This document shows positions 1 through 64,000 of a DNA stretch of 64,000 bases, one piece after another (within the stretch, counting starts at the first letter, position 1; every line of letters begins with the position of its first letter). Position numbers and translations under genes: made by a program. Source of the stretch: Auanema rhodensis. Taxonomy: Eukaryota > Animalia > Nematoda. The notes below the pieces were generated by a model that was not told the origin of the DNA, ran no database searches, and saw nothing but the letters and a program-made list of their open reading frames with translations. The stretch spans positions 5,456,001 through 5,520,000 of the forward strand of contig OZ059898.1 of assembly GCA_964057225.1 (NCBI GenBank), in the 5' to 3' direction.

Positions 1-135
1 TTCATTTGATCTAGAGAAAAGTCATGATATGAATACGTTAACTACATATACATACATACATTTAATAGATACTATATCATTCATTTAATTCGTTTGTATA
101 TATTATACTATTCAAATTCATTTTCTTCTTTATAC

Positions 136-162
136 TATATATATATATATATATATATATAT
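136..162. repeat. (TA)n microsatellite
   Basis: Direct reading of a perfect TA run. Confidence 0.95.
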
Positions 163-386
163 CTTTATTCTCATTTTCTTATTCTTTCTTTTCTCTTCAA
201 TTTTTATTGAAAGCAAAATGGATGACGTTATTCATCCATTTGTATAAGTATTCTCTTCCATATTCTTTCTATCAATATCCTCACTTCCCGTTAACCAGTA
301 GTAGTATCTCTAACCATCCCCATCATCGTCATTATCATTCATCACTTTCAATATATATTTACCAAATATAGGTTCTTTCTATTCAT

Positions 387-503
387 TTAAGCGACATCAA
401 GCGTATTCCAGTTTACAGAACAAATATCCTCCGGCAATTTCCGCCCTTTGGTTCGTATGTGAAGTTTTTTTCTTATCTCTTGCGCTAGGTCTTTGAACAT
501 CAT
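387..503 (-). CDS. Candidate small ORF or first exon (MMFKDLAQEIRKKLHIRTKGRKLPEDICSVNWNTLDVA*)
   Basis: 38-codon ATG ORF in a locally GC-richer patch, 68-80 nt downstream of a paired CACGTG element. Possible internal donor TCT|GTAAAC; downstream exons not resolved. Confidence 0.3.
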   Translation of the reverse strand: MMFKDLAQEIRKKLHIRTKGRKLPEDICSVNWNTLDVA

Positions 504-1432
504 GAAATATAAATATTTCTTCTCTTATTAGGCGGAAGTAATGACTGTTGCGAATGAAGGGGGTGGGTTCACGTGCATTTTCACGTGTGACTGATTTCCA
601 TGACATGAAGACATTAGCGTTTTGCACTACCTTTGACTCTCAACTTGCATTTTTTTCCGTAATATTTGATGTAAAAAAGAATTTTCGAAAGAGAAAACTT
701 TAAAAAACATCATATTGAAATGGGGCTGACATCAATTTGCTCATACATCTTCTTATTTAAAACATCAGAACTCAATTGAACCTGATGTGACAATATAGAA
801 TATTAAAAGCAACATAGAGACAATGAGCAGAAAAGAAATGAACAAAACGTATATGTCCTAAGAGCAATCAACAATTGAAAACACAAAATATCAATCTGTC
901 ATCTGTCCATCTTCAGAAACTATTTGAAGCTGTTTCAATTTAGCCTCAACAAATGAACGTATTGCCCTCAGGCACGTTTAGAAGGTTATGTCAGAATCTT
1001 TCAGCCCGATTGGTTTCTATGAACGATTCTTTCAACTTTTTGCCAACTAGCTCATATCATGAATTCTGCATTCGTTTTCAGTTCAAAGTGGATTACTGAT
1101 GGTGCTATACTAGATGATGTTGATGAAAAGCCAATTGGCTTTTTTTATTTTTTAACATTCACATGATGATGAAGATAGAAGACGGTGCTGATCATCGTGA
1201 TCATGATCATCTTCATCATTATAATTAACCTCATTATATATTTTTAAATGTTTTTTCTGTTTCCTCAAATATAATAAACACAAAGTTTTTGTTTTATTTT
1301 CAATTGTTATCATGATGGTGGTTAAATCTGTTATTTCCAATTTTCATTGCCATCGTCAATTCACTAACAACAGATTTTTGGGTAGGAAACAAATCATTTT
1401 CATCATCATTTCTCTTCTTCTTTTTCTTATTC

Positions 1433-1433
1433 T

Positions 1434-1470
<37 letters not shown>
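1433..1470. repeat. (CT)n microsatellite
   Basis: Near-perfect CT run; source of the spurious poly-SL ORF. Confidence 0.9.
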
Positions 1471-4400
1471 TCTTTATTCTTTCTCTCTTTATCTCACTTT
1501 TATATTTCCTTTCAAACACCAACTGCTCTACTACTTTGAAATAAAAAGTAATTGTGTTAGTTGCTTAAGAACATGAAGCAAATTAATTAAAAGTATTCAT
1601 ATACACATGTCTCAAATGATTTTGTCCTTTTATGTACTTATTGAATTAAATTATTTTAAATCTTTATCTTCAATACTTCAGCAATTAAGCTCTTCGATCA
1701 ACTTTTCATTAACTCAATTTTATATTTCTGGAAGCATAATCTCTTAGATTTAATTTTTTTTTGTTCAATACACCACAAAGAGTAAAGGAAAAATGTCACA
1801 ATAGTTAGAATTTGATCCAATCTTCTATTCTATCTTGACTTTGAGATTTGAAGCTTCTCACCTCTTTTACTTTACTAGTTCATTGTTAAAGCTGATTAGT
1901 GAGATGCTTATATAGATCCCAGCAACAATCTGATATTTCTGCTTGTGCACTATTCGTTATAGCCTGAAGCAATTACTTAAACCAGCTGAGCCAATGAAGT
2001 CGGTACGCTCCATACCTAGTAGCTGGAAAAGTCAACGAAAACTTCTATTTTCGTTATAATAAAGATGAAACATCTTTTATATTTTCTTATTTTTATTTTA
2101 AATAACTTTATTTATTAGATTCCCTTCATTTATATAAAGAAATCAGAAGATTTCTCTCTTATTAATTTGAACCCGAACTAATGAGCATCATGTATACAGA
2201 TTTTTGAGACGATTTCTTGTTAATTTTATGCTTTGTATCAAATTAATTCAGAGAAATAATCTAATACATGTATGTACATACATCTATCTATATTACTATC
2301 TTCTTTCACTCATTTACTATCATTTCATTTATTTTTTAAAAATTTTAATTTATAAATTAAAATATTTTTAAGTTTACCATATACATCAATGTATTATTCA
2401 CTTTTATAAATGATTTTCTTTTCAAATTGATATTCAATCCTTATAGATTAGACTATTGTTTGAAATATTTTTTTTTGTTTCTCAAATTTTCCTAACAATT
2501 TTTCTGATTATCTCATTTAATTAAGTTACAACGATTGAACTTTATAACCAAAAAAAAAAGATTTTTTGTTAGTGTTTGAACTTTCAAACTGATAATTCAA
2601 CTTTGATTTCATACATATACATACTATTCTATTTTCTATTCTAAAGCAGAAAAACATTCAGAAAAGAACATTTAAACAGAATTTAGCCAATCAATCAGCT
2701 TTTCTCTTTGTACATTATGCCATTGCTGCTATACTAAATAACGGATATTACTCGAAACATTTATCCATTTACCTCTAAAGATATCAGATAATCAGTTTAA
2801 TATTTTTATTCTTTTTTAAACTTTTATTCTATTTTAGTTTGAAGAAAAATAATTTTTTTTTCAAAATATTTGTACTTAAACTATTTCTGAAGATGATGAT
2901 GTTGTTAACAAGTTGATTAAATGTTTTTTGAGAAGATTTCTTCAACTAGCGGACATGAAAGTTCTCAAATTTCTTTAAATGATCTCTTCAAAATCTGTTG
3001 AGTTTCATGATCATTTTCTTCATCTCTTCCTCATCTATTTGATCTACTCATTCTCTTCAACGTTTCTTTTTCCTTTTTTTTGGACAACTGACTGCTAATG
3101 AAGCAAAAAGATAGAAAAATTGTGAAAGAGAAGAACTAAACTATAGAAAAAGGAAGTTGAAGTTGTAACTGCGAGGAACTCATGTCAAATTGTTCAAAAA
3201 AAACTGATTTGTTCATCCATTTATTCAAAAATTAAGGAATTCTCAAGATGAAAATGCAAAGTGGTCCGACAGACTTCCTTCAATGTTCTTTCTTCACCTT
3301 CCCTATTCATGATGTTTTACTAGCAAATCAAATAACAAAGTGAATTCCATCATCTTCTGAATAAGATGCTCAGAACATAAAAAGTTCATCTTCTTAACTT
3401 GTATATAAGAGAAATTTATTCATTTTGATGTTATCTGTCGTTATCGCTTTTGAAATATTTTTATTATTTATTATTCAATTTTCGATAAACTATTAGGAAT
3501 TTTGATCAATTTTAAAAGCAAAGAGTTCAATCCTGATTGAGATCATTGGGACTAATTGAAAATGTTTTTTCTGAAGCCTAACATATCTAGAAAATACATC
3601 TATGCTTATATTTATTTGTTTGATATTAAATTATTATATAAACATCAATTAATAATATATTTCTTCGGTAACTTAAGCTTTTTCTTAGATTTAGATTGGA
3701 ACTTTAAAAAATTTTTGGCAAAGAGCTTTGATCGCTTCAGGGCGTTTTGCTTATTCAATTCAAAAGCTTATTGTTATTCCTTCTATCTCTATCTCTAACT
3801 ATATACTTTTCTGTTTCCATCATTTTATTATTATTATTATTATTTTATTAAATATATTTATCGTACTTATTCATTATTTTTGAATATTTGATAAGAAAAT
3901 AATCAAAACAATCTACGTTTTCAAACTTCATTTGAGTCTGAGTATTCATATAATCTTTCCCACACATTCATGCTGATTATTTTGGCTAATTTCTCAAGAT
4001 ATATAGAGAGGAAGCCAGAAATCCTTGAGTTATGAACTGAGCTTTCATCATCCCTTTATATGTCATTTTCCCTAAGAAAGATATCATTCTTATCGTGGGC
4101 CTTCAGATGTTATTGTGTGAAGATATGAATAGATGTATGATGTTAATAATTATTTGTGTGGATTCATCAGCACGTGATCATATGCTAGTCTTTTCTTTAT
4201 TTATTTTTAAATTTATTCAACTTATCCTATCTTAACTTATTTAATACTAGGATATTCTTTACTGATTTGTTTAAGCATGAAACATGGATGGCTTTTTGTG
4301 TCTATGAATAGCATACAATTCAGTTCACTCAACTGATGAAGATGCTGCTTCATGTTCACTGATTCGAGCATTTGATTAGATGTTTTAAGCAAATTCATTA

Positions 4401-4592
4401 CTTGGAGTTTGAGAGAAATACATCAAAATGCTTTAATGAGATGTAAACTATTTAGATGTACTTATGACATGCTCATCTGATAGTTTCTGTTATAAAGCTT
4501 TTCTCTCTTTCTGATGTACGATGAACTCTTTTTCATCTTCTCACTCTTTCGGTCACAAAGACCATCATCCTTCTCTTTACCATCCAACTATT

Positions 4593-4656
<64 letters not shown>
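4593..4656. repeat. (TC)n microsatellite, about 64 bp
   Basis: Direct reading; one interruption. Confidence 0.95.
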
Positions 4657-4659
<3 letters not shown>

Positions 4660-7600
4660 CTTTCTTTCTCTCTCTATCTTTTTCTTTCTTTGACTTTTCT
4701 CTTTCTATTTCTCACTAGTTTATCTCCTATACTCTCATTTTTCTTTTATAGTCATCATGCATCCTCAATATCTATCATCTCATTAACATGCTCCTAAATC
4801 GTCACGAACTTCAGATCCGCTTTTCAACTTTTCTCATTCATTCCGCCACCCATTTTATGGCTCCCTCTCTATTCCTTTCTCTCTCTCTTTGATCATATCT
4901 TTTACCGCTCTCATTATTAATTTTTATCCTTTTCCTGTATCTCTCTACTCTCTCATTCCATCGTTCTTTCTTTTATTCTTTTTCTCATTTTTTTACAATA
5001 TGTCAATTTAAAATTTTCTATTCATATCGAAAAAATTTTGAAAAAGTTGACTTTGTATTAAATTCACATAATATTTTCTCAGTCTTGATCAAGTTATCTC
5101 TAATGTTATTTCGCTTTTGGATCAAAGCTTTGATAGTTGCAAGCAGAAACATAAGTTATTTCGATTCAATTTCAAATTTATATATATATATGAATGCATA
5201 TATACATATGTATACATATAACTATATGTAAAATATCATTTTTATCTATAAATTTTCCTATTTCTTCATTCTTTTCTAATGTAAATTGTTTTTTTTTCAT
5301 CACTGAAATTTTTATTTTAAAAAAAGATAATTATTAGAAAAATTGATTGATAGAAACTTTATTTAATACTATTTATGTATATTTATAGATTTATATACTA
5401 TACTATATGTATATACAAATATAAATTCTAGAATAATCTCAATATATGGAGATGAAAAGAGTTATAATTCATTTAAAAAGCTTAAATATATTGTAAATAT
5501 TTGTTCATGTTTATATCATATAGCTAATATGTTTCATAGCATTTTTTTACAATCTTATATAGTATATCTATCATTTGTTCGTTTATTCAATTTCTTTTTT
5601 TTCTTTTTTTTTGGCGATCTATGCACAAGTATTTTCCCATATTAATTTCGGTATTTTCCATATTTATTATATAAATAACAATCTACAATGTTTTTATTTC
5701 ATGCAAATCTATTTAATATCCAAAAAAAGAAAACTATACAAATAGAAAGTTCTTCTCATCATTTTGCTAATTTTTTTTTAAATTCCCAGCAAAACGTTTA
5801 GTTTTGTAAAAAAAATTGAATCAAAAACTTATTTGTTTTGTTGAGTTAAATATTTATAATTTATAGATATTATTCTATCTTTCTTACTCATTTTTTCTGT
5901 TTTTTTAAACCATTCTTCGAATCTATAAATATATTTGAAACAAAACAACTGTATAGTCATATGAAATCAATGAATATGTAGTTCAGCTGCTCAGTTTTTA
6001 TCACATTTTCGGCTTCTTTTCTCGTCTTTCTTCATCATGATCCTTGTTTATATTTGAATCAATCCAACAGAAATTTGAGAAATAGATCAAGACATAAGGA
6101 GAGAGAGAGAGAGAGAAAGCGAAAGGAGGTAGGAACAGAGTAAATGAGTGAAGTGGAATAAGAAGAAAAAGTGAGAATAACGATAAAGAGACGGGGGAAA
6201 ATAGCTTAACAACTCAAAGTAATGACTAAGTATAGGCATATATAAGAATATATATTTATTATTTTTAATTTTATTTATTTATTATAATCATTCATAAACT
6301 TTTAAACATTCTCCTTATTTATATATGTATATCGCTTAATATTATTATATTTTATAAACTTTCTTGTGATTTTTAAAAATATAGTATATATACATATATT
6401 TTTGAATTGTGAAAACGGTGTTTTTCCCTTAATTTTCTTTTTTTTCACATTTTTCTCATTTAAATTTCACTTTTTTCTTTTGAATTTACTGCTCATCATA
6501 TCGTCTTCATATTTTTCTGTGGTGATGATGAATAATTGTAAAGAGGATGAAGATAAACTAGGCAAATTCTAAATAGAGAAGGAAAAGAAGAAGCACATGA
6601 AAAGAGAAAAAAAAAGAGGAAAAGCTGAGAAAAGAAGTTTTTGTGAAGAATCGAGCAAATCAATGTACATAATCAGCTCAGTCTGATACTTATCCGCTGA
6701 GCCATTTTCCCAGTTATTGCTAAAGATGAGACTTGATGTCCTCTCTCAAAATTTTATTTCACTTATCCACAGTTTTCTCTTTTTTTCTTTCTTTTTTTCT
6801 TTTTTCCTTATCTATTTTTAAATAAATATATGTGTTAATAATAATAATAAATTTAAAAACTTTTATAATAAATTAATTTATTATATATTTAAAGTTTTAT
6901 CTGATAAATTATATAAAAATAATTATATTAAACTGTTATCATACAACATACATACATGTGTATGTATATGTGTATATGATACACAGTTCATTGTTTATAA
7001 TATTTTTTATAATTAAGAATATTCATTTGAAATATTAATATCATTAACTTAAAATATTTTATTATATTATTTTCTTGTTAACTGTTTTTTTCGATAATAG
7101 GCTATATGATTGAAGTGTTATGTTCCATATTTTATTCTCATCATCCCAAAAACTGCAAAATATGGATAAAAAGGTTGATACAATGCAATAGCCGAAGCAG
7201 CATTAAGCTGCAAAAAAAAGCTTGAATAACGAATTCAATTAAGTTTCAAAAGTTTTCATTAATTACCTCTAGGATCATTGACCTAATACATACATACATA
7301 TACTTCATTTTTTATTTGAAAAATGGTGCAAAGATTAATCTGAAATCGAAAAAATATTTTTTTTTTATGAAAATTGTGACTTTTTTTTTAATAAAAGTAC
7401 ATTGATTCATTAATGAGTATACATATTTTGTTTTTTTTATATTTTAATTTTAAAAAATATAATAAATAAATAATATTTGAATTGAAATAAAACGTATATA
7501 TGTATATACTGAATGTACTTACTAATTTGTGATTTTATGTGTGATTGTATATATACATCCCAATATTCCCAAAAGACTCAATTTAGAATGAAAATGTCTT

Positions 7601-10392
7601 TCAATTTCCTTTATCCTATTGCTCTTTCATGTCCAGTTTAACTTGATTTTTCATAATTCTCAACCAACCATTATCATCATCATCATCTTTTTCATTTTTG
7701 ATGTCAAGTCTATGAGATGAAGTCAAATATTGAACGAAACAATAAGAAGAAAAGATATTTCATGTATATAGTTTTCGTTATTTTAATTGAAAATAATTAT
7801 TTATTTTTATTTTATAATTACAATTATCTCATTTTTCTTCTTAATAATTGATTCAAGGATGTATGTACATTTTAATTTCTTTCTAAAATTATAATTAAAC
7901 TTATACATAATACATATATATATAGCATAGTATATTAAATATATACTATATGTACTTTATCTTAACTATATGTATATTTTATATTTTTTTAAACATATTT
8001 ATACTAATTATAGTAAATTTTCTTATCATGAAGATGATTAAGTAAAAAGTTATTTTTTGAACAAAAAAAAAATCTGTTTTTTCCGTTCATTGAACAGAGA
8101 ACAGAGAATATATAAATATATACATAATATATAATATAAGTGTCTGTTAATATTCTTGAAGTTTCAATTTCACTACATACATATCTGTATATTAAACCTT
8201 AAAAAGCTTCATGTTGATACTGAATACAAGAGCTTCTAATCTGATTAGCATTTTTGGTAAACATAAACGTGTAGGAACTAAATCAATTCAATATAATTAT
8301 TTATGTGTTGGGAACTATTCAATTTTTACTTCCCTTTTCTAATCCAAAGTTTCCTTTCCTTCTCATTTTTTTTGTTTTTTTTTCTTTTCTCTCTTCTTTA
8401 CCAACTATTGAATACTTTTTGTTTTAAATCTATAACATTTAATAGTTAGAAATGATTAAAGAGCGCAAATATTCAAATCTTAAATGTTGAATTCTGAGAG
8501 ACCAAGCTCATTCACAACTTAATTGATTTTTCCATATATAGCTATTGTCATCAAACCGATTTTCTTCTTTTTCTTCTTCTTTCCTATATTAATCTATCAT
8601 ATTTATTATAGATTATTTCAAAAACAATGAATCAAAACACCCAAAATATGGATAAAGTTTTGTTTCCAAAAAAAAAAAAAAACTTAATAGTACTATTATT
8701 AGAAAATGATTTTTATTTTTTTTCCTTTGAATATACCGTAATATATGTGAACATTTTATAAAAAAATAGATTATTTTCGGATTTTAATTGCTCTTCTTGA
8801 GAACTATTAGTGATCTTTCTCATCAATTACAAATTTTATTTTCAAATATAGGTATGACGAATAATACTAAGCAAAAAAATTCTTTTTGCATAGTCAACAA
8901 GGTTGTTACAATGAATATTTAATGAAATGATTCAAAATGAAACATTGATTTTATTTTTTTTTAATTTTTGCATCAAATTAACACGCATGGTTATATATAA
9001 AATATTAAAATTTGTATATTATTTCATATCAATAAACTGTTTGATCTAAAAACTTTTTTTTAATAAAAAAAAAAGTTTGTGAACATTTACTTTATCTATT
9101 CTTCTTTTTCTTTTCTTTTTCTTAAACTTTGCTCACTAGAATAATCAATGAACATTGTTTTTCTTTATTTTGTTTTCTTTTCAAAATACTTCACGTCATG
9201 TCTTGAGCTTATGATCTATTCAAAAGGCTAACTATTACTGAACGTAATACTATACCTAATTCATGTTATAAATATATTTTTGTCACAAAAAAGTTTACGA
9301 AAAACTATATTGTTCCAGAAACATTTGCATCCTCTTTCAAGATATTTTTCTATACTTAAAGTTCACAACATTGTTTGTTAATTTAAAAATAAATTATATT
9401 ATTTATATCTAACTATATAGCTCTTTCATGTATATTTGAATCAAGTTGTCTTTTGTTCATCCATTTTTTTTTATTTTTCATTCACATATTAAGTTTTTCT
9501 GATATAAATATGAATGAATTATATTTTTTCTTTTCTTGATATCTTCTTTTTTCTGGAATTTATAAAGACCTTGAGTACTTTTAAAAGATTATACTAAAGC
9601 TGAACTTTGAAAAATAAAGTTTTTGCATTAAAATCAATTGCAAACTTCCCGTTATATATTCTCTCTCTATATATAATCTCTCACAAGTAGATAAATCCAA
9701 TTGGTTTACTGAATGAAATAGTTAGAACATCTATGTTTTATACGCAATATTCATACAAATTCTTTTTTTTTCTTTTTTTTCCAATTTATCTATATTTATT
9801 TTAAATTTTATTTTTAATTTATGAATTATATAACATACAAATGAGTTTTTTATGTAATTCTTAGTATCTATTTTCAATTGCAGTAAACACGAAAACATTT
9901 TATTTAGTTCAAAACTTAAGGCTTCTTCTATTTTGTTCCTTCTGTCTCATTGTGTCGTACAAAATTAATGATTGGTTATACTTAATTCAAGCTTAATAAG
10001 CTGTTTTTAAGTTCCCTCTTACCATGTGGTCACTTTTTCTTCTTCTTTTTGTATTCAAACTTATATATTTTTCCAATTGATAATTCATAGTTATTCAAGA
10101 CTATGTTTATTCCATTCGTTTTTCTATATTTCTGATCTCTACCGTTACCATAACTTAGTAGTTCTTTAGTTTTTTTTTCTTACAGCTTAACTAAACTATG
10201 TATAGTTAAGTTAAAACATTAATTTATTTTTATATAAAGTTTATTAATATATTCTTGGAATAAAATATTAAGAATTATATAATCATTTCAATATATTAGA
10301 ATATATGAAACTTAATTTTACTTTGTTCCGTTTTATAAATTATTTCATTTTCAAATATTTCCTTTACTATTAGTTCTTTTATTAGCTTCAAA

Positions 10393-13300
10393 ATGACTGG
10401 TATCATACCGGAAGCTCCCTGGAACTATTCATTACCGCATTATAATGTAGCCAAGACTTTCCAGGTTTGAAAAAAAAACGAAATAAATTTAAATAAAATA
10501 ATAAAATAATTTTATTATAATTTTATAATTTATTTATATCATATATGTTTAGGTGTGCGAAGAAATGTTAAATAATGCCAACATTCCATATTATCCGCAG
10601 CTAAGTAAGTAAAAATATTTTTATTTTTTAATTAAATGTTATTGAATATATATATATTTTTTTTTTCTTAAGATGATAGTATGTTATACTGTAATGCTAC
10701 ATATGATACCGTCTTATGCTGGCCACCAGCTCCAGCAGGAACAAGCGTAACGTTGCCGTGTCCCCCCTTAAAAGGGTTGGATCCGACCAGTATGTTTAAA
10801 TTACATCAAATATATTTTTAAACCAAAAAAATTGATTATATCTTTTGAATTAAAATATAATAATAATAATAAAATAATAATAAAATATAATATAAATCAA
10901 AATTATAAATATTAGCATATATCGGCCATATAATACTTAAGAACCCAATTAAATTAATAATATTTTATTAAAATTATATACATACGTAGATATGTATGTA
11001 TTTAATTTATTATTTTAATTTTTAAATAAAACAAACAGTATATACTATAATATTTGAATTTTGTAAAATAATAAGAGGCAATGAGTTTCAATTTTGCAAA
11101 TAATCCAAAATACAGCTGTTTGAATACTCAAGATGCTTTGAATTAAAATATATTATAGCCTCAGCTATTATATATATGTATTTATTTATTTTTATTTATT
11201 TATTAATAAATTTAATAAATTATGAATCATAAAAGTTTCATTTAGATTATTTCCACCCCCTCCCCTTTTTTCCCCTTATTTATATTATTATTTATTTATT
11301 TTATAGTTTTTGCAAATCAGTTATGATGATGAGCTTTGAAACCTTTTTTAAGTTTTGCTCAATTTATCCCTTCAATTAAGCTTCCTAAATATTGCTCTAG
11401 AGATTAGTCAATTTTTGCATTTTACAACTAACCAATTTCCATTTTTTTAAACTTTTCCATTCATATCTCTTGATTTTAATTATTCTTGGAAAAGATTGTA
11501 AAATAAATGGAAAATGAATAAAATATAAATTATTTGGCATTGAGAAGTACCGATATACATACATTTCGAGATGAATTCGACTTCTTTCTAATGTTAATAA
11601 CATTTAACATGTGACAAACGATTTAAATTAAAACTATCGTAGTCATAAGGAATGCTTGAATTTTCTCGTTATCATTGTTTTGTTTGATGATTTGTAAATT
11701 TTAAAAAATATCGTTACAACTTGCTTTCTCCTTCCTCTTCGTGTGTGGACGTCACCTGTGCTTCAGAAAACATCCAGAAATATTGCGACGATACGGGAAG
11801 ATGGGCTGGACGAGAGCCCGGCAAATACGAAAATCCATGGGGCTGGACCAACTTCACGCCTTGCTTCCGCATCGACTTCGAGGACGTGAAAGTACGAAAA
11901 GCTTTTCGCGTGAATTTTTTCACGTCGATATTGTAATGTTTTGTGCGTGTGTCTGAGTTTATCTGCTTATATCTCTTTTACCCATTTTGGTTTCATATGA
12001 AGCTTGAAAAATATTTCTGAATGGTATACAGATATGTAAGGATATATACATTACATATAGCCGTTCATTCATTGTTTTAGCTCTCAATTTTACCTTTTAT
12101 ACATATTTCTTACCTTGTTTAATCATCCATCACACAATACACCAAACATACAGCTTCACATATAGCACATATTTATATATATATATATATAGTATATATA
12201 GTATATATAGTATATATATAAATATATTCACATATACACATTCACATTATCACTTTTTTTCACATAAATATATATTATGATATTGTGAGTGAATTATATA
12301 GTATATTATTTTATTTATTTTGATAATATCAGTGTCATTTACACTTAAATCACAAATCAAAATTCTATCCAATATCCTCATTTACAAAAAAAAATTAATT
12401 ATTATATTATAAATAATATTTTTGTAAGTTTTTTCTTATATCCTATAAGTTAATTTAATACTTTTTCTTTCTCTTTTCATCCTTTTTCTCTTCCTATAGT
12501 ACCTGAGCATGTCACTTTTTTTAGTTTGTAATAAGCTTGATAGATTACTATGTGCTTTTCTGCTGTGCTTAAGGCTGTTTGAGTTAACTTGCTATATAAC
12601 ATATATACATATAAAAACAAAATATATTATATATATATGTATATATTCAATGCTTATTACATAATTATTATGTATAATATTGATAAAATTAACTTTGAAA
12701 CTAAATAGAATTATCAATATCTTACGTGAACAATTTTTTTTTTAAATGCTTTAGCTCAGCAAGTCATATTGTTGTAATAATATAAGAATAATAACTAAAG
12801 AAAGATTAAGAAAATGATGAAGTTTCAAAACTTTTAATTTCTTAATTATAATATTCATTTATCATGCTGAGAAAAGTTGGTTGTCTATACCTGACATAAA
12901 CTTTCTAAACGAAAACTCATTGCTCAATCAAACCATCTTCCGAAATATTTTATATTCATATCATCCTATATATATATATAATCTGTTGATTGATTGATTT
13001 ATATCATATCATGAATATCATCAAGAATTATATTTTTTTAATTAATTTACAAAGCTTATACAACTCTCTCCTACATATCTTATTTTCTTTTTCAAAAATT
13101 TAAACTTTTATTTTTATTTTAAGCCACAAAACAAAAATTATTATTTTTGAGTTATATGTATATCATAGTAATTACCCACCATTACACACATATAATTAGT
13201 ATAGACTTCTTCAAAGTATACTATATACTATATTAATTTTATTATATTAATTTATGAAAAAAAATCACTCAATCCACAGAACTTATTTTTAATTTTTCAA

Positions 13301-13639
13301 TCAATGTTCTTCTTATGATTTGAAAAAAAAATCCAAATGAATTGAAAATATTATAAAATAAGTGATGTTTTGGAACTGTAGTATGTCTGACTGAGGCTTG
13401 TTGTTGTTGTGTTCAGAGAATATCACGAAGCACTGTCACTCAAGCGGTTATTGGATGGGTCGAAACGAATCGGACATCGGGCCAGACAACGGTTGGACGA
13501 ACTATACTATGTGTTATACAGAAGAAGTCATCTACATCATGAACAAGCTGAACAACAAATCATTAGCGGTCACTAATTTTTCCTTTTTTTCTTTTCCACC
13601 CTGTTTTTCTTATTAAAGCAAGCATACAAGCACATATAG

Positions 13640-13670
<31 letters not shown>

Positions 13671-16600
13671 AATTAGAAGTTATTTATTTATTAAAATAAC
13701 AATATAATTGATGTAGTTAGTTATGTGTATATGATTTGCGATTTGAAATTATTTTTTCTTTCAAATTTGGTTCACTATCACAGTAACTCTTTTATTTCTC
13801 ATGAGATTATGAGTCAAAAGAAGTTATTATATATAGTTTAAAAATATATTTTTGATCTTGTTCAAAACGAAAAAAAAAAGAAAAGAAAAGAAGAAAATCA
13901 TGCACAAACTTTAAAGCCTGTCTCACACAACTAGATGTAGTTTAAGTAGTTTAATTCACAATTGGCTTTCACAATTTATACAATCAGCACCACCTATCAT
14001 ACATTCTTTATTACGTTAACTTTGCATTTTTCTTAGGTTTGATACAATGATATCTTCTATTTCATTTCATCATTTCACATCTTTCTATGTTTTTTTCTTT
14101 TATTTGTTGTCCTTATAATGATATATTATATTGAATATTAATTATAATTAAAAAAAAGAAAATTCAATATAATTATTGTTATAGTTATTATTCAATGTCT
14201 TACGTTTTAATATAAATCATCAATAAGCTTTTCCTATTAAAAAATAAATATTTTTTATTATTCAAAAGCTTAATGATGATCTACATAAGTAGATGCATGT
14301 TAATATAAAATTTAATATTTTTATAGTAAAAATAATATTTTAAAATTATTCAATTTACTATAAAAATATTAAAATTTATATTATTAAATATAATTTGCAT
14401 TGTATGTTTGGTGTTAGTGCATGAATAGCTTTTAATATGAACCCGCCCTATATATTATTTATATATAGTTTTAGGTTTTAAGCTTAATTATTATATATTT
14501 CAGATTGCTCAAGAAGTAGCTCGAAATGCTCGAAAACTTGAATTTGTTGGATTAGGCTTATCATTAGTTTGCCTAATTGTTTCCATCTTCATATTCACCT
14601 ATTTCAGGTAATATTTTTTCAAATAGAATAGTCAAATAAGGCAAAATATTTCAGACGATTACGTGTATTTCGAAATCTACTTCATCTACATCTTATGATA
14701 GCAATACTAATGGTCGTTATTATTCGTCTTGTTCTATATATTGATCTTATTTTTACTGGGAATTATGGTCCACATCAGAGTCCATCTGACGGCAATACTA
14801 TTAATACAATGGTCAGTTATAATATTGTTTTGAAACTCTTTACAACAAAAAAATATATTTTTAGCCATTTGTGTGCGAATTTATGTACTTTTTACTGGAA
14901 TATTTCAAAACAGTAGCTTTTGCTTGGATGTTCTTGGAGGGTTTTGTTTTGCATAATCAGCTTGTACTAACTGTGTTTAAAGCTGAACCAAGCATCAAGC
15001 CTTATGCAATGGCTGGATACGGTATAACTATTACTATTTTTGAATTAAATTTGATTAATAATTCTTATAGGAATTCCACTTATTCATGCACTGTTCTGGC
15101 TATTTGTTGTGTTGTTTAAGAAAGGTTTCAAAGTCGAACGATGCTTAGGATCCTACTACCTTGAACCTGAATTTTGGATTTTAGATGGACCAAGAATGGC
15201 CGAACTTGTTGTATGTTGAAGTAAAAGCTATTTTCTTAATAATTTAATTTTTAAGGTTAATTTTTTCTTTATTTGTAATGTAATTCGAGTTTTATGGTCT
15301 AAGGTTCGAGAATCGCACAACACCAGTGAAATGGATCGAATGAAGTTTGTTTATATTTTTTTCTTCTAATCTTTTCATAATAATTGATAAACTTACAAAT
15401 TTCAGGAAAGCAACAAAAGCTGCACTTATGCTGATCCCTCTTCTAGGAATTCCAAACATTATGCAAACTATACCATTCGCACCAACTCGTTACAATATTA
15501 TGGTTAGTTATATATATTTAAACGTTGTTTGAATAATTATATTTTTCAAATTTGTGTAGCAAAATATTTAGAAAAAGAAGAAATAAATTTTATTTTCAGA
15601 TTTTTGCTGTGTGGACGTATTGTGCATCATTTACATACATGTACCAGGGTCTTATGATTACAATTATTTATTGTTTCACAAATAAAGAAGTAAATTTTAA
15701 ATTTATAATAGATAAACAATTATTAATAATTTATTTGAGGTTATTAATGTAATCAAAAGTGTATGGCATCGATATCGCTTACAACATACTAGTCAAACAG
15801 ATTTACGTCGTGGATCTCGAAGTATCGCAAGTCATTATCAGGCCAGAAATGGACAGGTTAGTCAAATTTATTATAAATTTATCAAGAATACTTTTTCTTT
15901 AATTATCTATAAAACAAACAAAAATTTAATTGGACTCATCATGTTAACATCTTTGATTTTATAAAAATTCTTCAATAGTTTTACTTAACTTCATGTTATT
16001 AATTTTTTAAAAAAAGTTTTCAAAATTAAAAAAATTTTTGGGAACGTATAATATTAAAAAAAATGTTTGAAATGATATTATCATTTAGTGAAAAATAAAT
16101 AAAAAATATTGCTCGAACAGAATTTCCATAAAATGAAAAAGAGTGAGACAGATTTATAAATGCTTTTAGCTCGTTTGGCTTATTTTGCTTAATTTTAATT
16201 ATATTTATAGAAAATAGTTTTAGTCATTAGATTTTTTATAATGAATAACTTGCTGATTTTATTTAAAAAATTGAAGAATATTTTTAATTTTTGTGATGTT
16301 TCAATTTTTGTGGAAATATACAGCTTCGGCTTGTGTGTTTTTCTGATGACTGTCTCTGACAGCATGCTCTTAAAACTTCTTTCGATTTAACTGCTTTTGT
16401 GAACAATCAATCTTCTTTTTTTTTGAAAAATTTTTGATTTATAATATTTATATATATATAAGTATATATATGTATAGGTATGTATATTTATTTATTTATA
16501 TATTATATGTATCTATCGTTTCTTTCTAACTGCTGTTTGTCTTTGTGTCCAGGTTACACTAGCTCTTGATAACAAGAATGGAAACACGTTGAGTCCATCG

Positions 16601-17788
16601 TATGTGAACCATGTGAAGAAAGGATCAGATGATTCAACAACTAAGCTAATGTCTTCTGTCACGGTTTGTTCTACTACTACCTTTAATACTGCAAAAGAAA
16701 TAAAAACATGGAATGATGATGCTGATGATGGTTATGAAGACAACGTTGTGTATTAATTTAGATTTCAAATTATTAACAATTTGAAAGCTTCGATTGTGTC
16801 AGCTTCAGCTATTGTCCTATCTGATGTTTATATGTTAAATAGAATATTTAAATTAATAATCAAAAAGAATCAATACAATATCACATTCACTGAACATGCT
16901 TCTAAATTTTCTTTTGCACGCTCGCAACACTGAAAAAACTTTTTTTATGCTTGTATTCCTTATTTCTGCACAGTTTTCAATCTTTCTCTATCTAAACAAA
17001 ATAACTTAAGGAACAGAGTTCACGTATGTGTGTGTGGGTGTGTGTTTAAACGGTTTTAACGTGCTATATCTCTCATAATTTGTCCAATAATTATAAAATT
17101 CAAAAAAGGAAATGTGTGTTTCGATGTTTTTCCTTTGCTTCTGTTTCAGATCAACTTAATTAGATAAGAAAAATAAGATTTTATGATTTACTCTAATCTA
17201 ATTAAGTTGTTCGAATTGATATCTGCTGTTTTTTTTTATTAAAAGCTTTTGATTCAGTTTTTTATAATTTTTTTTTGCTGTTTGTTCAGATTGACGAAAG
17301 TGTGAATAACAATGCACCAAGTGAGCTAACTCCTCTCAAATGTGATTGCGATGGAGACAGGTAATATCCACTAATATTCACAGACACATCATCTTTTCCC
17401 AAAATACATGCTTAATCTTAGTTGTTAATTAATAAGAAGAATCGTCATACAACAAGATAATTCAGATTAAACCTTAACATTATGCTTGTTTGAACCAAGT
17501 GTGCTTGTTAATTTTCTTTTTTTGTTTTGTTTTGCACTTTATTTGTTTTTTTATGTTTTTTTGCTTTTTTATCGAATTTTATAATTTATGTTTTATTTTG
17601 CTCGCACTTGCAACTTAACAAACCTAACCAGCTGTATAAAAAAAGATTCATATTTGATTTTTATGGTTTAGAAACTGTTTTTAGAGTTTAAATTGAAAAC
17701 AAAAACATTCTTTTTAATAAAATTTAATCATAATATTTTATATTTTAGGATTATCCCTAAAAATGGTCACATCATGAACGATTTCTGA
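10393..17788 (+). CDS. pdfr-1: Pigment-dispersing factor receptor (class B/secretin-family GPCR), multi-exon, alternatively spliced
   Basis: Phase-consistent exons: 10393-10464, 10553-10604, 10673-10789, [11767-11891 or 13417-13568], 14504-14607, 14655-14811, 14865-15021, 15071-15210, 15256-15344, 15406-15502, 15600-15689, 15740-15856, 16553-16663, 17290-17360, 17749-17788. Translation has the hormone-binding domain (YCNATYDTVLCWPP...CP...GWTN(F/Y)T.C), RNLLHLHL, WMFLEG, KATKAALMLIPLLG, YQGL...YCFTNKEV and KKGSDDSTTKLM, matching C. elegans PDFR-1 as recalled. The last exon is less certain. Confidence 0.96.
11767..11891 (+). CDS. pdfr-1: pdfr-1 mutually exclusive exon 4A (KNIQKYCDDTGRWAGREPGKYENPWGWTNFTPCFRIDFEDVK)
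   Basis: TTCAG acceptor at 11762-11766 and GTACGA donor at 11892; phase 1 in, phase 0 out. Encodes the C-x3-G-x-W...W-T-N-x-T-x-C half of the class B ectodomain. Confidence 0.93.
12175..12220. repeat. (TA)n / (TATATATAG)3 tandem repeat in the pdfr-1 4A-4B intron
   Basis: Direct reading. Confidence 0.85.
13417..13568 (+). CDS. pdfr-1: pdfr-1 mutually exclusive exon 4B (KNITKHCHSSGYWMGRNESDIGPDNGWTNYTMCYTEEVIYIMNKLNNKSLA)
   Basis: TTCAG acceptor at 13412-13416 and weak GTCACT donor at 13569; same phases as 4A and homologous Cys/Trp pattern. Including both exons shifts the frame. Confidence 0.93.
16664..16756 (+). CDS. pdfr-1: pdfr-1 alternative C-terminus by read-through of the exon-13 donor (VCSTTTFNTAKEIKTWNDDADDGYEDNVVY*)
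   Basis: The frame stays open for 30 codons past the GTTTGT donor to TAA 16754-16756, with protein-like composition in very AT-rich surroundings. Confidence 0.55.
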   Translation, partial: VCSTTTFNTAKEIKTWNDDADDGYEDNVVY

Positions 17789-20700
17789 AAAAGGATTCAA
17801 AGAACATTATATACGATAACCATCATGTATTCGTTCCTTCGTTCTAGCATCGTTGTCATCAAACGATACTATGTTAATACGGTATTTACAGTCAACAAAT
17901 CCATTTCACACGGGTTCCAATAATTCATGTAAATTTCAAAAATAATAGAAAACTCTCATGCACTCTCAGAAAAATAATATTATAGCTTTATCGTTTAATG
18001 TGATGTTTATGTTCCTTTTTCATTTCCAATATTTCCCTTTTGTCCTGCTTTATCCTATCTCTCTTATCACCCTTATACCCTTCTCTCTCTCCCTCTCCCT
18101 CTCTCTTTTCTTTTATCTTCCTCATTTTCTTATTCTTATCTCTTCTCTTGCTGAATCTCTTCCAATTTCCATAACTTTTAAGCATTTTCTTCTTTTCTTT
18201 CCTCTCAAAATTTTGTCTCATATTCTATTATTTTGCATAAATTTCATATAATAATATGCCTTTTAGCTGATTTAGGATATCATTAAATCATTTCATTTTC
18301 ATGTTACCATAATATTCCTTTTGTGCTTTAAACCCGGTTTGCACATACCATTAACTAAACGTTCTATCAAATAGGTATGTATCTCAATCATTCAACGTTT
18401 CCTTATTTGAACTTTGTTTCAAACGCTCATGGTCATTACACGTAAAAAACTTTTTTTTTTCATCGTATGTGCAAAAGCGGTACAACCAATTATGAGATAC
18501 GGGTTATTTCTATCACATTATCTATCATTTTCTCATAATTTTTCCAGTTTCTTAGGAGTAAATTGTCTCATGAGATGCCATTATATGGCTAATTACTGCA
18601 TAACATCTCAATTTTAAATATTCAGTTTAACCTCTTTTTCTTTTCTATCATATAGGTATAACCTGGGAAAAGTCAAACTGAAAATTATAATTATTTCAAA
18701 TCAAAGAGACAAATATTTTTCTATAAAACTACTGATAATTGGTTTCTGCTGCCATGAGTCCTCCTCCACAGTGACAAATTCCTATTGGTAGTTGTAATTG
18801 TATTCTTAAATCTTGTACCATTTCCTGCTTTCTGCCTTTTTTTTTGCCACTTTCTCTTTCTTCATTATCTTCCTCTTATTTTTATTTGTAACAAATTTTT
18901 AAAATAATAATATTGTGACAATATTTGTTGTCTTCTGCTTTAAATGATATAGATTTCATATTAATTATATTCTCATTTATAATTTGTTCATATATGTATT
19001 TCTCTGAGCATATATACTTTCTGACAGGCTGGGCTTTTTTTTGTTGAAAAAAAATTTATATTTCAATGCTATTGTACAAGCTGTGTTATTTAAGCTAGAT
19101 AAGCGATATAGTTTGGATCGGCTTACTGCATAGATGATTGTTTTTTGTTAATCGTATCCGTTCCGCATCTACATTGTTCCAGAAAAAAAATAAGAATTAT
19201 TTGTCTATTTTAATTTCAATATTAAATATAATAAAATATATGAATTTCATGTTTTTATATTTAAAAATATATATTTAAAGATGATGACAACAAGTTTTAT
19301 GTTAGATTCAATATAAATAAGCTTATACTATTAAAATTTATAAACAAATATCAAAGAAAACACAGAATTTGTTTCAAGTTATAAACAAGAAAATCATTTT
19401 TTGCTTGTTCTTTCCCTTTAATTCTTCACAGTTCAAAATAATTGTAAGTATCGGCACCTTTGTTTTTAACCAATTATTTCCGCCAAAAGCTGCGTACTAA
19501 ACCTTCTATTGAATCAAGGCTTCTGGTGTCATCTTCTACAGTTGTTCTAGGACTAATTAAGTTAAACGAGGTCTGACAACAAACCAGCCGAGGTCGAGAT
19601 TTCGACCATGACCATTCGACCCAGAGGTTTAGCAGCAGGTGGATGTATGGTGGTACTCTTGTAGAATGCCGACCTTATTGTAAGTACACAAGACGACGAC
19701 AGGTCTGCCCGGGAGGTATTAAAGAAAAATGACTGACCGCTATTATTATGATCATTCGGTTTTACCTTTTATGTACAAAAAGCTTAACCATCCAAGCTGA
19801 ATATGATTTGTATAAATGCTTTTACATTAATTTTCTGAAAGCAATTTATTTATTTTTTACGGAAAGACTAATTATATAAATTCTTTAAATTGTATTTATT
19901 ATATTTTAAAATATTATAATGTGTGAAATCAACATATGGATTCTGAAACAGCAATATGGTTAAACAGAAGTAATGAACCTGCTTAATAAGAGCATGTATG
20001 AAGGGATAATCCATATAACATGTGGAACGAGATCGAACTCTGTGGATTCATCAGATTAACACATGGATTAACTATTTCTCAATTGGCTAACGGATTATCT
20101 TCCATTCTTTTCTTACAGATAATCGACCGTTTTTCCGGAATTTTTTTTATTAGGTCCCTTACATATACGGTATGAAGAGTATATTTAGCATTTGCTGCAT
20201 TTCTCTAGAAAAATAAAGACAGAAAACCATTTTTTTAGCATTGTGATTGACAGCTGAATGAATGACGTCACTGACAAGCAGCACACATACATCTCTTCTT
20301 CATATCCCGACTATTCATTCCAACAGTTACATAGTTTGTTGGATCAAAGACAATACCGACTTCACGTAAAACGTGTATGTTACATATCCATATGTGGATG
20401 TCATGGATATAAACAAAGACGAATTGTCTTCATAGTCAGTTAGCTGGATTGAGTTATGTGATTGAACGACAGCCGGTAATCGTTGTGATCTCTCTTACGA
20501 TACGCCGAATCAAAAGGAAACACATATGTTATCTGAGTCCATAAATGGTTAATTGCGTCATCATCATCAAGATCAATTATGTCACAAATACCGTCATTCC
20601 AGCATATTTACACGGTATTCGGCTTTTTTTTGTTCAAAAATTTTTGATTGATATGAAATAGATATAATGAAATCTTCTTGATATAATAATTTTATCGTCT

Positions 20701-23142
20701 TTCTTTTATCTTTAATTCAATGAAAATTACATAAAAATGACAATAATGGTCCCTACTTACGGTAATTTCTTGAAAAATTAGTAAGCTCTATGTGCATCCG
20801 GTGTGTTATGATGCATGTCGTTGTTCAGAACCAGATTATCGCCGTTTGGCTAGTCATGCTCTGCTAATTATGGTCCCAATATGATTTCAGAACCCGGCTG
20901 GTCTGGAGCCAGTATTCATAGTTTGTCCATAGATTTCACCTGTCGTCCTCGCAACGTGTGATCGTTCTCATCTGCCAATAGAATGAACATTCAATAGGAT
21001 GGATAAAGAGAAAGAAAAGTTGACTGAGCTAACGAAAGCATAAAGAGAGAAAGAGAGAGAGGGAAAGAGAAATAGAAAGAGAGGTAGAGAGAGAAAATAA
21101 AATGAAAATATATAATGCGAGAGCTACAAGAACATGAGGACAGCATCATGATGATGAGTACAATGTGAAGAAAAGCGTGAGACCTCATCCATCTGGCACT
21201 ACGTAGCCATTAGAAGAGTCAAAGTGTGTGAAAATGAGCTATAAAAGTCAATGAATTGAATGTATCCATATAGAGTCTCTAATCTACAAATTTTATTGAA
21301 ATTGTTCTTATTTCTTATTAAGGTTAGAGAAAAAAAATATTTTATTTTAATTATTTTATGAAAATTCTAATAAATATGATGAAATTTCTGTTTTTAAAAG
21401 CTTTTATTTGCTCAACTGACTTCATTTCCTGCTTTTTCCAAGTTCACTTTTTAAATTCCGTTAAACTCTTTTAAGAAGATCCCACGCAAAGCTGTCCCTA
21501 AATTCTGACTATGCTCTGGCACAAATTGCTACCGTAATCTTCTTCGCAAGATGCCCACGATTAGTGAGCATGAATATGATGTTATAGGGAGGATGAGGAC
21601 GAATAAAGATGAAGATGGAAGTACAACTGAAAGCTCCCCCGAATACATTTAGAAAACGAGAAATCTCACAGATCACTGCTCTCCACGATGCAACATATGG
21701 ATTTCAATGTTGCCCTCATTATCTCAACTGAACCATTTCATATAGAGAGTAAGAATGAGTGAAACATCATTGAGAGAGCATAAAATGAAAAAGAAGAAGA
21801 GAACCAAAAGAAGCATATGAAGCATATTTATATTCAGTGTTTGATGAAAAATCTGTCTAATTATATATTATATAATAATGATATGAAAAGAAAGTTTCAA
21901 TTAACTTTTATATAAAAATTCCATTTAAATAATTAAAACATGCTTGAATTTCATCTGCTATAAACATATGCTATGTATTTTATTTTTGAGGTTATTGTTG
22001 AACCCTCAATTAATACCAACAAAAAAAACTCTTTGGGATATGTCAACACTATGAAACTTTCATTTTGATAAACTTCATGAAGAAATGCTCCTGCATTTCT
22101 AGATACTTTAACACGAATACAACGATCATGACAATGTCCGGAAAACGGAAAACGATGTAGCTTAGAAAACGGAAATGTTTTTGTTTATCTATTGCTATTC
22201 GTCTTTTCAATGCCGTTTTCAACTATCTCTTAGTTTTTCTTCTTTTCCAATTCCATTTTCCTATACACTATCATTGCTCTATCGACCATCTTTTTCTTCT
22301 TGTGTTCTACCATTGTTTCTTCTTCTCTCTTTCCATCTCTACTACATGTCGTTATCCTCATTTTAGCTTTATTCTACCATATAAGAATAGGTAGACTAAA
22401 CAAACTAACGTCTTCTTCTCTTCATCTCATACTCTTTTTCAGATAACAAAAGACATATTTCAGTTTCTCCATGGAATATCCTACAAGTCAATGAACATTC
22501 ACATCAAACAATCAAAGAAGCAGGAAAGGAAATAGATTTTCAAAAGGACTACGGTAACCTATGGAAGTCGAGTCGAGTTAAAATTTGGATCGCTTGCTGA
22601 ACGAAACTGAGAATATGCGACATCAACCATCATCTCTCTCTTCCTAATATTTCCTTTTTAAACCCATGTTACTCTTTCTCTCTCTCTCTCTCTCTTTCAA
22701 TTTCTCTATCTTTTTCTTTTTTCTTTCTTTCTTTCTGTATAGATACATATATGTATCTCTTCACTGAAGGATTGTTGGAGTTTGGTTCAGCAGATTCATA
22801 GAATATATGTTATTCGTTACGATATTCAAGAGCTTCAAGGAAGCTTTTCATTTAAAAACAAACTTTTTTTTCAAAACGATTTTTACAAAACTATGGAATT
22901 ATATAAAAAAAAAACATTTTTGTTTTATATTCTAATATGGGATGTGATTAAAAGTAATAGGTCAAATGATCAATAATATAAATAGATAATGTTTTAAAGA
23001 TTAAAAAGGTCAAAATGAAATAAAAAAATAAATATTTTTGTCTTTCATAAAATAAGAGAAAATATAAAACATGTGAACGCTGCATTACAAATGAACAATA
23101 TTATTAATAATGTAAAAGCAATTGAAATCATAACACCTCAAT

Positions 23143-23162
23143 GTCTGTCTGTCTGTCTGTCT
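23143..23162. repeat. (TCTG)n tetranucleotide repeat
   Basis: gtctgtctgtctgtctgtct read directly. Confidence 0.9.
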
Positions 23163-26100
23163 TTCATTTCATTTTTTTATTTTAAAAGAATAAAGTTGAT
23201 TCTATAAATTCTTAAATTAAACTAAAAGATTTTCGTTTTTTTTCTCAAAAAAAAAATAATTTTAATTGATTCCTTCTACCCCCCCCCTCTTTTACCCTTT
23301 TGCCTCTTGCATTGTCACGATTAACATGCCATCCATACATCCATACATGTATTAGAGATCTTTTAATGACCGTAATTCATTGAGATTATTTGACACATCT
23401 GCTGTATTCAGTTAACTATTAAGTTATATTTATATTTATATACTTAACTTTGTTGAAAATTCTTATTTTTTGAATAAGACAATATAATGATAACTATGTT
23501 AAGAAGTTTTTCATGACTTTCATGAGAACTGTTCGTTAAATGTTAAAACTCTGTCATATCAGAAAAGTAAGAGAGAGAGAGAGAGAGAAAACGAGATGGA
23601 TGTAAGGAGAGCTAAACAGACAGCAACATTGCACATTTCCACTTCGTTTCATGTCTTCTTCTGACATTCTTCTATATTAATGATCGCCCGTTGGACTCAA
23701 AACACGGACATCTCTCTCACTTTTGCTTTTCACCTCTTTGGTATCCTAAATTTTCTTAAGGGCTGTCTTCTTGGGTTCTCATAGAGTCTATTTTCTCTTC
23801 TCTCCATCTCTCTCCACATCCCTACATAGCTATCACTTCCAATAAACATAATAGATGTCTGTTGTTCTCTAGTTGTACCACTGGACTCAACAGATGGTAT
23901 CTACCCTGCTTTCTCTCTTTACATTTGCTCATTTTCCCCTTTCTCTCTCTCTCTCCCTCTATTTTCAATCCTTCATGAAGCAAAGACAGAAATAGACAAA
24001 GACTAGTAGACGTAAGAAGAAGAACAGGAGCAGAGGTTGAATCGAATCGCCTCAAACTACCAATAACTGAAATGAACATGACAAGACTGTGTCTTTTTAA
24101 TTTATTAGAAACATCATCTCATTAGTCATCTTGTCATCATCAAATTATAAAAGATGAGGTGGATATACATACATACACATAGACATGAAATGAATATATT
24201 CATTTTGGACTTCGATTCCGCTTAAGCTTTGCAAAACTTTCAATTCGTTTTCTATTTTGAATGTCTGAACGGTAAAGGTCAATCAACATACACATGTAAA
24301 AGATAAAATATGAACATTTCTATATATCATATAGTATATTCAAGATATGTATATATGTGTAGATAAACTTTACATAATATTAATGATAATATTCTTCATA
24401 AAGTATCATCATCATCATCATTTTTTTTTTTGATATTTATCATTAAAATGCGTATGTTCTACTTCTTTCAAATAAGATAAATATAGATTTTGATTATCAT
24501 TTCGTATTGAAAATGTATTCATCACATCCCTATCTTATACTTATTTCATATATCTCTTAGTCTACTACACTTATTTTTTTAAGCTTTTTTACTTTACATT
24601 AGACTCATACATTCCCCTTCTTATATACTTTTCTCATCCTTATGATCTGGATATAATGATCTAGCATCATGTAATGAATAGAAAAAGAAAACGAATATAA
24701 GAAGAGAGAGATTCTCTTGAAACAGAACAACTCAAATGCAACAGCCGGGCCTTTTGGATAAGGCCATTCGTTTTCTTCATTCGAAGACATAATTAATTAG
24801 AAAGCGATATTTTTATGAGTCATGTCGTTCCCGTGCCGTTTTCGGATGACAAAACGACAGAATCAAACCTTCAGTCGGTTACGTATAATGCCGACACCGT
24901 TGGCAACAGATGGCCATGTCATCGTCGTTTGGACGACATCGTTTCGTCTTCCTTCTTTTGCTTCTCTTACCGCTCGATCATGTTTTAAGAAATTAATACT
25001 ATATTATCATGTTAAAATTAATTTGGTTAAATCATAAACATATCTGTCTATACGAGAAAAACTTTCAATTATTAAGTAAAATAGATATCGAAAGTACTGT
25101 AGAAATTATTTCATTCAATTACTGAAGATGACGTGAACCAAAAACATATTTTTAAAATAATTTTCATTATTTTATTAAAACAAATAATTAAATAAAATGA
25201 TAATAAACAAACAAATAAATAATTTTTTTAGTTGGTTTTTGAATATTCTTTCATGCTTTCCATTAGTAAAACAGATGTTTTATGATAATCAGGAATATTT
25301 TACTTTCGACATCTTTGTTCAACAAAAGCTTATGAAAATAGGATTAGAGAAAAAAAAACTGTTGTTTATTATAATTTTATTATCATAAGTTGAATAAACT
25401 ACAGTAATACATATGTATATATTCCTATACATATATACCGTAATCTTTAATCTCTTAGACTCATTTACATTTGAGAAAGAGACAAGCGGCATATGATACA
25501 TTAGTAGACAGAAATGTGAGATAATGGATAAAAATTTGGTAGTTGGCTTCTAATATCAATTGAAACGAATGAACTTTCGATTTTTTGTTTCCTGAGTTTT
25601 ATAGTCATTAGGTTTCCATATTTCTCCCCGTCTTTCTTTGGTTTTCAACAAGAATCATATCGTTGACACTCTGCGGAAAATTCGCTCAAGAAAATACGAA
25701 AAGTGAGAGAAAGAGAGACCGAGATAGAAAGAAAGAGAAATAGAGAGAGAGAGAGACTCCAACCTTTCTGGTTGTTCAGTTTCTGTTGGAGCTTTTGCCT
25801 TATTATTAATGTATGGAGGCTCTTATCGACGACAACGACGACCTAGCTGGCTGAGACAACCTTCCCTCTTTCTTCCCCTAGGCATTTGCTCCAATAGAGA
25901 GCACGAGACAGAGCAAAAGAGAGAGCAATCTGTGAGAGAATGGACGAAAGAGTACTTGCCCTGTTTCGTTCATTCTCTATAGAACTTGTGAAGAATAGAA
26001 GAGAATAGATATACGTAGTTGCTAAAGAGAGATTGCGAAAAGAGGAAGATTGTGTGAGAAACAAACCAAGCTTCATTGGCTACTTAGTTACAATCTTAGA

Positions 26101-29100
26101 ACTCTCTTATGCGTAAGAATATGTCAAAGACCAATACTCAATACTAAGATATCTTCAAGCTCAAAACACGGTATTTCGAGAAGAAAAATCTGAGAAAATC
26201 CCTAAAATTAAGAATATTCTGTTTCAAAGGTTTCAGAAAAGGAGCCCGCAAAGCGATAATAGCATATAGCACAATATGAAAAGTTAATTTGCTATCACCT
26301 GCCATTTCGTCTATATATTTGGCAAATCAGCTATGCGTTGTGAAATTCAATGAAACTACTAAAAAGGAGAAAGCTGTTACCATGCTGTTATATTATATTG
26401 ACTGCTGGTATCTGAGGGCTACTTCTGTGGCAAAGCAAAAGCCTCGCCTTTTTGTTTTTTCTTTATCGGAAACGACATTTCGGCTAGTCAAATCACAAGT
26501 CATTACAGACAACTGCTGTAGTTGTATTGTCTTTTTTTCTTGTTTGTTACTGGTATGAAGCCGGAACATGATTTTCCGCAGACGAGAAATAGAGAAGAGT
26601 TGAAAAGAGAAGCAGAGAAAAAGTAGGAAATGTACGAGAGACTTTGTGAATCTCAGAGTTAGCATTCAGTATAGAGAATAAGAGAAAAAAAGATAAAGGG
26701 GAAGGAAGAGTAAGAAGGAGAGGAAATATGGGAAAGAGAAGAGCATTGACTGAACAGATGTGCAATGAGTTTAATATGTTATGTACATACATTTACGGTA
26801 TGTACCTGCATAGCTAATGAAGCTAGATGGATCACCTCGCTCTGCTTCTCTTCATCCTTTTACTTTAAAGCATATCCATATATGGATATCATTCTCCCAT
26901 TTCATATAACATAGTTGCCTCCCTCTTTCTCTCTATCTTTCTGTCATACTCTCGTCATATTTCTTCTCTTTCATCTTGCTTTCTACAAGCTCACTCTCAA
27001 TTGTTCTGTGAACATCTGGATCTTGACGAAGTGATTGGCCAAGTTATCTCATACCATATAGCTAGACATTGTATATCATATAGCTAGATAATCATACACA
27101 ATCTAATTTTTGAAGTTGGTAATTCATGAACAAACAAAACAGATCCAGCGTTCTCCAGATACTATATCTTTATCCTTATTTTCTCTTTCTTCAACAACAT
27201 CGAAAAACAATGTATACGAAACTATTGTAATCTTTGAAATTGTTTCGTTTATCTAGATGTTTTTCTATTCTGTTGTTGAATAGATTAAATTTTTTTGTAA
27301 AAAATATATAATGAACCAACTATAGCTGAGCTTAAATGTTAATCTGATGTATGACTCAAGATATTGATGATGTAGTTAAAAGAATAATATTTATATTATT
27401 ATATTACTGTATTATTTACAGAAAAATCAAAATATTAGCTTTAACCTCGTAATGTGCGAAATCCCCTTTTTGTAAGTTAACAATAGGCAGTTTACAATGC
27501 TATAAAGATAGTTTGAAGAGTTGGTTCACTAGTCAGACGACAAAGCCAATTATGAAACGATACAAGTGGAAAAGGAAAGTACAGCCGGGTGTTCGAAAAG
27601 TTCGTGAAAACAGAGGGATATAGAAGAGAAATTTGAGGACATTCCAGTCAACTTTACATCAATTCTCGAAGAACTTCGAAAGGACGTCAGAATAGATGTA
27701 AAATAAGAAATATCGTTGATATTTCGTTAAATATAGTTTTACAAGACAGAAAATACATGAAAGAGATCTATAAAGAAGAAAATATATTTTACCGTTTTAT
27801 TCACAAATATTATTAAAGTAAATGGTCACATTCTAATTTTTCCTTATAAACTCTACAAAAATATCAAAAATTTGCCAAATAACACTTTATAATATAGAAA
27901 ATATTTAATAAATTGATATATACTTAACTGTATATGACTAATATTTTGATTTTATATACAACACAACTAAAAAATAAGACCAAAATGAAGGAGACTGACT
28001 GAAACTGATGTCGAAGAGACTGAAGCGAGTGAGGCTGTCTCATCTAATTTTCCGTAGAATATGTATGGTCGTCGAATGGCAGTTCGTCTGAATAATTCGC
28101 CTTTTTCGAAGCTTTCAAGAGATGGCTGATGAGTTTTCAATGTCTTGTTACATATATTCATATTTTTATATCATATAAATTATACATATAGTTTAAGTAT
28201 TTTATTTGAAAATGGTTGTATATTGATTTATATGATGATGATGATGAAGATGACGATGATGCTCACATGTCATGATGATTCTTTCAGCTATTGCATGTAA
28301 ATATTAAAATGGGCAACATAAGTACATGAAGCTGGAAAATTATATAAAGCCAAGCTGACATCTAATAGAATATCTTAAGCTTAAAGATGAGTTGAGATTT
28401 TTGCTTGTATCCCTATAAGTTCATTGAATGAACATGTGACCTTCTAAGTATCACATGAGTATAACCAGCTGTAACATCTTTGTATAGATAGACACATAGT
28501 ACTGTAATCGTTTTCGACAAGAAAAAAATGAAACAGAGATTGAGTAGCTGTAATATCTGTGTATGCAAATACATTAGTAGAAAACGATATGAAGAGAGAT
28601 ATTAGAAGAAATGGAGAAGATTAGAGATATATATCCATGTTCATCAGATACTTCTGTATCAACTTCATGGCTATTCCAAATACAGCAGTCTGGTTGTTAA
28701 TCCATTAGCCAAATAATGGCTGTTCACGTTGCTTCGCTCATCTAGTCATAATAGGTTATGGTGTAACCTCAAGTGGCTTGGCATACTTAACATCGTCTGT
28801 CTCTATCTCACTCTCACTCATGCTTTATTCTTTCAATACTTCCTGGTCTTGCATATGAAAGTAATAATATCTTAACTAATAAATAAAAGTGAATGAAACA
28901 CCTATAGATTAACAGATATGAAATTAAAAAATAATTTTAAACAAGTATTTAAATGATTATAAAGCAGTAAATATTACATGTTTCTTCTAATTATTTGTTT
29001 CCTCTCATCGGTCCTGTCCCTTGTGTTCGCACTCTCCATCTTTTTACTTTTCTCTTCTAGTGCTTCTTCTTTTCTTTTCTCATACCATAAACATGAAACC

Positions 29101-30799
29101 TCATGCTAATCCCAAGTTCACAGCTCCTCCATGAAACTTTAATAAGGGTTTTATTTATGGGTGACAAGAAGGAGAGTCTAGGAATTGACGATGACAACTG
29201 AGGCGTTCACCGTTGTTCTCGTAGTTTCAATGTTGTAATCTCAATTGTCAGTAAAGAAATAACGTATGTATATATGTATATCATCTTATATATAGTTATA
29301 AAACCTTTTTATTTTCTTGTAAATTTGGGTTAAATTTACTTGAGGTCTTTATCTTGTAAATATTCAGAATTAAGTTGTGGTTATAATACTAGTATGAATT
29401 AGGTGAAAGCCTCTTATCCAATAGAAGATGTTTAGTTAGAGATAGAAGACAACGACCAGGAATAACGGTTGTAAGTGCTATTACATTCGAATGACTGACA
29501 ATAGAAAATGTCAATGACAACCAAAAAGAAGATCTCTGTCTCGTTGCTTACGCCGAACATCGTTGTACGTCGTCGTTGGTACTCGGCATGCATTTCCAAA
29601 TACTGCTTGCTGACTGCATCGTTTCGGATGGACGGCAACGAGAACAACGGAGGCGTCGTCGACGAGAAGAAGGAGGGCAGGAAAGGAATGGCTTCTGCCA
29701 GTGGGACAATGTCTTGCAGCATAGAATCGAGTGATTGGCTTGCAAAACCTTTGCAAGATATAGAAGAAAAATCTGCTTAATCAGATCGACGTCATTTTAG
29801 AATTCTGTACTTATATATAGATATAGATATATATGAAAAAACTAAAACAATGAGTACTATTTGAGAAAATTGAGAAAAATAATAGAAGAAACATAGGTAG
29901 AAGAAGAAATAATTCTTTCATTGAAAATATAAATAGACAAAAATTCTTATGACGATACTTAATAAATCTTAAATTTTATCAGATTATATTCATAAAATAT
30001 GTAATATTATATGAGTATTCATATAATTGAGATATTTTAGTACCGGGTTAGATGAATTTACTTTTAAAAAACTTTTACTCGTTATATTTTTATGTTTTTT
30101 TTTGCCTTTTGTTTCATGTAACTATTTCATGAAGTTTTTTGGGTGGCTGAAACGTTTATTTGTTTTTCATGAAAAATTCATTTTGTTTAATAATTTCATA
30201 AGAAACATCTTCAAGATTAAAAAGAATGAATGTTATAATTAATTGAGTTTCAAATATCAATTGAAGCTTTCATTTTCAGTCAATTTTATTCTTTATAGCT
30301 AGTGTCAAATGAGTTTCATGTCTATTGTTGCTTTCATCGCTTTTTATTCTCTTGATCTTATAACTTGATCATTCTTGTCAACTTATGAACCTTGTGTTTA
30401 TCGATGGTGACATAGTCCTCTTCTTCGGCTCTCGTCTTCGTCGACGCCGTCTTCGTCGTTGGTAATGTCTTGCCAGTGGGCTCGTTCTTTTCAATGAAAT
30501 TTCAACTCATACTCTACTAACAACATACTCTTTTACTATCTATTCACAACTATCTCTATCCCTTTCTCTCAATTCGGGCTTTTCCGAAAGACATAAAATT
30601 TCTTTCTCACTATAACCATTTTCCAACAGCGATTATCACGATTCCCATAATATCATAGACTATTCTTCATTTTCTCCTCTTTACTCCTTTTTTCCATTTT
30701 AGCGTCCCCTCTTTTCTTTTCTCTATTTTCATCCTGCTCTCTCTCTTTTCCTCTTTCTCTCCACCCCTTTTTCTATTCACCAGGCCTTCTATATGATCC

Positions 30800-30916
30800 T
30801 CCCCTCGTTGCGGCTGTGATTGGTCGAAATGGGCGGGGCTTAGCGCCGCCTACGGTAGCTGAGGCGCGGCCCCCACTAGCCCAGCCCGAAGCCAGCTAAG
30901 CCAGCTAGAGGCCCGT
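30800..30916 (+). promoter_or_regulatory. GC-rich core promoter candidate of unc-86 with CCAAT box and GC box
   Basis: Sharp GC island about 560-680 bp upstream of the first unc-86 ATG, with GTGATTGG (reverse CCAAT) 30816-30823, GGGCGGGGC 30831-30839 and tandem AGCCAGCTA. Flanked by CT-rich tracts. Confidence 0.6.
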
Positions 30917-31477
30917 GTGTGTGCCTCCTTCTCTTCCTCTCTGTCACCTCTTCTGTCTGTCTCTTTCTGTCTCTCTATTTCCATCTACTCACTAAATCTA
31001 TCTCCCTGTGTGCCGTCCACCCACGATAACGACGGCGACGACAACGACGACGAGCTGAAGGCCACCAGAAGCTGTCTCCTTGCTCCACCTAAACTGTTAA
31101 TCATTCTATTCTATTTGCTGGTTGTGACAACGGCAGAACGAATTTAACGACAACAGCAATCAGCAACAATCTATCGTGAAGCTTGCTGACCTGATCAACA
31201 TCGTATACATCAACTATATAGACATTGGATACAAGTAGCAGATCTAGCTTCAACTTCTACCAATCGTCTAACCTCATTTACAACAATCATATCAACTAAT
31301 TCGTGCATACTGCCGCCAACGACAATCAACTCGCTTACGACGCCTTTGTCGGATCTTCGTAAGATCGACGCCAACAATCCAAATCAAACTGTTAACGCGC
31401 ATTCAACAGCTATAATCAGTCTGCGCACAGACGATACATCCAGAACTCGAATACCAGAAGCCGAGCCCGTAAGCTAT

Positions 31478-34400
31478 ATGCAGGCTCCTCTCTACCCTTC
31501 ACTAAACAGCTTACAAGGCCAGTTGGGGGGATCATTAACAAGTTCTGGAAGATATTCTCCGAACTCTTATAAGAACCGTATGCAACCGGTAAGTCATAAA
31601 CTTTTAAGCTATTAATTATTTTTATTTATATATTAATAACAATCTCTACTATTTTATTATAATTTTTACATATTTATATAGTTTATTTATGAATCAGAGT
31701 ATAATTCTATTATTCAATCATCATTTATCACACCTATTTTTTCTTATTTTATATATCATTTCTGATGATCTTGTCCACGCTGGTAATATATTCTATGGCT
31801 GACTGGGCATAAATTAAAGTCTTATTAAGAATTTATGAAATTTGCAATAGCTTCCTCACAGTTGCATCTCTCATCAGTGTCCCAATAAGGTTCATTTCAT
31901 TAGAACATATTTCACGTATCTTTCATATATTTTACCTGAATTCTTTTGTTATCGTCATCATATTTATATTTTTTTGAATTTTTTCCTTAAAAATCGTAAA
32001 GCACTAAAAGCATATATATAGTATATAGTTAACGAATTGCATACAAAAATAATTATTTCATAAACTATTCTCTATTCTATAACTTATTTCCTTGTTAGTC
32101 ATATTTTCTGACGAATAATTTGAAATAGTTTAACATTGAGATTATTAAGTCTGTGCTATTACTCTCTGATCGTTGAACAATTTTTTTTGTTTGAAATTAT
32201 ATGAATGACTTGTCTCAGCGTCCTTCTACATCACACAGTGATGAAGAAAGCCTGAAGACACTACTTTGAACTTCTGAATACACTGGATAACATTCACGTG
32301 GTCAGCACTTGTGGTTATGTACAAGTCGATGAAAAATTAATTTCGAGGCGCCTCAATGAGAGCCTAGTTGTCAATTTATTCATAGTTGTAAGCACTACCT
32401 ATGTTTGTTATGACTAAAACTTGAAGCTTCAAATGTTTTAACATACATTAGTGTGAAGTTTGAAGCTGATTAAGTTTGTCATCCTCTCAATTTATATTGT
32501 AAACCAATGTAATAGGATAGAGAGATCATTTCTCGATTTCTATATACATAAATGTATTTGATTGTCCACAGTTTCCAAGAAATTTTCCTCTACCCACCAT
32601 CCATCGTATGCTTCCTACCTCACCTTTCACAATTTTCAACTTTTCTGGTTCATTGAATGAAAATTCTTCTTTTACCTGACAAAATTGGCTCGAAAAAGCT
32701 GACTTGTTGTTGTCACAATACTTTTTCCTTTTAAGCTCAATTTTCCACTTGTTTGAGCTTTTTTCACCTACTATCTACAGCTACATCCACATAATTTTCC
32801 AATAACGACTGGGATCCAACATAGTGAAAATATGAAATTTTTCAAGCAAAAAGAGAACTTACCTGACGAGAGGCAATAGTAAAAGGGAGATACCAATCTG
32901 TAAAACAATTGCAAAAATAATTTTTTTTACTAGAAATCGTAGCAAAAAATATTATTTTTATGTGTTCAAAAGTTCATATCATGAATTTGCGGTGTTTCCT
33001 GAAAATAGGGCTGGTATAGTATTAGTAAATCATATATATCTTATTTTCTATAGTTATAACACTTGTTACAAACACTGATTATACCAATTTGCTTCGATCT
33101 ATATCCTGCTTTCAGCGGCAGGTGCTTTTTCAATAATGTTTCCAATATATTTCTAATTAATAACAGCTTTTTCATGTCGTGTTCAATCTGCTTCGTGAGC
33201 AGAAATCGTTTGTCAACTACTGACAGCAGATGAATCATTCTCATGTCTCTTACCACAGATGGAATCTGACCATGTTATCATAGACATAAAAGATATAAAA
33301 ATATAACTTTTACTTGCAAATTGCTTATTACTGTGAACAAAAAGGAGGTTAGGAAACATGGAACAACGACATCTTTAACATGTGTCATGTCTTTCGTTCC
33401 TTTTTCTCTTGTACAACTAACTTTTCAATTTTTTTCTTTCATTCTTAAAATGAAAAGTCAAATATGAATACTACTGTTTGTCTAAAAGTTATTTTTGCTT
33501 TTTACAAACGATTTTAAATAAAAAAATAGAGAATGAAGACGATATTAGCCTTTTTGATCATTTGTCATGTCTTTTCTAGTATTTTAGCATTCTTTTCATT
33601 ACCTTACCTTCCACTATTTTTTTAAAATTCAACTTTTCTTTTACTTTCATAAACTCCTTTTTACTCTGCTTGTCTAGCTCATTTTCACTTTTTTCTAGGC
33701 TTCATTTCTTTTCGAGCTTCCTCTCTATGGCTTTTTTCTACTACGGTATACATTCTCAGGAGCTGAACGAGACACGACTTTCGGTTTTCTAAGTAATCAT
33801 CGTGCTCCCTATTCCTTTTCTTACTCTTCTAGCTCTTTCATCTTCCACGTTCTTCAAATGTCTCTTTCATCTTCTTTTTACATTATATGAAACCCGTCCT
33901 TTCGAACTAACTTTCACATCGCCTCAATCACATCCCCTCCTCTAAGAAATTCTTCTTCATTTCTTTTTCATGGCTTGAAAACTCCCAAAATCTAAAATAT
34001 ATCAGGGAAGATGCAATGATTTTCTTGTCGTTCTTAGATATGATAGCAATTTTAGCTGTTTAGCTTCCAGAACCTAGTCTTAAAAGCAAAAAATCTTTCG
34101 TATTCCTAGTTTCGTGCAAATCTTCAGAATTGCTTGAATATAGGGCAAAGATGAAGAAGGTAGCATGACGTGATGACACGAAAAGATCCGTCGCAGATTG
34201 TTGGCTGCCAGGGGCAACGTTTGCCATCCTAAAGATCGACGACGACAGACGAGCGATGAAGTATCGTCGTGTCATCGGCTAAAAGCAAGAGGGCAGTCCA
34301 CTATTTGTTCTGCTCCATGAAAAATTAATTTCTCGTAAATGGCTAAATAGAAAACAGACTCAAGCAATGAGCAGCCACAGAAGCAATAGAAGCTGGCAAC

Positions 34401-37237
34401 AAACCCCACCCATAAGACCACTGCAGCAGCAGCAGCAGCAAAGCTGCAGCAACAACAAGCAGAAGCAGAGCAAGTCATCAGATGCAAGCTTTGGTGTGAA
34501 AAACTTTGTCGTCCTTGACAAAAGTGAGGATGAACATGTCATCTTAGCAGAGAACTGACAAGATGAAAACGATCATCAAATGCAAAATGAGAATGTTTAT
34601 ATACAGTGTTGAAACTTAACAACATTGACAGACGGACACTTTAATTAATAGCTTTCTTTAATTATTTAGGTATACTAATAATTAATTAAGTTATTCTAAG
34701 ATACAACTGAACTTCATAACAAAATCACTCATCATTAAGTTCATTTTTCTTACAATGTAGATAAATTATTGTAAATTTTAAATAAGAAACAAATAGTTGA
34801 GATAGTTAAAACCTTATATATATATATATATATATATATTATTTTTAATTCATACTATATAAAGATTTTTATTTCAGTTTAACAACTCTTTATTCGGGTC
34901 GTTTGACGATTCCTTATTTCAAGCTCGAGCAGCTCAAGCGGCAGCTCTAGCTGATATCGATGTCAAAAATGTGAATCTGACCAATCAGCTAATGAGGCCA
35001 CAAGATATGTTTAGGTATAATTCAACTTTTAATTAATATATTCATTTGTATATAACATTATGTATTATTTATTTCATTTTCAGTAATTACCTCATGTCGT
35101 CTGGACAAGACACAACGAATATTTACCAAGGCCTTCCTACTTCATCAGAACCGTTCGATGCTTCTACACTTATTCCAACTAGTAATGCAACTGAGCAAGC
35201 TAGTCATGAAAGTATGACTCCGCTTCAACAGGTTAGTTAAACTTTTATTTTCGTGCAACTGTATAAATTCATCTTTAAGGTTATGGCGATGCAGAACTAC
35301 GGTGCTCCTTCTCATTTCACCCAATACCCAATGGCTCCCTCCTTTGCTGTATCAGCTCCTTCTCAAGTTCGATATCCTTTATCAGCTCCTTCCACCGGTT
35401 CCAATTTAGGTAAGTAGTAATTGTAATTTGTTTTTATTATGTTTTTTTAGAAATTGATACGGATCCTAGAGAATTGGAACGATTTGCGGAACATTTTAAG
35501 CAGCGACGAATCAAACTAGGAGTTACACAGGTATATTCTAGCTACAACCCAGAGTAACTCTAAGTTTCGTATTTTTTAGGCCGATGTAGGAAAAGCCTTA
35601 GCTCATCTTAAAATGCCTGGTGTTGGATCATTATCTCAATCAACCATCTGCCGTTTCGAATCCCTGACACTATCACATAATAACATGGTAGCATTGAAAC
35701 CTATACTTCATTCATGGCTTGAAAAAGTAAATTTTTGGAAACAATTCTTTTATGTTTTCATGGTGTTCGTTGTACATATGATATTTTCAGGCTGAAGAGG
35801 CCATGAAACAGAAGGATACATGTGGTGATGTATCAGGGATACTGCCTAACACTGACAAGAAACGAAAACGAACTAGTATAGCAGCCCCTGAGAAACGACT
35901 TCTAGAAGATTATTTCAGGTAAAACATATACTTATATGATTTCTTAGAAATAAATAAGTAATAACTAATTGAATTATTGAATAAATTTAATTTAGGCAAC
36001 AGCCACGACCATCAGGAGAACGTATAGCTCAAATAGCTGAGAAATTGGATCTTAAAAAAAATGTTGTTCGTGTGTGGTTTTGTAATCAACGACAAAAACA
36101 AAAAAGGTGAATACTATTAATTTAATTTAGAAATCTTAAATTAAAATTACTTATATTGATATTAGAATATATTTTTGATAATCTGAAATGAAAGCAGCAT
36201 ACAAGTCTTCCATGTTAAGCTCTTCATACAAAACTTCAAATCTGAAATCTTGAAACAAATTTGCTAGAAAAATAATTATTTTATAATTATATAAATAATA
36301 TATAAACATTAGATCGTATTAGCATTTTTTAAATTTGTTTTATAATTCTAACTACACTATACTAATTATTATTTAAAGAAGTACATATGTATATTACAAT
36401 TATGATATTATCTTTCTTTCTTTTTTTTTAAACTATTCAATAATAAGACATTAATTTTATATTTATTACATGTATATAATTTATTAGATTCATGTATATC
36501 ATTAGTTATGAAAAACAGCCTTTTTTTGGAAACATAGCCCAAAACAATTCACTTTGAACTTTTCTTTTTTTGAAAAATTTCTAATTAAAATTGATTGAAA
36601 CTGACTAGAATGTCTTGTATGCTGCTTTTATTCTAAAACTATTTTAATTTTGTTTAAACACTCAAATTGGTCTTTGAATAAGGATCACAAATTCTCATAT
36701 TTCGGTTTTTGAGTATGCTAATACTTGCCTTATTTGTAGTTCTTGTCGCTCCGGACCAGCTTACAATAATAATATCACTATCAGTAATAATAATAATACA
36801 ACTAATAATAATAATAATAATGCCGTCAATTCCGTCTATGACCGCATTGATACGAGCACCAGCAGCATTTGGCGTGAGCGACAAGATCTGCAGAAGGTGA
36901 GCCAAACATCCGTGTCTCGTTAATCTATATGTGTTGTGTATTCTATACCTTTTTTTCATTTTCTTTTCATTTTTTACGATATTCAAATTCATTCGTACTT
37001 CTACTTCTATTCTTTTCTGTATCATTTCCAGCTAAAAACTAACTGATTCGTATAGATCAAATGAAACTATTCATTGGTCTTTAGTATATTTGACATGGAA
37101 ACATTCATTTTAATTTCAGAGACTTCCGTTCACAGTTCCGCTCTCGTAATGGCACAAATGGTACAGCAGCTCCACGATTGATGCCAGCCAATACCAAATG
37201 TGCTCCATTTCCCGGCCTACCCGGCTACTTTGAGTAG
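31478..37237 (+). CDS. unc-86: POU class IV homeodomain transcription factor (Brn3/POU4F/acj6 orthologue)
   Basis: Exons 31478-31588, 34878-35014, 35084-35231, 35280-35409, 35451-35530, 35580-35726, 35791-35918, 35996-36106, 37120-37237. Contains the POU-IV box region ([23 protein letters not shown]), POU-specific domain ([59 protein letters not shown]), homeodomain ([14 protein letters not shown]...[15 protein letters not shown]) and tail DFRSQFR...GLPGYFE*. Start codon uncertain. Confidence 0.97.
34423..34470. repeat. (CAG)n / CAR-rich repeat in unc-86 intron 1
   Basis: gcagcagcagcagcagca followed by degenerate gca/aca units. Confidence 0.85.
36740..36896 (+). CDS. unc-86: Putative alternative cassette exon of unc-86 encoding an Asn-rich C-terminal segment
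   Basis: TGCTAAT branch-like motif, TTTGTAG acceptor (36733-36739) and AAG|GTGAGC donor. 52 stop-free codons in the frame delivered by the homeodomain exon. Confidence 0.65.
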
Positions 37238-39049
37238 CAAATGTGAAGATGTCATTTGAATATGTTTGATAACGACGACAACAGAAGTTCAAAATGCGAA
37301 CAGGTCAACTTGGTTCGTCTTTTTCTAGATCCAAACGATTAGTTCACCGTTTTGTTTTTGATATCTTTGTGTAAAATCTTGTATAATTATATCTATATAT
37401 TTATATTATATAATTAAGTTAATATAATATTTATATATATGTGTTTTGTCCATTAATGCTCAGGTTTTTTTGAATATTAATATACATATATATACATTTA
37501 TATATATAATATATATTTTTATATATTATATACATATATATTTATTTATTAATAATCATGCATGTTCAAGAAAATGTCTAGATCATGTATGTTTATGTAT
37601 CTATCTCTCTCTCTATCTCCTTCTCTCTCTCCCTCTCTCTATGTGTGTGTAAGTATGTGTGTGTTATTTCAACTCTTTTAATGATAATCTCAACCTGTTT
37701 CTCATAAAATATACAATTATTCTTGCAATTTGGAGGGCTATATGATCTCATGGCATTTGACCAGAACTCTTCTTATTCACATTCCTGGTCTTCTATTTCC
37801 TTCTCTGTATTTTAAATGATTTTTTACAATTATTAGAATTTATATATTGATAAGTATATGTTATCTGATAGCAATACAAATCCCAACCCAACTCCCCAAC
37901 CAGCACCAAATTTCTCATTTATTGCCTATACCATCATCATTCTTTCAATTTGTAGATCAAGTACTTAAAGTTTTACTCATTCAATGATCCTTTCGGTACC
38001 TAATACGCCTTGGTATGACGCCATTCTCTGTAATTCACTTCAAACATTGTAGTTTAAATCCATATAAATGCTACCGGAATGTATAGTTTAATCAAAAAAT
38101 TATATAGATTTCAATCTTTCCTATTCTTCTCTTTATCCATATTTTTTCTTTTTTTCTTCTGTTTTTACTTCTTTTCTTCCCCCTCCCCTCATCGTCCTTA
38201 CACAGGGTATTTGTTTGTGCAAAATGGTTTTTGTTGTTTCCTTAAGTCCGAATTCAAGATCTATTATTAATATATGACATTATTGTGACAATGAATTCTA
38301 TATATCTATGCACATAGTTGAACAAAAAAAAATATATCAAGTAAGATAGATAGATGCAAAGTAGGGAAATTAAAAAGAAACAAAGATAAATATTTAAAAA
38401 AGACAATATTGAAAAAAGTTATGTTGGGATAAATGAAAAACGATATAATCACCATCTTGCAACAAGGATTTTGCGATCTGAACTAGAAAGGTAAACTTAT
38501 GATACGGTTAAATGGACATGTGATAACTCTGATTGAGCTTCGTGAGCACATAGGTAAGACATGCAATACAGTAGACAGACGGCATGAGATCGATCTCACT
38601 GACAGCCAAGACGGCGACACTACCGATGACAGCAAAGATGATGATGATGTTGAAGCTGCTACGTTCATTCAAGTGACAGAGAGTAGCAGTTAGAATGGCT
38701 GTAAGTCGAGAAGATTGTGTTGATTTCAGGAGACGCAGACTAGCACGAATCAATGTGGCTGCTTTCCTGACAGAGAGCTCAGACGGGAAAGGCTGAGGGA
38801 AGGAGATGGAGCACGAGCTCCATGAATGATTCAGTAGTTGTAGCCATACGGAGGAAGGACGAGTAAAGAGGGTTTAGAGAAATAGGGGACATATTCAGCA
38901 GTGAATGTAGACAAAGAAAAGAAGAGAACAGTAGAGAGAAAAGATAGAGAGAAAAGTGAAATTGTTCAAAGGTGAAGAGAAATTTCACAATGCCGACTAC
39001 CTTTGCATATTTGTGAATTCTACTAATACCCAATAATACAAGTCACATC

Positions 39050-39953
39050 CTAAGCAAGCCCCTTTGTGTGGGACATATGACCAAGGGACACCTGCTTTCT
39101 CCTGAAACCAAGATAATTTCTTCCTAATTCTTATATCATAGAGAAGCTCTTCAAAGCTTACTCAGTAAATGCTGGTAGTAAAGCTTGTTCTTCTCTAGAT
39201 TCTAGCCGAATAGTGATCTGAAACGAATACTACAAAGGTTTCAAATGGAACAAGTTAGTCAGTACAACTAATTGGAAATGCAATGCAAATACACCTGGTC
39301 TCAATTTCTAAGAAATAGATCTTTCAATATACTTCCTTTACATATAAATTTAAATGAAACAATACTATCAAACATTTTACCTTAGTATTCTGTTTTGTCC
39401 ATAAACGAATTAAAATCCACTTCTTATCATATTGAATCTTCTTATCCTTTAGTTGAGTTAAATCATAAATTTGTCCCATCAATGGTTTTCTATAAAACAA
39501 ATGCTACTCATCCTACTAAATATATATATATATATATATAACTTTAGAATACAGTTAATATAACAAGTATTTGACTATATGTATCTAAATAACTTACCCA
39601 GCTCTTAGTCCAACTAGAAAAAAATTGTAAATTACCAACATTCCGTCATCTGTTATAACAGCTAGACGTTTTTCATACTTATTCAGACCAACCTTCTTGT
39701 GAATATATGAACAGGACGAATTTGCACGAGAACAAAGTAAATCCTAATAAATACATAATTATTTTCCTTTATATAAATATATATATTATAGTTAGTTATT
39801 TTTCTATCTTTCAACGCTAGTCACTAGACTTCTCATCAACTTAATCAATTCTTGAACACTTGCCTACTTCTCCATCTGCAACTTTCTAGCAAATTAACTG
39901 AAAGAAAGATTCACCTGCTCGGGTAATTCTATATATTTCTTTTTCAGCCACAT
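39050..39953 (-). CDS. Small unrecognised protein (about 147 aa) with a PH-domain-like pattern; absent from the ORF track
   Basis: Exons 39953-39915, 39743-39598, 39489-39381, 39307-39266 (optional, in frame), 39217-39162, 39101-39050, all phase-compatible. MWLKKKYIELPEQ DLLCSRANSSCSYIHKKVGLNKYEKRLAVITDDGMLVIYNFFLVGLRAGKPLMGQIYDLTQLKDKKIQYDKKWILIRLWTKQNTK [KLRPGVFALHFQLV] ITIRLESREEQALLPAFTERKQVSLGHMSHTKGLA*. Confidence 0.75.
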
Positions 39954-40430
39954 TCCAGGTGTTTTAAAAATGAAAACGCGATAAAGTCACGTGAACTGCT
40001 CACGTCAACCCTTTCAAGAGCAGCGACTATAATTGAATCATGATAGAAATACATAAATCAGAGAAAAAAACAATACAATTAAGAATAAAAATAATTTATT
40101 AATTATATTTTTATAAATCAACTATTTAACTATATTAATATTTTACAAACAAATCAGGTCCGGCTCAAAACGTAGTCTTATTTTCATTTCTTATCAATAG
40201 GTCTCCATTACGAAGTATAATCAATAGATATAGTAAATAACATACAAACCAAGCAAGAAAATTTATTATATGATTGAAACAATTTATAAATTTTCTAAAA
40301 AAATAGAAAAGTCTTCGAAGTTTGCTTTTTTTACAAAACGAAAATACAGATGTGGCGAAGTTAGTCAAAAAATAATAAATGTGATCATTCGTAATCATTC
40401 TCCAAATTTTTACACAGGAAACAAATATAT

Positions 40431-42037
40431 CTACTTGTATTTTTTTCGATCCAAAATTTCAATTAGATCATTTACTGACGGTAAAGCATGTTTTGTTTCT
40501 ATTAATTCCTTTAAAAAATAAAGTTAAAAAATATTAAATTGAACACTAACTTTTCCTTCTCCAACTTCCACCCAGGTTTCAGATCTATGTTGAGAAAATG
40601 CAACTCGTTTACTTGGATATCCAAAGTGGTCAATTTGGATATACTGTAAACCATTCTATATTTCCTTGAATAAGCTAAAGCACATACGGTCGATCTGCCG
40701 TCCAACTTGGGCTCATCCATCCAGCGTACTGAAACATCTCGGGATTTCACCCGTCTATTCGATATTACAAATGAAGCAAAAATTTTGAAATGTAATCTTC
40801 GTGCAATGTGTTCTCTATCAAAGTATTGACGGACATCTGATGTACGGTATCTCTTTTTCTGAAGAAATAGTCAAAGAGTTCATGGATATAGAGATAATAC
40901 AGTAAACTGACAACATGATTTTCTTCAAATTCACCAAAAATATCTTCGCCTTCTACTTGACAATGAGGTATATTATGTGCAGTTCCTACAACAAGTCTAA
41001 AATAATATTTTGTTTTATCATGTTAAAAACAATAAAACATTCTTCCTTACTTGCATAAGTCTTTGAAGTTATCAACAGGATTTTTTAAATATATCCTCAG
41101 CATAGTATGAATTTCAGGTATAACCACTTCTTCGGATAATGAATTAAATGCAATCTGCAACACTATTCTAAGTTTTTTTCTTATTAATAGATATATGAAT
41201 AACAACTATTATAAGAAAAATTATATATCTTACCGACAGAATTTTTTCTAAGGAATCTAGATTAACCTTCTTTGACATAATGATACATATTTTTGGTCGG
41301 TTATTAATGTTATAAGTTAAAAAATCAATAATATCAAGAGTTTTTTCTAAAATAATATATTTATTATTTTAAAAAATCAAAAATAAAAATAAAATTTACC
41401 TAATGGAAATCTGTCGACAGATAACTTAACTTCATTGGATATAGTTCTTGCCCAATCACCATCCTTCTTTAACCATTCAACAAAGTTCAGAGTTCGTTTT
41501 AGCTCAGGATCAATACACACCTCTTCCTATAAATATAATTAAATATATAATACATTTCAAACATATAATAATAAAATTTGAGAACTTCTTCTTTCAATTT
41601 TATTTCCTCTCGCATAAAGGACGTACACAAGTCATCCTTTTCAACTGGCACTCCTCGTGGAAATTCAATTTCTTCTGCATCCTACAAAGTAATTATTAAA
41701 TTTTATTAAAACTTTATAAATAATGAAATTATAATATTTTTTTAAATATATTTACTTACTGAAAAATCACTGCTAATACCAAGATTTTCATCTTTCTCCA
41801 ACCCCGGATAGAATGTTTCGTCTTTAAGATCGTCATAATTACCATCTTCAGGATATGGATCACATTCCTAAAATATAAAGAATTATAATATTCATAAAAT
41901 GATAGATAAGAAATTAAGAGATATAGAAAACGTACGAGAACGATTTCAACGTTCGTTTCATCTTCGTGGACAGCATCGATGTACGAATCCTGAAGCGTCG
42001 GTGGAGCTAAATCAATGTCTTCCAACTCATTAGACAT
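40431..42037 (-). CDS. Unrecognised protein (about 358 aa) with a strongly acidic N-terminus
   Basis: Ten phase-consistent exons: 42037-41936, 41867-41760, 41681-41586, 41526-41400, 41346-41234, 41154-41051, 40996-40912, 40858-40688, 40643-40551, 40508-40431. Begins MSNELEDIDLAPPTLQDSYID and ends SVNDLIEILDRKKYK*. Further upstream exons (about 42076-42200) are possible. Confidence 0.8.
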
Positions 42038-42429
42038 ACTAAACAATAACTTTGTTAAGAAATAAGCAGAATTACAAAAACTGGAAAACGTTCTTCATAA
42101 TTCTATTGAAAATCATTCTGAGAACAAAAATAAATGTGTTATTTTTAAAAATCAAAAGTACCCGCCCACTACTTCGTCTGTCTATATTTGAGAAATTCAT
42201 TTGTTCCGACCATTCTGATCCATTAACTTTAAGTTCAAACTACAAGTTGCACAGACATGTAAATAAGTTACGTTCCAAAGAATCAGAAATAATTAATTTA
42301 TACAGATAGATTCAAGATTCATACCATTACAAATCCAAACAATTTTTACGTCAATTTTCACGTTTTCTTATGTAAATCATTTGTGAATTAAACATAGTTT
42401 ATACTGGTTGATATTCGATACATAAATTA

Positions 42430-44122
42430 ATGGATAAAAAGTATTTAACACTGTTTTTGTTTTTAATTTTTTAATTTAATAACTTCAGCGTAAACTTTGG
42501 AAACTCTGATCCACGTCTATTCATTCCACCTGTACTGTCCGGATTTAATCTTAATCCATTGTCGTGCGAATTATCAAGAAAAAAGACTGTTGATGGAAAA
42601 AAGTTTTTATTTTTTTATGAATTAATAACTTTATTATTAAACAAAAATATTTAGAATTGTTTATACGTTTTCTATAGCATTAGAATCAGTTGATTCAAAT
42701 TCGCTATTTCAAAGTAACAATCCAACTTCAATAAATACAGTCTTAACAGAAAAGTTGTTGCATAACTGAAACCATTATTTTAATTTCTTTCCAATTCAGA
42801 GATTTAACAAAGGATGTCATAGCAAAACCAAGCAAGGGTTGGAATTATTATTTTATTTCTTTAATTTAAAACAATATCAGATGAGGAGAAAGCACGGAAG
42901 GTATTCTGTGACGGAGCTTGCTCTCGGAAATATTTACCAAACTGTTTGATAACCATATCTGAATGTAAGCATCAATTATGTCCTATTTGTGTGGAATTAG
43001 TAAAGCTACCAGACGGTATGTGTTTAGGCTATTCGGCTGTAATCTAAAGCTATTTAGGTGCTATGTCATGCAGTTCATTTGCTTGTACCCGAAAAGTCAT
43101 GTTTAATCATCTATCTTCAGATGAAGCTTTAAGATCATATAATCATATAGTAATATGAGATTATTTAATTGTGTTGTTAATGTTTTTAGTTATAGATTCG
43201 TACCCGATGTATAGAAAATGCAGCCGAAAAACGAAAAAATAACCAAATTTCAGATACAGAATCCTATATCTACTGCTATAGACAGCCAAGGTAGAGTATT
43301 TTATAGTTTATATTTATTTATTACATACATTGAACATAAACTTTGTTTTAGTATGGTACGTCTTGTTGATGTTATTAGCGGGTCATCAAAGGTACTATTT
43401 AAGATATGTATATTATTTTTATATTTTATTTCAAGAGCCCTGTTACTATGTCTACTGCTGCTGAAAGAAGGTTTACAAACCTGACTATTAGCTATATTAT
43501 TTGGTTCAATATGTTATTATAGCCCATTTACTGTATATTTTAATAATTCATTGGATGGCAATGATATAATTCGATTGTTTTCTAGTTATAGAGCCCAAGC
43601 AGATAAAACAATGGTTTTTTTTTAATTCCTGGTTCCAAATTTTAATAACTTATATTTAGATTCCACTAATTGTCTTAGAGCATGAAAAGGCTAAAGTGAA
43701 TGTATTATTAATTCTCAGAGACGGAAATACCAGTAGAAGGTAAGAAGTGTGAAAACAATTTGTTTCAAAAACTTACTATTTCAGAATGTTATTGAGTTAC
43801 GAGTTTCCAGCAACATGTTCATTACATAAGGCGTTGTCGGATTGTATTGGAAAATGGGGAAGGTATACTCTTTTCGCATATACATTATTCTTATTCATGA
43901 TTTAGTGTATTGGAAAATGATGATTGTCGAATATTCTACTGTGATGGTATTAACATATCTTCAATTCGTCAATTGAAATCAGATGAGCATAGAGAGGTTT
44001 CATATCTTTCTGTTTAATTATTACTGTTTTTCTTCTTGTTCTAGGCTTGTCTATTTAGCTATAAAGGGTTGTCCGGAAATTTACACTTTGTAGTGGATTC
44101 AGCTGGATGTGTACGTTTATAA
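42430..44122 (+). CDS. Unrecognised protein (about 337 aa) with a RING-like zinc finger and a possible C-terminal ubiquitin-like/UBX fold
   Basis: Fourteen phase-consistent exons: 42430-42440, 42489-42602, 42655-42753, 42800-42837, 42881-43015, 43058-43149, 43196-43290, 43352-43391, 43436-43470, 43586-43613, 43660-43739, 43785-43862, 43906-43996, 44045-44122. Motif CDGAC-x14-CKHQLCPIC-x12-CSSFAC. Confidence 0.8.
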
Positions 44123-44199
44123 AATTAAATTTTTTTAAATATGTTCGAAAAATATTCTTTTATTTGAAAAAAAATATGTCAATATAGTAATACTAGTTA

Positions 44200-45189
44200 T
44201 TATTCATTTTGATTATAATCACTGAAAAACCGAAGAACGATTTCATTAACAAGTAAATCTGAATGAGATTTTTTAACATCAAACGAACTTTATCATTTAT
44301 TTACCTGGACTATCTCGGCTTCTTGACCAATTCTCATGAGAAATAGAATTAATAGAAAGAGATGAATTTTCATTAAGATCCTTGAGGAGGTTGATCATCT
44401 TTTCATTAACTCTATTCCAAATAAAGTCATACAGTGTATTTTTTGGTTGGTTCTGATAAGCTATAAGATTAGGCAAATTCTTAATAGTTAAGCATATACC
44501 AACATATATGTCTTTAATCCCTCCGGGACGGCTTTCAAGAAATTTTCAAAATTTTGCTGGTGGATAGATGAAAACATTTCATCTTCTTGGTTTTCTTCAT
44601 CTATCCAAAGTGTTCTTCCTTCAAATCTTTCATATTGTTTCTCTGAAATATGTACATTCTTAGTTCAATGTTAATGGCAAGATGATATAAGTTACCTAAA
44701 AATTTCTCACAATCATTTTTTTCTTGACCATATTTAGTAAAACTAATCCTAGAAATCTTTTGTCCAATTATAACCTTCAGCTTTGTTTCTTCAATTCCTA
44801 TTTCGGGCAAACGAATCTTGAATCTTATAATATATAGTTTTTTATAAATATACTTACACTTATTCCATATTCAGAGAGGCTCTTATCTTTGGGTGCACAA
44901 ACTTTGATTTTTTCACGATATTCGGGTTTCGTGTAGCATCTTACTTTGATCTCGCGTTGATTATCTAATATATAATTAATTTTTTATATAATTTTTTTGT
45001 TTGAGTAAAATGTAGGATCCTTAATGCCTCTCGTGTTCTTTACCATATAAATTTACCTTCATTTTTATTTTTTAATATAATGAGCCCTCTCCAAATGACA
45101 TTGTTTAATTGCCATACTGTAGCGATATAGTCAGTAATCTCAGTATCAGTTTGTGAGTTGTCCAAATGGATTATCGTCATACCTACCAT
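44200..45189 (-). CDS. Unrecognised protein (about 224 aa)
   Basis: Exons 45189-45057, 44964-44858, 44816-44696, 44642-44576, 44531-44500, 44460-44305, 44258-44200 join in frame (MVGMTIIHLDNSQ...VIWRGLIILKN...IVLRFFSDYNQNE*). AATAAA on the minus strand at 44159-44164. The 44532-44575 intron was inferred to keep phase. Confidence 0.7.
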
Positions 45190-47037
45190 TACAAAAGGGA
45201 AATAGCAGATGCTGAACGAACGGCCAAGTAAGTATATTTAAATGAAAAAATAATCATCTATCGCACGTGGATTACGTGTACTTGTACTTATAGTTTTCAA
45301 ACTTGCTCACATCTTAATTTTTTCTAAATAATTTTTGATTCAAAGCACACAGCTTTTTGTTTATTATACCTAAATTTCTCTAATACGTCTGAACATGAAG
45401 TAGCGTTTATTTTCGAACATGATCGTTTTAGATAAAAATCACATCTTTTATACGAATTACCGGTTTCTGCGCTATTGGCTTTTTCTGCAAAGTTTACATG
45501 ATCAAAATAAGTTACATTGTCATTTTCTCTTCTCTTAACTGTAATGTTTCATTTTGCTCGATAATTTGTTCAAAATATTAAAATGACAACGACAAATCGC
45601 GGAATCATTTATAATTTTGAATCAAGAATTGCGCATCAAACACATAATGATTAAGATAATTTATTTTTCGATTCCTTTTTTGATTCAGAAAAGGAATGAG
45701 GTTTGCTTGTCACTTAAACTCAGCCTTAATATAATATTGGATCAAGTGCCACTCATTTTCATTTAGAAATTGCTAAAGAGATAATTTCTAATTACATAGT
45801 GGCTGATAATGATTTTTTTCTGTTAGCAACTCATATCTTATTTGATAACTGGAATGTAGTATGAAAATGAGAGCAGTCTTTTGTTGTAATCACGCACGTG
45901 CTCTTCCTATTTACCTAAAATAAGCTAGTAAAAGAACGAGAATTGATTAGATGTATATTATGTTGTTTAAGCTGATTTTGATCCAAAAACTCTATTACAA
46001 CAATTTCTAAAACAGATGTAGTATGCCAACAACTGTTAGTATATGTATCTGCTTTGATCATGAGCCATTGAAGTTAGCAAGAAGCAATAGACTCTGGCTC
46101 TTCTTGTTGTATTTTGACAGCTGATACGCTGATGCTATGAAACGTTTCACGGTAATTCTAAGAAATCGATCAAACGATATTGTTGTTGATCTTATTGAAA
46201 TGATTATTCAGTTTTTTCACACACACATAAATATATATATATATATATATACGTGTGAATATATGCAATTAGACAACAAACCATGATCACAGACCTGCCA
46301 ATCAATTCAATTTCATATGTGCGTTCATGACTATTAAAGAACCCAATTCCTGTTTTACACGTGCTATATGACCGAATATGTCAATTTTGAAAAAAATGTT
46401 TATATTTAGCATTGATAATGTGAAAGAGACCGCTAAAAGCAATGTTTTAATCCAAATTATCACATGATAAGGCACCAAGCGACTTTTCTGATAACCGTAG
46501 GTTTCTCCAATTATTTCACGGTTTTGCGTTGAAAAATAATCATTAGGAATCAGACATTCCTACACATGTATTAAAAAGAGGATCAAATAAGAAAATTTTA
46601 TAATCTCATTTCAGCATTTCGCATACAAGCAATACATTCTCAATATCGTTATAAGTTAACCTTCACGCTTTTTAATACACACATAATACACTCTAGTGAT
46701 GAAAACACTATGTACAGGATTCTCCTGCTTGGTAAAAAACCCCCAGAAAACATGGGGATAGACAATATAAGTACGGCGAGAATAGCATTAACAACACACC
46801 TGTATATCAAAAGATACAAATATCAATATAGTATTATCACAAAAAAACGTTAAAAGCTACATACATGGCATACTGTCCGCAAAATCTTTTCAAGTGTACA
46901 GGATATATCAAAAATAAAAAAAGGAACCCGATGTTTATGATTCTAAGAAACTACTTTGTCGAGACGACTTTAAGGATTAGGTTAAACGGATGTCATCGTT
47001 ATTAAAATCAATGTAAGGTTTTGAAAATGTTCAATAC

Positions 47038-48766
47038 TTATGTTGGCCGGTTTCCTTGTCCGGGTACATGATGCGACCAATCAGCGACCTTAAAATTTAT
47101 GATAGGAACAAAATAGAAAGAGAACATACCTGAGGACCCATTGTCAAATTTCTTCTGGATGATGTACTATATATTGGAAGTACTTCACTTGCCTCAACAG
47201 GAACAGCCTAGTATGTGATAATTGATCATATTTACAATGCGAACCACAATACCTTCAGGTATACACAGGCGTCTGTTCCATACCCCTCCATGGAAACCAA
47301 GAAGAGATCACCAAGAAAATATCTAGCGTACAACCGAGAGAGTGGAAGACCATATCCATATCCTGCCTGAACTAGACATAGAGAAAGCTTAAAATGTTCA
47401 TTCATACCAAAGGTGCTTGAGTCCCATCTCTAGGTGGTGGTGGAGCAGTACTATACATGTAATTATATAAACGCTCTAATATTGTCCTAGAAACGCCACC
47501 GCCACGATCACAAACCTTAAATATTCACAATAAAATAAACCTAGAAATTATAGACAACCTTGATAGAGAGATCTTCATTTCCACGAACAACATACACTTG
47601 AATATCCGGAAGATCATCATCTACTCCATGATGTTCAACTGTTGCTCTCATTGAATTCTAGAGAAAAGGTCAAAGTACATTTCACTTTAAAAAAACCCAC
47701 TTTGAAAAGTTCGAACATTATATGATAAAGATGACTGGGAACGGCAACAATTTTGATTGGCTTCCCCTGAAAAATCAATTCTATTTTAACAGAAAGCTCA
47801 AAAAAAAAGACCTTGTCAACACTGTTGATCATCTGTAATTTCATAGCGGGGCTCGTGAGATAGTAACGATCACAAAGAAAACTAAAACTACTGTTAGAAA
47901 TGTTCATAGAAAGCTATTATTGTACCGTGCATTCTCAAAAGCATCATAAACAACACTCTCGACATCACAAGCTGGGTCAATGCAGCCAACATGTCTAGGA
48001 CTCTCCGGTAGCACAGAACCAAAAACAACAAGGTGTTGATTTTGTAACATTCTTATGGAGATTCTATTGATGTAAAATCGATCCAAAAAATATTGTATGC
48101 CTTCAAAAACAAATAAACATACATAATATGAGAAATCGTACCTTTTTCACTAGCAATATCAACACCATCGCTTTCCCTCAATTCGATAAGACCTTCAGCC
48201 ATAGTTTCTACTACATGTGCATGGCGTTTCAGAATCAACTGAAGTTGGTCGTTGAATCTGAAAAGGAACTTTTATGTAACAAACAACAGTGTAAAAAAAG
48301 ACAGCTCAATTACCTAGATATGTTATCGCTCGAAGGACCTGAGTTTTCGAATTTTAGTAAATCTTCAAAGCTGTCACAGTACCTTTAAGAAAATCAATAA
48401 AATATATTTTGAAAATTAAACAGACCATTCGGATACCATTTTCGAACTTGGCATTTGAAGAAGTTTGGGAGGGAGCAGAGAAAATTCCTAAACAAATTGA
48501 ATAATATTCATTTAGCTTTTAATACTGACCTGCATAATGTTGGCTAAACGAACAAGGAGCTCATTTTTTAGGAAGGTATATGAAGTAGAAGCTGTACCAA
48601 TACGGCCGAAATCCAAATATTGTTGAATCGTCAGCGACGAAGGTTGGAATTGACTTAAAAAATAATAAATCAAAAGAAATCGAAATAATAAAACAGACCT
48701 ATAATAATCAAGCTTCTTTGTTACCGCACCAACAAATGGTCCAAGAACCCGTCTTGTTAAGTTCAT
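47038..48766 (-). CDS. pdhk-2: Mitochondrial pyruvate dehydrogenase kinase (399 aa)
   Basis: Thirteen exons: 48766-48699, 48653-48530, 48487-48426, 48382-48314, 48257-48142, 48100-47926, 47881-47812, 47766-47701, 47657-47559, 47515-47408, 47366-47253, 47207-47130, 47088-47038; CDS 1200 nt. Motifs [33 protein letters not shown] (N box), DRGGG (G1), [25 protein letters not shown] (G2) and the C-terminal DW motif. Confidence 0.98.
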
Positions 48767-48768
48767 GT

Positions 48769-48775
48769 CTGAAAA
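48769..48775 (-). promoter_or_regulatory. Probable SL trans-splice acceptor (TTTTCAG) 2 nt before the pdhk-2 ATG
   Basis: Minus strand reads TATTTTCAG|ACATG, the nematode consensus 3' splice site directly before the start codon. Confidence 0.7.
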
Positions 48776-49639
48776 TAGTTAATGAATATACGATTTCGGA
48801 ATGAATTGAATTATGTCATGACGTTTAATATAAGAACGGTTATCATTTTCAACAGCATTTCTTCATGAGTATTTCTTTTGCGATAAGCCTAGAGAAACAA
48901 ATGCAAAAAATAAAAATTGGAAAACAGCAGTCGAGACCGAGTGATAATTTGTACTGGTGTAGAAAAAATAGATGACTTAAGTGAGTTATCTGAGAACTGC
49001 TAGTTGCTCGGATGTTCAAAGATAAACTATAGGAGCCAAATATGATCAAGAAACTTGCAATGCCAGTCGTCATTAAAAATGTTTTCAGAAACAGGTTGGG
49101 TTGGAAACAGACCAAAATTTTCAAAGAAATGGAAAGCAGGAATGAAAGTGAAATACACAAGAATAAAAAATATAGGGTAGTAATATCAGAATCGCATAGC
49201 TAAAGGTAACATGTTGCATAATATAAGTTAATATTGAATTCAACAACATCCTTACAAATGACCAACAGCTCTAGTGGAAGAAATCAATTAAAGCCTTGAG
49301 ATGCTTTTGACTGGCCAGAGTGGATAAGCAAAGACGAAACGTGCTCCATCCCCCGCAGTCATGTGTCCAATAATGTTCTAACGAACAGACATAACATTGG
49401 AGTTCCCCATACAATTATAAAACCAATGTAACTTATAGATGAATAACGCAAAGATGTGATACTAGATTTTGTAGTTGATTCAGTGTTTGTATTTTCACTT
49501 TTTTCTGTGTGTGGGCGAGCGTTAAAAGAGAAACTCTCACGTACATGCATTGAAATATTGCGAATAGAAAAGGCATTTAAACTTTGAAATGAGAAAGATT
49601 AAAGCTTCGTACATTTGAGGACTTTTACGCTTCACAGTA

Positions 49640-50020
49640 AATCAAAGAGGAACGGAACACGAGACATCAGAATAGCGAGCATGAAGGGAACCGGCTCGAA
49701 AGGAACAATATGGAGGGCGGAGTAATCGTAAAAGCTGCGCAAGTGCGGTGCGTCTGGACGTATTTTAGGTGCGCCTGATAAAAAAATTCTAAAATTATTA
49801 AAATATAACTTAAACAATCGCAATATATGATTGCTAAATGAGTATGAAAAATATTGCAATACTATGATTTGATACTAACAAAGGAAAAACTAGTTGAAAC
49901 GAACTTACTTGTAAGTCAGGTTGCTATTGTTTTATCTTGCTTGATTTTCAACCGAAATATTTTTTAAAGAAGTTGTATATAAATGTTTTTCACTTATGTC
50001 ACGTAATCACGTCATGCTAG
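49640..50020. promoter_or_regulatory. Candidate bidirectional promoter between divergent pdhk-2 and the SAM-domain gene
   Basis: GC-rich block about 49680-49776 (GGAGGGCGGAG, TGCGCA, GTGCGCC) and paired TCACGT at 49999-50012, inside a 1.4 kb head-to-head gap. Confidence 0.5.
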
Positions 50021-50203
50021 CGTTTTGAGTTTATAATTAGCTTTTTAATCTTGTAAATGATTTTGTAATTCTCCTAACATTTCATTATACTAATGCTTTG
50101 GTTTAAATGTAATTACATATTATTTGTTTCAATTTCTTCTCCTTATATAAATCAATTAAATTATCTTACAATAAAACAAAAATTTATTCAGATTGTAGAT
50201 CTA

Positions 50204-50586
50204 ATGACTTCTAATCAAGAAGTTTATCAGGCAACAGGTCACCGACCGATTTGTTTTTGGACTGCTAGTGACGTCGATGATTGGTTGAGGAAAAGAAGAC
50301 CAAAATTGGCTTTGAAATATTCCTTATTTTTTCTTCGGCATAATATATCAGGTTTATACAATTAAAAATAATATTGATTAACCCTGTCTAATTCACAGGG
50401 CGTGTACTAGTTGACATCAGTGATTCGGATCTTGAAGAAATTGGTATTACTTCTTTTGATGAAAGGTGAACCATTCTATGATACTATTTTCCACTATATG
50501 AACTCTATAGACAGGATATCTTGTTAGAGATTAGAAAGGAAAAATTGTACAATGATATGGATGAGTTATCTAAGCTTAGGTGCTAG
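50204..50586 (+). CDS. ave-1: Small SAM-domain-only protein, Aveugle/Hyphen (SAMD10/SAMD12)-like, 96 aa
   Basis: Exons 50204-50351, 50399-50465, 50511-50586: MTSNQEVYQATGHRPICFWTASDVDDWLRKRRPKLALKYSLFFLRHNISGRVLVDISDSDLEEIGITSFDERQDILLEIRKEKLYNDMDELSKLRC*. The SAM signature WT..DV..W...Y...F..H.I.GR.L..I.D..L...GI and the C-terminal EI.K..L..D..E extension resemble Drosophila Aveugle. TTATTCAG acceptor 12 nt upstream. The domain call is firmer than the symbol. Confidence 0.85.
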
Positions 50587-51744
50587 AAAGTAATTGGGTT
50601 CACTCTACCAGCTTATATGTCGGTAAGCTCAGCTTTATGATTTTGTGTATGATTCTCGGTAATAATCATTGCGTGTATATACATAATTATTACATTTCCA
50701 AAATAAGTTGTTCAGAAAAATATATTTTATACATAAATTATTGTTTACTTTCGGAGCTGATATATTTTCTAATGTAATCCTTTACTAACCACTTCAGACA
50801 AGACTATGATTAAGGTCATCTTATATTCTAAATTAGTTCAAGCATCTCGGTAAATGAGATATAAATCAAGCTTATTATTATGATTGCACTTCTCATTAAT
50901 AAAATTGTGAATTAACGCTTAATTCTTGCTGCAAATTCAAAAGGCATATCTAAGCGATATTGAAGGATTTCTAATTTTGTTAAATAGATCAATAGTTTAC
51001 ACATATTAAGCCAAAATGTTGGTAATTTTACAAAGCATCAATATGGGATTTTAATTTTATAATCTCCTGCCTAGGTTTGGAACTCTAATAAACTGGGGTA
51101 TTAAAACAAGTTCACTCATGTTTTCATCATTCCTCTACTCTGTAGAACTTCATTGTAAATCTGTATCTTATATCTCGTATCTTTAGATAGTAGAAAAAAA
51201 AGCAAAATGCATGAGCAGAAAAATGTTTATTAATAAAAAACTATTATACATGTATGCATACTAATATGGAAAATCTCTTATATACATGAAAATGTAGCAC
51301 CCGACTCTTAACGGCAAATCTAATACCGAGAGAAAGTTTTTTGAACAAGCCAATCTAATACTTATATACAAAAAAAAATTATATAAAATGGCAAACTTTG
51401 CGAGAACAGCATGGTCATTTTCTCAAGATTATTGATTATCTTTCAAATTAGGAGACTTGAGAAGCATATATCATATTATATGAAAAGTCGTAGAAACTTG
51501 AAATTATTTAAAAGTTTTGGAATACTATCAGCTGTTAGACAATATCTGAATCCTATTTTGATAAAACAAAAAAAGATTTCGAATTATGACCAATTTTTGA
51601 TACTTCCTTGTATATGCAAAAGCCAGGTAACTAGATGTCTAATGTAAGCCTGAAGGCAAGATATGAGACTAAAAAGTCAAGCTTTAAATTATAGAATAGC
51701 AAGTAAAATATAAAATCCTAAAAGAAAGTTTGATGGTGTTCAAT

Positions 51745-52840
51745 TCAGACTAATTTTTCAATAGGTAGTCTTTTAATTTCAGAATGCATAGCGGATTGAA
51801 TTTCATTTATATTGATTCGGAGATCTCTTTCAATATCTCTTCGATATTGCTCATCTCGCCTGAAAATATAATTTGATTCTAGATAATGTGAAAGTTAATT
51901 CTATGTTTTATAATAAAAAGTTTACCTGGCTAGTATATCATCGACATCCAAAGTAGAATTTGGAGTACTTGAGGAGCTTAGTGATGACGTGCATCTAAGG
52001 GATGCAGAAGAAGATGAACGGGTTCTTCCTTCGCCTAAACAATTATATAATGTTACCTTAAACGTATCTTTTGTAAAATTACATGTTAACAATGCAGTTC
52101 TACACCAATCTAATGCTTCTTCATCGCAATAAGGAACATATTCGAGACAAATATTCGAAAAGCGAAGAAGAGCCAAAATATGCTCATCGGACAGAGGTGT
52201 TAATGCTGATAAAAGAATTCGGTGCTCGTTCTAAAAAATACAGAAGTAAAATTAAAAAATTATTTGTAAAAAAATGACGTACTTTTAAATTATTAAAATG
52301 TCGTTTCAGTTCGCTCATATATGGCGCGAATCGAATTTCAGTATAGATCCAACATATCAAAGCTTGATATTCAGATACGAAGAATGGTAAACTGTTTGAT
52401 TCTAGAATTAAATAACCACATAAAATATTATATAAGATGGTTTTTACTTGAAACAACTTCTTCTCGTAACTCTTCTCTCAATTCAGATATAGTTTCCATT
52501 GCATCTCGGAGACATTTTTTGCGATTTATAACTGTTTTTTGAATTGCAAAATCCATTTGAATTTCTCGTCGAAGTTTATAGACATCTTCAGGTGTAATCC
52601 TAAAAAACAAGCTATTAGCTTCTTCGATGAGAAATGAAAAAAAAAATGCAGTAAAAAGCTCTTACTTTTGGCCACTTCGCTTAATATTATGAAGCAGTTT
52701 AGTATTATAAGATCTTCTGCTATTTGGAGATGAATTGGTTGATGAGCTACTACTCGATTGACCAGAGCCCAATGAGCAGTTCGATGAAGCCATCTCCTTA
52801 TCTGAAACTGTTACAAATCAATTGACAAAGAAATGAATGA

Positions 52841-52882
<42 letters not shown>

Positions 52883-54005
52883 CAACTGAATCATTTGAAA
52901 AGACTGGACAAGTTAACAACGAATAATAAGACAGATTATTGGATGAAGTTTGACTGTTGTGGATTAAAAGGAATAATGTTTAACGGACCGGTTCTGGTCA
53001 TGAACATACATAAATTCATTCTTGGACTCAATCGTATACATATGCATGTTTTTCATTGAAATTCCGGTCCGGAATTGAGATGTATAAAATGGAAATAAGA
53101 AAATATGCTAGGCTCATTAGTATATGAGCTCATTGATTTAGCTCACTAGGTCATCTAAGCAGGACAGGTCTGATAATAATGCAACCGTTTATAGACAATA
53201 TTTGCTTACTGGAGTTTTCTAATTGGTTAAATGAGCAAAACGATCTTGACTTCTTTAATTAAAAGTTATATATTAAGTTTCTAGAATGTACATAATTAAG
53301 TTGAAATGAAAGTAATATAAATGTAGGAATACGAATCGTTATCTTAGAGGGTAGAAAAGATAATTTAAAAACAGTTTTTATTAAATGATACAGCTTCCCA
53401 CCCCCTTCTTCACCCTATATTCTAACAACACCCTTGAATATGGCCTGTACATTGAGTGTTGACTCATACCTAATAGTCATGTCTTCCTATAGATAATATG
53501 TTATAGAAATATGGTTATGTTCAAAAAAAAAGAAAACTTTCTTTAAATTCAACATAACATTACATAGAACCAAAAATTCAAGTGTACTATTACATGTATT
53601 CGTTTGATTAAGAAAAGGACTTTTCAAATTCTGATAAAAGCCCTGATAAGTGAAATAATTTCGAATATGCTTGCAGTAGTTTATAGATTTTTCATAGGAT
53701 TAACGATTCAATTAGAAATAATTTTCATGAGAATTACTGAGGCGATATTAAGCATGCTGTATAAATAACCTTACAGCTTAAAACTATATAAAAGGCTATG
53801 CTCACACAGAAAAAATAGTACAGTAACTGCAAACAGCTTATAACTAAGTAATAGTTTAACAAAAAGTGCAAATGATAATAACAATGATACAATGAAAGCA
53901 TTTGTTTATTAAAAATTACTTACCATGAAGATGTCCAATTATATCTAAATCCAATACGGATTGACGAGGCATAGGCCGTATACGGCCATGTGAAAAAACA
54001 ATCAT
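51745..54005 (-). CDS. Unrecognised, probably helical protein (about 286 aa) with two Ser-rich tracts
   Basis: Exons 54005-53924, 52801-52666, 52599-52448, 52401-52283, 52230-52083, 52034-51926, 51859-51745, all in phase and mostly with strong sites. MIVFSHGRIRPMPRQSVLDLDIIGHLHDKEMASSNCS...ITPEDVYKLRREIQMDFAIQK...EIKRLPIEKLV*. A TTTTTCAG acceptor at 54029-54036 suggests trans-splicing or more upstream exons. Confidence 0.85.
52844..52880. repeat. (AT)n microsatellite
   Basis: Direct reading of a perfect run, about 40 nt upstream of the minus-strand acceptor at 52802. Confidence 0.95.
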
Positions 54006-57000
54006 TGTTGATGATAGTCGAAATGTTTCTGAAAAAATAATATATAAAAATATATTTATAAGAAGAATAGTAAAGAGCATGAATAAGATAGGCACAATTC
54101 TACCATCTTACGTAAGTCAAGTTAGAATAGAATTATGCGATTTAAAATTTTAAAATATAATTGTAGGATTATAAACGCATAATAGGAAATAAGATATTAG
54201 TGACAAAATATAAACGTTTTCCTTGAATAGAATCAAAAATTGATTAAATACTCATATAACATTGAAAAAAAAACTTGTTCAATCTTCAAGTGCAACTGAA
54301 CTCCAAACATTATAGACCAATATCACAGGAAGAAGTAAACGAAATAGTAGTTATTATAGTTTTGGCACTATTCCAATAAAAAATAAATATAAATTAGTTC
54401 AGATATTAGAACTAGAATAAAAATAATAAAGCATATACATTAACAAAGGAGAAAAAGGAAAAATATTATGAAAGTGAGTTAAGAGGTATAGTATTAAATA
54501 ACTTTTAAATTTGTCAATAATTTGCAAAAGACAAATAAGAAAAAAGAAATGATTAAACAATTTAAACAAAAGATTTTATCTAAAAATTTAAAAACTTTAT
54601 CAAAAGTGAATTATGTTCACAAAAAGAATCCTCTTAAATACGAGGTGATAAAAACGTTTAATAGCTTTTTTCATTCCATTTGGTTCTTTTTAATATTTTA
54701 GTTATTTCAAAATTAAACATTTGAACCCAAATTGAAAGATTTATGATTTGTTTTCAAAATAAATAGTTTATGAGTAGAAATATATGAAAGTTCACGATTC
54801 TTCTTTAAAGCTGATCTTAATGCACTTTTAATAGATAGTAAGTAAGAACTTGTCAATCTTCTCGTAATAATATTTATCTTTATATGATAAGCAAAAAAAG
54901 ATTAAAAAATGGAAATGAAATTACACATAATCAGAAGCGTAGTATAATGAATAATTTAAAAGACTTTAAAAAACTGGAATTAATAAGAAATATTAGAGAC
55001 TTTATTGTTTGCTTGAATTCAAGAAAGATTGGTACAGTTGGGAGAAAGTGTGACTAATCCATGTTAAAATGAAGCTGTTTCGAACTTTCAAAAAGCATTT
55101 AACAGTAAAAAATGACACGAGCCCGAGGATTCAGAGTTTGAAAAAAAATGACACGAGATGACGATTTTTTCTAACTCTGATTTAAAATCCTTGTATGACA
55201 AATGATTAAACAGCTTATTATGAATGAACAACTTGGAGAGAGTAAAATATATCAGAGACGTCTTCTAAATGACGTGTGTGGAAGACTGACACTCCTTGTT
55301 TGGGAAATTGTAAACAAATAAGAAAACTGAACAAACAAATAGAGTTTTTCAACAAAATTTCACGATATTTCAGAAGAGATGTTCCGTAAGTTAAAGCCGT
55401 GGACGTGAAGAAGATAGAAACGATTGAGCCACCGAGGCCAATCAAGGACGTGAAGAGTCAAAGATTCTTCACAATTTTAATCACAATAAATGTAAGAAAA
55501 AAAAAAAACAAAAAACATGTGCCCATTCAATCGCATGAATTCAATTTTCGCAAAGAAAATCTGAGTCAATAAAATAATAACGCCAATTGAAACGAAAAGG
55601 TTAAAAAGACATCAATTTTTATGAAAATGGTGTTCAATGCAGAAGAATCATTCTGAGTACATCAACTTCCGTATTTGATGTTTACCTTAGAATAAATTAC
55701 ATTTTTTGACGTTTTCAGAAATTTAGCTAAGAAATTCTGAAAAATCTAGAAGAATAGAAGTTACATACTCTTAAAATGAAAATATTATATGAATAGTAAC
55801 CAATTTCGTACTAAATGCCTGATGGCTTCTTGATTTTTTGCATTAAAATAAATGCAAATAGAAAGCTAACAAGATTTGAAGAAGACCACATCACTGTTCA
55901 TTTTTCTTTATATTTCAACAATGTTTAAGTGACATTTTGAATGGAAACTTCACTTTCTAACGTTATAAATTATAAGAAACTAGCTCATTCTCGACAGAAT
56001 GGTACTTGAATAGCGCATATAAGGAACTTTTGAAAAAAATCTAATTACGGAAATAGTCGCATCAGACCTTGAGTGAATGCTAAAATGCAAAAAAAAGTAA
56101 AGATGAATTAGAAAATAAAAGTATAATTACCAAAGCAATAAGAATTGAATAAATATTATATTTAACTAACCTATAAGAGATAATATATTTGATATGAAGG
56201 GCATCGGATTTTTTCTAGAAAAATTCAACCAAATTGCAGGAAAGTAGATGATCAGTGTTATAATTATATGTCACTTAGCGAAAAGATAGAGAAAGAGATA
56301 AATTTACTCTAGACTATGCCGTTGATATTTGGAAAAACCTGTCAGACGTTCAGAAAAAGTGAGGTTGCTCACCTAAGCACAACAGAGAGAAAAGACAGAA
56401 ATCGAGGGTCAACAAAAAGTTTAACTGCCTACTCACCTTCTCGTTTTTCTCCCTCTCTCACAATCCTGTACTCTTCTCTAATTCTCCTTCCTTCATACTG
56501 TCACCGTTTCAGATACTTAGTATGTACATACATACATTGTATGTTGTGGTGACTTTCAGGACCAGCTCTTAATGGACATAGAAGTAGAAAACACTGTGAG
56601 GGCTCGGTTAATTACCAAATTATTTTTAAAAGAAAATAGTGTATGTAAACTTTCGGTATCGTATTTTAACAAAAATTTGTTTGAAAACTATGTATATTGG
56701 CTGCTAAAGAATTTCCTGGCAAATAGATGGTGTGTGAAGAGCAAAGCCCTTAGGCGATCAACAGATAGATTAAAGTGAGTGACAGAGACAGGTTAACCGT
56801 TTATAGTGAACAAACGAATGGTTTGCGCTATGCAAACCAAAAGAAACGTTGAGAATGTTGTCAAAAATAGGATTCTTGTGAAGATAAAAACATTGATCAA
56901 GTATTTAAGAGATCAATTTTTAAAGTGAAAAGACAACAATTCATAAGAAATACTATTATAAATTTACGGCATAAACCCTCCCACGTACAGGTCGAAGATC

Positions 57001-60000
57001 ATGAGAACATACATATAATGAAGTTTGTTACAAAGAACATAGAATAGAAAAGTTAAAAAAAACTTAACAGATTTTTTTAATTTTCCAGAAAGACACGAGA
57101 TATTGGTCAGCATAACAATTACTTACAGAAATCGAAGAATGTACAAAGATTTGTAAAAAAATTGAAACGAAAGAGGAAAAGAGAGAGAATTAAAGAGCAT
57201 AAAATGATGATGAAAAGGGTTATGTTGCTGTTCGTCAGCAATATGAACAGGTTCAAAGTGGCAGTTCAAACGAAAAAGGAAAGAAGAAACAATAGACACA
57301 CCTTGCAAAGGAAATGTCAACTATATCAATTGAATGAATTGAAAGATGAGAGCCGTAGAAGAGATGCATGGCTGATTGATAAGTGATACAATGTCATGAA
57401 GAAGTTTTTTTTAATGTCCTTTAATGGTAAAATAAAGTTGAAACAACTTCCATTAGTGAAACATATGAATTAATTTATTTCAAAATAAAATAAGTTATAT
57501 GTTTAAGCTGACTAATATTCAAGAGGATATGAAGATCTGAAGCACAACCGTTCCACTTGTACTAGCCGAAGAAAATGAAGGAATGTTTGTTATGTATAAC
57601 ACTGAAAATCATGAGGTTTAGATTCCAAATGATATATCATCATGTGGTCAATGTTCTTTTTATAGTAAAAGATTCTATTTATAAAATTCAAATGATATCA
57701 TAATTGAATATTGCACTTTTCAAAAACTGTTTTGAAAATCTAAGTTAAATTAATTATTCAATTAACCTTGAAAGGAGGTAAATTGATGCGGATGAGAGTA
57801 AGATGAAATAGCTTAATAAAGAGTTAAAAAGATATTTTCGGTATAAAAAAACTTAAATTGTTGATAACAACAATTTTGAAGAGGGAAGATTAATAAAGCG
57901 ACTAAAGAAGTAGAACGAGGCTAGTCGAAAGTCAAAAGTTTCTCTTTAAAACGAAAAGATTCTTCAAGTGTCTAGTTATTGCTTTGAATAACATCAAATT
58001 TAAAAAGATTCTTCTTTTTAGCAAACAAAATATAAAATATTGAAAAAAATTTATGTATGAATCAGAACATGGAAAATAATGACGTTATGCGCGTTTGCCA
58101 AAGCAATTGGGTGATCCTGATTAGTAGATAATTCCTGCATGATTCATATGAACAAGCAGGTAATTGACAAGAAAATTTAATTCTTAAGTAAAATAAATAT
58201 ATATTTTATTAAGCTTATAGCATTTGATAGGAAATTGATGAGAGAAAAGATCAGCGGGTCAGATACTAATTGAAAATTTTTTCTCCGTGATTGATCAAAA
58301 TGGTTTCTTTTATAACGAAATAGAAAAATGAAGCGAATCTCCATATCAATCTTTAAATAGTTTTGTCTTAAGAAATATAAATATATATATATTTCTTGAG
58401 ACAAGACTATTTGAAGATTTTCATTAAATAGTTTGATGAATTATTTTACTTTTTTTTGTTCAAAAAAATTGATTAACGCAAATGATTTGTATAAGTATTG
58501 TTAAACAGGTTACACGTATATGAATAGTTGAAGAATGGAAAAGAGGTTCAAACAATCGAAAAGAATCGTTTAAGAATCTTGATGTTGGCAAGTAGTAGAA
58601 CAAGAAGACGAAAGAGAACCACAGTCTATACACAAATTTTCATGAAATATATTCTTGGAAAAGTATTTTCTAAAAATTCAAACGTTAAATGAAGAACATT
58701 TCAGAGAGGGACTAGCAAAACAGATTACGAATACTCAAGGAACACTTTGATTAGAAACTAGTTATGAAGATGTAACATGACAAGTTTGAATAAACTAAAC
58801 AAGTAAAATCTTAATTTTAAACAAATATAGATAATATTCTATGTTTATCATGCTTCAAGAATAAAAATACGAAATAAAATATTTTAATGTGATGAAATCA
58901 AAAGATACGAAACATTGAATAGACTTTGAGTTAGAAGAAGAGGATTAAAAACAAGTGAGGTGGAATGATGACGATTAGAATAATTAGAAAGCAATAGATC
59001 AAGAGCAGGTTATTGAACCATATCTTTGACCGACTTCCAAACTTAAGTTTATATAATATAAATTCAAAAGCATTTTGGATTTAATAATTAATATATGATG
59101 TAAAGAAAAAATAATATTTTAGTATACATTAGTAATACATATAATGAAACGAATTTTGATAGAATAACGCTATCTTAATGTTCGATCATTCTGTTCTTAG
59201 ACTCATCAGTCATTCTTCTTTCTTCATCAGATGAGTGGCATCGCTGACCCGACCTGTACTTATCCAAGGAAATGTAAATTTGATTTATGTAATAACATGA
59301 TGAATATAAGATGTCGGCAATGACAAAGCAATCAACTAACAACGGAGCAATACTGATAGATGGATGGGCTTCTGATGTACAACAAGCGGTCGTAAACGTT
59401 TGAAGTGTTCAATAAGCCCTCTTGTAACACCCTAAGTTATATTCGTTTATCAGCTAGATATCCTCAGATTTTTTTATTATTTCATATCCCTTAAGTCCTG
59501 TATACTGTTCTCTCATCATATGATGGGAATGACATACAAACGACTTTCAAAAGCCTGAATCTGGTGGCGTGGAACAGAATCTACGAGATCGGAATGACGT
59601 CAACAATTCGAATATTATATAAGAAGTAGTTTTCAATAAAAGCTCTACTTGTAGTTCATACATAAAAATTAAATGAATATTTTGAGAAAAAAAACAAAAA
59701 GGGTATAGTAATTTTTTAATTATTTAAAAAGTTGAACCAATAAAAATTACTGTCATGTCTTATTTTCAAAGCTGATAAAACACATTCAACGTAAAGAAAA
59801 ACACAAAGTCTGGATATTTTTGGAGAATACACTATGGAAACAAAGCCAACAAAACAGGAGAAAGAGGGGCAATAATCGAAGAAAACGGAAAACTGGAGAG
59901 GATGATAGGAAAAAGAAAAAGACGAAGTCCGGCAAAGGGCAATAGAACCGCCATTAGTGTCAAAGTGAACCTGCTCTGTTCGAATAAATCGGACTGTTCG

Positions 60001-63000
60001 CAATTTATGTTTGTTCGAAGCTTAAATCTATTTGAAAATTTTCTTATCAGATTCAGGCAATCAAAAGCAACAAAACTATTGTGGGTAGTTTAAAAAATAA
60101 AAGAAAAGAAAACTGTTTTGTTTGTTTTAGTTTTTCGATATAGATGTGACTATAAGGTATACATGTTTGTTTATGTTACTAAAAGGTTCAACAACGATAA
60201 CAATCCATCTGGCTTTTCACTAATGCTCATTAAAAAAGAAAGGATTTTCACAATAAATACAATAGACTAGAATGTATTAAACATGTTGATAAATTTGTAT
60301 TGAAATCAATATATGAATAAAAGTTTTCATAATATTATATATTTTACTATAACAAATATTATTGTCGTTATATGACAGGCATTAAAGAAGTTGGGTCTAA
60401 ATAACTAATTGAATATAATATATTTCAATTGACAATAGGTTTTCTATTATTTGTTAATATATGAAATAGTTAAAACTTTTTTTCATAAAATTATGAGAAG
60501 GTAACAGCAAAGAGAAACGAAAAGATAATGAAAGGCTATTTTTCATCGACTTGATTTTTCTATCTTCCATAATAATTCTACAAGTTAAAGCAAACCAGAT
60601 GATCGTCGTAAAGTTTGTCAGCGGAAACTACGATCGTTGTCATCAGTCGAGATATTTACCGCAAATAAGCAAAATCTTGGAAAAAAGTCATTGAGATTCA
60701 TCCACCGCATTCTATATGGATGGGAAAAATGATTTCTAATGAATCACTGTTCTTCAGGCTTCAGAACAGTCCTGAAGCTGTAACGATAGATCGCAGAAAA
60801 ATCGATACAGTAAAAAGGAATAAAAACAATTGCACTATTGAGTTTATAGAGAAAAACAAAGAAAAAACAGGTGGTATAGTTCTAGTCATGATCTCTACTT
60901 CATATGATTGCTTCATCATCTGATGTCAACTATACAAGAACATACATTCGCTCAGAATATTGGAAAGAACATTCAATTACAATACACAGATATGTAAGCA
61001 TAAAATAAACTTTTTTTGAAAGTTTTCTGATAAAGTTAACATGAATTAATAAGAAAAACTAAATAATGAACAATGAAATCAACATGAATCAAGATGATAT
61101 ACTATGGATTATGTACAGTACATGTATACTGTAGAATGAGCACACATGTGTTTTGTTGATGCTTTTAGATTTTTGTCCATAACAACTCAATCTATAACTT
61201 GTGTTGTTCCAGAACAATATTTCAAAATTGCAAATCAGAATATTAGCAGAAAATTATGGATTTAAGTATGAATGTCGAGCGTTCGGACATTGCGGAGCTA
61301 CATGAAAAGTCGGTTGGAAGGTTCGGTGAGGTCTGAGCTGGTTTATTAATAGCCTCAAACATCAAAGATAGAAAATACATTAGAAAACTGAAAATAAATC
61401 GTTTTCACAACAGTTTATAAAAAAAGCCTGAGAATGTCAAGTCCATGAACATAAATTAGTACTTAACTATAAAAATAGATGAAATTGACGAATATGCTTT
61501 GGCGGTCAAACTGAACATTAAATTTATGGGATATTTCTTCAGATGTGTCGGAAATACGTCCACAGATCAGTAGAGAAATTGATAAAGATACTTTATAGAT
61601 TGAGGTAAAAAAGAGATAATGACAGATGAAGCAAAGAAAGAAGATGATACACCACATTCAACCCCCCCCCCCCACAAGGAGCGAACCAGAACGCAAAGTT
61701 CTTAGAAGATTTCGTGGACAGAAGATAGAGTACTACTATAGACCTGATGAATGACGACTATCAATATCTATAATATAATAAATGAAAGAAAGAACGAAAG
61801 AAATACAGAAAAAATGTTGTGGAAGGAAAATGGAAGAGAGAGACCATTTGAACAACTAGAAGAAATAAAAAAAACAACTTTCAAACTATTAGTAGGCCTT
61901 TTCTTTAATTAAATCTATGTTTAAAGAAAAAGAACATATTATTGATTATGTGATAGTCGTCAACGACCAATTCCAATAGAAATAGTCGATAGGTACAAAA
62001 TATCTTGCGAACACCTCACAGTTACACAAGGTTATTTTGGATAAAACAGATCAAGTAAAAGAATATGAAAAGAAAGTAGGAAATGAACACAAATATATGG
62101 AGAATAAGAGAATCAGATTATGATACAGAAAGAGAACCTAAGAGAAACGAAAGAGATCTCAGACGAATGAGAGTCATTTCATACTTATCTGATCTAGTAA
62201 AGGTCTAGTGACCGCCATCATATGTTGTTGTTTTTAAATAATTTTTAAGGTTATATTCCTTATAAAATTGTCAATAAATCTATTGAATATGATGAAAACA
62301 ACAATAGAATTGTTTCAAGTTTATTAGATAAGCCTATTTGGCTCTCAATTAGTAAGTCTATTAAGAGAACAATTATTCATCTTAAATCATGTTCACGAAC
62401 TTATACTAAATGTCATATAAGTATTGAGAGAGCACAAAGAAAGAAAACCATTTTTCGTGGAATAACTACAAGAAATATTTATTGACGTAACTTCTCGGGC
62501 CATTTTTCCACTGCTACCTCAACTGAGCTTCATTGAGCAAATACATACATCTACAACAAACGTGAAAATCGAATAAAGTTCTTTGGAGTTCCCTAGCGAT
62601 CACTGCGAGTCAATTGTTATCGTCTCACATCATTACATTTTAAGAAAATATTTATATGTAAAGCTTAAAAGTCGTAACAAAGAAGATTATGAGAGCATAT
62701 AAGAATGTTGAAAAACGTAGAATACTAGATGGATTGAGAAAACATTATTATTTTGGGACAAATTGGAAAGAAATATAAGAAAACAAGAAAAAAGAAATTT
62801 TTAGATATATTGAGTGAGTAAATCAACCTTTAACCTTTTTGTATTACCCAAAAATATTCTATTACATACGAAAAAACGATATTTTTCTGAACAAACATTA
62901 TTTAAACTTTGTCGACTATCGTTCACTTCAAAAAAACTACAGTGCGAAGAGAAATAGTACAGAAAAGAACGTACGTTGGTAATATTCTCTAGCATTTGCT

Positions 63001-63767
63001 TCACTTTAATTTGTTGAAACATATTTCAAACACGTAGCGAAAATTAAAAGTTATTAAATTGAAGAAATTTAATTATGAGGCTATTCATAGCTCTCTCTTG
63101 TCAGCTCTCCAGGGAAGCTATTAACTAGACAAATTTAGAATCAGGTCCACTCACCGATCGGTTTCCGGAATTGAACATCTACATAATAAAACACTTTTTA
63201 GAAAATCATAAAATATACAAAAATGTGCTCTTTGTGTAGCAACATATAAACAACTTTTCTCAAGTGATTCATATGTAGCAAATGCGGAATAAAACTCGCG
63301 TATACAACCAGATGGTTTTATATAATGCAGCACTTGTGACGTCGCTGACATGGTCATCTGGGTCCAGAAGGCCACCCCTTGAATAAAGTTATTTTGTAAC
63401 ACATTAGTTTTGCTCAAAATAAGAGTTTCTTCAGCAGATATGGAAACATACATAAAAATGACTCCTCAAAATAGGGTCTTCTTAGGAAATATTAAAACTG
63501 ACCTTGTAGATAGCACAGTTCATCTGATGATACAACCAGATGAACTGATATAACACAGCACTTTTGAGCCTATAAGCTCTAACCATCTGCATATGATAAA
63601 TTTGTTGACTCTGTTCGAGCATGATGCACATGTCAACTGACGACGCAGATTTCATTAGTCGACTGCATACGTGATCTTTATATATTATATGTGCATATAT
63701 CATTATTGTTTAGATATTATATACTGCTTGAAATACTTTTAATATTTCAATTTTTTGGACTTCTCAG

Positions 63768-63994
63768 AGAAACATCATGCCCAACCAACTTGGTGAATGA
63801 GCATATTATCTTCCATCGCTTCTTTGGAGTCCAGTTTTCTGACGTACATTCAAGCTTCTGGAGCACCTTGCCGACAATGAATCTCGTAAGGATCACACTT
63901 GACAAGCCAGACCCGAAGGGCGCCAATCCCACTCAAAGAATCATAAAAGAAGCAGAGCCGAGAGAAAATTTACGATTGAGAAATGAGATGCTCG
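63768..63994 (+). CDS. Possible isolated exon at the window edge
   Basis: TTCTCAG acceptor, G|GTAAGT donor and one fully open frame (ETSCPTNLVNEHIIFHRFFGVQ...KEAEPRENLRLRNEML) with elevated GC. No homology recognised. Confidence 0.3.
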
Positions 63995-64000
63995 GTAAGT

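Follow-up and report, generated by a model that had tools for sequence, protein, structure and literature searches.

Neuron identity is under the control of UNC-86/POU4, a master regulator. In the 64,000-nt stretch of Auanema rhodensis DNA analysed here (the window), the unc-86 gene ends with a last intron of about 1 kb, and the original prediction for this locus was that the intron hides a cassette exon whose inclusion would exchange the C-terminus of the protein. This raises two questions: does the last intron of unc-86 hold an exon, and if so, what could decide whether it is used?

Gene structure of unc-86

The nearest protein to the unc-86 product of the window is P0162 from Auanema sp. 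JU1783 (= A. melissensis). Fragment proteins of other species from short contigs (P0001-P0009) were not useful. The spliced translation of the exons at 34878-36106 is open and 97% identical to P0162. The features of the gene are listed in Table 1. From the 34878 exon onward the introns measure 69, 48, 41, 49, 64 and 77 nt, while the last one has 1013 nt, which agrees with the predicted contrast between a last intron of ~1 kb and neighbours of 41-77 nt. The counterpart of this intron is ~45 nt long in C. elegans, Mesorhabditis and Diploscapter. The canonical tail of UNC-86 (DFRSQFR...GLPGYFE), made when the cassette is skipped, is common to other rhabditids. The later sequence searches and computations covered the locus on either side of 36268-36312.

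Table 1. Features of the unc-86 locus and of the candidate cassette exon (positions in the window).
Feature	Position	Strand	Evidence or remark
First coding exon (start codon)	31478..31588	+	matched in tblastn by residues 1-60 of P0162 (86% over 43 aa)
First intron	after exon 31478..31588	+	~3.3 kb
Seven constitutive coding exons, POU-specific domain and homeodomain	34878..36106	+	introns of 41-77 nt
Coding exons	34878-35014, 35084-35231, 35280-35409, 35451-35530, 35580-35726, 35791-35918, 35996-36106, 37120-37237	+	single open frame, ending ...GLPGYFE*
Exon G	35996-36106	+	3' end encodes ...QRQKQK + AG
Last intron, 1013 nt	36107..37119	+	1348 nt in A. melissensis
Stem, 5' arm: pyrimidine tract, acceptor AG (36738-36739), first 21 cassette nt	36724..36760	+	RNAalifold, MFE and centroid structures, inverted repeat I1
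Candidate cassette exon, 157 nt	36740..36896	+	open in the frame of exon G; 196 nt in A. melissensis
Stem, 3' arm: last 32 cassette nt and GTGAG of the donor (GT 36897-36898)	36865..36901	+	folding, duplex energy
Cassette donor GTGAGCCAA	36897..36905	+	same in both Auanema species; top-scoring GT of the last intron in both
TGTGTTGTG, (G/U)UGUUGUG-type CELF/UNC-75 motif	36930..36938	+	35 nt past the cassette donor; definition from PMC3627589
Last exon, canonical frame	37120..37237	+	stop TAG 37235-37237
Start of the last exon, first 33 nt	37120..37152	+	33/33 identity between the window and A. melissensis

A candidate cassette exon in the last intron

The candidate exon is preceded by TTTGTAG and followed by GTGAGC, so that its donor reads AAG|GTGAGC. 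It consists of 8 unique codons, an AAT-based tract encoding Asn, Ser and Thr (36765-36821) and 25 unique codons (36822-36896). Read from 36741 in the frame of exon G, it has 52 codons without a stop, and translation past the donor would give VSQTSVSR*. Upon inclusion, the AG of exon G combines with a T and Ser replaces Arg at homeodomain position 58, after which the last exon is shifted to RLPFTVPLS*, with the TAA at 37147-37149 lying 30 nt inside that exon. The stop-free segment with its acceptor and donor, the R58S change with the new tail, and the read-through translation had all been predicted, and each was reproduced. The TGCTAAT of the original prediction is also present in the window, but it is not kept in A. 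melissensis.

That the segment is more than a chance feature is suggested by its conservation, described below, and by its G+C content, which is higher (0.43-0.46) than that of the remaining last intron (0.13-0.27). Among the GTs of the last intron the cassette donor ranks first in both species (1/34 in the window, 1/48 in A. melissensis). The acceptor on the other hand is weak, with a PWM score of 2.4-2.6 versus 5.4-13.7 for the constitutive acceptors and ranks of 5/30 and 11/54. The acceptor TTTGTAG| and the donor AAG|GTGAGC are usable at both ends and are the same in the two Auanema species, and a TTGTAG acceptor is in constitutive use at exon E of A. melissensis. Four RNA-like runs contained 0.40-0.41 of the sampled words of 34860-37330; the 31-mer expectation is 0.35 for the exons alone and 0.40 for the exons plus the cassette, a difference within sampling error.

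Several possible origins of the segment were examined. A repeat or transposon origin was rejected, as within the window the AAT tract alone has matches elsewhere. The cassette also does not appear to be a duplicate of homeodomain exon G, since no match to exon G was obtained in BLASTP up to an E value of 100 and alignment of the two at the DNA level was unconvincing. A local blastp of the alternative tail matched helix 2-3 of POU homeodomains with E values of 2-5. An Rfam scan of 36000-37300 returned only two sub-threshold chance matches, to U6 (E 0.7) and CrcZ (E 0.3).

Conservation between two Auanema species

When the last intron was compared with the A. melissensis locus (L001), the sole alignable part was 36723-36975 (E 3e-55). 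Conservation sets in 17 nt upstream of the cassette acceptor and decays 9 nt downstream of the donor, where the flank can be aligned over ~80 nt. The unique blocks of the cassette are identical at 38/38 (36723-36760) and 88/91 nt. For comparison, the constitutive POU and homeodomain exons (881 nt) show 81.7% identity overall and 51.2% at third positions; the longest identical run in the constitutive exons is 17 nt and their best 76-nt window reaches 67/76.

The frame of exon G is open through the cassette in both species, over 52 codons in the window and 65 in A. melissensis, whereas the remaining sense frames contain stops in A. melissensis. The species differ by an indel of 39 nt, which keeps the frame, although a multiple of three is expected anyway within an AAT repeat. 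The 33 unique codons carry four substitutions, of which three are synonymous and affect the third position. Within the AAT tract, codons deviate from AAT at positions 1/2/3 in 1/16/11 cases, and the residues that result are limited to Ser, Thr, Ile, Met and Leu, apart from synonymous Asn. These counts are small, and the coding-like substitution pattern therefore gives moderate support. Because of the near-total nucleotide identity, constraint on coding and constraint on RNA structure cannot be cleanly separated. The 53 nt from the AAT tract to the 3' arm of the stem described below (36822-36874) are conserved though mostly outside the main stem.

The last exon past nt 33 shows ordinary coding-type evolution, including synonymous changes in a 13-residue stretch of the canonical tail. 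Selection in Auanema thus acts on the canonical tail at the protein level as well. The skipped form of UNC-86 must therefore also be functional, which speaks for alternative and not constitutive use of the cassette.

Possible use of two registers at the beginning of the last exon

The first nucleotides of the last exon encode 11 residues of the canonical protein if the cassette is skipped and RLPFTVPLS plus the stop if it is included. The 33 nt that are identical in the two species correspond to this two-frame stretch plus 3 nt, and divergence begins after it. The best 33-nt window in the constitutive unc-86 exons is 30/33. As in dual-coding exons, in which alternative splicing creates overlapping frames, the first 30 nt can be read in two registers depending on the upstream exon, and the expected loss of synonymous variation is observed. 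Unlike in those exons, the overlap is very short (9 codons and a stop), and the constraint could also stem from splicing signals near the acceptor. A competing helix between the 3' arm of the cassette and the start of the last exon was considered as well; its energy of -20.8 kcal/mol is reached by 1.2% of windows and is not significant.

A stem joins the acceptor and the donor of the cassette

In both Auanema species a stem of ~31 bp joins the acceptor region of the cassette with its donor region. It contains an 11-bp perfect repeat, in which GAGCGACAAGA of the 3' arm is fully complementary to TCTTGTCGCTC at 36741-36751. The RNAalifold energy is -47.3 kcal/mol. The closing stem is common to the MFE and centroid structures, with z scores of -3.41 and -3.20, and none of 200 shuffles was as stable in either species. 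The arm-to-arm duplex has an energy of -41.5 kcal/mol compared to a null minimum of -29.8 (9086 windows). The complementarity of the stem and its thermodynamic significance are thus established here. The stem had not been part of the original prediction.

The part of the stem that lies over the splice sites contains four G.U pairs. All pairs of the main stem are the same in the two species, so that there is no covariation; a local hairpin carries one change from G-C to G-U. The minus strand of the block folds comparably (z -3.62, versus about -3.4 for the plus strand); folding energy, with z scores of about -3.4 to -3.6 on both strands, was not decisive for the choice of strand.

Looped-out exons are known from chicken beta-tropomyosin (exon 6B) and hnRNP A1 (exon 7B), and artificial loop-outs are reportedly the work of Solnick. 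Looping out a region via base pairing has been reported to favour its exclusion (PMC10790352), and in Drosophila long-range structures modulate splicing (PMC2724269). The unc-86 stem resembles such looped-out or masked alternative exons (PMC10790352, PMC2724269) in that complementary flanks form a stable helix with the exon body in the loop, and in that the expected outcome would be skipping unless the helix is opened. It differs in being predicted from sequence and in the location of its arms, which are not deep in the introns but consist of the splice sites themselves together with 21-32 nt at either end of the exon. In unc-86, one set of nucleotides therefore has to act as splicing signal, helix and codons at once.

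A CELF/UNC-75-type element downstream of the donor

The octamer GTGTTGTG is found at 36931-36938, as had been predicted. The longer TGTGTTGTG recurs without change in A. melissensis, ~30 nt downstream of the donor, in a flank that shows little conservation otherwise. According to PMC3627589, downstream (G/U)UGUUGUG elements mark exons that are activated by UNC-75, which agrees with the rule given in the original prediction. The octamer itself is weaker evidence than had been implied: its class, KTGTTGTG, occurs four times in the window where 3.3 are expected, and it is the conservation of the motif, not its presence alone, that is significant.

Compared to the neuronal cassette exons of C. elegans that are activated by UNC-75/CELF (PMC3627589, PMC12005262), the element ~30-35 nt downstream of the unc-86 cassette donor is at an activation-type position, and the host gene is neuron-specific. 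In contrast to those exons, the cassette belongs to another species and has a single element, of a motif that is not enriched in the unc-86 window. Among the UNC-75 targets named in the abstracts consulted, unc-86 does not occur. Regulation of the cassette by UNC-75 would be pure conjecture.

Distribution outside Auanema

When the cassette was searched by tblastn in the unc-86 loci of C. elegans, Mesorhabditis belari, Diploscapter pachys, C. auriculariae, Haemonchus contortus and Pristionchus pacificus, only low-complexity noise was obtained. The conserved cassette peptide was also searched for in a collection of 5.8 billion, with a stop-free 229-aa ORF of L001 as carrier, and no match was found among proteins of 126-400 aa. 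The annotated A. melissensis protein P0162 is the form in which the cassette is skipped. With regard to related rhabditids, the conservation asked for in the original prediction is found in A. melissensis, where splice sites, frame and octamer are kept, but the cassette is missing in C. elegans, Mesorhabditis and four other rhabditids. These comparisons indicate that it is restricted to Auanema and not common to rhabditids.

We found no description of an UNC-86 isoform with a replaced C-terminal tail in the literature. Isoform diversity of POU4 proteins as such is known, for instance from the splice variants of Drosophila acj6 and from the long and short forms of vertebrate Brn3. The candidate described here is similar in that a POU-IV terminal selector gene would make more than one protein via alternative exon use. 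It differs in that the alternative exon lies after the homeodomain and the tail would be swapped through a frame shift of the last exon. C. elegans unc-86 has no counterpart, as only the ~45-nt intron is found there.

Alternative explanations for the conserved block

The block could be an intronic element that is conserved for its structure and never becomes part of the mRNA. It might be a stem-loop that aids or times the removal of the long intron, or else a regulatory element at the DNA level, and the open frame and the splice-like ends would then be by-products. We consider this unlikely. It is consistent with the 96-100% identity at all codon positions, which is more than protein coding requires, with the stem, which accounts for the conservation of both ends of the block, and with the local hairpin, whose pairing survives a C-to-U change; skipping in P0162, the unmatched cassette peptide and the weak acceptor point the same way. 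However, the conserved 36822-36874 lies mostly outside the main stem, the only sense frame that fits the phase of the upstream exon is the one that is open in both species, and three of the four substitutions in unique codons are synonymous in that frame. Inclusion, unlike an intronic element, would also predict the identity at the start of the last exon, which ends just past the stop of the shifted frame, and the pairing of this stretch with the cassette (top 1.2%) is not significant. Alternatively, the cassette might be spliced in solely as a regulatory or unproductive event that lowers canonical UNC-86, while the peptide itself would be without function. Alternative exons with high conservation often have regulatory roles, inclusion would remove a tail that is conserved across rhabditids, and the new tail is largely low-complexity, with no homologue found outside Auanema. 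The usual geometry of a premature stop is absent, though, as the inclusion stop lies within the last exon. In addition, the frame is open over 52 and 65 codons, the shifted 9-codon tail and its stop are identical in both species, and the substitutions in the cassette are coding-like, which together make this explanation improbable. The 'NMD-coupled exon' offered as an option in the original prediction is disfavoured by the same stop, 30 nt inside the last exon, and by the conservation of the open frame and of the stop.

That the block is part of a minus-strand transcript, whether as an antisense exon or as a small ORF of 123 aa (36654-37025), is very improbable. In both species the block has no stop in the exact antisense frame, CTGCAG and a GT are possible minus-strand splice sites, and the minus strand folds with the z score given above. 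Against this, the extent of the ORF differs between the species (123 aa beginning with ATG versus 74 aa beginning with TTG), and conservation is lacking in its upstream part; three of the four substitutions in the unique part fall on first positions of the minus frame and change the amino acid; on this strand the outer stem is broken up, with A.C mismatches in place of the four G.U pairs that cover the splice sites; and the context of the putative minus donor is not conserved. A chance open frame in a repeat-rich intron might be suspected, since single changes in AAT repeats give no stops in two of the three sense frames and the features named in the original prediction left many degrees of freedom. 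Chance alone is effectively refuted by the sequence comparison: the remaining intron cannot be aligned and about half of the synonymous sites have changed, yet the block is 96-100% identical, and the stem is unmatched by any shuffle or other window.

A model for alternative use of the cassette

On balance, the segment is probably an Auanema-specific alternative coding exon of unc-86, skipped by default through a stem that masks its splice sites. The idea of a hidden exon that swaps the C-terminus has thus gained strong comparative support (conservation bounded by the splice sites, a frame kept over the 39-nt indel, three of four substitutions synonymous, and the 33/33 two-frame stretch), whereas its NMD option is not favoured.

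When the cassette is skipped, exon G would be joined to the last exon and canonical UNC-86 would be made. When it is included, Ser at residue 58 would be followed by a short unique peptide, the Asn/Ser/Thr-rich tract and a conserved 25-residue peptide, and the last exon would then be read one base out of register for nine codons (RLPFTVPLS). As the stop lies in the last exon, a stable mRNA would be expected, and with it a protein with a replaced C-terminal tail; the cassette thus probably encodes a second UNC-86 protein.

The stem would bury the AG and the GU and leave the exon body in the loop, which may make skipping the default. Inclusion would then depend on certain cells in which the stem is melted or loses out to a competing interaction; a CELF/UNC-75-type factor bound to the conserved UGUGUUGUG, 30-35 nt downstream, might assist in this. 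Splicing of the cassette in vivo, its repression by the stem and the identity of the factor that relieves this repression we infer rather than read from the sequence. It is possible, though rather doubtful, that all parts of the model hold together, namely that a new Auanema exon is gated by its own ends, with the helix between acceptor and donor deciding between two UNC-86 tails and the start of the last exon used in two registers.

The significance of these findings is limited in that Auanema is a non-model genus and in that a cassette exon, a loop-out stem and a dual-coding overlap are each known elsewhere. If the model is true, a young exon confined to one genus is already under very strong constraint, and splice signals, helix and codons are three codes on the same nucleotides. 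If, in addition, inclusion is limited to some classes of neurons, one terminal selector would in effect be two factors, and the RNA logic of such a switch would be readable from the sequence.

The last unc-86 intron contains a candidate cassette exon

When unc-86 was rebuilt from the sequence, eight coding exons (34878-37237) spliced into a single open frame encoding the POU-specific domain and the homeodomain. The internal introns measure 69, 48, 41, 49, 64 and 77 nt and the last one 1013 nt (36107-37119), which bears out the disproportion noticed in the original prediction. A segment of this intron had been proposed to be a hidden exon, bounded by an acceptor and a donor and stop-free in the homeodomain frame. 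All of these features were found: in the phase of exon G (35996-36106, the coding exon before the intron), the frame from 36741 has 52 stop-free codons, and read-through of the donor adds 8 further codons before a stop. As predicted, spliced translation of the inclusion product changes homeodomain position 58 from AGA (Arg) to AGT (Ser), and the last exon then reads RLPFTVPLS followed by TAA at 37147-37149. The octamer GTGTTGTG expected downstream of the donor was also present. These results confirm the observation. In addition, the cassette is an island of higher G+C content (0.43-0.46 vs 0.13-0.27 in the surrounding intron). Positions 36268-36312, which belong to the A+T-rich upstream portion of the intron and not to the conserved block described below, were left out of later searches and scans.

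Features of unc-86 and of the candidate exon (window positions)
Feature	Position	Paired with	Remark	Source
First unc-86 coding exon	31478-31588			
Cassette	36740-36896		157 nt; TTTGTAG before, GTGAGC after	
GTGTTGTG	36931-36938		downstream of cassette donor	
Helix, outer part	36724-36730	36895-36901	covers donor GU	RNAalifold
Helix, acceptor part	36733-36739	36888-36894	UUUGUAG, acceptor AG included	RNAalifold
Helix, repeat part	36741-36751	36876-36886	11-bp perfect inverted repeat	RNAalifold and repeat search
Helix, inner pairs	out to 36760	out to 36865	few more pairs	RNAalifold

When a representative library was searched with the POU-specific exon, the matches were nematode UNC-86 proteins, and a second search with the Mesorhabditis protein P0018 found orthologues in many nematodes. 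The closest protein, P0162, comes from Auanema sp. JU1783, which is Auanema melissensis (PMC9984802); it is 97% identical across the seven constitutive exons and has the canonical tail without the cassette. Mapping of the exons in its locus (L001) revealed the same structure, with a last intron of 1348 nt. A strongylid-like library protein (P0016, 166 aa) joins the POU and homeodomain exons, continues into unspliced sequence on either side and ends two codons past QKQK (...QKQKRY). It resembles a transcript retaining the last intron, a hint that this intron may be removed slowly in other nematodes too.

Three blocks in the first unc-86 intron of about 3.3 kb (33150-33278, 33726-33807 and 34259-34370) are 84-88% identical to A. 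melissensis and are probably conserved elements, either regulatory or untranslated. Downstream of the gene, the blocks 38142-38340, 38524-38577 and 38799-38952 (79-87%) may be exons of a neighbouring gene; in L001 the called neighbours lie on the minus strand and one has a PH_15 domain. CT/TC and TG dinucleotide repeats lie about 370 nt past the stop codon (37600-37670), adjoined by very A+T-rich TA-repeat sequence (37380-37550).

The cassette is conserved in A. melissensis

The original prediction called for an alignment of the intron with related species. A single block of the last intron was alignable by blastn (window 36723-36975 vs L001 11577-11864, E 3e-55). It starts 17 nt upstream of the proposed acceptor and spans the cassette, and splice sites, frame and octamer are kept. 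The donor GTGAGCCAA lies within the block, conservation decays after it, and TGTGTTGTG is exactly retained about 30 nt downstream of it. The TGCTAAT in the window intron is present as reported, but is not conserved in A. melissensis. Divergence between the two species is large: the constitutive exons are 81.7% identical over 881 nt (94.9%, 99.0% and 51.2% at codon positions 1, 2 and 3), with a longest identical run of 17 nt and best 33-nt and 76-nt windows of 30/33 and 67/76 or less. The cassette block, on the other hand, holds 38 identical nt at 36723-36760 and 88 of 91 over 36815-36905, so that constraint on its nucleotides is stronger than on the homeodomain.

The A. melissensis cassette measures 196 nt because its AAT tract holds 39 inserted nt; in a trinucleotide repeat, a length difference divisible by three is expected anyway. 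In the frame set by exon G, no stop occurs in either species (52 and 65 codons), while the first sense frame has many stops and the third has two in A. melissensis and none in the window. Across 33 unique codons there are only four substitutions, a small count, of which three are silent changes at the third position and the fourth turns Ser into Gly. Departures from AAT in the tract, non-independent because of repeat slippage, number 1, 16 and 11 at codon positions 1, 2 and 3. The residues that they encode are limited to Ser, Thr, Ile, Met, Leu and synonymous Asn, with no Asp, His, Tyr or Lys.

The strongest independent test follows from the predicted dual use of the last exon, whose initial 30 nt would be read in one register on skipping and in another on inclusion. 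These 30 nt and 3 more are identical between the species (33/33), after which the exon diverges at once and the canonical protein is kept through synonymous changes. Eleven successive unchanged third positions have p ~6e-4, given 51% third-position identity. This is the pattern that reading in two registers would leave.

The A. melissensis cassette frame also stays open across the entire 296-nt downstream intron piece and enters the canonical last-exon frame in register (L001 11532-12221; 229-aa ORF with ATG start). Keeping that piece would preserve the DFRSQFR...GYFE tail. Since read-through in the window stops after 8 codons, this ORF probably arose by chance in a T-rich stretch.

A predicted helix joins the acceptor and donor regions

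Two-species folding placed the acceptor and donor regions in one helix. Folding either species alone gave the same closing helix in both the minimum-energy and the centroid structure. The folds reach -49.2 kcal/mol (z -3.41) in the window and -55.5 kcal/mol (z -3.20) in A. melissensis, and none of 200 shuffles was as stable in either case. The two arms alone (36724-36760 and 36865-36901) reach -41.5 kcal/mol; the best pairing of the 5' arm against 9086 other windows within the 64 kb was -29.8. The helix is significant, and it accounts for the invariance of both exon ends at all codon positions. Its arms are invariant between the species, and covariation speaks neither for nor against it.

Splice sites were scored with small matrices derived from the constitutive sites of the two genes (16 acceptors, 14 donors). 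The cassette donor is the top-scoring GT of the last intron in both species (8.3 and 7.4, inside the constitutive range), and the acceptor is weak (2.4-2.6; ranks 5/30 and 11/54). A weak acceptor and a masked donor fit an exon skipped by default.

Discussion

Taken together, the segment is very likely a conserved exon that preserves the frame and is delimited by its own splice sites, and we consider it somewhat more probable than its rivals combined that it is a genuine alternative exon, coding for protein and masked by a stem. A structured intronic element that is not an exon would suit the stable fold and the invariant arms, and is considerably less probable; the codon-wise substitutions and the identical last-exon start speak against it. 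An unproductive exon, an antisense feature and chance are each rated lower still. In both species the exact antisense frame has no stop, and three of the four substitutions would alter an amino acid in it; the minus strand folds well too (z -3.62), with the outer helix interrupted where four G.U pairs become A.C. The original interpretation is thus partly supported: the conserved in-frame exon is very likely and the NMD-coupled variant unlikely, as a stop within the last exon should not trigger nonsense-mediated decay. Four RNA-like sequencing runs contain 0.40-0.41 of the sampled words of 34860-37330, where a count of 31-mers gives an expectation of ~0.35 for exons alone and ~0.40 for exons plus cassette, a difference within error for 244 sampled words.

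We propose a switch between two UNC-86 forms. By default, the helix would form soon after transcription, as its loop is only 124-163 nt, hide AG and GU and loop out the exon, and exon G would be joined to the last exon to give canonical UNC-86. Exon exclusion promoted by looping-out structures has been described (PMC10790352; PMC2724269). Alternatively, the helix would be opened or prevented, perhaps with the help of a protein of the CELF/UNC-75 type bound to the conserved UGUGUUGUG downstream; in C. elegans, such a position is linked to activation (PMC3627589). Control by UNC-75 is no more than a lead. In the included form, UNC-86 would carry Ser58 followed by a linker rich in Asn, Ser and Thr, and its conserved tail of about 35 residues would end in the shifted register. 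What the analysis shows are the sequence features, the open frame, their conservation and the complementarity of the arms; use of the exon in vivo, its repression by the helix and the nature of any activator are inferred.

The last-intron position is common to rhabditids. C. elegans, Mesorhabditis and Diploscapter have an intron of only about 45 nt there; it reaches about 730 nt in C. auriculariae (L005 ~9055-9788) and about 580 nt in Haemonchus contortus (L006 ~5691-6272). No cassette homologue was found by tblastn in six other unc-86 loci, the latter two species included, nor the conserved peptide among 126-400-aa proteins of a large collection. As far as we could find, no such isoform has been described for unc-86. 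The acceptor-donor helix is a new element beyond the original prediction. A cassette exon, a structure-masked exon and a short dual-coding overlap are known kinds that would occur here together in unc-86, and on the evidence available the cassette exon is an Auanema novelty.
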